In this document: piece by piece, positions 1 through 64,000 of the stretch
Numbering within the stretch: the first letter of the stretch is position 1
Layout: each line of letters starts with the position of its first letter
Assembly: GCA_013239625.1 (NCBI GenBank)
Contig: MU055922.1
Location: forward strand, 1,071,289 to 1,135,288
Length of the DNA stretch: 64,000 nucleotides
From: Lama guanicoe
Taxonomy: Eukaryota
Direction: 5' to 3'
The notes under the pieces: generated by a model
Seen by the model: only the letters and a program-made list of their open reading frames with translations
What the model was told of the DNA's origin: nothing
The model's database searches: none
Made by a program: the position numbers and the translations under genes

Positions 1-1858
1 GTGAGTGGCCAGACGTTGGGAAATACGGACCGGGAAGGAGAAGCTGCAGGGGTGATCCTGAGGTGGCCGTCTGCTAGCATGTGGGGCCCCGTGGCTGCAG
101 TCCTGGATGAATGGGGGCTGTTAAGAGGGCCCAGGTGATCATGGCCTGTCCACATTGCAGCCCCAAGGTGTGATACCCCACCAAGAGCACTGGTGAAGAA
201 GAGGAGGAAGATTGGGAAAAAGTCATAGATGTCCCTGTCCCACAGGGTACAGATGAACAGCTCCCTCTCCCAGACTGGAGGCAGCTGACCACCAGGAGAG
301 ATGACTTCCTTTGCCATTATACTGATGATATCCTGTTAGCCTCAGAGTCTCATTCCAGTTTAAAAGTAGCAGCCCCATGCCCGTGGCTCATCTGACTGCA
401 CAGGGCTGGCTGGTGAATACTGACAAAATGCAAGGACCTGGATTTTGTAATGTGTTCCAGCCCCAAGCAATTAGACACAGCCTTTAGGGATATTAATTCA
501 GGGACAGGCTTGTTAATTGGATGTGGCCAATTACCCAGAAGGGTTTGGCCACAGAAGAATAATAAGAGTGCCCCTGGGCTCTGGTCCCGGCTCTGGAAGC
601 GGGCAGAGCAACGATACGGTGTGATGGGACAACAGCTGTGTGCAGTCTACGATGTGTTACAGCAGGTGAGAGACACTACAGGCAGCTCAGCAGAGTCGTC
701 GAGCAATGCAGAAGACCGCCGTCTGGGGTCTAGAACAGCTGTGCAGGAAATACAGGACCCCCATGGACAGAGAGAGCAAACGAGGAACCCACTTTACTGG
801 CCACAACGTTCAGAAACGGGTCTATAAAAATGGCACGCACCGGCATTTCCACCTGCCCGACAAGCCTGCTGCTCGCTGGCTAACTGAAAGGATGAACGAT
901 GGACTCTCTAAACTGCAGCTGAGACGGGAAGCCCGCTCTCTCAGTGTGGGACCAGGAGGCGGACTCTAGCCCTACGAGCTGTAACTGAACACCCCAGGAG
1001 CATGTGCCATGTTAACCCACAGGCAACTGGTCGACACCATCCAAGTTCAACTGGTGACCACCCAAGGACATTGCCAGCTATCAGTCAGGACAGTAACTCA
1101 CTGTTGGCCTTGTCTCAGGATCTACCCCCAGGGGGCACACATTATAAAATGGCCCGGGGCCTGGCAGGGTAAGTCCCTGGTGCTCAGAGTTTGCCACCAC
1201 ACGGGGAATAGGATTTAAGAGGGGCTTAGAGATTTCACCTGTCTTCTGCCTGGCCCCGCCACCTGGCCCCACTGAAGCCTGTGAAGGCAATCCATCAGGG
1301 CCCCGACTGGGGAAAGGTGCCATTATACTAGCCTCGGAGTCGTATCACCTCTCCAGTGTCAGGTACCTGCCGTAGGGGCCGAGGGTGGAGCAGGGACGTG
1401 GCCCTCAGGCCAGGACAGGAACCGCGGCGGGGTGGTACGTCTCAGGGTGCTGGTGCTGCCCGCGTTTTGCGTGATGGTCATGCCCTCCCCTGTGCTGTGC
1501 CTATCAGCACATCTCACATCCCCTCTCCAGCCTGAGTGGGGGGAGTCTGTTCGCAGACTGGGCAACAGCGGTGGCCCCACTGCACGATGAGTCTGATTGC
1601 TGGGTCTGCAGCGAGATGCCGTGGACAGCTGGCCCGGCCAGTGTGACCACACAGGGATGGCTGAAGACTCCCACCTCCTTCTGTCCCCCAAGCCAAGTAC
1701 CCGGCTTACTCTTGATCCTCTTTAGCTGCTGGTGTCTGTCTTGCATTTGTGGTACTCGGTTACAGTGCACTTCTACAAACCTGACCCCAGGGAGATCGTG
1801 GAAGAGGGGTGACCATGGCCAGGATCCTAAGGGCCAGGCAGAGTATGTAGGGGTGGAG
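1..1858 (+). mobile_element. Decayed, internally deleted class III (ERVL-like) endogenous retrovirus internal region: RT, RNase H and integrase remnants plus a possible env remnant
   Basis: Translatable fragments occur in retroviral order. HYTDDILL at 315-338 is the RT YxDD motif. GWLVNTDKMQGP starts at 404. GLWSRLWKRAEQRY..QQLCAVY at about 575-650 is RNase H/connection-like. GTHFTGHNVQK..HFHLP..AA..TERMN in ORF 706-969 is integrase core. DCWVCSEMP lies at about 1595-1621. Polypurine tract AGGGGTGGAG at 1849-1858. Multiple frameshifts. Confidence 0.85.
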
Positions 1859-2343
1859 TGTATGGTTAGGCCATTCAAGATGGCTGTCCTCTTGCTCTCT
1901 GCTCATCCTCTGCTCGCCCAGACCCCGCTTCACTCACATGACTATCCAACCCTCATAATTATAGGGCTTAATCACTCACGGCCTATGTGCTTGCCCCGCC
2001 CCAGCCACTGGTTTCCCTGGTAACTGATGGGCCAACCTGATGTCAATTGCTCCTGTAAATTGTGGCCTCCTGCTCCCCAGAGAGGCAAAGGTTGCTGCCA
2101 TGTCCTGCCTGCTGGCTGCTGTGCTCAGTGGGGTGTTGCTCCAGGACCTTCTGCTTGGATGTATAAGATCCCTTATCCAGTTAACTGTTGATTGTCTCTG
2201 TCGGCTGTCACTAGGTCATTACAAGGCTTGCCAGCCTGCAAGGGACAGCTCAACAGTGTGTGTATCCCTTAGTCTTGTGTGTAGAAAACCCTGTGTCATC
2301 TGTGAATGTAATTGTGGTACTTCCTCTTCCAACCTGAGTATCA
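1859..2343 (+). mobile_element. 3' LTR of the ERVL-like element (family not assigned)
   Basis: Starts with TG immediately after the PPT, has a TATA-like TATAAGA at 2162-2168, and ends at CA (2342-2343) where L1-like sequence begins. About 485 bp. Confidence 0.6.
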
Positions 2344-3350
2344 TTTGTTTGCCTGATTAAGTTATGCTGGCTAGATCCTCAAGTGCAATGTTGGACAGAA
2401 GAGGGAAAAGTGGATGTCCTTGGACGTCCTTGGTCTGTTCTTGATGCTCAAGGGAAACATTCAGCCCTTCACCATGAAGTATGATACTGGGGTTTCACTG
2501 ATGGCTTTGATTGGGTTGAGTGTTTTTATCATGAAAGGATGATGGAGTCCTAGTTTGGGCTGCTGTAAAAATTACCGTAGACCAGGTAGCTTAAACAACA
2601 GGTGTGTCTCACAGTTCCGGAGGCTGGGGAGTCCCAGAGAAGGGTGCCAGCATGGCTGGATGATGGAGAGAGATGTCCTCCTGGCTGGTAGACGCTGTCT
2701 TCTTTCTGTGCCCTCGTACAGCAGACAGCAAAGAGAGGAGGGAGAGCGAGCTCTCCTGTCTCTTTCTAGAAGGGCACTAATCCCGTTTGTGAGACGCCCA
2801 CCCTCATGACCCAAGGCCCCACCTCCTAACACCATCACACGTGAGCTTGGGGGAGGACAAACATTTAGTCCATATTCAGTTGGGTTTTGTCTTTTTTAGT
2901 TTCTATCTTGTGATTTGTCAACAATGATAGAGCACTTTTTTTTTCACATGTGAAACCAACCTTACAATCCTGGGATAAATCCCACGTGGTCATGGTGCAT
3001 AATCCCCTTTATACATAGCTGGATTCTGTTTGTTAGTATTTTCTTGAGGATTTTTGTATCTATGTTAATAAGAGATAGTGGTCTGCAGTTTTCCTGTAAT
3101 GTCTGTTTCTGGTTTTGGTATCAAGATAATACCTCACAGAACGAGTTGGGACGCGTTCCCTCTTCCATTTTTGGTAAGCGTTTATGAAAGGTTGTTAATT
3201 CTTTAAATGCCTGGCAGTACTCTAGTGAATCTGTCTGTTCCTGGACCATGTTGTGGGAATTTTTTTCACGAATTCAGCCTCCTTACTTGTTATAGGTGTA
3301 TTCAGATCAGAGTATCTATTTCTTGCATCAGTTTTCTATCTTTCGTCTTC
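2344..3350 (-). mobile_element. Old L1 (L1M-type) ORF2 fragment, split by an MLT1 LTR
   Basis: Typical antisense L1 ORF2 text (ctggctagatcctcaagtgcaatgttg; ccaaccttacaatcctgggataaatcccac; gaggatttttgtatctatgtt) that continues on both sides of the MLT1. Confidence 0.75.
2546..2878 (-). mobile_element. MaLR solo LTR (MLT1A-like)
   Basis: Recognisable motifs gggctgctgtaaaaattacc, gcttaaacaaca, tctcacagttccggaggctggga, cccacctcctaacaccatcac, acaaacatttagtccata. Flanked by 5-bp GATGG/GTTGG (2541-2545, 2879-2883). Confidence 0.8.
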
Positions 3351-3533
3351 ACAAAGCGCACCGTGCTACCACAACACAGGAGCCCTGAGGAGCTCCTCGG
3401 GGACAATGGGGAGCCTCGGGCGCCCTTCTCAGTGTGCAGAAATGCTCTGGGAAGATGCAGGGCACCCCCTCTTCTGGCTTCTGTGGTGGGGACCTCTCAA
3501 CTTGCTGATTTCCAGGCGTGTTCTGTCCTGCAG

Positions 3534-3666
3534 GGCACTCAACACAAGCCAGCTGAAGGCCCTGAGTATCGAAATGCTGCCTGGATATCGTGATCCCTAC
3601 TCGTCCAGGCCTCTCACCAGGGGTGAGATCGGCTGCTTCCTTAGCCACTACTCTGTCTGGAAAGAG
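3534..3666 (+). CDS. COLGALT2: COLGALT2 internal coding exon ([44 protein letters not shown])
   Basis: ctgcag|G acceptor and GAG|gtaaac donor. Carries the GT25-family GEIGCFLSH motif. 133 bp, in frame with the next exon. Confidence 0.95.
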
Positions 3667-4019
3667 GTAAACGATGCTTCATTCAGATGTGCAGTTGTGT
3701 GATGAAGAAGAAGGGGCGTGGGACTTTGTAGGTGAATTAGGGCCAGATATAAAGTGGACCCATAGCTGTTCTGGGAGTATGCTGGGAAGCTGGTGTTCCC
3801 TCGTGTCCCCTCAGACACCAGACTAGTGACAAGCAGGGAGGGGTAGCTTTGGTGCCACGTGGGACGATGGCTGGGGACGACGCTCACGTTCCGGGGGCCA
3901 CACTCGTGCTGATGCGTCCTCACCCTTAGTAGGAATGCCTTGTGTGTATCTAGCATGTCATCGGTTATTAAGTGATTCAACACAGGAAGCCACCCAGAAG
4001 CCGCGTGAGGTGGGTGGCG

Positions 4020-4115
4020 GGGGATGGGCCCATTCTACCCAAGAGAAAATAAATAAATATCTTGGCCAGGCAAGAAGTGGCAGAGCCAGGACTTGAACCC
4101 ATGCCTTCCAGATCA
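4020..4115 (-). mobile_element. MIR SINE fragment
   Basis: MIR core-like text: cccattctacc..aagtggcagagccaggacttgaaccca. Confidence 0.5.
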
Positions 4116-4254
4116 GACATTGATGGGGGTGGTACTGAAGGTGGGGGGTTCTAGACTAAGGGCCAGTTCCCACAAGAAAACAGCCCCCAAAGAAAGGCGC
4201 CTTGAAAGGGCCTTGTCTTAATGATCCAGTCTATGCCTGTCTTCTTTATTCTTC

Positions 4255-4730
4255 ACACTTGACATGAAATTTTATAGACAGAAGTATATGGAACATAAGG
4301 TGCAAGCCAGTGAAGTTTCACAAGTTAAGCAGCACGACCACGTTAACCAGCATGTGGCTCACGCGGCAGGTCACTGGCAGGTCACCGGCAGGTCACCAGC
4401 AGGTCACTGGCAGGTCACCGGCATGTCACCAGCACCCAGAAGCTCGTCTCCCCTCTGTGTTTCTTTCAGGCCATCAGTCCCCAGCGGTGATCACTGTCTT
4501 GGCTTCTAACAGCACAGAATAGTTTTGTCCACTTTTGTCCACTTTCTATATGAATGGGACTGTATGGCGCATAGAATCTCTCAGACATTATGAGATTCAT
4601 CCATGATGCTGTGTTTAATTGCAGATCAGTTCCTTGCACTGCTGTAAATGTGCCAGTTTATCTGCCTGTCCTCCTGTGATGGGCATCTGCTTAGGCTCCA
4701 GCTCTGAGCTCTAACATGCTGCGCCACCAC
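4255..4730 (-). mobile_element. Old L1 (L1MC/L1MB-like) 3' UTR fragment
   Basis: Antisense L1 3'-end text: accagcacccagaag, ttctaacagcacagaatagttttg, tgagattcatccatgatgctg, cctgtgatgggcatctg. Confidence 0.6.
4368..4433 (+). repeat. Minisatellite: 6 x 11 bp (AGGTCAcyrgc) organised as 2 x 33 bp
   Basis: AGGTCActggc AGGTCAccggc AGGTCAccagc AGGTCActggc AGGTCAccggc ATGTCAccagc, read directly from the sequence. Confidence 0.95.
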
Positions 4731-4809
4731 ACTCTCGACTCTTCGATACTTGTTAAATAAAGAACAGGTGCCAAGCTTCTCACAGGACGTCCTCTGATGC
4801 CCTTCACAG

Positions 4810-4937
4810 GTGATTGACCGAGAGCTGGAGAAGGCCCTTGTCATTGAGGACGACGTGCGTTTTGAACATCAGTTTAAGAAGAAACTGATGACGCTGATGG
4901 ATGACATTGACCGGGCTCAGCTGGACTGGGAACTGAT
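4810..4937 (+). CDS. COLGALT2: COLGALT2 internal coding exon ([43 protein letters not shown])
   Basis: cacag|GTG acceptor and AT|gtgagt donor. Carries the EDD acidic motif of GT25 enzymes. 128 bp. Not in the ORF track. Confidence 0.95.
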
Positions 4938-5534
4938 GTGAGTGACAAGACGAGCTTGTCAGGGAGCACTGGGGGCTTTCGGTTCTCTCCGAGGGGCAGA
5001 GCGCCTCCTCTCCCCAGCGCGTAGGCGATACGGCTCAAGCTTCCATTTTCCTGGTTTTCCTCCATAAATGTTCCCAGAAACAAGAAGTGAGTGGAGGAGA
5101 GCCTCCGGTTTTTGCATGTCTGTGTGCTGCAGGGTGAGAAGCTATGGGAGGTTCTTTGAGACGTGGGGTCTGGCTGCAGATCAAGGGCCTTCAGGCTCAG
5201 CGCTCACCTGGGAACACAGCAGAAGTGGTACATGGCGGGAGTGTGTGGAGGGAGGAGGGGGCGCTCGTTCAAGGGCGAGGGTCCCGTGTCACCCTTAAGC
5301 CTCAGCTCCCAGGTGGACGGGTTTCCTCTGCAGCCCCTGATGGTGTGGGAGGTTTGGAATGTCAGCGGGCGTGCTCCTGTTGGGGAGGGAGGCTGCCCAA
5401 CAGGACAGAATGCTGACAGCTGGGTTTGAGGGCTCAGAGGCTGTCTTCAGAAAGCCAGGCTCACCAAAGGGAGCACTGGCTCTGAGCCGACATTTAGTTA
5501 ATGCTCGTTGCCAGCTGCCTTGGGAACTGAGCTT

Positions 5535-5558
5535 TCTCTCTCTCTCTCTCTCTCTCTC
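5535..5558. repeat. (TC)12 microsatellite
   Basis: Read directly from the sequence. Confidence 0.9.
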
Positions 5559-6424
5559 ATTTTCTTTTTACACTAAAATAACACTTTTTGCTTCTCTCCA
5601 GTGAAGCAGAAAGTTCCCAAGCGTGATGTGCACTTCCCAGCTGTGTGTCAAAGGCAGTTTCATCAGACCAGGGGCTGTTCCTTTGCGGCAGCTGCGGGAG
5701 ACAGGCCGTCCCTGCCCCTCCCATCCTCAGGGGGACGCTTAGCTGTGGGCCCAGGGGGAATGTTTGTTCTCTTAGAAAATGTGCCATTCTGAGCTTGAAA
5801 GGAGCCTAGGGATGGCTCAGCTAACCCGTGGGACGTAGACCCAGAAATCGGTACCATGTGATTTAAAAGACTGGCTCCCTGTCAGGTACCAGTCATGTGA
5901 TTAGATTCTGTGCTGTCTCTTAAGGTCACTGTTCCTATAATCCTCCAGAATCCCCTGCTCGTCAGCCTGTGGTTCCGGCCTCGCAGGCACGGAGCCGGGG
6001 AGCTGGTCTATGCCTCCATGACATGCACAGAGGCCTTGGAGTCACAGAGGGCTGGGCTCGGGGAGTCTGAGGCTTGGGATCGACACATGCCCCTGTTCAC
6101 GTGTAGTTTCTCTGATACATTTCCCGGGACAGGGTACCAGCAGATCCAAGAAAGAAGAATGATCGTCCTGATAAAGATACAGGGGAAAAAAAGATGTTTC
6201 CCAGACTTGATCAAGTCAAACTATCACACTGAGATCTATTATAGACTCATCAAGACTTATAGTGGCTTCAGACTGCTCACATCTCACTTTCTAAAGTGAA
6301 TGAAACAAACATTACTTAAATTCAGAATGTGAAAGCGGACAGGCTGTCCATGGCTGCTGTATTGGGTTTCTTCGGAGAAAGGAAGTTGTAAAAAGGGAGA
6401 AAAGAGCAAGTCGTTATCTAGGGC

Positions 6425-6850
6425 AGCGCGTCCAACAGAACTATAACGTGAACCACCCAACGCTTCAGATTTTCTAGTAATCGCATTGAAAAGATAAAAA
6501 TGAGTGGAATTAACTTTAATAATTATATTTAACCCAACATATCCAAATTATTTTAATATGTAAGCAGTACTTTACAACTATTAATGAGAGAGTCCATGTT
6601 CTTTTTTCATCCTGTCTTCAAAATCCAGTGTGTATTTTGCAGACACAACACATTCTCCATCCAGGTAAATTTTCAGCTGTTGAAGTAACCTGTGGTCCTG
6701 CCAAAATATAATGGTACATCTTGTGTAATGGAAAAAAATACTTTATACATCTTTAATTTTTAATTAAAATTGAAATTTAGTAAAATTAATAAACTGAGTA
6801 CAAACCCCCATCCCTCAGCCACTCTGGCCGCATCTCAAGTGTTGAGTAGA
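6425..6850. mobile_element. hAT-Charlie DNA transposon remnant (MER33/Charlie5-like)
   Basis: Begins cagcgcgtccaacagaactataa. Internal text aattaactttaataattatatttaacccaacatatccaa and tcttcaaaatccagtgtgtatttt matches MER33 as I recall it. Confidence 0.7.
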
Positions 6851-7828
6851 ATTTTCTCTTGCACTTTGTGTAAGAGAGCAATCCAGGCTCTTGGGTCCTG
6901 AGGAGACAGTGGCCGGGAGGCTGACGTGTTTGTCCTCAGAAGGACTGAAGGTGAACACAGGCTTGTTCTGCAAATCCTGGGATGTTTCGACAAGAGGGAT
7001 CCCTTGAGCATTGAAAGAGACAGTTTCAGGCAAAACAGAGGAAGTCAGCTTTATCGAGTGAGCGGGGAGCGGACGTCCTCAGCTTGCTCCAGACAAGTGG
7101 AAGCGACTCAGTTCCAGACACAGTGATGCGTTGCCGATGCGTGATGGGGCTAGGGAAGGTGGGAAGGCTGAGGGCACCTCCCGTGTTACAGAAGTTGTTT
7201 GTGGATGGCAGGACACGACTGGGGACAGAGCACCCAGGAGGAAGCGTGGGCACGGCTCGGGGAAGAGGAGAAGGCCCATGGGTGTTGTCATGCTTTACGC
7301 ACCCCCCCAACTCCCGAGGAAACCCCCTCGGGCGCCTCTTGGGTTCCAACCTCCTTTACTGCAGGCTGTGTCTTCCCCGCGGCCTCTTCTGTGGTGTGTT
7401 TACCACCAGCATGTGGAGAGCTGTGCAGGAAATACTGAAGGCGAAAACTCTGGGGACTCGAAAGCAAACTCCAGATTCTCACATCTGGCCGTTTTTGTCC
7501 CCTTCCAACCTCTGTGAGCACAGCTGGAAATCCCATACTGTCTTTGAGAAGTGATCTCAGAGTTTTTTTTAAATCTCTCTACATCTCAGCAGTCAGGCTT
7601 GAATAGTCTTCCAGGCAAAAATAGTTGGGGTGTTGATAAGGGGAACCAGCGAAATGGGCCCACTGATGGCCGGTGACCCACATGGTGGACGTGATGTGTC
7701 TCGTATGATACGTTCAATATGCGACACACTGGGTCCAGGCTTTCATAAGTGTGTGCAAAGCTGTGATCTGTTCTCATGGATGTCCCGTATTTGAACTGGA
7801 ATCTTCCCCTCCGCCCACTTCCTTTTAG

Positions 7829-8035
7829 TTATATTGGCAGGAAGAGGATGCAAGTAAAAGAGCCGGAGAAAGCCGTGCCCCACGTAGCAAATCTGGTTGA
7901 AGCCGACTATTCCTACTGGACGCTGGGCTACGCCATCTCCCTGGAGGGAGCACAGAAGCTGGTAGGAGCCAATCCGTTTGGGAAGATGCTGCCAGTGGAT
8001 GAGTTCCTGCCGATCATGTACAACAAACACCCTGT
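7829..8035 (+). CDS. COLGALT2: COLGALT2 penultimate coding exon ([48 protein letters not shown])
   Basis: ttttag|T acceptor and GT|gtgagt donor. 207 bp, phase 2-2. Conserved LPVDEFLP motif. Confidence 0.96.
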
Positions 8036-8619
8036 GTGAGTCGCCCTGAGCTGCCCGCTTGTCCCTCTGAGCACAGCCCACTTGTGAATTATACTACTTG
8101 GCTTCTGGGTAACGCTTGGCATTTTTAAAGGGGTGCTGCCTTCCCAAATGATCTTTCCACAGTCGTGACCCAGAGAGGCTGACATGAGTGATCTTCCCCT
8201 TTTCTAGATGGGGAAGAAAAGGCAGGAGTCACGAGTCCTGCATAGGAGTCCCCTTTGACCCCCAGTGGGTCGTTTAACTGGACGTAATCTGCTCAGGCTT
8301 CTCCCCCTTCCTTACTTCCGTAAATCCACACCCTCAAGGTGAAGGTTGTCCTCCTAAGCACCTCAGATTTTTCAGCGCATTTCTTAGTCCATTGTGTGTG
8401 CTGTTGGCCAGGCGGTGGCGCACAAGCTAGTTGGGAACCCAGATCGTGAACAGTCACCGTGATGTACTGTGATGCCTGCGATCACAGATGCGTTAGAGGC
8501 TCAGGGAGAGAGGAGGTGGCCTCTGAGCAGGGAGTCCGTACAAGAAGGCAGTGTGGCGCTCGGGTTCCTGAAGCCCAGGCGTTCACTCTGACCTAGCTTT
8601 TCTCAAGGACGTGGGGACT

Positions 8620-8745
8620 GATGATCTGGTGTCAGTCTCCCCACTAACCGGTGAGCCCCTGAGGCAGGAAGTCTTTTATCTCTGTGTCCGTAGAGCCTAG
8701 TCCAAACTCTACACAGAACAGCAGCTCAATCGGTGCTTCCTAAAT
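8620..8745 (+). mobile_element. L2 LINE 3' end fragment
   Basis: L2-like text: tctccccactaaccggtgagcccctgaggcagg..cagcagctcaat. Confidence 0.5.
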
Positions 8746-9475
8746 TCATTAACGGAGCAGGAAACCGAGTTCTGACCTCGGCTGCTTCTCTCAGTTGCTG
8801 GGCGATCTCCTCATGGGATGGTCTTCATTTTGCGGTTGAGCCGTCCTGTCCTGCATCTTCCTCACTTGGTCTCCTGTCCTCAGTCAAGATGGACAACATG
8901 TGGGAGACTGACTTTTATCTCTGCGACCCAGCAGAAACATGGAGGTCAACCCTCATCCCCTTAACAGAGAGGAAGTTAAGACCAGCGGTGCCCTCACTGG
9001 CCAGCAGCCGAGCAGCTGTCGCCCTGTATAATCTGCACGGGAGCCCTGAGAGGGAGGCCAGGTCCTCCCTCCCCTTCCCTCTCGCAGGCATCCTCCAAGC
9101 CTGCACCGCGCACTTACCCCACCGCTGCCGTCCGGCTCCCAGCCGTCTGACTGATTACTCCAGGAACAGGGCATTTCTACAAAGTGGTCACACTTATTTA
9201 TCATGATGGTCCAACAGAGCTTACATTTTTAGAGTAAGACCTGAAATTCATTTTTTAAACTAGTCTATCCAAATACAGCAGAGGTTACCTGACCCTTTTT
9301 GTGTGTATTTGTTTAGATCATTTGAAAGCTTTTAAAGAAGACTGTGTGGTGTTTATAGACGAAGGTTTTCCACAAAGAACACAACTTAATCAAATGAACC
9401 CACGAGCATGTGAGAGGTGACAGGCAGGGCTCTTTCTTCCTGCTGTGCAAGCACGCCTTCCTCTCTCGTTCTCAG

Positions 9476-9752
9476 AGCCGAGTACATGGAGCATTACGAG
9501 TCCAGAGACTTGAAAGCCTTCTCCGCAGAACCGCTGCTCATCTACCCGACACACTACACAGGCCAGCCGGGGTATCTGAGCGACACGGAGACCTCCACCA
9601 TCTGGGACAATGAGACGGTGGCCACTGACTGGGACAGGACACATGCCTGGAAGTCCCGGAAGCAAGCTCACATCCCCCGCGGTGGCAAGAACACAGAGGC
9701 CCTGCCACCGCCAACCTCCCTGGACACTGTGCCTTCAAAAGATGAGCTATGA
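9476..9752 (+). CDS. COLGALT2: COLGALT2 last coding exon, ending ..TSLDTVPSKDEL* (ER retrieval signal)
   Basis: ctcag|A acceptor after a pyrimidine tract. Encodes FSAEPLLIYPTHYTGQPGYLSDTETS. TGA at 9750-9752. The four exons splice into one open frame. Confidence 0.96.
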
Positions 9753-10797
9753 ATTCTCCACGGGGGCTTCACCACCCTTTGGTTTTTTAATGGGCTATTC
9801 ATCTGGGTTTGCTCCAGTTTCTTTTTAGTGTCATGACGGCCATCTAACCAGAGTGATCTAATGGTCCAAATTAATATATTTCTGACAGGGGAGGAGACTA
9901 GGGAAACGAAACCCGAATTCCCTAGGGTGACTGGAAAATAGGCTTTATGGCAACTGTTAAGATGAACTTCAGTCCAGTCGCCTTGCCCTTCAGCTCATCA
10001 CCCATGTGACACTGGCTCCCACATCAAGGTAGAACAGTATGGCTCAGACTTGTCCGAAGGAAAGGCCGTCACCACGCTGTCACATCAGTAAATGGGTAGA
10101 CCAGGCAGCCAAGCCAACGGGACCACATCTGGTCTGCTGGGCGCATTTTATGTCCTAGATGTGACCTTGAAAACTTGAATACGTTCCAAGTTTGGGTGGC
10201 TGGGCGGGGAATCAGATCACTTAAAATCAGTTTAATTAGGCTTTTTCTTTAAAGGCACTGGTCGTGAGCCTCACTGCAAAGTGAGTTTTGCATCTTAGTC
10301 CTCCTTATCCGACAGGGATGGGCATTGGGGTCTGTCTGAGACGTGGCCTTTGACTCTCGTGGCAACTGAAGCTCAAAGAGGTGTCCCGTTTGCCATGTGG
10401 ATATAGTTTGGTAGATACTTGAGGGTTTGTGTAGATATCTGAGGAAAACCCTCGAACTTTGGCCTTCTTTTTGGTGGTCACTTGGGTGGGGGTGCTCTAT
10501 TTATGAAGATAAATTTAATATATAAGGGGTTAGGGCTGGTGTGTGGCTCCTGTCCCAGGGGGTCACGTGCTGTAGGTCAGACTCTCCCTTCCACCTGAGC
10601 CTGGGGATGAATTGCAGGTGTGAGTTTTATGAGTCACTGTTAAGAGGCAGAGCACATTTTTAGGCCAGCAGCTGTCCTTGCCTGGGATTTTCATTCTATT
10701 TTGAATTATTTATTTTACAAAATGTAGGGGAAATGTTTGCAGGAAGAGGCAGAGAAACAGGTGTGCCAAGCTTTCACTGCCCCCTGGGGAGGGGTCA

Positions 10798-10910
10798 GTG
10801 TGGACACCCTGGGTCGGGTCAGGGATCTGGTGTGGACACCCTGGGTCGGGGATCTGGTGTGGACACCCTGGGTCGGGGATCTGGTGTGGACACCCTGGGT
10901 CGGGGATCTG
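10798..10910 (+). repeat. 27-bp minisatellite, 4 copies (GTGTGGACACCCTGGGTCGGGGATCTG)
   Basis: Three identical copies at 10830-10856, 10857-10883 and 10884-10910, preceded by a 32-bp variant at 10798-10829. Confidence 0.95.
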
Positions 10911-11922
10911 GTTCTCCCGCGTCTCCCAGCCTGACTCTCACAGGGAGGCCTGCTGAGTGGGAGAGTCTGACCTTCCGGAAACAAATGATTCTCCGTTGCA
11001 GGTGCGAGAACTTGGTTAGAAACAACGGGCTGATCAACTGATGGAAGCCGACAGCCAGGGAAGCCCTGGGAGGCAGGAGCCCGGGCAGACCGCCTCTCTG
11101 CTTGGCTTCTAAGTGGATTTCACGTAAAACGCAGAGCTGGACGGCGCCATCTCTTTCACCGCTTCAGCTCCGCCATCTGCGATCGTTGGATGCCTCACGA
11201 TGATTTTTGGTTTATGTTCTCGTGCCCACACGCAGTAACACTTGGCCTCCAGAAACCCCCTCCCCGGGCTCCCCATCCACACACGCTCCTCTCTCGGTGT
11301 CCTTGGTGTCGGGCTTTGCAGGGCCAGCAACCTGAGCTTCATGCTTTGGGGCAGCGCCCGCCGTGGCCTTGCTGGTGGTACCAAGCTGACTGCCCCCCGG
11401 GCAGGGCCCCCGGCTGCAGGGCAAGTGGGCAGCGTCCTCCCACAGAGCACCGGCCCCGCCCTTCGCTGTTCCCCTGTGGCTGGTTCTTCTGCGTTGACCA
11501 ATGAGCCAGCAGGCTGAGGAAGGTGATCTCCGCCGACTCTGATTTTTACTGCTTCGACAAAGCCAGTAGAGCTTGGCTCTTTTTTTTTCCCCCTAGAGAA
11601 ACAGAAAGACCATCTGGGGAGCTAGCGAAACCCCTAGGCAATTCCTGAGGCGTCCTTGGGTATTTCGTACTTCGTTTGCGTATTTGAGTGTGTGCAAGTG
11701 TGTGTGCATTTCATGATTTTTTAATGGGGTGGGCGGTGGCTGAGGCATTGGGAGTGGAGGAAGATTGAATTGATTTTTGTGTGGCGTTGTTTAATAGAGA
11801 ACATTGGTGTGTTTTTTTTTTTCTTTTTCCCTATCAGCTGGTCTGGTGGGTTTATGAATTCTCATTCTTAAAAGACATTGTTCATAAAATCTAGAACTTT
11901 AGCTTAGGACTGTTCTACTGTG

Positions 11923-11928
11923 AATAAA
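11923..11928 (+). terminator. Polyadenylation signal AATAAA of COLGALT2
   Basis: Canonical hexamer after U-rich UTR sequence, with GU/U-rich sequence downstream (gtgttcttttgttgtg near 11986-12002). Confidence 0.7.
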
Positions 11929-14151
11929 GTTCTGGCTCTGTCAGCCCAGCGTTGCTTCTCTCCACTCAGGTCTAGAATCCCACGCAGTGTTCTTTTGTTG
12001 TGAGCATTGTGAACTGCAGGCCCAGCATTTCTTTCCAAAGTCGTCTCTTCAGCACCCCAGGGGTTCCTTGACCTCATTATCCTTCCTGCCTCCTGCCTGA
12101 GAGCCTTAAGTCGGGACATTTGACCGTCGCAGTGTCCGAGGAGGACTCTGCCTCCAGCCACGGCACCTGCTGTTGGCCTCTGGAGATTAGACCCCGTCTG
12201 GACCCCTGCTATCTGGCTCCCTCTCTGTATCTTGAGATCCAAGGTGGGATTTCTGGACAGACGACCCTGACGTCAGCAGTGCCGGTGCTGCTGAGTGTGG
12301 ACCAAGCGTCCATGACACGCAGAGGACACATTGCTTGGGCCTCGCTTGGTTCCCGGGACCCTGCTGCAGGAACTCTAGAAGACAAGACAGAGCCGGCATC
12401 CCAGCATCCTATACAGTCTGTCACGCTGTGTCCTGTCAGGGTGGGGACGTGGTAAACGACTTGCCTTCTAGAGCTCTTTGTGAAAAATTAAAAAAAAAAA
12501 AGTGCAACACTGTGACGGTCCCTTGGTTCCTCCAACGCTGATCAGCAGCCAGCACTGCTGGAGTTTCCAGGTCTGCACTGGACCAAGGATGTGGGAGGCC
12601 AGAGACAACCATCATGCTGTGCAGTTCCCACAGCAAGAGAGGGTGGCCGCCGGCCTTCCTGTGCAGTGAGGGGTGCTTTAGACTACTGGAGAGAAGTGGG
12701 GAAGCAAAAAGGGGTCTAGGCTACAGACAGACAGGAGTCCCAGTGGGAGAGGGTGGGGGAGGGAGGGAGCATCTTGCATCTTTGTGTTATTGGTCAGCCT
12801 GTCCATTCATCAAAAGACACTGGGATGCTGGTCTAAGGCCAAAGAGCTTTGTCTTGGGGCAAAAAAAAGAGAACCCATGTTGGCCTCAGTAATGCCTTGA
12901 ATTTCAGATCAAGCTCCCTCCAAACCTCAAAAACCAAGTGTCAGCCCTGCCTTGTTTCAGGTCTTGTGCGGGGCGCTGAGACGCTCAGAGGTCTGGGAAA
13001 GACCCCACCTGCTGTGGGGTCTGTGGTCCAGGGAGCTGCCGTGCAGGCTGGATGGCTGTCCTTCAGACTGGAAGACGGGGCCGTAGGACCCCAGGGAACC
13101 TGGCCCTGCTGAGGAGGGCCGCCGGGGGCCGCTTTGCGGGGAAGGTGGCGGTCGTGTTGGGCTTTGGAGCCAGAATGGGGAATGGGAGGGGGGTTGGGCA
13201 CGGCGGGTGGGAGTGCTGTCTGGGCACTGGGAAGGTGTGGGACTGAAAGGGCTTCCTGGGACGGGATGGGGAGCTGGGCAGGACCGAAGAGTCAGGAGTG
13301 TGTTGGGGTTGACGACAGGAAACAATCCTGAGACCTCGTAATGATGGCAAGGGAGCGGGCTCCCCTCCCACTCTCCCACCCCGGGCTAGCAGGATGACTG
13401 CAGAGGCCACTGTCCCTGGGGGGAATTCTAGCTTGGGTGACGCTCCTGACAGACAGCGCAGAGATTTCCAATAAGAAGTTGGTGTCGGAAACAAGAAAAA
13501 CTCCCCGATCTGCTGCACGCTTGGGGATCTTTTCCCTTACGGTTGGAACAAATCCCTCGAATTAGTAACTGTGAAAGGAAGGCGGTCTTCCCGAGAGGCT
13601 TCTCCAGCGTGCTTTTGAGACATGCTCTCCAAGTAAGTGGTCTCTGACCGACAAATTAATTCACCAAGGAATTAACCAATTACCAAGTCAGTTACCGTGA
13701 GGCTGGTCACTTGCTAAGAAAACAGCGTGTCCTGGGTGAGGCATTCAGAAAGCTCAGCGTGGGCAGCCTTGGAGGTAATCATTCCGTCCACATTCTGTGT
13801 TTATTATTTCACCGAGAACCTTCCTCCCCTGGAGACGCTCTGATTAAACGCGGCAGAGGAGAGCCCGGAGGAGAGAGCAGTGACCTGTGAGGGGCCGCCT
13901 GCGAGCGGGCGGCTGGCAGCCCTGAGCGGATGCAGGGCGGCTGGGGCAAGGGCGAGAGTGTGGCCTGTGGGGACCAGTACGTCATTTTGTTTTTTGTCTT
14001 TGCTTGGAAATGGCTGGTTTCAGTACATCGTGTTACAACAGATTACATAAAAAATGGTTTCTCTTCTCACACGCACAGATCGAGGGCGATGGCTTGCATT
14101 TCAGCACGAAGAGTTTAGGTGAGCTTTCGGGAAGAATTTGACAGAATTATT

Positions 14152-14191
14152 AGACGAGATCGGGCGTGTTCAGGGTGGTATGGCCGTAGAC
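14152..14191 (-). pseudogene. 5S rRNA retropseudogene fragment (first 40 nt, no poly(A) tail) with a 13-bp target-site duplication
   Basis: Reverse complement GTCTACGGCCATACCACCCTGAACACGCCCGATCTCGTCT equals mammalian 5S rRNA nt 1-40 with one G>A change at a CpG. Flanks are TGACAGAATTATT (14139-14151) and TGACAGAATTGTT (14192-14204). Confidence 0.93.
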
Positions 14192-15630
14192 TGACAGAAT
14201 TGTTAAATACTGAACAGGATTCCCAGGCAAGTGGTGGAATGGCTCCGTTAAACTCTGTTGTTGAGCTGGAGAGAGGCTTCCTTTCTGGTCTGTGACTTTG
14301 CCTGGAACGGCCTGTCTTCGCCTCCACCTGCAGGTGCACGGTACTGAGACCACCTTAGCTCAGGTCCCTCCCGCCACCCCAGCCAGGCTGCTCGCAGTCC
14401 AAAGCCAGCCTCCCGTCAGCCCTCAAAAGGGATGGAAAGGATGAAGAGTCATCTCCGAGCACTGGTTTCTCTTCGCTTTCAATTTACTGAGTTTGTTTTT
14501 CTGCCCCTCCCTGGAGTTTCTTCAGCGTGGCTTCCTCTGGAATGGGAACTTAACCAGATCGCCATGTCGGGACACACAGCCCCTGCTGGTCCCGAGGCGG
14601 CTCCTCCAGGTGCGTCCGCTCTGCGGGAGGCTGGACAGAACCTGGGCTGTTGGTCATGGAGGAACTTGATTTTCAGGATACTGGGCAGCCCTCTCTCTCC
14701 GTTCTTCAGAGAAGCTTAGGAAATAACTCGTGCCAAGGTGTCCTCTCCTGAGGGGAATCAGCAGTTTGGGGAAGACCCCCAGACGAGTTGAAATGTCCAT
14801 GCTGATGGTGTGGTCGGAAGGGTTTTAGCTTTTTTACGATGCCAGCGTGAATCGTGAAGACTTGAAGGGGTATCACTGTTCAGGATGGACCCAGGGAGGA
14901 AGCCATGCCCACAGCTGAGCGGGGAGGGGGCAGCTGAGGGGTGCAGGCCACGGGGAGTTAGAAGGGAGAGGAGAGACGTGGCTTCCAGGGCACAGCACAC
15001 GGATGCGAGTCCAGGAGCAAGGGCAGGGGGTAAGGAAACAGATTCAGGCCCAACAGTGGAGAAGTGAGGTCAGTGCATACATCAGAAGGGAGGGACTCAG
15101 AGGGAAAAAAGTAGTAGAAGAGAGGCTTGGAACGGAAGGGACGACCCTGGTCCCTAAAGTGACTATTTTAACCTTGCAAACCTGCCACGATGGGAGAGGC
15201 TAAGGTGGAGAGGTGCCGAACAGCCTGCAAAGGAACAGCTGGGCTGTCCAGAACCCCAGCGTCTGGAACAGCAGCAACTCACAGTCCTGCATGTGAGTCC
15301 TCCCAGGACAGAGCGAGAGTCAGAGCGGAGAGCCCCATCCTGCCAGGAAGGATCCAGGTCCAGGGGAACCCAGGAGCGGGGGCTTGGCTTCTGGTGAGAA
15401 AACTGTCCCCCCACAACCGCAGAGGGAACCCGAGAAGGTGGGGACGCTAAGGGGAATGGCCGCAGGCTCTGGGCGGGCTGCTCCAGCTCAGGGCTCCGGC
15501 CCGGGGGGCCTGCAGCTCCTTTCCAAGCCTGCCCAGTGTGGGCCCCGTGCAGCCGCAGCCCCGCCAGGAGGCGCTGTGGTCAGGGCCACGCTGGGCCCAC
15601 GCGCCCCTCTCAGTGGGCCTCTCTGGGGGC

Positions 15631-15660
15631 CAACTCCGTGAGTCAACTCCGTGAGTCAGC
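15631..15660 (+). promoter_or_regulatory. 13-bp duplication carrying two AP-1 sites (TGAGTCA); the second extends to an ARE core (TGAGTCAGC)
   Basis: CAACTCCGTGAGT occurs twice, followed by CAGC. TGAGTCA at 15639-15645 and 15652-15658. Function unproven. Confidence 0.4.
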
Positions 15661-18600
15661 CCTTCCCCAGAGCAGCAGCAGCGCAACTTCCCCAGGGTTG
15701 CTGTTCAAGCGCCTGAAGTCCCACCTCCGAGGGGTCCTGTCCCCCCTGCAGCCGCTCAGTGGGGAGGGAAGCTGGACTCCCTCCTCCTAGGCCAGGAGCA
15801 TCCCAGGAATCGCAGCGGCAAGCTCACACAGGGAGCGCAGGGCAGGGCTGCTCCCTTCACCTGGGCTGTGTCATCTGCTACCACGTGAACCTCAGAAGGT
15901 GGGAACAGTGATCGATCCTCACTTTTTAGACGGGGCAACAGCTAGATGCAATGACTTGCCTAAGACAGTAAGTGGCCTGGGAGCCAGAGCCAGGCGGGCA
16001 GATCCCGCCCACACCTACCTGCATCCACGCAGAGCTGCTGGGGAGGCTGTCCTGTTTCTTGTTCTCTGATAGCTAATGTTTCCATCTGTCTCCCGCTTCC
16101 TTTTCACACACACAACCTGATACATGAAGAAGCTTGCAACTCTAACCCTTTTGTTTACGTCTCACCTATGAAATTTCATACACTGATTTTTTTTCAGCTG
16201 AGCAGCCTGATTCCCTGACATTTTGCTGGAGGCTTGGATGTCAAATATCGTATAGACAATGATCCGAAGTGGGCGTCTGGGGGCGAGGTGACAGTCTCAG
16301 AGTGCTTCTCCCAGTTTGAAACTGGTGCCTTGTTATTTTTATTGAAGGCTGGAGCAATCCAGAAACAGTTTAAACCACTCACTGTCTTTTCTTTTTTTCA
16401 ACTTGATTTACCAGTAGCCTCTGTGTAAGAGATTGGCACTACAGCACAAAATGTTGCTTTGGGGTGAAACAGAGGTGGGAATAAAAATGATTTCTCCTGA
16501 GAAGCGTGTGACGAAGTTCTTGGTACTGATAACTCAGTAGAGAGAGGCCAAGCCAGGTGGGCTCACGCCCTAGTCACGTCCACTCCTTTAAACTCTTCGC
16601 TCGCATCCTGCTTTCCATCCACCCGACCCCAGGCTGGCTGCGTCATGGAGTTCTCCTAGCTGGGCGCCGAGTCACAGTGTAACCCTGATCCTTACGGCCC
16701 GTCTCCCCAGAATAACGCTCAGCATAAGAAGCCACAGTGCTTCCTCCAGCAGGACAGCTGTCCTTGGAAACTTTAAAAAATCGACCAGATGCCCGTTACG
16801 TAAATTCACACGACTGGAGGCCTGGGGATCGGCGCCAGACCCCAGGCATTCTCTCCAGCCCCAGGAGGCTGTGTGTGTCAGGAAAGCCCAGCCCAGTGTG
16901 ACACCCTCACGGTGGGGTTTGGTAGCTCAGAGCCCTGCCCTCACCTGTGGCAGCTAAACTGCTCTGCCGCAGGCTGGGGATCTGTCACGTGAGGGGGTCA
17001 ACTACGTGATTTGTAAGATGCCTTCCAACTCTGAGGAATCCCTGTGTATTTAACGTTTTCTTACAACTGTCAAATAAATGAATTACTTCCACACAGTCTT
17101 CTGGGTAGAGATGTTGAGAATCCACAGCAAATGGTGGTTTTCCAATTTGGAGTCTAAGATAATTAAACCTGCCTGGTTTCTGTTTGATTGCATGGCTTGT
17201 GTGTAAACACTTTAAATTTCCTAGATTTAAAAAAAAAAAACTTGACATACATCTACAACTGTAAAGCAGCTCGTAGTTTAGTCAAAGTGGGGACCACATT
17301 AGAAGCATATAAATTGGTGGTGACTGCATGTTAAAAATTAAAAATTAGATTCTGTAAGGCTAACCCAAACCCAAATTAAATTACTCTCTGGTATGTTCTC
17401 CTCCTTTGAGCATCTCTTTCGTCAACCCTTCCTGTGCTCTGTGCACCCCCTGTCTCGGTCCTCACTGCCGACTCTTCCTAGCACTGGGTGACTGTGGGGA
17501 TGCGAGCAAGGCCGGCACCCTAGTGAGAAGACAGAACGCCTCTGTGCAGAGACGGAAGTGCACGTCCACTCCAGGGGTCCCCTGCGCTGAGGGCAGGGCC
17601 GAGGACTGGCCAACAGGCTGGGAATGGAAGTGACAGGTCGCTCGAATCTAAGTCAGTCAGGAGCATCTGTGGGTTCTCTCTCCCAACATTGTGACTTGAA
17701 GGAAAAAAATCTGAGATGGCAGAGCCACTAAGGAGTGCTGCCCGACGTGCAATACTTGTGACCTGGTGAAAAGCAAGACGTCGAGTTACCGGGATTCCAT
17801 GGTTTGTTACTTCAGCCTAGCCTAATGCGCCCCTTCTGGAAGTTTCACTGTAACAGAGACCCGCAGGGAAAAGCCATGCAAACCACAATGGCGACCCCTT
17901 CTCACAGGGGAACCGTGGAAACCGCCAGGTGTAACCGGTGGCATTGAAGCGGCTCTGTCCAAAAGGGGCCTGGAGTCAGGGAACCTTCTCGACGCCACTG
18001 AAACCAGGACATGGAGCAGAACTGTGCCTCTCAGTGGCCCTGCGCTGCAAATCTGAAGTCTCCAAAGAAGGACATTTTAAGGCACTATTCCTTCAGGCAA
18101 AGTCACCAAGCTCAGTTTCTGGAGAAAGGCAAAACAAGGAAGACCCTTGTCTCAAATGACCTTACAGATAGTCACCTAGTGCCAAAGATAGAAATCCCTC
18201 CTTCCTGCCCATATTACCAATTATTAAAATGCCTACTTGGCCCTCTCCAAAATCCCCAGGGGCCCAGAAAATTCGATAATTTGCCTCCATTTAGGAATGC
18301 ATTTTTTGGGCAGTAATATAATGGGATGACAGCGCGCATCTGTTGAGTGAAGCTGGCCTCAGTCCGACTGCCTTTTGGGAAGCCCTGCTCTCCTCCCCCA
18401 ACCCCAAACCCCCGGCGTCCAGAGCACTGTGGATGGTTTCAAGAATTATGCAGATGGTCGCAAGTGCAGACTCAGGGAAAGGCTGTCAGAAGCAAGGCAA
18501 AGTACGCCCTGGGATCTGAACTCTTAAGTTTGACTTTATCTGAAGTGTCCCCAACCACACGGCTGCTAAGAACAGCTCCAGCAAGGCGTCACCTCTGACG

Positions 18601-18929
18601 GCCGTTCCCTGTGACGTCACTCTCTCCCCTGCATGCACAGGACACTTGCCGGTGGAGGGGCGCCCTCCTCACGCTGCCGCTGGCTCTCCCTCTGCTCCCC
18701 GCAAAGAGCCAGAGTGGGCCTCCAGAACGCTCACTGACACATCCGGAGCCTGGATCCACCCGATTCATACTCCAGACCCCTCTGGCCTGGCAGCACATGC
18801 CAACCAAGTCCCAGACCAGTTTACTAATTTAACCAGAAGGTAAACAGATGATGCAGACAGACAAGCATGCGAGCAGCTAAGAGCATGACCTGGCTGGCCC
18901 CCAGGAGACAAACTTAAGACAATTAAAGT

Positions 18930-20990
18930 GGCATTAAAGAAATGATGCTAGGTTTTTATCTACTTGGAAGTTCCACTGTCTTTAAAAAAAAGAAAAATAC
19001 ATATATATTTTACATTGCAGCGTATAAACCTAGACTCTACGTATACAGTATAAATACATGTGGTGAGCACACGGGAACAACATGTATGTCTTGGTAGCCA
19101 CACCCTAAACCAGGCCGATGGTTCCACATTTCTTCTTTGACTTTCAAACCAACAAATTCAGGCTGAGGCTACATTTACTTCAATCTCTGTGACGTATAGC
19201 ACCCTGGCCATCTCTTTTCCCAGAACCAAAGCGCAATTCGGAACTAGCCTCACAAGTGGAAAAAAGTGCTTTTCAACTTAGTTGAAACCAGTCGGTCTTC
19301 ACGACGCACAGTGTGATCTAGAAAGATCTAAGAGAAACCTGAGGCCTTCCTGGCTCACTCTCACCCTTTGGCCCACTGCCACAAATCTCTGACTTTCCCT
19401 GGTGTTTCTAGCAGACTTCGTATGGCTATTTACGCAACACAAATCTCACATAACCTTTGGGAGCCGTCTTACAGGACGGGGAAAAAAAGCTCCACATTAA
19501 ATCTGCATGTCATATTTGGGTTCGTTCTTTATTTTCGGAATAAAAACTGGTATTCTGAGAATTTTTTCTTAAAAAGGACAACATTCTGAAAGTGCTTCTT
19601 ACACACGTCAACATCCCGCACGTATGGCTTTGTAGTTCAAACCCCGGCACAGCTCAGATTCGGAAGGGAGAGGGTGATGGTGTAACTCGAGACAGAAGTG
19701 TCACTTAACAATGACACCGTGACACCCAGCGTGGGAACCTGAAAAAAAAAGTTACGGGTTCCATCTGGAAGAATGTACCTCTTTAGGAGTGATCTGGATG
19801 AGCCACGGAGCCCCACTCCTCTGCCCGCGACCAGGCACAGGAATGCCATCGGCGCTGAGCACAGACAGGGCCCTGCTGTCGGCAGGGAGCGTCTGCCCAG
19901 GGGCTACTGACGCAGCAAGTCGCCGTTCAGACACCTCGCACAGGCTCGTGTGATCAGAGTCAACTGCAGCACAAATGTCTACACCTGAGGAACAGATTGC
20001 ACATAATACAGAGGGACTGTGATCCAGATGGCAAGAGACTGCAGACCTGGTGTCACACGCAAAGGGCCATTGGAGAAGACAGTGGGGCAGTGGCATTCCG
20101 CGACAGCCCGGAGTCCGGGTGAGTCACCGTTCTTGTGCGCTGTCTCTTCCGGCTGATCGGTTACCAAAGAACACGGCTGCCTGTGCAATAATGATGGTGA
20201 TGATGCTCTTTAAGGGGAGAAACGCAATGTGGTGGCCAGAGATCAAGACGGGCTCGCGCTGCCTCCAGAGGCGTCAGGACGGCTGGCCCGGCGGGTCACG
20301 GGCCTCCGCAGCTGCCCCTCGCCCTCCCCGGGGGGCAGACAGCAGCCGACGCGAGCACAGGTCACAAGCCACTGGCTCACAGAAACCCTTTCCGTGGTGG
20401 CCTTTCGTCCAGCCCATGGCAGTTCCCGCCTCTGTGGCTCTCTTGTCTGGTGGCACTTGACTGAGAAAGTAACCCACCCCCTTTACAAAAATAGCTTGGA
20501 CTTCTTGTAACACAGGCACAAAGGACACGCTGTACTCCTGGGATTGATTCCATTTACTTGGAAGGTATGAGACTAGGGTTCTCAGTTTCTTCTATTTCCC
20601 TGTAAAAAGTGACCTCGACTTCCCAGGCCATTGTGCAAATTTGGTTTTCCATTGTCCAGAACCTCCCATAAGCCCCTCATATTTATATATCTATATATAC
20701 ACATACCTACCAAATATGTGTACATACCTATATATTTATAAACATGGATAATTCTGCATCTCAGTCAAACAAGTCAACGAGAATCAGTGAATCGTTCATC
20801 CTTCTCATTCAAATTCATCTCCGATTTCCCTACAATGCTTCTCAAGAATGCCCTGCACACCAGAGGTTCTCAATAAATATCCGTTGACTTCACCAACGAT
20901 CCGCTAACACTGGGTGGCAGCTGCAACCACCACGGCCTGTCCTCGGCCCCGCGCCGCCTTCGGCAAGGAAGTGGCGCTCGGCGCCTCCGT
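18930..20990 (-). other. RGL1: RGL1 3' UTR (end approximate)
   Basis: Follows the TGA at 20991-20993 and has AU-rich blocks. Candidate signals are AATAAA (19528-19533) and GATAAA (18955-18960) on the minus strand. Confidence 0.55.
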
Positions 20991-21178
20991 TCAGAGGGTG
21001 ATCTTGCTGTGCCGGCTGCCCCAGCAGCCCCGCTTAGCTGTCCTGGGCAACGTCAGGCTGGTCCGGCTACGCAGCTTCACTTGCTCCTCCACAGAGTTCT
21101 TTTTGCGTAAAATGAAGTCGAAGTTCACTTGGCTGTTCATGGCGTAGAAGACGTTCGCCGAGTCTGGGATCACGAGTT
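20991..21178 (-). CDS. RGL1: RGL1 last coding exon (ELVIPDSANVFYAMNSQVNFDFILRKK..HSKITL*), end of the RA domain
   Basis: tttttag|AA acceptor. RalGDS-family ANVFYAM motif. TGA stop. Confidence 0.96.
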
Positions 21179-23662
21179 CTAAAAAAAAAGATAAGGAAAG
21201 AGGAGGTGGTCGGCTTGTGCGGGACGGCCCAGCCCTGAGCGCAGCAGGTGGAAGCTGTGCCCAGACGCATGGCTGGGTCTAGGGCCCTCTGCCCCTGGGA
21301 CGGGAACGGAGCCAGACAGAGACCACCCCTCGCTCCCCCCAGATTGGTCACTACAACTTCCTAGTCCCGGTTTTAAAAACCTACGTGTGAATACAATATG
21401 ATCTTAGAAATTCAAGCCACGGACTGAATGTCCAAATGCAGACTGTTTTAGCGAGAACGAAGCAGGCACGAAACAGGGGCCGAGAGAAGTGAGGCGACAC
21501 TCCCAGGATGCAGCAGTAGGTGGCAGCCCTGGGGCCAGAGCCCAGTTTCCTTCCTCTGGGCTCCATTTTCAACTCTGCTATGAAGGTTTTCTCACCACCT
21601 AAGTGAATCCAATGATGCGGGGAAAAGGCAGAAAGTCTACAGCTCTTTCCAGAACTCTCTACTTGGAATATCAAAATGCTTTTTAAGTTGATCCCAAATT
21701 AAACCAGTATTTACACCATTTGAGGCCTTGCTCCACCAAGAGCTTGCACTTGAATATAAGCAAGACAGTAAGGATCTGCTAACATTTAAACTATCGTCGG
21801 CTTCAACGGCTCCCACCTAGGTGGCTGCAATTCCTGAACAAGGGTTGTTCAAGTATAATATGAACTTACTGAATAAAGTGACTTATATTCATTTGTATTT
21901 TTAAAAGAAGGTCTGTATACTATTTAGCACTCAGAGGTAATGGGCATCTAAAAACACAAACAAGAAATAAAGAAAATAAAACCACAAGCCTGGCTCTGCG
22001 GCAGTGGAGGGAGGGAGGGAACCGGCGGAGGTACCTGACTGCGGAACTGGTTAAGTCAACCAAGTCAGCTTCGTGAAACACAGATTCTACAGCGAGACTG
22101 GTGCAGTCAGGTCCTAAGTGACTCTGGTGCATTTCGCACAAATGTTCCTTGAAGAAGAACTCTGTTAAAGTGTCCCCAGCCTCCTGCCCACACACTCCCG
22201 GCTCAGCAGCTGCTCACTCACAGCTGCGTATCCATTAGCACGCCTCCTCTCGGGCACGTTATTTCCTGTCGCACTCGCCCCATGACGCACGGGGAGCCGG
22301 CAGGGTGTTGTCTCTGTTTAACCAAGGACCCAGGCCCGGGGAGGTCAGGCGGCCCCCCTGACGGACACCACACAGCTGGTGGGTGCAGCTGGGCCCCGGC
22401 CACACTTCGGGGCTCCTGCGTCTTCACACCCACCGGCCCCACCTTAGCGTCGGTTTGTAGGCAAAGATGGTAAAACTCAGGAGCCCACTCTTTATGCTCA
22501 GCCTTTCCACAGTAACTACATTAAACAAATATCTTACAGCTGAGAAAGGTTTGTCCCCCAACCCAGGTCGGGCTCAGCTGGATGAGTGAGAAAACTTCCA
22601 AGAGGGAGTTGGTTGAAAAAGAATCTTCTCCGAGGCCACCCCTTTTCAGCTCTAGGAAATCACTGCTCTGTGCTCTCACCTCCCCTCCTCTGGGCCCAAG
22701 TTACAGCCCCAGGTGACCTGAGGGTCAGATCGCGTGTGAACGGCTGCTTCCTTCCCACACGCCCAGCTTGTGTGAGGCCTGTCCGCCGCAGGGGGGCCGC
22801 CTGGTGGTCAGCCCTACATTAGGACCCTCGCACTGGCCAGTGTTGGGTCTGTCGGTAGACAGGGTTGGCCTCAGTCAACAGTATTTGCTGCTCCTTTTGC
22901 ATGTGGAAAAGAGACTTATTCTGACTGAGTCACTTTCCATGATGACACAGCACAGACGGGTCACCAACCAGCCTGCCTGCTCCGCTCACCAAATGTAACC
23001 CCAATGCAGGGTAGCAAGTAGATACGACCAGGGTGATTCTTTGCCCAGAGGTTTCATTAAAAAAAAAAAAAAAAACTCTTTAAATAATGGATTCCAAGGC
23101 AAAGCGAAGCATTTCACAGCTCACCAGTTCTTTGCCTCAGTAAGTATGAGGCAACCTCACAAAAGAACCCCTTCAAATTCTGGTGTTAGAAGCTTCCGCT
23201 GCACGAAGATGGATCATGAATAAGGCTAAACTGTCGTAAACGGTTAACCGAGACCACGTGGAATTATCACAGGACCTGCTGCACTTCCGGATCGCACGCA
23301 GCCTAGACACGCATCACGGGGTAAAGGAGGTGTGTGCCCATCTGCAAAGACCCAACAGCGCCCACCGACCGCCCACCTCCTGACGCAGGGAGGGACCTCT
23401 TCCTCCAAGGACGCTCGACGAGAGAAGTTTACAAAGAAGGGGAGGAGGGATGTGCAACAAAATTGCAGGAAAAAAACCCCAAGGGTTGTTGGGGGTCAAC
23501 TGAGATGCTTAATTCTACACGTGAGGGCACGGCATGGGCCCCCACGCAACTCCACCCTTGCCCAACTGAAAAGCCCGACTTGGTTCCATTTGAAAAAGAC
23601 ACTGTAGCCATTTTCGGTCTTCTGACACGGGGGCAACTCGCCCAGAGAGGACGCGCGCCCAC

Positions 23663-23777
23663 CTTTGTCCTCTGAGATGGCCTGCACCAGCTCGTACTCC
23701 TCCGCGGGGTCCGTGTCCAGGTTGTGCTTCATCATGGCCCTCTGGATCACGGCTGGAGTCTTGTCCTGGCTCGTCAG
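23663..23777 (-). CDS. RGL1: RGL1 exon, RA domain ([38 protein letters not shown])
   Basis: ttccag|CTG acceptor and AAG|gtgggc donor. 115 bp, in frame. Confidence 0.96.
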
Positions 23778-26199
23778 CTGGAAAGACAGTGACAAGGCTG
23801 GTAAAGTGCTTAGCTTCACGTTTCCTGGAAGAGTTCTCCTGACCTTATTCTTACTGTCCTGTGTCTTTCCAGGGGAAACGGCCCAGTGGAATGAGAGCCG
23901 ATCAAGAGCCGATACTCCTGGGTTCTAGTCCTGGCTCCACCCTCAGAGGCCAAAAGACAATGGTCGCCCATTCTCTCAGAGCCACAGTGTCTTCCCCCAC
24001 AGAAACAGAGAGACTGAGTGCCTTGCCATCTCCCCACACGGGTTGAGGTTCCGATGGAAAACTATATAGGAGGGTGTTGTGAGAACTGTACCACGTTCTC
24101 AGTCCTGGGCCAAAGCCTGCCCCAACCTGTCGAGCTCCTGCTGTGGCCCTGGTCCAGCACCCGGGGGTCAGGAATGGCCGCGGCCCTGCAGGCCGACCAT
24201 TTCCAACCGCACAAGGGAACCCGGGACCCAGGAACCCCACCCCTAGGAATTCACCAGGAGAGATGAAAACGCAGGTCCACGCGAGGACTCGTCCACAGGT
24301 GTTCACAGCACACTGATTCCCAACAGCCCCACCTGGAACCAACACTGGCTCTCCATCCACAAGGGAACAGGGAGGATAAAGACACCGCAGTGCAATCACG
24401 ACGGGGCGCGGCCCGGCGGGTGCCGGGAACGGAGAGCCGAAACAGGCAGCCGCGTGGGGCATCTCACCAACGCCACGCTGAGCCAGAGACACCAGACACT
24501 AAAGACTGCGGGTCTGTTCTTTCAAAAGCAGGCCGGATTAACCTGTGCTGTTAGGAGACCGAGTTCAGCTAAGCTTATCTTCAACTGAGGTAAAAGCAGG
24601 ACTTACTGGAAGGGTCACAAGGGGATTTGCAGAGGGGGATGGAAAACGCTCTTTATCCAGACTGGGGGTGGTGGTGCCACAGATACACATATGTAGCTGC
24701 ATGTGTACATATGGGTATGGGTGTAGTTCTTAGAGCCCAAGGAACTGAACACTTCAGGTCTACACAGGTAACTTCAATCAAAATGAGCTAAGTGTTGACA
24801 AAGAATAAATCTAACATTTTTAATAAAGTGCGAGTAAGGCCTCGTCTCGCTCCAGTTACCCCCTTCATCCCTGCCCATCACCAGCCATTTTCAGGGTGTT
24901 CAGAGCAACAGGAAAAGGGGGCTGACTCAGGTACCAGCCCTCGGGTGATTATTCTTACTTAAAGACACAAGCTGTTCTCACCAGGAGGTGAGAGGAAAGA
25001 CAGCCAAAAAGAAGAAGAAATCTAATTTCCTCCAAGGAACTGTCATTTTGAGCCTGAGGGTGTCAGGCCCGCAGGCCTCCCCCTGGTCTGGGGCAGCGCC
25101 TGTATCTGTGAGTTAATAAACGATATGCGTTACAACGGGCGCCTCTGTCAGTAGCAAAGACCTGGCTCCAGTGTCTATTACCAAAACACCTGGCACATCC
25201 TTATATAAGGGAGAGGTGGATGCACAGAACATCCTAAAGGAGGAAAGATGGTTTTTGATAGTCGAAAGGAAGTGCTCCCACCGCTAGATCAAACTGGAGT
25301 AGGAGCTTAAAGCTAGAGGGAAAAGGCCACCGCCTGGGGGATGGTTGCTGGGTCAAGGTGGTCAGTGTTAAGATGTCACCTTTAAACCTGCTTACGGAGA
25401 AAGCCAGGCTACGCGTAGTTTCTTTAACTTAACTTAAACCTCCCTAGGTATGTGCAAACAAGGATGGGATGGCCAGGGACTCTTGAGTGTTTGTTACTTT
25501 GTACTTTCGAAGCTGCTGAGAGGACCTGATGATCAGAGAGCTCTCACAGCTCAGCCAGGCAGCCCTGTGCTGATGGGCTGAACCAGCGCTGCCTGAGGAT
25601 GCGTAAACGTGAGCCTTGTTTGTTACTGTAAACATCTAGTAGCCACTTCTAAAACCTTTTTCAAAAGGGAAGTTGATACATCCAAAACATTCTTTCAGCA
25701 TACAATCAATACAAGAATCGTCAATGAGTGATTTCATGTTCTTCTGTTGCTGTTGTTGTCAATCTTCGAAACCTCGTGTGTATCTTGTGCTCAAAGCCCA
25801 GCTCAGTTTGGACCTTTTGCATTTCAAATGCATAACCACCACACCAGGCCTGGGGGCTACGCTCCTGAATGAAGCGTGGATGTCACCTTCAGGCATCTTA
25901 AATAGGAAGTAAAACACCTGACCTGACCCGAGGTTAGTTGTCTAACGCTACAGGCTAGGCCTGCTTTTGAAGGATGAGACTCCAGCAGGATGCCCGGGGT
26001 GGTTTTTCTGTTTTGTTTTTGGGGGGTATTTTTTTTTTGGCTCAGCATGCTGTTTTAGAGATGGACCCCCTGGGTCCTGCCTCGGCCCACAGTCACTCCC
26101 TGCATGACCACATCTACTGCATCCACCGGGGGGGGGGGGCGGAGGGCTGGACGACTCCCAGCATCCAACCCCAGCACCAGCCTCGCGCCAACCTGTGTT

Positions 26200-26850
26200 T
26201 CTGACCATCGACCTGCTGATGCCATCTGGATGTCCTACTGGTACCTCTGATTTAAGTGCACCCAACACTTCCTCCTCCAGTGGTTACATCATACTTGACA
26301 GGACCACCAACCATCCAGCTGCCTGGAAAGCCTTTAGTTCCTCCCTCTTCCACGTCCCCACAACAGTAACCAAAAAGTTGGTAACTAAATGGATGGAGAC
26401 TACAATTCTATCTTTTCAAAATCTTTCAAAACTCCACATTGTCTGCAGTCACATCAGCACCATTCGAACCCTTATCATCTCCTGCCTGGAACATGGTAGC
26501 AGCTGCTACCTTCTTCCCCACCTGCAGCCGACCCCCTGCGCTCCTGCATCAGTTCTGCACAAGGCCAGTCACTCCTCTAGAGAACAAGTGTCCTCACTAC
26601 ACAAATGCCCTCAATAAGACTCTACTGCCCGCAGGACTAACGCAGACTCCTTCATGTGGGACCCTCACAACCCAGTCTGACCTCGGAGTATGTAGCAGAT
26701 TTAAAATAATGCTTTATGACCTCCCTTTTGATGGTAAGTTCCTCAAAGACAGAAATGTCCCATTCATCTCCCTGTCCCCCTAAAGTCTGGTCCAATGAAT
26801 ATTGCAATAGTCAAGAAATATTTTGCTGATTCAGTGAATGCTTTAATAAA
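26200..26850 (+). mobile_element. L2 LINE fragment
   Basis: L2-like text (atctggatgtcctactggtacctc, atcatctcctgcctggaacatgg, gtaagttcctcaaagacag, tcaagaaatattttgctgattcagtgaatg). Confidence 0.55.
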
Positions 26851-27539
26851 GCTTTCCTTTAGATATTAGAAAACAGTACCCCCATGTCACTTCTGTCATT
26901 CAGAGCTGGGCTTGTAAGCACATGCCCTCAAAGAAGGCAAGTGAGGAAGATGGGGTGAGATGCAGGATTTTTCTACAAAGGAGAGTCTGCTTTTCAATAC
27001 GTGATGTCCTATAAAGTAAGTCTCCTCTTGCCATAAACACATCAGACCTCACACACCAGGAGAGGTTCTGCATGTATTTCAAAATATTTTGGGTACTGTG
27101 CTCAGAACACACAGTCTTTACAAGATGCTCAAAAAGATCAGTCTCTTATTTGTAAGTATAGTTCCTCATGGACCCAAACCATACGTCCAGCTTGATCATC
27201 ACCTTTACTAGGTCTGATTCCAAACGACCAAAGGGGAAAAATCTGCCACCACAGAGGATGCTAAGAAGGCATGGCAGCTCAGTGACGAGTGCAGATGCGT
27301 AAACCCACAGGAAGACCTGCAAGGAGGCGTGCAGCCGTGGCACCTTCTCTGCAATACTCTTATACAGTCATCCTGAGTGACAGTTTTGAAGAGGGTGACA
27401 CTGACCTGGATGAATAAGTTTCAGCAACTTTTAAGATGTAAGAATTATATCCTATACTCACTGCTGGCAGGCAGATTTTTTAAAAATTTAATTTATTTAA
27501 TGTCTAGTTTTTTTTCCTTCTGTTTTGTAGTCACATCAC

Positions 27540-27648
27540 TTTATTTTTATTTTATTTTGGTGGGGGGAGGTAATTAGGTTTATTTATTTATTTTTCATTA
27601 TTACTTTTAATGGAAGTGCTATGGCTTGAAACCAGGACCTCGTGCATG
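27540..27648 (-). mobile_element. 5'-truncated Vic-1-type (camelid) SINE copy
   Basis: Same 3' half and tail as the adjacent copy (..AATAAACCTAATTACCTCCCCCC..A-tail on the minus strand). Confidence 0.75.
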
Positions 27649-27664
27649 TTTTTAGTAACATCAC

Positions 27665-27815
27665 TTTTTATTTTATTTTATTTATTTTCTTGGTGGGGGG
27701 AAGGTAATCAGGTTTATTTATTTTTCATTATTATTTTTAATGCAGGTACTGGGGCTTGAAGCCAGGACCTCGTGCTTGCTAGGCAGGCGCTCTACCATGA
27801 GCTGTACCTGGTCCC
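27665..27815 (-). mobile_element. Full-length Vic-1-type tRNA-derived SINE (camelid)
   Basis: Minus strand GGTACAGCTCATGGTAGAGCGCCTGCCTAGCAAGCACGAGGTCCTGGCTTCAAGCCCCAGTACC has Pol III A- and B-box-like segments, followed by AATAAACCTGATTACCTTCCCCCC and an A-rich tail. Confidence 0.8.
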
Positions 27816-27970
27816 CTCCGATCTTTATATAAGTCTGTTATCAGTCTGTAACCCGGGAGACGCGGGCATTTGCACAAGGGACGCGCCTTCGTGCGCGGGG
27901 ACGCGCGTGCGCAGACGGACGCGGCGCGCACTAGCGGGTCGGGGTGGGACGGGGCGGGGGCCGGTCTTAC

Positions 27971-28225
27971 CACGATGCTCTTGTACATGTTGCCGTTGCT
28001 GTCCTCCACGCTGATGCGGATTATGCAGGTGTCCTCGTTCTGCTGGTTGTAAACGGGCGGCAGCACGGTGGAGGTAATGGATGTCACGGAGACTGAGCGC
28101 TTGTGGACCCTGGGGTTGTTGTTGCAGGACGGCGGGGAGGAGACGGGGTTCGTCACGGACGACACCCCTGAGGAAGCTGTGTCCATGGAGTGGATGGAGG
28201 AGCACGATGAGGAGGACTCGGAGAG
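27971..28225 (-). CDS. RGL1: RGL1 exon (LSESSSSCSS..LPPVYNQQNEDTCIIRISVEDSNGNMYKSIV), start of the RA domain
   Basis: ttccag|CTC acceptor and GTG|gtaaga donor. 255 bp. NGNMYKSI is a RalGDS RA-domain motif. Confidence 0.96.
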
Positions 28226-31164
28226 CTGGAAGGGCAAGCAGAGCCCGGGAGGAAAGGGAGCCGTGAGAGCCCCGGCCGACGGCGCGCTTCGCACGTCTCA
28301 CAGCAGAGGCAGATGCTCAGGCTCATAAAGTCAGTCACTGCCCCCCCAACAGCCAGAGCACACGCGTCTCGTCCCTGGTGTGCGCATCCCCCTGGCAGAC
28401 GCCTGTCAGGGACCCTGCTTGGCCCAAGCACCTGACATCGGGAGGCCCGGTGGGTCTCTCATTTGGGGTTTTAGCGGCTCTGAAGGAGGCTGACCAGCAG
28501 GGGGCAGCAGAGACTAGAGGCGACACGTGCTGCGGAAAGACGTGGGCGGCTCTCGGGGCCGGAGGAAAGCCCGGTGCTGCCGCCTTGAGCAGGATAACGA
28601 CCTGCCCAGAGATCACTGCTATCCTGACCACGTCACACCCAGATTTTGGAGCAGGGGAGAAATGTCTATATTTTTAGAAGTGTCTAAACTAAGGACCACA
28701 GATTACACAGCTCTGCATGGAACAGGAAGGGGCCCCGGGGGTCGCCTGGCCCCACTCCTCCCTTTCTCCTGCGGAGGAACCTGGGGCACCGCCAGCACCG
28801 AGCTGCTTGACTCCACGGCCGGGTTCACAGGGCAAGGGCGCCGCCGAGACCCAGCCTGCGGTTCGAACACAGGGCGGTGATCACCTCGGGGGCGCTCGGC
28901 GCCGGGAGGTTTGTGATGAGCTTTTACAGGTCCGGTCTCATTTTGGCCCCACAGCTACCTCGTGAACCAAGTGCAGAGCATCGCAAAGATGAGGGAAATG
29001 AGATTCAGAGACACAGCGACTCGCCCAAGGGAACGCAACCCACGAGAGGCTCCGCCGCTGACCACGTTGGCTTCCAGAACCCACTGCATACGTTTTCATG
29101 TTGTGTGTCAAGGATAACTAAGGAGCGAGGTGCTGAAGTTAGTGGGTTTTTCTGACTAACGACAGAGTTCTTATATGTGCAATACCAGTTACCAAAGAAA
29201 TGGGATGCCCCCAACTCACTAGATGGTGTTCTAGGAAAAACCATTAATTGAATCATTTAAAATAGCAAGTCTTACTATAGAAAACTGTAAGTAATTTCTC
29301 AGAATGAGTTAAGCTAAATTATACCTTATTAATCCAATAAAATAATCTGGAAGTCCTTTAAAAAATAAATTACTTACTCAATTCTTTCACACCTGTCTAC
29401 CTTTCCATGGAAACAAAACACGGAAGTTTAGTTTTCTGGTTATCTGGTTTCCAAGTAAAATGGAGTCTATTTTATTTCCTACGGATTTTTTCCCCCTGTG
29501 GCATAACTATACATTGAATCCCACCGCGTCGTTGGTTTAATAAGAGCCAGTGGCAACTCTGACGTGCAGGAGTCAAACTGTGGCCCCGTCACAGTGTGGT
29601 TTAGTTACACTCCTTAGGTTCCCATGTGAATCAACTTCGTGGCTCAATTTGAGGGCTAACTGGTGGTGGGTAATTTCAGTAGTCTAACTCTGCCTGCAGG
29701 TGCCCCGCACAGTAGCCAAAAGGGTCCATTTTCCAATTATTGGTTCAATTTTTTTCACCTTCTCTTTCCTCCACATAAACCCATTTTCCTGTTAGATTTT
29801 CCATGACTTTAATGACATTCATAACTCAAATGACGCCCTGAAGATGCCTGGGTTACAGAAGCTCCAAACTAATCAGCTGACAAGACCCCAAATTCTTACT
29901 GAGAATTTCAGTAGCGAGGAGCAGATGTTAGGTAAATGTTTAGAAGTTGTGATCTGGGGAATGAAGGAAGAGGAATGATTACACCTTACTCAAAAAGGCG
30001 ACCTATCAGTGTAGCCAGTGGGGAGGGCAGGGTGGACGCGGAGGGCCGCAGGGCTGCAGGGTGGGAAGGGACCACTGCCTCCTGGCCCAGCCATGCGCTG
30101 AGCAGAACTGAGGCCTCTCCAGTTCACATTCAGCACTTCCGCAGCCCAGCAACTACTTGCATCCAATTCAATTACTCATTTTTAAACCTGTGGAAATTCA
30201 TGACTCCAAGAGGTTCATCCAAAGAGTAAAAGGTCATGACTTGTGCAAGAAATTAAAGAGTCAGTGTGATAAGGGAGGAGACAAGAAAGGATGCAGCCGG
30301 TGGGGGGGGGGGTGCCCAGGACACACACTGGGCTCCAGCACAGTTTTGAAGGGGATGGATGATCTGGGCCATGTGCACGTCCACTGCACCAGCAGATGCA
30401 AATGTGATTCCCCCTTCTTCCCGGACAGAGGGAAACCCCACAAAGGCGTGGGTGTATCTCGGTTGTCAATGTTGCACAATGTCTGTCATCAGACGGGGGG
30501 CCTACAGAGCATGAGAACCTGTCAAAAGGTGAATGATGAGACTTGCTCCAGGATTCTGACAAATTCAGTGCTGACTGTCAAGTCACGGAGGATGCTTACA
30601 TCCCTTGTTAAGAAGGCACGCTGGAGAGAACAGCCAGTCTGGAGGTATTTGCCAAGCCTTCCTTCAATATTTGGAGCACTAAAGATGTGTCCTCACCTAG
30701 ACTTCAAAGCAGAAAGGTGAGAAGTCCCACCCGCCGGGGCAGCATCTGAGGCATCTCAGTCTCATGAGTCCCTCCTGGTTTGGCTACTTTGTGACAAGGG
30801 CACCTGATGGTTCCCAGATCACTGCTGTGGCTTGTAACACAGTGAGACAGCACACAGATCCCCGTGCAGGATGGCAGATACAAACAAAACAAAGGCATTG
30901 TTCCTAACACTCCACCTCACTGGCCGAAGCAGAAGCTAAGGGGCCAGAAGTCACTCACACAGCAAGTGTGACCAGATGTAGAGGTGACATCTCTGATGTC
31001 AGCTCCTTAACCAACAGATTCAAGCAGATGTGTACAGAAGATCAAGGTGGGTCTTTTCTCTCATGTATTTATACGAAAACTAGCCATGGAAAATAAGAGC
31101 TTTCTCCGGGAATTCCTTTATCACCTCCCACCACTTTCCCTTTTGGGGGTACACGGTAGATTGT

Positions 31165-31570
31165 TACCAATTCCTCACCGTCTCCCACATCCGTGCCCTT
31201 TGCCCTGTGACTCCATAGTTCCCCGCCTCATTTATTTATGGGGGATTTGGCCATATGATTTACTCTGGCCAATAACATGTTGATAGATATCACCCCAGGG
31301 AAGGTCTGTTACGCGGCTGCAGGGCTGGGACCGCCCTCTTGCTCACCAGTCTGGCATGCTAAGAGCTTACCCTGCGGAGCTCCTCACTCCAAAAGCAACG
31401 CGGGACGGGCAGAGGAGACCCGGGCCAAATCTGCGCCCTAGGACCAAGCCCAACCCCAGTCAACCAACCTGCAGGAGCATGACAGAGGAGAAATGGTGGC
31501 TGTGTTAAGTCACTGAGGCTTGGAGTGATTTGCTCTGCGGCATTATTGTGGTAAAAGCTTGGCTGAGACA
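31165..31570 (+). mobile_element. Old MaLR LTR (MLT1J/I-like)
   Basis: Text ccgtgccctttgccctgtgact, ctggccaataacatgttg, and a terminal taagtcactgaggcttggagtgatttgct..gcattattgtgg..gctgagaca. Confidence 0.6.
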
Positions 31571-31929
31571 CAGTACGACACCGAGAAACTGCCTCATCTC
31601 TGTCTCTTGACTTTCTGCTCCTTCTAAGACCACTCTACATCTCCTAAGTAAAGTGTAGCTCCCACTCCATGTCACAGTCCACCAGCTGCCTCTGGACGTG
31701 GGCGGGGAACAGCATTTCAAAGGCGAGATGAGCAAACCAGCAGGCTTATCGCTTTTAGACGTTTCTATAGGGAAGGAATTCCCAGAATGAACTACGCTTT
31801 TAACACCTTGAAAAAACAGGCCTTGCAACACACTGTCGAGCGAGCAACCTGCAAACAGACATTGCTCCCGGGGCAGACACCGTGCCAGGCGCCGGCGTCG
31901 CGAGTCACGGGCAGGGGCCGAGCGCGCAC

Positions 31930-32116
31930 CTTTTTTTGAGGCTCGTCGGGTGTGTCCATGGGCGTGATGGAGCCCTCCTCGGCCTCCGAGTGGTTCGACT
32001 CGCAGGATGACACGCTCACGGAGTCCATGCTCTCCCCGGAGCTCCCGCTGGCAGCGGACTTGGGCGGCTCTTTGGTAGGCGTGCTACTGGTGATAAGGTC
32101 CGACCCCAGAAACAGT
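31930..32116 (-). CDS. RGL1: RGL1 exon, Ser-rich linker (LFLGSDLITSSTPTKEPPKSAASGSSGESMDSVSVSSCESNHSEAEEGSITPMDTPDEPQKK)
   Basis: ccgcag|A acceptor and AAG|gtgcgc donor. 187 bp, in frame. Confidence 0.94.
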
Positions 32117-33079
32117 CTGCGGAAAACATAACACCAGGCATTCGGGCTCTTACAAGTCTGGAATCCATGGTGAAGCAAACAGTTTTGTGTTAACTAAGTC
32201 CTCGATGTTTTCTTAATCATGTGTGCCCTGTCATTATTATTTTAGGAAAGCATTTGCTAGCAAGTTTCTAACAGGATCAGAGTAAACATCTTGTCCCAGT
32301 GTGTTACCTGTAGCCTCAAAGAGCACGCGGACTGCTTGGCTGAGTGAAGGGCCATGTTAATCTGAGGTCTTTGTGGGTCAGCAGTTCTCCATGTTTTGGT
32401 GAAAGTCTATGGACCACATTGGCAGGATCGAAACACCATGGCCACACCCCATCACCTCCCACCAGGAAGCAAATTCTAGGAGGCTGAAGGCGAAGACCCA
32501 CCCTGCGCTGGGCAGGAAGCCAAGGGGGAAGGCTTTTTTCTTCTTTTCCGATAATCTAATGAACTAAAATAACCTCAGTCCCTTCACCATAAAACAACTC
32601 GGTAAAAACATGAACAATTCTTTTTAGAGTTGAGCTTGCAAGACAGTAAGGAAAATCCCTGCAGGCCAGAAACGAAAAGGGAACAGAAAACCAGAAGCAG
32701 GCGAGCTCCCTCTGCAGCTGCTCTGGACAGGGGGGTGGGAGGGGCCGATCGCGGCAAACTAGCGACAGGGGTTTTAACACACACATAGCATCCAAAGATG
32801 AGGGCTTCTGTTCGTGCACGGTGGCGGGTGGGCACTGACATCCCTTACACAGAGCCAGGACCCTCAGAGAGCTTCATGCACCCTGAGTAAAAAGATGGGC
32901 TAGAAAAATACACTCCTGCTGGCATAGGAAGACAGCAGGGAGACTTATCTGCCAGCCTGAGCTTGGGTGGAAGAAGAATGTCTCCTCGAAATCACGTGCG
33001 ATCTTAGCCAACACTTCACTCAGATTTGCTGCCTAGCTGGTCTAAGAACTGGGAACTCTCAGGCCAGTGAGTGAGACTT

Positions 33080-34210
33080 TTGAAGAAACTAGAATTTAGA
33101 AAAGCAGACAAACAGAAATACCCAAACACCTTTCTGGAGGAATATTCCTTCAACTTAGGCAGCAGAGAATTCCCTGATAAAGATGAACTCACAATATAAA
33201 ATTACAAAATACACACAAGGAAACAGCCCACCCTAAGCAGGAGTCAACAGGCATAATGAAATGAGCAAATCTAGACCCCTGAGGACTTGAGATTACAAGA
33301 GCTCTCAGAAAGAGATGAGTAATTTATTCATTCATTTAACAAATATTCAAGCGTCTACCATGAGCCAAGCTATAAAGCAAGTATGTTTGAAAACATTAAA
33401 GAGATACAAGAAGAAATTGAGAACAGGAGTTAAAAGCAAGACATTCTAACAAGAGGACAGGAAGATAATTTGGAAAAAAAGAAGTTTATTTCTAGAGTGA
33501 AAAAGGTAGTGATTTAAATTTTAAAACTCGGTGGAAAGATCAAATGTTGAAGAGAAAAACTGAACCAGAGTGATAGGTCTGAAGAAAATCCTCAGAGGGC
33601 AGCATCAAAATATGAAGAATGAAATGAAAATGAAAATCAAAATGAAAAATGAAAGAGGTTAAAAGGCACAGGGAACGGGGTACAGAATGCCTGCCTGTGC
33701 GAAGAAGAGTTCCGCAAGCAGACAGACGAGCGAATGGAAAACGGGACCGTGGCTGAAGGGACGGTGGCTGAGAAGACTCCAGAACGAGAGAACCGCGTGA
33801 ATCCTCAGATCCAGGAACCACATCTGGGGTCAATAAGGCTAAATCCCCATTTAACCTGCACGATGGTATCGAAGACCCAAGTTCTTAAAAGCAACATGGC
33901 TGGAAGCATAATGCAAAGGAGCCGTAATTCAGCAGACATCAGACATCTCAAAAGCAACGATGCAAGACAGAAGGCACAGAATAGTGTCTTCAGAGCACTG
34001 AGCAAAAGTACCAGTCATCCCTGAATTCTGTACCCACCTAACAGAATTCCAAGAGTGAGGGCAAAATAAAGGCTTTCTCAAAGACTGTTTACCATCAACA
34101 GACAACGAGGAGGGAAGGTGTAAGGCGCAAGAAGGAATGGGATGTGCAGAAACTAGCAAATGGGCCCAAACCCAAACAAACATTGTCTGTATAAAACAAC
34201 AGCAGTAGAA
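33080..34210 (+). mobile_element. Ancient L1/HAL1-like ORF1-region remnant
   Basis: A-rich sense strand with L1 ORF1-like phrases (gaatcctcagatccaggaaccaca, atcagacatctcaaaagcaacgatgcaagacag, gaattctgtacccacctaac). Confidence 0.55.
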
Positions 34211-34727
34211 ACAATGAGGATTTTATATGTATATATAAAACCAGTACCTTTTCAGGCACCCCTTGCGAGCCAGGCACTGTTTTAAGGGTGTGACAAGCCT
34301 GCTAGCCCTGACAACAACCCACTGAGTGAACATTATCACCCTCATCTCACAAAGGACAGGACAGAAGTGCACACAGCAAGTGGCCGTGGCGCTGGGGCAG
34401 AGTGGGCTGGTTCCCGGGCCCACTCTGCTGCGAACAACGTCCGGGTTCCCTGATCACTGTCCCTGCGTGCCCCTGGCCAGTGCAGACTGTGTCACCCGAA
34501 GATCAGACCGGGTATACATCTTCAAAAGAGAAGAACAAATTTATTAATCAAAGGATAACCCTTGTCTCCCTGAACTAAGCTCCTTAGCCTCCATGAGAGT
34601 CATCGGCCTAATGTCGTTCAGAGTTGAATGTCTAAGAGATGAACTTCAAGACAGAGACTAGGTTCTCTTAAGACTCTCCTGATATAAACTGCTGAGATCC
34701 AAGCACAGGGTCCAATTAAACTTAACA

Positions 34728-34864
34728 TCTCCCTTCCTTCCCTCCCTTCCTCCCCTCCCTTCCTCCTCATTCTCTCTCTCTCCCTTCCCTCCCTCATCTT
34801 CTCCCCTCTTCTATGTCTTACTTTCCTCACTTCCCATCCGTCTTTCCTTCCCTTCTTCCTTCCC
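34728..34864. repeat. Polypyrimidine low-complexity tract (CCTT/CT-rich)
   Basis: About 135 bp of almost pure C/T on the + strand. Confidence 0.85.
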
Positions 34865-34879
34865 AAAGTATTTATCCAA

Positions 34880-36290
34880 CAGGTGGCATGGTGAAAGGGC
34901 TGTGACCTCGGCTTTGGAGCCAAACCTCAGGCTTGAGCCCAGGTCCCACAACAGCCAGCATGCTCTTTGCCCCATCTGGGCCTTACTTTCCTGGTTCATA
35001 AAATTTGGCATAATAGCAGGACCTACTAGGTTATTTTGTAGATTGTATGAGAAATATACAGGTATTGTTCTCAGGACAGTGTTGGCTCATGGCTCCATTT
35101 ATCCATTCAATAAATATTTATTAGTCATTTACTATGTGTCAGGCACTGGTCAATGTTCTGGGGATACAAGCCATGAACAAAAAACAGACATAAATGCCTG
35201 TCTTCAAAGAGCTTGCACTCTAGATCACAGACACAACGCACAGCATGTCCACTGGACGGAAGTACAATGGAGACATTCAAAGCAGGTGACGGTGAGAGTG
35301 CGCGCCAAAGGCAGGTAGCGTGGGGTGTGATTAGGTTATAGTATTAAATGAGGTGGTCAGGGAAGGCTCATGAGAAGGGGGCTTCTCAGCAAAGATCTGG
35401 AGGAAGTGAGGGAGGGAGCCATTTGGCTATCTGAGGAACAGTGTTCTGAGCAGAAGAAATGGCAAATAAAAATGAGGGTGCCTAGTGTGTTCAGGGAGGA
35501 CTGGGTGGCGGGGTGCAGAGAGTAAGCGGGGAAAGGTGAGGACAAGCAGGTATGGGATGGGTGGACGGGGTTGGGATGGTACCACAGATGGTGAAGAGTC
35601 GTGTAAAGACTTTGGATTGTGTGCAAAGGGAGACAGGTGTTCAAGTTAGCTCTGGCGGGAACTCTTGTGTGCCTGGCACTGAGCTGGGCTGACGGCCATG
35701 AGTGTGGTGGACAAGGTTCCTGCTCTCAGGGGGCTTACACTCCGCTGGAGGGAACAGCCAGCACGGCTGAGAGTGGTGTGGGCAGACAGCAACATCAGAC
35801 GGGATGCTCTCTAGGGGATAACATTTTTGCCAACATCTGAAGGAGCAAGCCCCAGAGAAAGCACACGCCGGGCCAAAGGGACGTGTGGTGCAGGTGTCTA
35901 GTGCATCCAGTAAGGAACAAGCCTGGGGGCTGAAGGAGGCCGGGAGTCGGGCGAGGCTGGATCTTGGTGAACAAGGGGGTTGGACACCAGGAAGGTGGTA
36001 AGATTAGGAGAGCATGCAAAACAGCGTAAGGCATTCAGGTGCTGTCTAAACAAAACCACTAGAAGTTTTAAAGCCAGGAAGCAAACTAAGCTGGTGTACA
36101 TGTTAACAGACTACCAGTCTATTCGGGAGTGAACAGATGGCTGGAGCAAGGGTGGGGCCAGCAGCCAGTAAGGATGTTGCTGGAGTGGTCCAGGCGGGAG
36201 CCAACGGTGGCTCCTCCCAGAGAGAACAGTGGAGAAAGTTGGATGGATTCAGAAAACGTGCTAAATTCATGGCAGAAAGATCAGCTATTT
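34880..36290. mobile_element. Cluster of a MIR followed by antisense L2 fragments
   Basis: MIR-like text at 34880-35095. L2 tail cattcaataaatatttattagtcatttactatgtgtcaggcactg at about 35104, followed by L2 body text. Confidence 0.6.
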
Positions 36291-36402
36291 AACAAGTGAG
36301 CCAATGGGCTCAGGGGAGCTTCGCTGAATCCCCGTCCTCTCCCTGACTCTGACGGGACCCTCCCGGTGCCCCGGGACCCCGGGACCCCAGGGCCACACTC
36401 AC

Positions 36403-36492
36403 AGGCTCAGCCTCTTCACCATGCTCTTCCGAGGCTTGGGCGACGTGGCGCTGGCGTCCGCGGGCGCTTCGATCTCGCAGGAGAGGGCGTAG
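36403..36492 (-). CDS. RGL1: RGL1 exon (SYALSCEIEAPADASATSPKPRKSMVKRLSL), end of the CDC25 domain
   Basis: ccccag|C acceptor and CT|gtgagt donor. 90 bp, phase 2-2. Confidence 0.94.
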
Positions 36493-37857
36493 CTGGGGAA
36501 GAGAAGGGGCTGGTGAGGGCGGAGGTGGAGAAGGGAACAGATCTAAATTCATGGGATTAACTGGTTTTCCTTCAGAGGAAGGCTCTGATGATTCAAAGTA
36601 AAGATGGGCACTGTGTTGTTCTGCGACAACTGTCAGAGGGCGCTGGCTTAAGGACCAGACCTCGCACGTTCACACGTGCGCCTCCTCCCCTCGGCCCCCC
36701 GCTGACATCCGGGCTGGTGCTGGTTCGCCTCAACAAAGCACAGATCTGCCTGCTTCCAAAGCTGACTCCCTTCTGTTCCTGATCATTCTCATCCCACGGC
36801 CAGACCAGGAGAGGAATCCTTCCGCCCCTACCACCTGCCTCCTGTTACGTGGTGTGTGTGCGCACGGGCGCGACCTACCTGTCCTCTAAGGGAAATGGAA
36901 GAAGAGGCTTTTGTAAACTATCTAATCTTCAATAAATAGACGCAGGCAGCTCTATTACTGATCAAAACATAGAAATGTAATTTTTAATTGCTAAAACATC
37001 ATAAATTAAAAATGCTCCAGGTTGAGACATCTACATGCCAGGCGGGTCTGACTTCCATGGGCACAAGAGGAATTCACATCTCACTTGAAATGTCTTTTTG
37101 AAAGCTCGTAGCTCTAGTTAGGGGTGTACTATGGCCCTGCGCAGGTGAGGAAGGGTAAGAGTGGTGAGTGTCGGCTTGGGGAGTTGCTCATTATGAATAC
37201 TTTTTCTAAACCTAACGATGTTTCCAGGTAGTTGGTTAAGCAGAAGTATTTATTGATACAGGAATTATTCAACTATTAACTTAGGCTGTAGGAGTTTTAT
37301 AAACAGCAAGAAAAAGTGAGATATGCTTAACAAGACTCCTTTAATTATTAAAAGGTCCATTACACTGCTGATACTTGGAGCCTGCGCTTTCTGATCCAAA
37401 CCACCAGCCACGGTATGTACGTTCCATACGTGAGAAGGAGGCACAGAAAGAGGAAGTCCATACAAACTGATGATCAGACCAGAAAATGTAAAGAGAGGGA
37501 AACTGTTTTGTTTCTTACATTAAAGGAAAAAAAAAAACTTCATTAACTGATGAGTGCTCCGAATCAAAGGGTTTAACCGAACAGGACGAACCTATTCTGA
37601 GATTTTAAAAACAACCTCAGAAATCATCTTTCAAAAGAGGAAATGGACGTGTTTCGTTTACATGATCTGCTCAACATTATAACCACCTTCAGAGCTTAGG
37701 GCACAGTGTCCGGAGACCTGAGCTTGAATCCAAACTCTATCACTAACTGGTTATAATATTTCTCCAAACCTCAATTTCCTCATTGGCAAGATACTTGTTT
37801 TGCTGGTAACTGCAATCTCCCTGGTGATAAACTTTCAAGGAAACCCCCGGTCTACAG

Positions 37858-38153
37858 CAGGGGTCAGCAAATATTTTCCGTAAAGGATGAAACAAGAAGT
37901 ATTTTAGGCTTTGCAGGCTATGTGGTCGCTGTTTCCACCATGCAGCTCTGCCTTTAAGCATAAAATCAACTGTAAATACGATGTAAAGGAATGGGCTGTG
38001 TTCTGGTGCAGCTTTATTTTCTTATTGGATACTAAAATTTTAATTTCAAACAACTGTACCATGTCCCAGTATTCTTTTTTATGTCAACCATTTGAAAGTG
38101 TAAAACCAGGCAGCGGGCAGGATTCAGCCCGCGGTCTCTACTCCCCGGGACTG
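37858..38153. mobile_element. hAT-Charlie MITE (MER58B-like)
   Basis: Begins caggggtcagcaaatattttccgtaaagg..tattttaggctttgcaggc and ends caggcagcgggcaggattcagcccgcgg. Confidence 0.75.
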
Positions 38154-38902
38154 CAGGGTAAGGGCTGCGCAGCCCTGCTGGGCCAACACTCAAGGCCCGG
38201 GGATGAGTGACCTGCCCACGCCTGTCCTTCTCTGTTTTGAGACCCGTCCCTGTGAACCAGCCGCACGAGAGCTCCACCTGTCCTTCCAGACCCCGAGCTC
38301 GTCAGGCCGCCGGGCCTGGGTTCACGCTCTCCTCTCTGTCTGGACTGTTGTTCTCCAGTTCTGGTGAAATCTTTTCTCTCCTTCACAGCCCAGCCCAGAC
38401 ATTCACACCTTTTTGACAGCCTCCCTCTTTCCCCCCATCCTTGGCCCAGTGAACTGTTCCCCACTGATTACCTAATGTATTTCCATGCTTCGTGAGCTCC
38501 TCTCCTCTCTGTTTGAAAGCTCCCTCAAAGCTAACACCACTTAGCACTTAGTGACAAGCATGGTGATGATGGTGGTGGTGGTGGTAAGCACTGAACAATG
38601 CTGTCCCCAAAGAGGTTCCATTTAATCCCCACAAACACTTTACAGACGAGGATCCTACCCTGCAGGTCAGGAGGATGGAGTCACTTGTTCAAGGTTACAA
38701 AGATAAGTAAACGGTAGCAAGAATTCTGATACCATCCATCCAATTTCTCCTGCTCCACCATCAGCCTTTGAAAACCGAGGACCCGGAACCTAGGAGCTGC
38801 TCGAGAAGTCACTGCTGAATAAATGGCCGGGCGAGGAACTGGACGCAGCGTCCCTCTGGCCAGCACCGCCGCTCCACCCTGGTGGGCGGCGTGGCCACCT
38901 AC

Positions 38903-39024
38903 CTCTCCTCCTCTGTCAGCAGCTGCTGCTTCTGGAACCACTGGATGAACTTTGGGTCCGGGGTCATACAGTAGCTGTTGCAGGCAGATTGTAGGAGCTT
39001 TATTTGGGCAATCACTTCAAATTC
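38903..39024 (-). CDS. RGL1: RGL1 exon (EFEVIAQIKLLQSACNSYCMTPDPKFIQWFQKQQLLTEEE)
   Basis: ctttag|GAA acceptor and AG|gtaggt donor. 122 bp. Confidence 0.95.
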
Positions 39025-40699
39025 CTAAAGCAAACAGACCAGCAAAAAGAAGGCGTGAACAAGGCCAATCAGGTAGACGCCTTTTCAACATGAAACCACA
39101 GCACATTAGGGTAAGTGACGGAGAAGACCGCCTTCCTTAGAAATACAGTGGCTGGATCGCTCGTCCGTCCTAACTCTGCTCTGACTCTCAGCACGCTTTA
39201 GTGGTCAAGTCCTCCCTCCTCCCTGAGAAAGCAACTCACATGAGTAAAACTGGCCACCAGGGCGCCCCAAGCTAGGTGCTCCCTCAGGTCGCAGTGGCTT
39301 CCTTTTTCTCTCTTCCATTTCTATTCTTGGGACAGAAAACCTATTTTTTAAGGTTGAGTCCTGCTAAAATGTATTTTAAAATTCTGTTTCCTAAAAGATA
39401 AAGAAAAAAACTTAACTTTGGGAAGCTCTCAAGTTCCCTACCCCCATCTTCTTCAACCCTTACCCCTCAATAAATAAGTCTTGGTAGAGCTGAATATCCA
39501 AACAGTCCAGGGCCTCATAAACTTGGATGTTTAGATTGCCTAAGTCCCTGGGTTTTCACTACCTAGTAAATCACTTAACTAAGTCTTTTAAAGCTCACAA
39601 GAGAAGCAAGTGTATAATTATGTCCAAAATTATTTATACTTCTTTAGATGTTTCAGTAAAGATTTTTTTAAGTCAGCAATGGGTAGAAGCTGTAGCTTTA
39701 GGTTTTATACTCAAACTTTCCAGAAGTTTAATATGCTAGTCTTACAAGGAAAGAGATCACCATCCAGGGTTATTCTGAAGTTGAAGGACAAAGATGGGTA
39801 AATGTGGAGGCAGTAACTGTATTTGTTGTGTCATTACAGGACATGGCAGAAGCAGCTTAGCAACTAGAAGATTCCATGGGTGTCAACTCCCCATTCAATG
39901 CCTGCCACCTTCGGGCTTAGCATCCTCAAGGAACACGTGTCATCATCCGCTACCAGGGACAGAAGACGTACGTTTGTCTAGGTTAGCATATCTTGTTACT
40001 TACGAGTTCAGCCTGCTAACTCCTGCAACTTTGGCGCTAACTTCAATGTCCTTTCCTCCTGGTGGTTTCTCAGACCCCCACAGGCTGGGGGCAGGCGCCC
40101 CTCCGGTGCGCTCCTGTAACACCCGCAACTTCTGCTCACAAGCCCGCATCCGGCTGCACTATAACTGCCTGTTTGTCTACCTTCCTCGCTGACTGTGGAC
40201 GCGAGGCGGGCAGGGAGCTCCGGGATTTCCTCCTGCCGTCCCCAGCCTGCCACAGTGCCCGGGCCGTGGGCCGCATGCAGCCAGTGCTCGTGGGACAGAG
40301 CATGAGTGGGTAACTGAACAGTGCGGACACCGGACGGCGAAGTTACCACTGTGCTCACCCCTGTCCCTGTGAACTGCTCGACTGCACCATTTCCACACTA
40401 ACGCCGTAGCGGATTTGCAAAGCTCTGTTTTGCCTTTTCCAGTGCAGGGCAGAACTATTCAGCTCTCCCCAGAAAAATTCAAGTGGATGACCACCCCCGC
40501 CTCGGCTGACGGGGAAGGAAAACAATTGCCCACGTGTGACAGTGCAGACTTGTCTCCTCCCCTCCCTCCGGCAGGCCCGCAACAGCCAACCGTCTTCATT
40601 GCCTCTTCGATACCATCTACGCTATGAAACCCTTTCTCCTTAATAGGATGAACCTATTATTACCGAAGCTGATTGTAAAGAAGGTGATGATGAAGGGGT

Positions 40700-40915
40700 T
40701 TAAGAAAGAAGTGTGGGCTCTGGAGAGGCAGAGCAGGATCTGAACCCTGGCTGTCCTCCCGGGTGACTCTGGTTGAGTTACTTCATCTCTCTGGGTCCTG
40801 GCTTCCTCAGCTTTGAATTGAGGATGATAAAACCTACCTCACAGGGCTCTCGGGCAGTAACATGCAGGAACATGCCAAGCACCGTGATACACAACAAATG
40901 TTCAATAAATGCTAA
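40700..40915 (+). mobile_element. MIR SINE
   Basis: MIR-like text: gggctctggag..gagttacttcatctctctgggtcctggcttcctcagct..aaatgttcaataaatgcta. Confidence 0.65.
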
Positions 40916-41023
40916 TTCTCTTTCTCCTGCCTCTACAAAAAACTTGTCTCCACTCCTGAATAATTTTGTTCACGCCCAGATAAAGTAAAACGGAAAACCA
41001 CAGCCAGCCGAGACCCCACTTAC

Positions 41024-41056
41024 CCTTCTCCTCTTCTCAAAGTTTATCAGGCCGCC
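41024..41056 (-). CDS. RGL1: RGL1 33-nt micro-exon (GGLINFEKRRR)
   Basis: tttcag|GGC acceptor and AGG|gtaagt donor. Conserved CDC25 LINFxKR motif. Phase 0-0. Confidence 0.93.
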
Positions 41057-42327
41057 CTGAAAGAATTTAGAAAAAGGAAGAGTGACGAACCAAGCTGCTT
41101 TGAAGCACAGCCCTGTCTGTTCTGGGTCATATTAAGCTAGATCAAAGGGACAATCAAGTCATAGTTATTAATGGCACCGTAATTATGGCTACCTTGGAGG
41201 AAGAGATGTCTCATTCGCTTAAAGAAAGACATTCTTTTAATTATAATAGGACAGGATGGGTGGACAGCCTTCTCCTAGAATGTCTGAAACCAACTCAAAC
41301 AGCAATGATAAAGGATTTACAACTCAGAGAATCCAAATACATTCGCAGAGTCAGTGAAGGCAAAAGCTTGAGTGAATGTCCGGCTACACTTTTTTTTTCC
41401 TTTCCTGGCCCCAAAGCAATGAAGACAGATGGTTATTGACTCATCATACTGGAAACCAAATTGTTGATGGTTTATCAAAAGGGAAGACACTTCTACATAA
41501 CATCATCATAGAAGTTAAGTTTCAATTCTCCATCCCCTCTCCCCCGATCCTATTCTCAGAAGGCTGAATTTAATCTCTAAATCATTGGTCACGCCCCACC
41601 GCCGGAATCCCCAGCACTGGTGAGAGTCTCCGGAGCCCAGCTGAGGCGGCGTGTGTGAGACTCAGCACGGGCTCCGTGACGGGCGCGCCCGCGTCTATGC
41701 GCACGGAGGGGGGCGCGCGCCAAGTGACTGCTGCTCCTGGTTAGAGTGAAAGGAGGCTGACTGCAGGTGACGACCAGGAAGGTGGGATGCATTTAAATAC
41801 GCAAGAAGTCCTCAAAATTTCATCTCGAATATCAAATCTCTCCTCCATGCAATACTCTATTACTGTTACGAACATGTAGCTTGTTTGACTGGGTTTCACT
41901 TCTTTCCCATTTGTGGGGAGAGAGAGAGCGAAAAGGTGATAATGTGAAACAAACAAACCAAAGAAGGATACTTAAAAATCCACAAAGTGGACCGACCCCC
42001 TGCCCTCCAAGGCAGAGTGTTAAGGCATATGATCCCCTCATTTCCACCTGTCCAAATCCTGCCCAACATCACGGTCTTGCTCAAACCCACTCCTTCACGA
42101 GGCCCTGCCATGCCACCCCCTCATCTGGAACTGATCGTGGCCTCGTCTCCTCTTCTCTCGTTGCGTTTCTGTTTGAATTCTCATCACTTCTACCCACCAC
42201 TGCCTGCTTTGCTGTACACCTTCCACCCCACTGGGGGCCACGGCTGGTGGTCTCCATCTTTGGGCTCCTCAGCGCACGGAGCATAACGCCACGTTCGCAG
42301 TGGGCCCCCCGCCGGCCCGGAACTCAC

Positions 42328-42414
42328 CTCGATGTAGTCCGGGAGGGCGGTGTCAAGCATGGTCAGGTCGGTCAGGAAGGTGCCCAGGTAGGGCACAGTC
42401 CCCTGCATCACACC
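42328..42414 (-). CDS. RGL1: RGL1 exon ([29 protein letters not shown])
   Basis: ttgcag|GGT acceptor and GAG|gtgagt donor. RasGEF signature VPYLGxxLxDL. Confidence 0.97.
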
Positions 42415-43189
42415 CTGCAAGGCAAGCACAGCAAACCCATCGTTGCCGGTGTTGAAAAGCTTAGGGCTTCAGTAACCTCCACCCCGGACCAAACGGACCT
42501 GTGGGCCGCTCCCTTGAACAGCGTGCCCACGTGCAGATGAAGGGGCACTCTTGGAACAGCTCGGTTTGGAGAATAATTAAGGACCATTTCAGGCCTAATT
42601 TAAGGCCACGAGCACTAACCTCTATGAATGAACTGTTTTAAATTCCCACACAAATGGGTCAGGAACTCCATCACCAGGGTCACTTTCAAAGTCACGAAAA
42701 CCAAGCCCCAAAGCCAGGAGGTGGTTCCCACGTGTTCACAGTGGGTTTCCACACTGCTTAGTCTCAGGCCAGAGGGACATCTGCTCCTTTCACCGCGTGC
42801 AGACACTCAGGTGGTTGAGGACGGCCCCGGTGGGGGTGGCCTCGCCATCGGCGGAGGAGTGGGCGGGGGCACGCTGGAGAAGTGTGACCACAGGAGCGTG
42901 GGGTGCCACTATTTAAATGGCGGCTTGGTGGCTCGGTTCTGAAGAACAGAGGAGGGGCAGGGAAAACCAGACACCTGAAAGTGGAAAACCTGACAACCCC
43001 TACCTTCACCAAGTGATGTGGGCTAATGCGTCAGCCACACCAGATGCCATCCCCTCCACGATGGCTGAGAAGGGCGCCTCACATCTGCGGTGTTCTTCCC
43101 CAGACCCTCCGTCTGCCCAACCACTAGGGAGATGACAGACACGCCCTGGTGGGGGGACATTCTACGGATACCAGGACAGTCTTCCTGAA

Positions 43190-43520
43190 CATTGCCAGAC
43201 AACACAAAACAAGGAGAGACTCGGAAACTGTGACAGAGCAGAGGAGACCAGGTTGACAAGGCAACTAGATGTGGTGGGGGGGCCGGGTTGGATCCTGGAA
43301 CAGAAAGAGGAGACTTCACGAAAAAACTAGCGAAATCCAAGCCACTCTGGACTCCGGTTCACAGCGCTGTGCCCGGGTGGGTTTCTTAGTACTGACAGAG
43401 GGTGGGTCATGATTACGGAAGATGCTCACAAAGGCGGGGGATGGGCGACGGGCTCACAGGAGCTCTCTGTACTACCTGGCACTCGTCTCTAAATTCTAAA
43501 ACAAAAGGTTTATTTAAGAA
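43190..43520 (+). mobile_element. L1 (L1MC/L1MB-like) 3' end fragment
   Basis: Text ggttggatcctggaacagaaagagga..aaaactagcgaaatccaa..gggtttcttagtactgaca..ctctaaattctaaaacaaaaggtttatttaa. Confidence 0.65.
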
Positions 43521-44734
43521 AAAACTGTCCCTCGGAAATGCAGGTAGGAGCCCTTCAATGGCAGGTATGTCTGTGCCCTTTTAATTTCACCAAATGTCCT
43601 TTGAGATTGTCTCTGTTCTCCCCCAGGCCGCTGAGGCCCTAGCCATTCTGGAGAGAAGATGAACGGACACCCGAGCCTACAGCCCACCCAGGCAGGAAGA
43701 CGAGGGCCCGCCCCGGCAGGGCGCGAGGCGGGCTGCTTCCCCCCGGGACCGCCTCGTGAGGGCTGTGCCCGTGAGCACTTTGTCCTCTAGGACCTCACTG
43801 TCAGCTGCAGTCTGTCCTTCCCTATCATGCGTCCAAGGTCTCATCCTGAACCAAAATAATCTCTCTTTCAAAAAAAAAAAAAAACCCCAGCTATTCTTAA
43901 CTTGTCTTTGAACAACCAAAAGAAGCCTGCAATGCTGCGGGTGTTTTCGGGGCCGTGTCACTGAAGAGCCCGTCAGTCAGAAACAGCCCGTCTGGTTCAT
44001 GACCAGCCCTCCAGCGCAGGAGGAGGAGGCTGTCACAGCAAGGGGGAGGGTATTTACAGTCTGTCAGACTCTGACCTCCTCTCTCTGGTCTCCCCCTTCT
44101 GTGCCAAAAGCTAGGGGAGGTTTAAACATCAAGCCAACGACATTAAAAGTGCCTTCAGGTCTTAAAGAGGGAGGTAGGGCGCCCCCTCGAGTCCTGACAA
44201 ACTAGAAAGAGCTGGTGCGCGTGTGGGGTCAGTGAGGGGAGGCAGAAAATGAACAGACGGGTTGGAACAAATGATCTCCAAGGACAAGGACCAAGCCGTC
44301 CTGGGAGCCGACGCTCTCTGCCCTGGGCCACCATGTGCTCAGTGCTGACCGCAGATGGCATTCCCGTCAGGGAACTGAAGCCCAGGAGGTCTCAAGGCCA
44401 AGGGAGGAGTAGCCCCTGAGGGCAGGTGTGGACGCAGGACAGCAAAAGGGGACAGACATCTACCTGCCGCAGACTTTCCCTCACTTCCAGGAAAAAAAAA
44501 AGTTCCGGAAAACAACATGATTTGCGACTCTCAGTGTTTACTTCCTGCTGGGTTGAGTGGGAGGGAGGAAGGCTTTCCTGCAGACCTCCCAGGGTCGCTG
44601 GGAACAAATGAGGGCGAGAATGGAGGAACGTTCTGGAAAGCTAGGGCACCCAGCAGACCGGGGCCCGCTACGCACACGGAGCCACGCTCTCAGCGGTGGG
44701 AGGTGGCCTCAGGAAGGCCTGGGCTCTGACATAC

Positions 44735-44824
44735 CATGTCCTTCTGGAGCTGAAGCCGCCTCTGAGTCCGCTTCTGGTTCTCCTTCACACTGCTGTCCAG
44801 GTTTGCAAATTTTGAGGTTCCTTC
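44735..44824 (-). CDS. RGL1: RGL1 exon (EGTSKFANLDSSVKENQKRTQRRLQLQKDM)
   Basis: tcttag|GAA acceptor and ATG|gtatgt donor. 90 bp. Confidence 0.95.
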
Positions 44825-47800
44825 CTAAGAAACAGAAACACACGCGGAGGAGTGTGATGGAGGATGATGCTACCACCAAGGAGCGAGGGGTGCCTGGTTC
44901 CGGCACAGAACCTCTGCCCCCCACCATCTAGACGCCGCACAACACCAAGAGGCCTCCAGAAGGCCCTGGGCTGTCCCAGGCAGGCCTCGGGCTGGCTGGT
45001 GGCAAGGGGTCTTGTGTGTGAGGAGGCCTGGCGACCACGGTTGATCCTGCTCGCCCCCTATTTTGTAAGAAGAGCCTCCAACTTGGTTGTAAAATCTCTC
45101 GTTAATACAAAGCAGGCCGTTCCTGGAGCTGGAGACAATTTTTACACACCCCAAATTTCCCTCAAAGGAATCACTTGTCCTGGAAAGTGACGAGCTCTTC
45201 CTCTGCCTGTTTTGTGCTTTCCTGATCCTGGCCTGACACGCACATCCCCCCGTGCTGTGAAAGAAAAGAGACCATTTCTGTGGTATGGCTCAGCTAAATG
45301 AAACTTCTGTACCAGAAGTTTTCCGAGGAAGGCCAGCACTAATGTATGAAAGCCAGACCATCAGACATTTTTTTCCCCTCTTTTCTCCCCTAGTCAATCC
45401 TCCCGAGTTGCCTCTAAATCACCCCTTCCTCCTGGCGCTGGGGGACAGATGGCTGCTCTGTGTCACCACCCCTCTGTTGTAACAACAAACTCTTTTGCAC
45501 GGTGACTGATCTCTAGTTTGCTGACTGAACAGAAAGGGTTTCTGGTTTTGTGGTTTCAGGGTCTTGCTAAGTTCTCATTTTCCAGGAACTGTATGAATGG
45601 GAGGCAAATTTCTCAATTCGGCAGCACGTCACCTCTGCGTCGGTTTCCCCTTCGTCAGTTGCCCTGGGCTTGTTACATTACCACAGCACGTGGCCTTTCA
45701 CCGCGGCACAGCTATGAGGGGACCTCTTTCAGCGACTTGGCCTCTCCGACGGCAGTGCGGCATCAGCATCTTCCATCATTCACCAGCCTTCCCCCGCCGC
45801 CAGGGACAGAAGCCACAGCCACACATCGCCTACTTTCAGGCTCTCTGTTACGAACGGTAACAAGGAGAGGTATCGTCTGAGGACCTCCTACCTAAGAGTC
45901 TTTCCTGGGGGGGAAATGAAAGTGGCCTGAAATGTGCCGCTTCCTGGGCTGGGTGGTTCTGGGTCCTCCCAAATTCTCGAGAATGTGCTTGCAGTGAGAA
46001 ATCAACTCTTTCTGACTTGAAGGTGAGTGTCATCTCTTTCCAGTTCCTTCTGGTTCCCCTTCCGGTTTCTCAATCATTGGCAGATGCACAGTGTAGGGAA
46101 AATTATTGCAGATCTAACCGAAATTCTTAAGAAGGACTTCTGAAGAGTGAAGAGGCTCCTGAGAATCACTGAAATGGGGTGCTCAAGGAAGAGAGCTGAG
46201 GACAACCTCCTCCCTTCCAGCCGGGGGCTAGAAGACTCGCTGATTCCATGACTTCATGAGAATGAGATTCCCCTACTGGCTGGAAAACTAAAGACTGGCT
46301 GCCGTCAGTTCTTCCAAATGAGGTGCCAAGTGAAAATCCACCATGTGCCATAATCAGCCATGTCAGTGTCTTCGTTCCTCGGCCCTAAATCCTTTGCCCT
46401 GCAAGGTCCCACAACACCCATCCCTTGAAACTTCTCAAGACCTCACAGGTTCTGTGACCGCACTGCTCTGGTTCTCCCTCCTGCCTCCTGCTGCTGCTCA
46501 CGCTCACATCCTCTTAGTGATGCTTCTTTCTGACAAAGTCATCTTCTTGTTTTTCACTATGCTTCCATCTTCAGTCCCATGGCCTTAATCATCACCCACA
46601 TTTGGATGCATCCCAAACCTCTCCCTCCATCAGCGTCCTGCTGTCCCCCATCTCGTCCCCTCTGTGTCCTCCTCTCTCTTCTTTGGCAGAGGTCAGCTGC
46701 CCGCATCCACCCTGCTCCTGAGCCTCGGAGGGGCCTCTCCCACTAGGGAGACACACAGGCACTGGACTCTTCTCACTCCACACCAGTTAAGTCAATGGTT
46801 CCATGTGAAAAGGCCTAACAGCCCTAACAGGCTTCTGTCCTGACTCTGACAGCAGTGCGTTTCGGAGCGTTGCTAAGCGGACAGCGCCAGCAGAGCCAAA
46901 TGCCTGCGCCTTTCTAGGAGGTGTTCACAGCAATTTGATCCGGGAGAATGCTCACCAAGGGTCCCACGAGCCAAGAAGGTTTGGTGGTCCTCTGCCTCCC
47001 TGCTGTTTTGAAGTGTGTGGACTCCTTAGTTCACCTGCTTGGAATGATCCAAGTTTCCGAAATCACGAAGAGGTAGCAGGTTTAAGGTAATCACTGAGTC
47101 AAATAAAAGCATTTGTTTCCAATAGTCAAAAGGAAAACCATAGACTTTTGCTAATTATTATGTCGCCTCAACCACAGTATTAGAGGTAGCCCATTACGTC
47201 CACCCAGGAGCAGCAGAGACGCCACGGAAGACTAAGACCGCCACAGACCGGGGCAGGTGCAGCCTGGCGCGTTAAACGAGGCCAGCATTTTTCCTTAGTG
47301 GCTCTTCTGAAAACTTAAGTACTCTGATTTCATTTTTTTTAAAAAAAAGAACTGCACTGAGAATTAACACTCAGAGTTATACACTTCATGTGGAGAATAA
47401 TAAACAGAGAAGACTGGAGAGGGCCCTCCATATACATGTGACCTGCCCCAAACATTCCACTGTCCTTAATGATGAGGCCCAGACCACATGAATCCAGAGC
47501 CAAGGTTTTCACTTCTCTGGGGTTTGAGCCATATATGAGAGATTTAACTTAGCGTGCCGGGTAAACGTCTACATTTAAGAGAGGCTTATGGGACCTTTAA
47601 TGTCCAGATACAGCCCTGCTTCTAAGTTTTCAGCCAGAAGACGGCCACCAGGCCACGGGCTGCGGAGTGTGCAATTTATCTGCTTTGGAGGGGTGACTCG
47701 GAGCTGTTGGGATTTGAATGTGTGGCTCCAGTGAGTCTAGCCTTGTATCGCTGACAGGGAGACCACTGAGCCGTCTCCTTCGAGCCCGATGAGCTTCCGT

Positions 47801-49663
47801 TTTAAAGCCTGCAAATTCCTGGGGGATGTGAAGCGGGGAGCAACCCGAGCTCAGCAAGCAAGCAAGCATTGCCCAGTAGGCCAAACCCAAAGTCAGACAG
47901 CGGCCCCGCAGCCCCGCTGGCATCACCTCTCCAGGAAGGGCTAATAGGGGGCAAGCTGTTCAAGTCACGTGAATCAGAAGGCCCTCAATTCACGGAGTCA
48001 CAGTTTCTGAGCACTCGCTCCATGCCTAACGTGTTTGGCATTAGAGATACAATGGTGGAAAGGTCCTCGCCTGCAAGAGGCTTGCAGGCCAGTGGGGAGA
48101 CAGGTAAACGCACAATTCATTCATCAGGCAATTTCTAAGGGTGCACTTGGGAAGAGCTGGGCCAGAGGGCTGTTGGGCTTCTAGAGCACGCGGGAAGTGC
48201 CTGGTCAGACCCGAGAGTGTCTAGGGAGGATCCAGGAAGAAGGGGAGTCCGCACTGAGACCTGCAGGAAGAGCAGGACTGCGGAGGGACAGTCAGGAGGG
48301 CGGGAAACGGCTCATCTGACAGGTACCACCCGCTGCCTGTTCTTGGCGTTGGCTCTAGGCTTGTACACATAGCTCACGCTCGACTCACCTTCATTTGTGA
48401 GGCATACTTTGGCCTCGCAAGTAGAGAGCTTGCCAAATACTAAAAATGAGTTACATTTGCACATCGCTTTCACGTATTTTATCTTAGTCAATCTTCAAAA
48501 CGGTCTGTGAGGTCGGTAGACTACCCAGTACTGCTGTCGTGTCCCATTTATAGAAAAGGAGACTGAGGACTAGGACCCTGCGCTCTGTTCGCCCGGCGCA
48601 GGGCGGCCCCGAGCGGCAGCGCACATCCGGGGCTTTCATTCTCGCCCGCCCCTCCAGCTCCCCCGTGAGGGCAGAGAGCGCCTTCCGTGCGGCTGTACCC
48701 CCAACGCCGAGCAGGGTGAGAGCTCCATCGACATGCGCGGAGTTACCAGTTTATCTTCTCTCTGAAGTTCTACCTCACCTACCCTGCCTCCTGCTCCCAA
48801 GCGGTCAAAAGCAACAGTTTTACGCCTAGGTGTTAAAAGCACAGATCAAAGCTCACCAGGCTGGATTCGTGTTCCAGCCCCACTACCTGCCGGGTGGGGG
48901 CTCGGGGTGTGTCCCTTACCTCTCTGAGTCTTGGCTACCTGCCACTGAGGAAGATAAAAACCTGCTGGATGGAAAGGCTGTAAAGATAACACCTGGGCCA
49001 TGTTCCCCTCTGGTGACTGTTCACAACCTGTTATCTGTACCTTTATTTGCCTCCTTAGTCTTGTTTAGGGTCTACGTCCACCCACCAGAAGGTGAGCTCC
49101 TGAAAACAGGGTCTGTATGAGCCATCTCCAATCTCCCAGAGGCCCGGCGCTTTACAAACCCTTAGGCATCCAACAAGCGCCTGGAGAAGTGAATTGAACC
49201 AAGCTACCGCTTCGCCTGGCCTGGAGTTCAGAAGTCAGCCCTCGTCTGCTGTCCCACAAATACTGCTGACTGCCAGCGTGTGCAGTTCAGTCCAAGTAAA
49301 GGACGTGGAGTTGCAGGCTTGGCCCCTGTGCCTCCAGGAGATGTCCTGCTGGGAAGGATAACCTGGGACCTCTCCCTCACCAACCTGCCAGCGCGCGGCG
49401 ATCACAGAGCAGGTTTCAGGAGCTACACGTGGCAACACAAGTCTCACAATCTGGTTGTGTAACAGTCAAGCTGAGGTGCTGGACTTTGAGTTTTCTCAGC
49501 CCTAAGCTTCTCAGATTTCGCATAAAAAAAAAAAACCCAAAACAACCAAAAGTTCAGCCTTCAGGTCCCGTTAGGCTTTCTCATGGGACTTCAGGAATTT
49601 AAGGAGCCTCCAAGCTACTCTCCCCAGAAATGGCTTCCCAGGCTGTCAGCCCAGTGCCCTCAC

Positions 49664-49748
49664 CTTCATCAGTAGCTCCCGGCTGGTCAGATGGTTGTTA
49701 TGGTCTGAGAAGATATCTGAAAGTTCTTCAAACATCAGCATTCGGTCC
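49664..49748 (-). CDS. RGL1: RGL1 exon (DRMLMFEELSDIFSDHNNHLTSRELLMK)
   Basis: ttgtag|G acceptor and AAG|gtgagg donor. 85 bp. Confidence 0.95.
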
Positions 49749-50011
49749 CTACAAAAGGGATGAAGAAAATATTAACAAATGAAGATTAGCAAAAGCCGAA
49801 CCCCCCCGGCCTGGCCGTCCTCAGGACCCGGCCCCGGGGGGTGGCGCCGAGCTCAGGACCCGTGGGCAAGGCGAGCACAGGTGAAGCCAATGACTTTTCT
49901 CATGCAGGGTGGCCTTTTTTTTTTTTTTAAGGTAGACATGGTCACCTATGTAAAGAGCCTGTGTAGGATATTTCCTAACCATGCATGTTATAATCATTAA
50001 AAAGAATCGTT

Positions 50012-50106
50012 GAATATGTATGTATAGGCATGGCTGGGACACTGTGCTGTGCACCAGAAACTGACACATTGTAACTGACTGTACTTCAATTAAGAAAAAA
50101 TTTTTT
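50012..50106 (+). mobile_element. Very short 5'-truncated young L1 3' end with target-site duplication
   Basis: ..actgtgctgtgcaccagaaactgacacattgtaactgactgtacttcaat plus an A-tail. Flanked by AAAAGAATCGTT (50000-50011) and AAAAGAATTGTT (50107-50118). Confidence 0.75.
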
Positions 50107-52131
50107 AAAAGAATTGTTAAATTGGGGTATTAAAGGTGCCTGATTGGGACATGTTGCCTTTAGCAAGTTAAAAAAAATTTAATCTTAGCAACACACACAC
50201 AGCCCCACGGGCCCCGAGAAATCATCTTGGCCAGTCCCCTCATTTCAGAGGTGAAGATGCCAGGGTCAGGGATTTGCCCAAGTTTCCACGACTAACTGCT
50301 GAGAGCTGCAGCACAGAACCCAAATTCCGGACTCACAGGCCGGTGGTCTTCCTCTCAAAGTCAGAGTATACGGTGGCTTCCGCATGGGCTCTGCAGTGAG
50401 GGGTGTGGGTTCAGATCCCAACTCCGCCACTCTCTCCCTAAAAGATCTCAGCCAAGTGGCTGAACTTTCCTGAGCTTGTTTTCTTATCTGCACAGTGGAA
50501 GCCCCGATGGCCCCTCACGGGATGGCTGTGAAATCAGCAGGGTCACACACACAAAGCGCCCACTGCGCCCCTGCCCCACCCTAGTCCCCGCGTCCCCACA
50601 GGCCTCTGCTTTCCTCGGCCCCTCCAGGGTTGCTGAGTGGATGGTTCTGAAGGCAAAGAACCCACAGAGAGGGTACTATCTGTGCAACACTTTCATTATC
50701 ATGAGAAAGCCACTGCTAAGAATTTATGTGTTTTACAATGAATATATTACTCTTAGAATTAAAAAAGAATCCTTAAAGCTACCTATATTTTGGGAAGAAC
50801 CATTAAGAACTTAATCACACGTGGGCTTAAACAGAGAAAAATAGACAGCTGTCTTCTCTGCCCACTGAAAGTTATTAACGTAAAGGATCATGGGGAAAGT
50901 GATAACCAGATAAGATGTCTTAACCCCATCCCTCGCGTTTAGCAATGGGAACTATGTAAAGCTGGTGCGGAAGTGGCTTCCCTAAGGACCTGTGGTACTT
51001 CTGTAGCGTCCTTGCTAGAACCTGAACCCAGCAACCAACCAAGAAACAAACCCGACGCCCATACGGTGCAGAACAGGGCTTTGAGGTTGGTTCTGTGGTC
51101 CTTCTTAAATACAGAAGCCAGCTCAAGAATGGGCCTTCTCATATGGTAACCAAGGAGATTAGAGAACAAGTCTACTTTTTTTTTTAACTTGGGTCTTAGC
51201 CTCAAATTTGCTGTGGATGAAATCTTAGGCTGCCTAAGTGACCTTCCATAGAGTCCAAGGTATGGACCACCACGGGAAGACAGGATTACCTTTCACTGCC
51301 ACCAGAGAAAGCTGCAGTGGGGCAAGGCTGGCTGCACGTCAGCCCCTGATCGTCCCTTTGTTTCTGACACCACGGCTGGGGCTGGGGCGCAGCGGTGAGG
51401 GGCAGGGGGGGGCGGGGTGTCGAGGACAAGGGCTCTGCAGGCATCTGACTTTCCTTCCCTGTCTCACCGGGGCCTGTCACCTAATGACTTGATAGGACCC
51501 GTATCTTTCCTAAGACTCCTGTGCAGAGGAATATCAGTCAACTTATCTCTATCACACACAGAGTTACCTTGATTATTGAAATTAATGAAGAGAAGGAAGA
51601 ACCCAAGAAAAGACTGGGAATCAGGAAAACTGCCCTCGACTTTGAAAAGCCTGTCCGCCCCCACCTCTTCTCCTGACAGATAACAGAGCCGAGCTCTGGA
51701 GTCCAGCTGGCGGTGGCGTCTGCAGCCCCGGAACACCAGGCGCTAGAATTGCCCGCTTCCAAACCCGCTACCCATCAAAGGATCACATCATAAATAATGT
51801 GACGTCCCCCAAGCAGACGTTCCCCTGATTGAGAATCCGAGCTTATCGGTCGCTTGGGTGCTCTGGGTCTCCTCTCTCAGCATAAATGTTCGAAGTTCTG
51901 GTTTACCAACCTGAGTCTCTTGCAAGCTAGGACAGTGTCAGTCCCTGAAGGCTTAGCCAGCTCTGATTGAGCTGATGGAATGGACCATTGGACTCTAAGG
52001 ACCAAACCCACTGATTCTACAAGGCAGGCCTGCCTGGGGAGCCAGATGGCCCCTCTCCGGACCACAGCTGACTATGCTGCATTCAGTAGCATATATAAAC
52101 AGTCCACTCATCCTTCCCTGTTATGGCCTGA

Positions 52132-52249
52132 TTTCTTCTTTTTTGGGGGGGGGGAATTAGGTTTATTTATTTATTTATATTTAGTTTTTAATGGACATAC
52201 TGGGGATTGAACCCAGGACCTTGTACACTCTAAGCACGCACTCTACCAC
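52132..52249 (-). mobile_element. Vic-1-type SINE (camelid), slightly 5'-truncated
   Basis: Minus strand GTGGTAGAGTGCGTGCTTAGAGTGTACAAGGTCCTGGGTTCAATCCCCAGTA..AATAAACCTAATTCCCCCCC plus an A-tail. Confidence 0.8.
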
Positions 52250-52913
52250 CGCCAGACCCTCTGGTCTGTGAGTGAAGCTCTGGGAATGGGGGCGAGAGTG
52301 ACAGTGAAACACTTAAGGACATTCTATTGTTCATCGTTCCAAAGGTTACAGCAAGAAATATGAAGAAAATCACAACACAGAAAGTGGTCAGTTAATAATT
52401 GTTGTCGGGTACCCAGGAAAGAGCACTTAGAGGTTTGTAACATCACGAAGATAGCTTTTACTATGCTGAAGCGGAAACGAGCTAAACAGATTCCTGTCGA
52501 ACAGCAAGACCTAACGTCCATCTGCACACGTCATCCCTCACGGCTTGCAACGGTTTAGGGCTCTGGAACGTGGCTGCCAAATAACCGGGAGTAACGGCAA
52601 AACATTGTAACTTCATCACTCCACAGCCTTAGCCCTCGAACCCCTGACAAGATGCACATCCTTAAACTCACCCCCCCATGCCAGTCATCTTGACTCTGGC
52701 ACCCTCTGAGGATCGGTCTGATTTCCGCAGCAGCCCTACCTCAGAACTCATTAGCGGCGATGTGTAAGACGCACCCCGCCTGGGACACGCAGAGGCTTTC
52801 AAATGTGTTTCTCTAGTTACATAATGCGAGCTTAGCAGGTGAGGACCCACGCCATTCATGCAGCAACCAACCAGCCCAGCCAAAGAAAGCGGAGCAGACA
52901 CCTGGGAACTTAC

Positions 52914-53017
52914 TTTGGGACCGCAGCCCAAGTCTTTTTTAAGCGATAGATGGAATTAGACTGCAGAGCTGAAACGATGGCCCGCAAGGAGGAGAAATTC
53001 TTCAGGATTCTACATTC
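52914..53017 (-). CDS. RGL1: RGL1 exon ([35 protein letters not shown])
   Basis: atacag|GAA acceptor and AA|gtaagt donor. CDC25 motif NFSS..AI.SAL..RLKKTW. 104 bp. Confidence 0.96.
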
Positions 53018-54287
53018 CTGTATGGAGAGTGATCAAAACATAAAAGGCATTTAAATATCAATAATACAGTGAGTTGGTGGCTTCCTGTTTTAGAAGTATC
53101 ACAGCCGCTATGAATTCTTACCACTAAATAGGCAGCTGTGTAAATACCGAACATCAAAATAGTGGTTCCTTACTCCCACCCTGGTCACCGAAACACTTTA
53201 TAGGTTTTGGCTCCGCCGGCTTGTTTTTCTCCCTTTAATATATTTTTTTGCGTTGTTGTTACAGTTTTATAGTTTCCAGCTTTCCCAGTGAAAACACGGA
53301 CAGAGGTGAGTCTGCAGAGCTATGAGAGAGAAAGCAGACTTTCTTCTGCTGCGAGCACCCAGATGCCCTAAAAATACCCATGAAAGATGCCTGTATCCTT
53401 TAGAGCCACAAAGTGAACCGGGCAGCGGCCACTTCGAGGTCAGACGGTATCAAACATCTCATGACCCACCCCTGTCCAGAGGGGGGCGTATAACTTGGCA
53501 GTAAAAATTCGCCACAAGTTGAACTTTGGCTTTTATGCTCCTTGGCCAAGAGGGAGTATTTTTATACACATTCATTTGGTTTCAAACTGGCTTGTGCCTC
53601 AATCATAAACATTCAGAAACACCTTGGTACCTCAATGTTTCCAAAATAACCTGGGCTTTTAAAATAAAATTCATTTTGGCAGCGCTTTAAAACAAAATAA
53701 AAAGAGAACAGGAAGCATTCTGGATGGCATTTCCTGGGGCAGGAGAAGGGCTCCCTGATCCCCACACTGAAGCTACCGTTCAGAGGCTGTAGCAGCAGCA
53801 GACAGTGACCCTGGAGTTAAAGTCCTGCGGAAGGATTGGCAGCGACAGTGAAGCAGTCAGAGAGAGGGCCCCATTCTCAGCTGGAAGGAGAAGGTGGCAG
53901 CACGGAGACAGCAGACTATGCCTGCCTCACGTCCGCAGAGAAGCTTCCTACGCGGGCGTGTGGGAGTGTAGCACACCCACTGTTTACGATCGAGGACACT
54001 GTGCGCGTGGGCTCGGCTTCGTGCAGGGCTTCCGGGGCAAGAGGTCCCAGGCTGGTTGGGCGTAAATGCACACTGCTTACAAGATCACTTCATGAAGTCA
54101 TGCTGATCCTGACTATGAAGGGAAAATGGCATTCTCTGACTTAGCACGCCCAAATCTGGCTACTTAAAATTACCGTGCCAAACAAACAAACCCCACGGCA
54201 TTTTCTTAGAGTAAATGCCAAAGTTCTTTACAAAAGTTATGCCCACTCTTTTGAAATGCCTCAATGCTTTCCTTTTATTGAAAAAGA

Positions 54288-54331
54288 AAGAGAGAGAGAG
54301 AGAAAGCGGAGAGCGAGCGAGCGAGCGAGCC
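54288..54331. repeat. Compound (GA)n/(GAGC)n microsatellite
   Basis: Read directly from the sequence. Confidence 0.8.
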
Positions 54332-55092
54332 AGAGTGCACTCTGAATTAGTCAGCCTGGAAACCGAGCCCACGAGAGCACGGTTCAACAGAGGTTCAGAA
54401 TCCAAGTTATGTTCTAAAAATCAGGAAACTTGCAATAAATAAAGGAACTTGGGCACAGATATTTCATGCAAATTGTAATAAACATATGGAACACATTATT
54501 CAGAAAGAGGCTTAAGCTCAGGGTTTAAAGGAATACGAGAAGCATCTGGCCCCCTTTCCAGAAGAAGAGGTATCTTCAGAGAGATGTGATGCAAAAGCAA
54601 AAAAGGCAGCCGTGAGGGCAGTCCAAGACAATACAGTCACACTGGGTCAGAGATAGTCTCTGCATGTAAAATGATCAATTTTCAAACATCCTCTCAACAG
54701 AAAATGTGATTAATGCAGGAGAAATAAAATATATCTTGGCTGGAAACCACCTGTGAGTTTTATTGTCTTATTAAGTAACCCACACAATTCCCAGCATGCT
54801 CAACACTGGGAACCTTAACCTCCAAGAGTGAAGGACCCTTGGCTTTTAAGCATGTGCTGTGGGGTTTGGAGCATATCTCACATTATACAATTTGGATTTC
54901 TCATTATCACATAAATGCACAATTTATCTTTAATTTGGACCAAAAGTGATTGTTTGAGCCCCACGCTCACATACACAGATGCTATATGGCGTCCATAGAT
55001 TTTCTAAGCATTTGAGTGGATTAAAGGTAGATTATTTTCTTCTGAGACACACAGATGACTGTAAATGATATGACATTTTTGGTCAAAAAATT

Positions 55093-55110
55093 ATATATAT
55101 ATATATATAT
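55093..55110. repeat. (TA)n microsatellite followed by poly-T
   Basis: Read directly from the sequence. Confidence 0.85.
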
Positions 55111-55912
55111 TTTTTTTAATCATTATAAGAAGACAGAGAAGTTCCATGCACTTTCACACTATCAGAATTTCTTCTGTAGCTCTCATTTGTTGATAAATAA
55201 GCTAAATTCAGAACAGGAGAAATCTAAGTCACATACAATATTCATCGTTTCTTCCATGGAGTATTTTTTCATATACGAAAAAGTCTGTGGTATCAGACCA
55301 CCTCAAGATTCAAAATAAAGCAGCTTCTCCGATACAATTATGGCTTTGCTATTTAGTCAAAGACCACAAAAGAAAATGCAAAAACAAACAAACAGAAAAC
55401 ATGAAAGTTTCAGCATTAAGCCCATAGACAGGGGCTTCATGAGAAAAGTACGTAATGGGATAGAAAACAAAATGTGTTTTGGAGAGCGCTGGCTGACCCC
55501 TACAGCCCAGGACGTGGGATATTTACATGACAACTTTTGTCAAAATTGTTGTTAATTACATAGCTTTTGCTGATGTAACTTCTGCCTAGAAAAAAAAATC
55601 TTCCCCAACCTTCAAATACCCCAAATCCCATCAGTTGTTCAAAGCTAAATTCAAAGGTCATCCTACGTGCCGAGCCTTCCTTGACCACCCCCGTCAGGAG
55701 AGATCCTCCCTCCTCCACGTTCGCAGTGCTCATCTGGTAAGGCCCCCGCCCCCACTCTTCAGCCTGGGCTGAGCCAATTCCAAGCATATCTGAGCTTCCT
55801 TGTTGGACGACAGGCTCCTGCAGGGCCACGTTAATTGTGCTGGGCCTGTATGTGACCCCAAAGTACTTAATGCTGCAACTCAGGAGCATTTAGGGGCTCA
55901 TGAGATGTTTGG

Positions 55913-55933
55913 TGACTGACTGACTGACTGACT
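55913..55933. repeat. (TGAC)5 repeat, probably the tail of an L2 remnant at about 55590-55933
   Basis: Read directly from the sequence. The upstream text (tcaaagctaaattcaaaggtcatcc..gagccttccttgaccacccc) is L2-like. Confidence 0.6.
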
Positions 55934-56576
55934 ACTGCTCACCTTTTCTCAATCATGAAATAAGATGCTCATAAGTGAGGGTCATATGGCGTGGAAGCAG
56001 TTGACCCAAGGGACTGACAGCCAGCAGAATGTAATTCAGGCAGAGGAACATACTTCAGATGTAAGGCCCTCAGAAAAGCCCTCACTTAATGTGGAATCTC
56101 TGTATCTCTTTAGAAAAGAGATTTGGGATTCAGAGAAGGTACCGGCTCTTCAAATCTGCACAAGATATAAATAAAGCTTCCAGGTGCTGGAAGGATGCAT
56201 GCGGAATCCGCCTGCATTGAAGAGCGGCCCATTGGACACTCACACCATGAGTTTATATCTACTGAACACGGGCAGGACCAACACTCAGTCTGTGAAAAAG
56301 CAGACGTGCCATTTCACCCAGGAGAAGCATCAGTATGGGGGCCCATGAGCAGGAAGAAGTGAGCAAGGGGACAATTTTTCTGAAGAGGAAGAACACATAA
56401 GCTCTCCCATTAAGAAAAGCAACCTCTTTTTTCTTGCTTCGGAAGGGCAACACCAAGGGCAACAAAAACCCAGTGCGCCATCACATGTGGTCCTTTAATT
56501 GCCTTTCAACCAAATGGAAACATCAGAGTGACGGAGTCGTCTCCCATAAAAATAATATTTTGAAAAAGACAATTAC

Positions 56577-56792
56577 ATGAGCAATGTTAATCCACTTCTC
56601 GATGATTTTGGCTCTCTGCTGGGTTTTGAGCTCTCTGCCCCCCAGGATGGTGCTGACAACGCATTTGGTGAGGGTGTTAAACTGAGAGATGGTGGCGCGG
56701 ATCGTAGGAGCCAGATGTTTGTTTTCCTTCTTGTCCCTTCGAGACCAGATGCAGCCCAGGCAGTGGTGAGGCACTACTTTCTTGAACAGTTG
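56577..56792 (-). CDS. RGL1: RGL1 exon, CDC25 domain (QLFKKVVPHHCLGCIWSRRDKK..QQRAKIIEKWINIAH)
   Basis: ttccag|CAA acceptor and CAT|gtaatt donor. 216 bp. Confidence 0.96.
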
Positions 56793-58206
56793 CTGGAACA
56801 AGAGAGGAATGGACCTTAAGGACAACGCAGACATTTCATATGGCAAAGCACGTCATCTGGGTCGTCTGTAAATGGGTATTTTGTGAAGGCACAAATGATC
56901 CTTTTCTACTTGCTTTCCCTCATGGTGTCCATTTCAGTAGACAAAAGTAAATGATTAATATATTAACTGATCAGAAAAGGCCACACATTCTTTCTAAATC
57001 TGCTCAACTGAACAAACGGAACACAAGACCAAAAGAAAATTTAAATGACCAAAGACATTTTGACTTTTCTGTCCTGGAAGGAAAGCCAGGTAAAAATCTA
57101 TACTGCTAATCAAAAAGAAGTGGTTAAGATTATTCTGACCCCAGAGTCATATCCACAGTACGTTCTGGACATTCACAATCATGAACTGGGTTTGATGCAT
57201 ACCGGTTCACCTGAAAAGTGATTCGCAGGACACGTGACACTCATCAATGTCACTATTTCCTGTCATTTGAAATGAAGAAAGTAAGAAACATATAAAAGGA
57301 AAAACTATTCAACATCTCACTGTAAACGCAAGAAAGAGGGATTTAAAGCCTGGTTTCCAGGTCTTGCCTAAAAGTCATAACCAGTGAAATTTTCCATCTT
57401 TTTCTTACACTATCAGTTGTGAACAAGAATGAATTTGTGGACAAGTCTGAATCTGCTTTGTACAACAACCCAGTCTGAGCTGTGTGAGGGCTTGTGTTCC
57501 AGAGGGAGCACCAGGACTTACCTTGTGCAGACTCTCTGGTTTACTTTGGCTAGTTTACTTGCCGGCTAACTGGATGGCAGCTCTCTGCCACTTTCTACGC
57601 TGCTTCGTCCAGAGTGACAAAAGTGCAGAAAGGCTAACACCACTGGGATGATCTGTAATGGCCCTCTTTTCTTTACCCAGCTAACACTGAGCTGTGAGAT
57701 GTGACTGATGTGATCAAGTGTGTACAGCTCACAAAAATATTCAAACTTCAAAAGACCAGGAAGCACATGTGGAAATGAGCTGCCAGATAGAGTCACATGT
57801 GGGTTCAGTGAATTTATTTTATCCCAACTTATACTTTGACCCCTTTACAATCCTCCAAATAAAACAGTTCAGATCTTGAAATATTTATGAGTCTAAAGGG
57901 AGAGGAAAACCCAGGGAACAGGACAGATTTTGTTTCACCAGGATTAGAATTCTTGGTTCCCTCTGGGTATTGAGCGCCAAGTGAAAAGCACCTTCGCCCA
58001 GAATTGTAAGAAGAGCTCAGGCCTGAATTATTCAGATGAGTGATTCAAATCACATCTTTACCCTGCATTTGCAGGCACAGCTTCTCTCTCAAGGATTTGA
58101 AAAGACTTCAAATCACGTTACCCCACTGGCCTGCCTGGGGCCACCAGTACTGTCACTCCCCACGTTTTACGTAGAAGCGAGCCTGAGGCACAAGGGGGAG
58201 ACGTAC

Positions 58207-58331
58207 CGCGTCCATGTAGGTCAGCTGCTCGGCCACGAGATCTTCGGAGAAGCACGTGAATTCCGCGGACCCGCCCCCCTCCAGGTCCTCCTCCTCCTCC
58301 AGGCTGAAGGAGATGGTGTTGGGAAACCCGT
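58207..58331 (-). CDS. RGL1: RGL1 exon (NGFPNTISFSLEEEEDLEGGGSAEFTCFSEDLVAEQLTYMDA), start of the CDC25 domain
   Basis: gtacag|AC acceptor and GCG|gtacgt donor. AEQLT motif. 125 bp. Confidence 0.94.
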
Positions 58332-58701
58332 CTGTACACAGGCGGAAAAAAATCAGTCATCTGGTGCCCCTGTATATGACCCTGTTCATAGAGTCAAACT
58401 GGACTCGGACTGAGGAAGGGGAGGGCTACAATCCCTCAGCAAACCCACAGGGAGAGAACAGCATGGAGTGGAATGAGGGTCTTCCCAACCTCTGCTGCTC
58501 CGAGACACTTTGTAAGCTCAGAGGCCTCACGGTGTCACTTGGACAAACCACTGGCTCCCCGGCCAAGGACGGCCAACTTGGGCAGAGTCTGGAGAAGCAC
58601 AGCTGGGCTACATTCGGGGGCCTCATTCTGGGCTCCCTCAACCTCCCTGATCAACACAAGCACTAATCCAACTATTTCCTAAAGCTAACCATGCAATTCT
58701 T

Positions 58702-58804
58702 TTTTTTTTTTAATTGAGGTATAGTCAATTTACAGTGTTGTGTCAATTTCTGGTGCACAGCACAATGCTGCAGTCATACATGGATATGCATATATTCATG
58801 AATT
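58702..58804 (-). mobile_element. Very short 5'-truncated young L1 3' end with target-site duplication
   Basis: Poly-T followed by aattgaggtatagtcaatttacagtgttgtgtcaatttctggtgcacagcaca. Flanked by ATGCAATTCTT (58691-58701) and ATGCAACTCTT (58805-58815). Confidence 0.75.
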
Positions 58805-61433
58805 ATGCAACTCTTAATTACTGGGCCATTTATAACCAGAAGCCTAGACGGCCTAGGCATGAAGGCAGGGGGAGTAGAAGAGGGGCCATTTTGGTATCAG
58901 AAATGCTGATAAAGTCTTCAGAATTGTCAAAAAGTCCTTAGAGTTCTCAAAATTTTAGAAGCAGCTTTTGGCTTCCACTTAAAAGTATTCTAGAAGCCAC
59001 AGAACAGTCTTAACCTGAATCCACCTGAACCTTATTAGAGACAAGATCATCAATTAGCAAATTAATAAGGCACAGACTGAAGAAGTGGGGAAAAGTCACT
59101 TCCCAGGACTCCAAATCCAAAGCAGAAGGGCTTGGCCTGGGAGCCGCATTCTGCAGGACTGGAATCGTTAGAGGTTTACCTTGACTCCCTCGCCTCCCCT
59201 CCCTGGAAACCTTCCCCGATTCCTGGGTGGTTCCCCAGCCTCACGCCTCTTCACACTCCTTGCTCTCCTGCCTGTTGAATCCGTTCTCAAGAAGAAAAAT
59301 CGAGTCACAGTCAGCTACATCTCAGCAGACAGTTAAATCAGTGTGTTACCGCTCCCCCAGAATGCCTGCATTGTAAGCCTTTGTGAAGTAAGACTTTTAG
59401 GCATCGTGGGTCAAGCTGGGGTGGCCTGTTCTTGGTTTCCTAGTGGAAAAGGGGTGCTGAGAGGGGACCATGTGGGTATCCGCCAATTCCGGTAACAAGT
59501 ATGTGATTTAAGACTGGCCCCCTCACCCTGGAGTTGAAGGCACTGGGTCTGGACCACAGCTGGGGAAGGAGGGAGGGAGTCACTGCCGGCCTCTGGAGTC
59601 TGGGACACAAACAGGCATGGGCTAAAGCAAGTGGAAACCCTCTGATTTCACCACTTCTCCACATAATTCTGGTCCTGTCTCATCTGGTGGAGGAATAAGA
59701 CATCTGACTGAAATCCCAAAGGTCAGAATGGGCCTCTCAGCCCTCTTGCTAGCCACCGTATGCACGTCGATCCCAGGCGCTCTGCGGCGCCGGGGCTGAC
59801 CCACTGCAGCCAGGGCCTGGGGGTGCTAAGGCTGATCTCAGTCACTCAACCCTGAATGAGGCCTGATCTGTACCCTGGAAGATGACACAGTCCTTTCTCT
59901 CTGGGGTTGAGTCCATACTTTCACTGTTCCTGCTTTTGACTCTCTTTCAGAGGTAAGTAGGTAAAAACTTGAAGCAAAATTTCCCCTTCGAAACACATGT
60001 AGGAGACTTCGCTTGCTTTCGCCAGCATGAAATTGGGTAAAGTTAGCACCTGGGGACCCAGCTCCTAAAACCCCTTTCCAACAACGATTCCTGTACTTAA
60101 TAAACAGAGAGTTTAGAGCTTTCTTGATTAAAAATTTCCAAACATAAAAGAAAATTCACTCCTGGGATTGCCTAAAAGCCTTTGTTCCCAAAGTCGGGCG
60201 ACCTGCCTCAGCCTGCCAGAGGGGCTGGCCTTCCATTCTGGCTGGAAACAATGACCACTGGTCCCACTGGTTCCCCAATTAGGCCGGGAGCCAGGGGCAG
60301 CCCCCGTGGGGAGATCCGGGCTCTACCCGGGCATCCACTCGAGCACAAAGACAGGAGGGGAGGCCCTGAAGGGAGCCGAGGCCGGCAGCTGGAGGAGTGC
60401 CCCCGGTATTCGGACATTCCCGGGGGGTGAAGTCATCTGCGATACAGCGGACTTGGCAGTCAGCTGCCAGTGATGCAACCGCATTTTCCCCCTCCCTGGC
60501 CTCCATACATAAAAAGTTCACAACAGGGACTGTTTGGAGTTTAAGGCTGTTTTCTTTGGCACTGATGCAGCTTCCCTTATCGGTGCTGAGGAAGCAGTTC
60601 CTTTCCCCCACGGAGGAAATCGGGCGTCACTTCAGGGAAATGCCTGTCAGAAGCTCCAAGTGGGTCAGCCGCCACCCCGCGGGCCAGTGAGGGGGTGAAA
60701 CGTCACGCTGCGGGCCCATCCTGACCTCGCTCTGACTTTCTTCAAAGCCTGACAGTTCGAGCAGCCCACGGCCTGCCGCGGTGGCCCTTCCTCTGTCCTT
60801 GAAAATAGGCTGTCAGCTCCTCAGTGAGGAAAAAACAGCCACAGGAACTTCCCTCTGGTGAGGCCATGGGAGACGCTAAATAAATGACGGTGATCGGCCC
60901 TGGCAGGGGACACATTCCAGAGATGCTTTCCGGCTGAAGGAGAAGCATGTTTTCCCAGCTTCTCCAGCTTTTGTGAGGGCGGGAGCAGCCCTGGATTGAA
61001 TTCCTTGCCTGCTGAGGTGGGGGATGGTTTGTGACGGGTTCTCACCTAACAGAAGGAGGACCCGGTTAGGCAGATGATGAAAAGCAAATTCAGGTTCCGC
61101 GCGATCTGTCATGACAGAGGAAGGTAGAAGCTCCCCGAGGAGCTCGTCCTCTTTCCGGTATGGAAAGAAGCTCTGGGAAATCACTTTCCTCGTCTATAAA
61201 CTGAGGGAGCCAGACCACAAAGTCTTGAATATCCCCTTTGCTCTAAAACTCTAGAGGCGCTGAAATTAGCACTTCGATAACCTCGAGAATGTCACACCTG
61301 CCGCCAGTCCCCCAGCGGCTTGTGCCGGGGGAAACCAAGGCCTCCTGTTCTACAAACATAGTGGGAACATCCCACCACGGTGGTTCGCAGACCCAGAGCC
61401 CAGCTCCTCCCTGGGAACCAGACAAGCACTCAC

Positions 61434-61618
61434 TGTCAGCGTCCACTTCCTGCTTGTGAAACTGCTCAAGAAGGTTCTGTGCTCTTCTCTCCGGGTCAGA
61501 GCCTGGCATCATCTGCTTGAGATAGTCCAGCAACTTCTGCAAGCAAGGGAAGTGCGGGGGCTCTCGGAAGTCCTCTGCGCACTGGTCAAGCCAGGCCCTC
61601 AGGATGGAGGCGATTGCG
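61434..61618 (-). CDS. RGL1: RGL1 exon, REM (RasGEF_N) domain (AIASILRAWLDQCAEDFREPPHFPCLQKLLDYLKQMMPGSDPERRAQNLLEQFHKQEVDAD); upstream exons appear to lie beyond the window
   Basis: cctcag|C acceptor and ACA|gtgagt donor. 185 bp. The 14 exons total 1882 nt (1 nt plus 627 codons including the stop). Confidence 0.96.
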
Positions 61619-64000
61619 CTGAGGAAGGAAGAGAAACGGAGAGTCACTGCATCCAGCGGGCCGAGGGGACGCAGAACAGCCCCGGCCCGGGGCCTGGTGC
61701 GGGAGTGCCGCGGGGGGACGCAGGCAGGTGGTCAGCAGGTAATTCACCCAGAAGTTCCTGGCAATGTCAGTGAAGGTAAAGCATTTGAAAACGGCCTGAC
61801 TACCTTTTATTATTTTCAGTGGTAGCTGGGGAGCAGGGGGGAGACTGTAAGTAAAAACAAAAAAGGGGGACCAGAAACTTTGGAAAAACCCACAGAGAGC
61901 AAAAAAAAGACAAGCAGAAGATTTAGTGAGTCCCGAAGCAACTTCAAAGTAATCTGTATGCAACAAGATTATGTGTTTCCAATTCTGGATTCACTCAAGT
62001 CAGAGACCACAAAATCTACTGTACTAACATTTTAGGAAATAAATGACTGACAGCAGGCCAGAAATCCGAGGAAAGGAAGGGTCCGGCTTTAGGAAAGATA
62101 AAGGTATAAATTTAATTTTACAAAGATTACCAGGGGTTTCAGCATAGCACCAAAAATGTGCTCACAAAATTATCCTTTTTGCTTCTCAAATTACAAGAGG
62201 ACAATGTGTTTCAAGTGGGAGAAAGAGTGTGAGCAGAGAAGTTAGGGTTTGCAAGGTTAAGGGGAAACACTTGATAAGCAAGAGCCCCTGCGGAGGTGGT
62301 GTCCTCTGACCACTCGGTAGAGTCCGCCCTAGGTGGAATGAGGACCAGGGCCCAGTGCCCTTCAGACACGTTACTAATAACACGAGCGTGTTCCCTCTCA
62401 GTGAGGGGCAGCCTCTCACTCAACGGAAGAGGCACACAGCCGACTGACAGAATGGATAAAAACTTTTGCGTGCTATTATTCCATGCTCCACATTCAAAGA
62501 AGATTCTACAGCCTCTCCTGGGTTGGCATGTGCTGGGCTGTGTCCATGGAGGACACAGTACTTTGTCCCACCAATGACCAGCCATCCCCAGACACAGGGT
62601 GTTTTCACTGATGACGGCTGGAGGGAAGGACAGGGGCTACATATTCATTGATGCACATTTTATTGACAGAGATGTGACACATGGTTTTAGCTGAAGACCT
62701 AACCAAAATGTCTCAGCTGAAAAAAAAAATTGGGGGCAAATTTTAAAATTACCATTGAATTATACTTCAAACTAATCACTTGCTTAGTTAACAAACTGTA
62801 AAGAAATTAAAAAGTATTATGACCCATAAATATACACATACGAAACTGCAGGCTGGGCTTTCTCGGGTGTGTCTAAATTTCACGTCTCAATTTCATAGCA
62901 GAGAGCTGGACTGTGATCAAGGCATAAATACAACTGAAGCCAGTGTAATGCTTAACTTTTGGAACTGAAGTACAAACGCAGAAGGAAAGTAAATTTATGA
63001 ACTGTTCTCACTGCTGCGGGATCACTGCTTCACTAACATGGACACGTAGGCATCTGGAGCTGCAAAATTCACGTACCAACAGCAGAAGCAGATGACATCA
63101 AACCATCACTTACAGCTGGAATTTAAAACCATAGAAATAATTCAGCATTTTCTAAAGCTTTCGTCCAGATCAAATCAAAAGGTAAACAAACGCTTCATGC
63201 CCCTGCAGAAAGCTAGAAGAAACTAATCTGGGCTCTGGGATTAATTGAAAGCACAAGCGAAATGAAATTAATGAACTTCTAGTCAGTGAACCTTCAATAT
63301 TTGGTTCACTTGTTACATCATCTGCTTTGAATGAATGTTTGTGTTGCCCCCGACTTCATAAGGTGAAGCCCTAACTCCCCCCAAGATGATGGACTTCTAG
63401 CTTTTGGGACCCCACACACAGCCTTCATTATTTCTCCTCTCTTCACCAAAAGAAGTATCAGGTATCACGAGCTAAAGAAGAAAATGAGGCGGCACTCTAA
63501 TATTTCATTTGTATAAGGAACAGGACCTTTTCCACAGTTTCCCTTCTTGGCTGACAAGCCTCGATCCCAGAACCAGGATGGGCACACAGGTGGGGTGACA
63601 GCCTGGAGCACAGGTAAGCCTGACGTTTGCTACGTCAGCTTAACTCTTACCGAGCAGTTTTGCCCTTCTCAAAAGAAAGGCAATTTAATTTAATTAGCAC
63701 TACTGATCACTTATTATTTTTTAATATTTCAGTGAGAGCATGTTCTTTCGACGACACTGATGAAAAACCTAGATACGCCAGGATGAGAATTCACACCCCA
63801 CAATTAAGGGAGCCAGAAAAGAGCGTCTCCCCCTCATGATGAGACCAGCACCCCAAGGACCCTAAGGGCCCCTTGGAGTTTCATAACTTGAGCGAAAACC
63901 CAAGTAGAAACCCAAAATTACATTAAAAGATAGATATTAAAAGATATTAAAATATCTTTTACTCCTTTACCTCCATCACTGTTTTAAAATTACAGAATGG

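Follow-up and report, generated by a model that had tools for sequence, protein, structure and literature searches.

A DR5-bearing minisatellite in a decayed antisense LINE-1 within an intron of a guanaco COLGALT-family gene, probably a neutral product of replication slippage

Intron 9 of a COLGALT-family gene of Lama guanicoe carries a short tandem array of nuclear-receptor half-sites, which is probably a neutral minisatellite in a decayed antisense LINE-1 (L1), a by-product of an 11-bp unit containing AGGTCA, without regulatory effect. The array was studied in a 64,000-nucleotide stretch of contig MU055922.1 (the window; all positions count from its first letter). The position of the array, its L1 context, its absence from other L1 copies and the background counts of similar arrays are matters of observation, from which we infer its neutrality. 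Three replication slips are the likely makers of the array, and its DR5 elements are likely the by-product of a unit that chanced to contain AGGTCA. A lineage-specific retinoid or nuclear-receptor element is a possible, though rather improbable, alternative.

Structure of the array and its host gene

The array consists of five AGGTCA hexamers, starting at 4368, 4379, 4390, 4401 and 4412, and one ATGTCA at 4423. The spacers between the half-sites are ctggc, ccggc and ccagc, in a cycle that runs twice. TRF called a period of 11 bp with 6.8 copies at 4359-4434 (86% matches) and a period of 33 bp with 2.1 copies at 4366-4434 (97% matches), and the hexamer positions, the 5-bp spacing and the cycling spacers described in an earlier note on this DNA were all borne out. 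Since its head-to-tail units are at least 7 bp long, the array is a minisatellite (4366-4434, forward strand) with six 11-bp units arranged as two 33-bp blocks, which differ at a single base (G at 4391, T at 4424). The stretch occurs once in the 2.05-Gb genome.

The five in-phase AGGTCA half-sites (4368-4417, forward strand) give four overlapping matches to RGKTCA-n5-RGKTCA, that is, two RGKTCA in direct repeat with a 5-bp spacer, the consensus DR5 element of RAR/RXR (PMC1785376). The sixth half-site (4423-4428, forward strand) departs from the consensus. The only other match in the window is at 54381, and 100 dinucleotide shuffles of the window gave a mean of 0.24 matches and a maximum of 2, although such shuffles hold no tandem repeats and the proper null for the array is other genomic repeats. 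The count of four overlapping perfect DR5s in the earlier note thus stands, but the phasing of the half-sites by one helical turn, also put forward there, adds no evidence, because an 11-bp step is inherent to every DR5 (6 + 5 bp). Adjacent DR5s have a half-site in common, so the four cannot be counted as independent, and the five perfect half-sites leave room for at most two heterodimers (three with the imperfect sixth). Moreover, any 11-bp unit containing RGKTCA generates DR5s automatically when it is repeated.

The array lies within intron 9 (3667-4809; CpG o/e about 0.40, no CpG island), 376 bp ahead of exon 10, and the intron is bounded by coding exon 9 (3534-3666, 133 nt) and coding exon 10 (4810-4937, 128 nt), all on the forward strand. 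Exon 10 encodes a part of a family 25 glycosyltransferase, with matches to Pfam Glyco_transf_25 (PF01755, E = 3.1e-6) and to solved COLGALT1 chains (E = 8.5e-10; 24 of 41 residues identical, 59%). Of the twelve coding exons detected, eight precede the window; the remaining four are at 3534, 4810, 7829 and 9476, and the final one terminates in KDEL-stop. The family 25 exon, the exon number and the ER-retention end identify the host as a COLGALT-family gene. By exon count, intron 10 (4938-7828, forward strand) starts about 500 bp downstream of the array. The earlier placement in a COLGALT2 intron holds for the gene family and, by Pfam, structures and exon count, for intron 9. The name COLGALT2 itself is an assignment that we draw from the paralogue-level identity to COLGALT1, from the protein sequence, which we take to be that of COLGALT2 rather than COLGALT1, and from a second CpG island at the place of human TSEN15. 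This island is located about 105 kb upstream of the window start (G000:C6462), 12 kb past the promoter island of the gene itself; in human, TSEN15 adjoins the COLGALT2 promoter (PMC10952352).

The start codon is 96.8 kb before the array, inside a CpG island. Around the array, CpG o/e is 0.34-0.40, compared with a window mean of 0.46, and the C>T change in a spacer (see below) suggests germline methylation. A pyrimidine tract ending in CAG (4444-4469) follows the array at a distance of 35 bp, still within the antisense L1, and might serve as a cryptic splice acceptor. About 1 kb beyond the stop codon, a 27-bp minisatellite of 3.6 copies (10816-10912, 98% matches) looks younger than the array and looks a better VNTR candidate. 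In intron 8, broken frames at 1-1700 are presumably decayed endogenous-retrovirus pol/env remnants, and the frames at 2950-3330 are, we assume, those typical of antisense L1 ORF2.

LINE-1 context and origin of the array

A 25-mer from the right flank of the array has 48 matches in the genome, compared with one for a control pattern. We built a profile from the first 29 of the 47 other loci matching the 25-mer, with the array locus excluded. This profile aligned to 4268-4717 (reverse strand; E = 9.6e-33, 62% identity over 376 columns) and spans both flanks, with the array appearing as an insertion. The one copy searched against structures (L044) matched human L1 ORF2p 1153-1221 in its antisense frame (E = 2.4e-15). 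These results corroborate the proposal of the earlier note that the flanks are an old L1 3' end, antisense to the gene; the decayed element extends from the 3' UTR into the ORF2 C-terminal region. Pfam recognised an L1 family in none of the 22 frames selected from a total of 106, and a single-sequence paralogue search of the window and 200 kb upstream gave nothing significant for the L1, where the pattern search did succeed. The subfamily may be of the L1MC/L1ME type.

Two landmarks that bracket the array are 84 bp apart here, and are 30, 32, 32, 33, 33, 43, 43 and 48 bp apart in the eight of the 29 other copies in which they could be measured. Subtraction of five 11-bp units from 84 bp leaves 29 bp, and the array is a gain of about 55 bp relative to its L1 family. 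It is absent from all 29 compared copies, among which it is thus private to the L1 copy studied here. We also considered a half-site borne by the family as a whole; an isolated RGKTCA occurs within the 100 bp preceding the anchor in 5 of the 29 copies, none of which has the array, and this candidate was rejected.

Other features of the family were observed at the same time. Around the array site, its members (L028-L056) have a short internal direct repeat with copies about 30 bp apart, and several carry deletions or insertions between these two copies, so the site seems prone to slippage. A tRNA-derived SINE, which seems to resemble the camelid type and would then agree with the lineage supposed in the earlier note, is inserted in copies L042 and L047. 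The window contains another copy of this old L1 3' end, in the opposite orientation, at 24459-24685.

The history of the array was reconstructed by a breadth-first search that allowed 11-, 22- and 33-bp duplications and single substitutions. The minimum history has five steps (three slippage duplications and two substitutions), comprising two 11-bp duplications, a C/T change in a spacer CpG, a 33-bp duplication and, as the closing step, G>T in the last half-site. The triplication of an 11-bp unit followed by duplication of a 33-bp block, as proposed before, is thus the shortest history found. With ATGTCA as the original seed, a history is possible but longer (seven steps, worked by hand), and the most parsimonious origin of ATGTCA is G>T once the 33-bp block had been doubled. 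The derivation of all three spacers by CpG decay of ccggc was also considered and is unneeded: ccggc and ccagc are produced by the 11-bp slip itself, and only ctggc requires a CpG change.

The events would have proceeded as follows, in an order that we reconstruct from the minimum history. Point changes, probably together with a 3-bp deletion, would have made one AGGTCA in the old L1 copy. A first 11-bp slip would then have copied AGGTCA, giving the ccggc and ccagc spacers by itself, and a second, with the C>T change at the CpG, would have brought the number of units to three. A 33-bp slip would have doubled these three units, and the later G>T would have broken the last half-site. The array is far younger than its host L1, although the dating is poor, with one difference between blocks in 36 sites (95% interval 0.07-15% per site). 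This divergence and the absence from the 29 paralogous copies point to a young origin. One of the two substitutions falls in a half-site, so there is no sign of half-site protection, a comparison with almost no power (n = 2).

Background of DR5 arrays and weighing of a regulatory role

Genome-wide counts were compared with those of the reversed pattern as a control, and may be lower bounds. Single consensus DR5s number 5,358, compared with 7,088 for the control, and the figure is close to the 5,786 given for human (PMC1785376 Table 1). Triplets of in-phase half-sites with the DR5 spacing gave 28 matches at 22 loci (control 22), whereas those with DR4 and DR6 spacings gave 53 (control 24) and 56 (control 28), counts which are partly inflated by 5- and 6-bp microsatellites; DR6 is not among the RAR spacings given in the text of PMC7406977. 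DR5 arrays are therefore not enriched, and the present array is rare compared with other genomic repeats without being significantly enriched. Five in-phase half-sites occur at 2 of the 22 triplet loci, and the longest control run is 4 in 22 matches. The difference between two runs of five and none is not significant; the locus is still a top case, and among three loci compared it is the only run of more than three perfect AGGTCA.

The second array (G000:C1972:10442297-10442405, L071:1501-1609) is larger, with 5 + 4 in-phase GGGTCA at an 11-bp period. Its surroundings are repeat-rich, and no gene within 30 kb was evident by eye among the best 60 of 817 frames in 60 kb. Three lone consensus DR5s were seen in the 264 kb examined around the present locus, compared with about 0.7 expected at the genome mean density. 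They are located at 54381-54397 of the window and about 50.8 kb and 86.3 kb upstream of its start (intron 1), and are a mild point for a retinoid link.

Binding by RXR heterodimers is of high affinity whatever the DR spacing and also takes place in a half-site mode, and their affinity does not predict activity (PMC6555819). The array would therefore probably bind RAR/RXR in vitro, and such binding, being expected, would not demonstrate function. Vertebrate genomes have thousands of RAREs, few of which are connected with chromatin and genes under RA regulation (PMC7259794). In the table of highly conserved RAREs of that paper, DR5 spacers end in a purine in 10 of 12 cases and in C in 1 of 12 (PMC7259794 Table 2), and every spacer of the array ends in C. 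This argument is weakened by protein-binding microarrays, in which no base was distinctly preferred within the spacers of DR2 to DR5 (PMC6555819). Regions bound by RAR/RXR often carry several motifs and their occupancy follows chromatin accessibility (PMC4446430), which would favour a multi-site element if the chromatin is open, and DR2 elements derived from Alu repeats can recruit RARs in vivo (PMC1785376). In rat chondrocytes treated with 1 uM ATRA for 24 h, COLGALT2 decreased (log2 -1.9) together with other cartilage genes (PMC12192781 Table 1), probably by an indirect effect, so it is not known there as an RA-induced target. Searches of open-access text revealed no report of the present repeat or of an L1-borne DR5 array made by slippage; supplements may list COLGALT2 in RA or RAR datasets.

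The suggestion of the earlier note that the array may be an enhancer found no support in the results. In that explanation, the array is a young, lineage-specific RA-responsive enhancer, where RXR/RAR would occupy two DR5 pairs and, with help from the intron-10 region, alter the RA response of COLGALT2 or a neighbour. It has perfect consensus half-sites at canonical spacing, and the length of its run is extreme (top 2 of 22 loci; no control run above 4). It is also near an intron that is an enhancer in human, and the roughly 500 bp between them means that the neighbourhood may be open in joint tissues. Bound regions with several motifs, the precedent of repeat-borne elements that recruit RARs, the activation of a reporter by five motifs in another system (see below) and the three extra lone DR5s likewise speak against neutrality. 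However, DR5 triplets are no commoner than controls, the last half-site is broken, the promoter is 97 kb away, the published COLGALT2 enhancer sits in the next intron rather than in intron 9, and consensus DR5s with little connection to RA-regulated genes abound in genomes (PMC7259794). We consider such an enhancer unlikely. That slippage in a dead L1 built a working multi-site RA or nuclear-receptor element, which would rewire COLGALT2 in one lineage and be tuned by unit number, is judged to be just as unlikely; if true, a hormone-response enhancer would here have arisen in a traceable way next to one already linked to osteoarthritis. Alternatively, the array may be a ligand-independent nuclear-receptor site or silencer, at which AGGTCA binders such as the promiscuous COUP-TF and TR2/TR4, unliganded RAR/RXR or RXR heterodimers in half-site mode would damp the nearby enhancer. 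The broad, high-affinity binding of RXR heterodimers noted above (PMC6555819) fits this explanation. On the other hand, 4331-4460 contains no extended monomer sites (ERRE, NBRE, RORE, SF-1), no ERE palindrome and no E-box, and five half-sites are far below the more than 15 motifs of MORC3-type repression (PMC13373173), so that we regard it as quite improbable.

Public sequencing runs bear on a further alternative, in which the 33-bp doubling, or the entire array, would be due to an error of assembly or to a private allele. Fourteen DNA runs with five organism labels contained 0.89-0.98 of words sampled from 3900-5300; seven of them are possibly the source of the assembly DNA, and the other seven come from six studies and include all five labels. 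The expected share is about 0.94 if the array is absent and about 0.97 if one 33-bp block is lost. Ten of the 14 runs had a share of 0.97-0.98, and three of these ten are not possible sources. These values weakly suggest that some form of the array is common to the runs, and word shares are silent on the number of units (three versus six). The best share was 0.98 and none was full, with which a shorter allele is compatible. Against an artefact, a single base distinguishes the blocks and exact repetition extends over no more than 25 bp, less than the length of a 31-mer; against it or a private allele, the shares in the ten runs exceed that for an absent array, although 7 of the 10 are possibly source DNA. 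An artefact or private allele is thus very improbable. Assembly of four runs onto 4230-4620 gave just a 36-bp match from another L1 copy, and the gap there is uninformative. In RNA runs, the shares of the same words were 0.09-0.24, values that carry no weight as evidence on copy number, and two of them (0.23-0.24) were above what exon 10 alone would give.

The reading of the array as a neutral minisatellite is based on the 55-bp gain over the L1 family, the five mutational steps, the DR5 counts at the background rate and the existence of a second long array elsewhere (5 + 4 half-sites). It is also favoured by the post-duplication change that hits a half-site (n = 1), the C-ending spacers, the 97 kb to the start codon and its CpG island, the low CpG o/e and the lowering of COLGALT2 by RA in rat chondrocytes. 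Purified RXR/RAR would bind the array, with a maximum of two heterodimers at once on its perfect sites, and a naked plasmid may well respond to retinoic acid; in chromatin, the array would be closed or unbound, or bound without effect. A neutral array matters little in itself, showing that eye-catching DR5 arrays arise by slippage at a background rate. The two loci with five half-sites in 2.05 Gb form a short list for testing how often such arrays turn functional. If the present one is functional, it would represent the birth of an enhancer with a known ancestral state (the L1 family) and a five-step history, within a gene for which dosage bears on collagen glycosylation and on the risk of osteoarthritis in humans (PMC10952352).

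Comparison with known systems

The DR5 RAREs of Rarb, Hoxa1 and Dhrs3 (PMC7259794 Table 2) resemble the array in having RGKTCA direct repeats 5 bp apart. These validated elements are single, deeply conserved and associated with RA-regulated chromatin marks (PMC7259794), whereas the array is young, was made by repetition and forms a chain of overlapping sites whose spacers end in C, recognised from its sequence. The DR2 RAREs of Alu are also consensus elements that arose by mutation within a retroelement, in about 100,000 copies and from a pre-site in the consensus (PMC1785376); in contrast, the array is confined to a single L1 copy, was gained by local slippage and is lacking from the 29 other copies. 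The IFNB1-MRE and the MORC3-restricted repeats, the nearest functional precedent, are likewise intronic tandem repeats with a transcription-factor motif in the unit, but have up to 61 motifs and recur across mammals (PMC13373173). With five perfect half-sites, the array falls below the threshold of more than 15 homotypic motifs for MORC3 repression and in a range where activation of a reporter was no more than mild, five motifs in a tandem repeat having sufficed for this in another system (PMC13373173 section 11).

The human COLGALT2 methylation-sensitive enhancer (cg18131582) is located in intron 10 of 11, is linked to osteoarthritis and is described with predicted AP-1 and other sites (PMC10197248), and a second enhancer is in intron 1 (PMC10952352); the string 'retino' is absent from the main text of both papers. 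The array, in intron 9, would be about 500 bp to 3.4 kb from the counterpart of the intron-10 enhancer by exon count, the gene being presumably the same. It can also be compared with reporters of a different kind. In synthetic multimerised DR5 reporters, separate DR5 copies adjoin a minimal promoter. Both have several DR5s in a row, but the array shares its half-sites and is 97 kb from the promoter. Set beside these systems, the array behaves as a homotypic cluster of motifs that a minisatellite contains incidentally.
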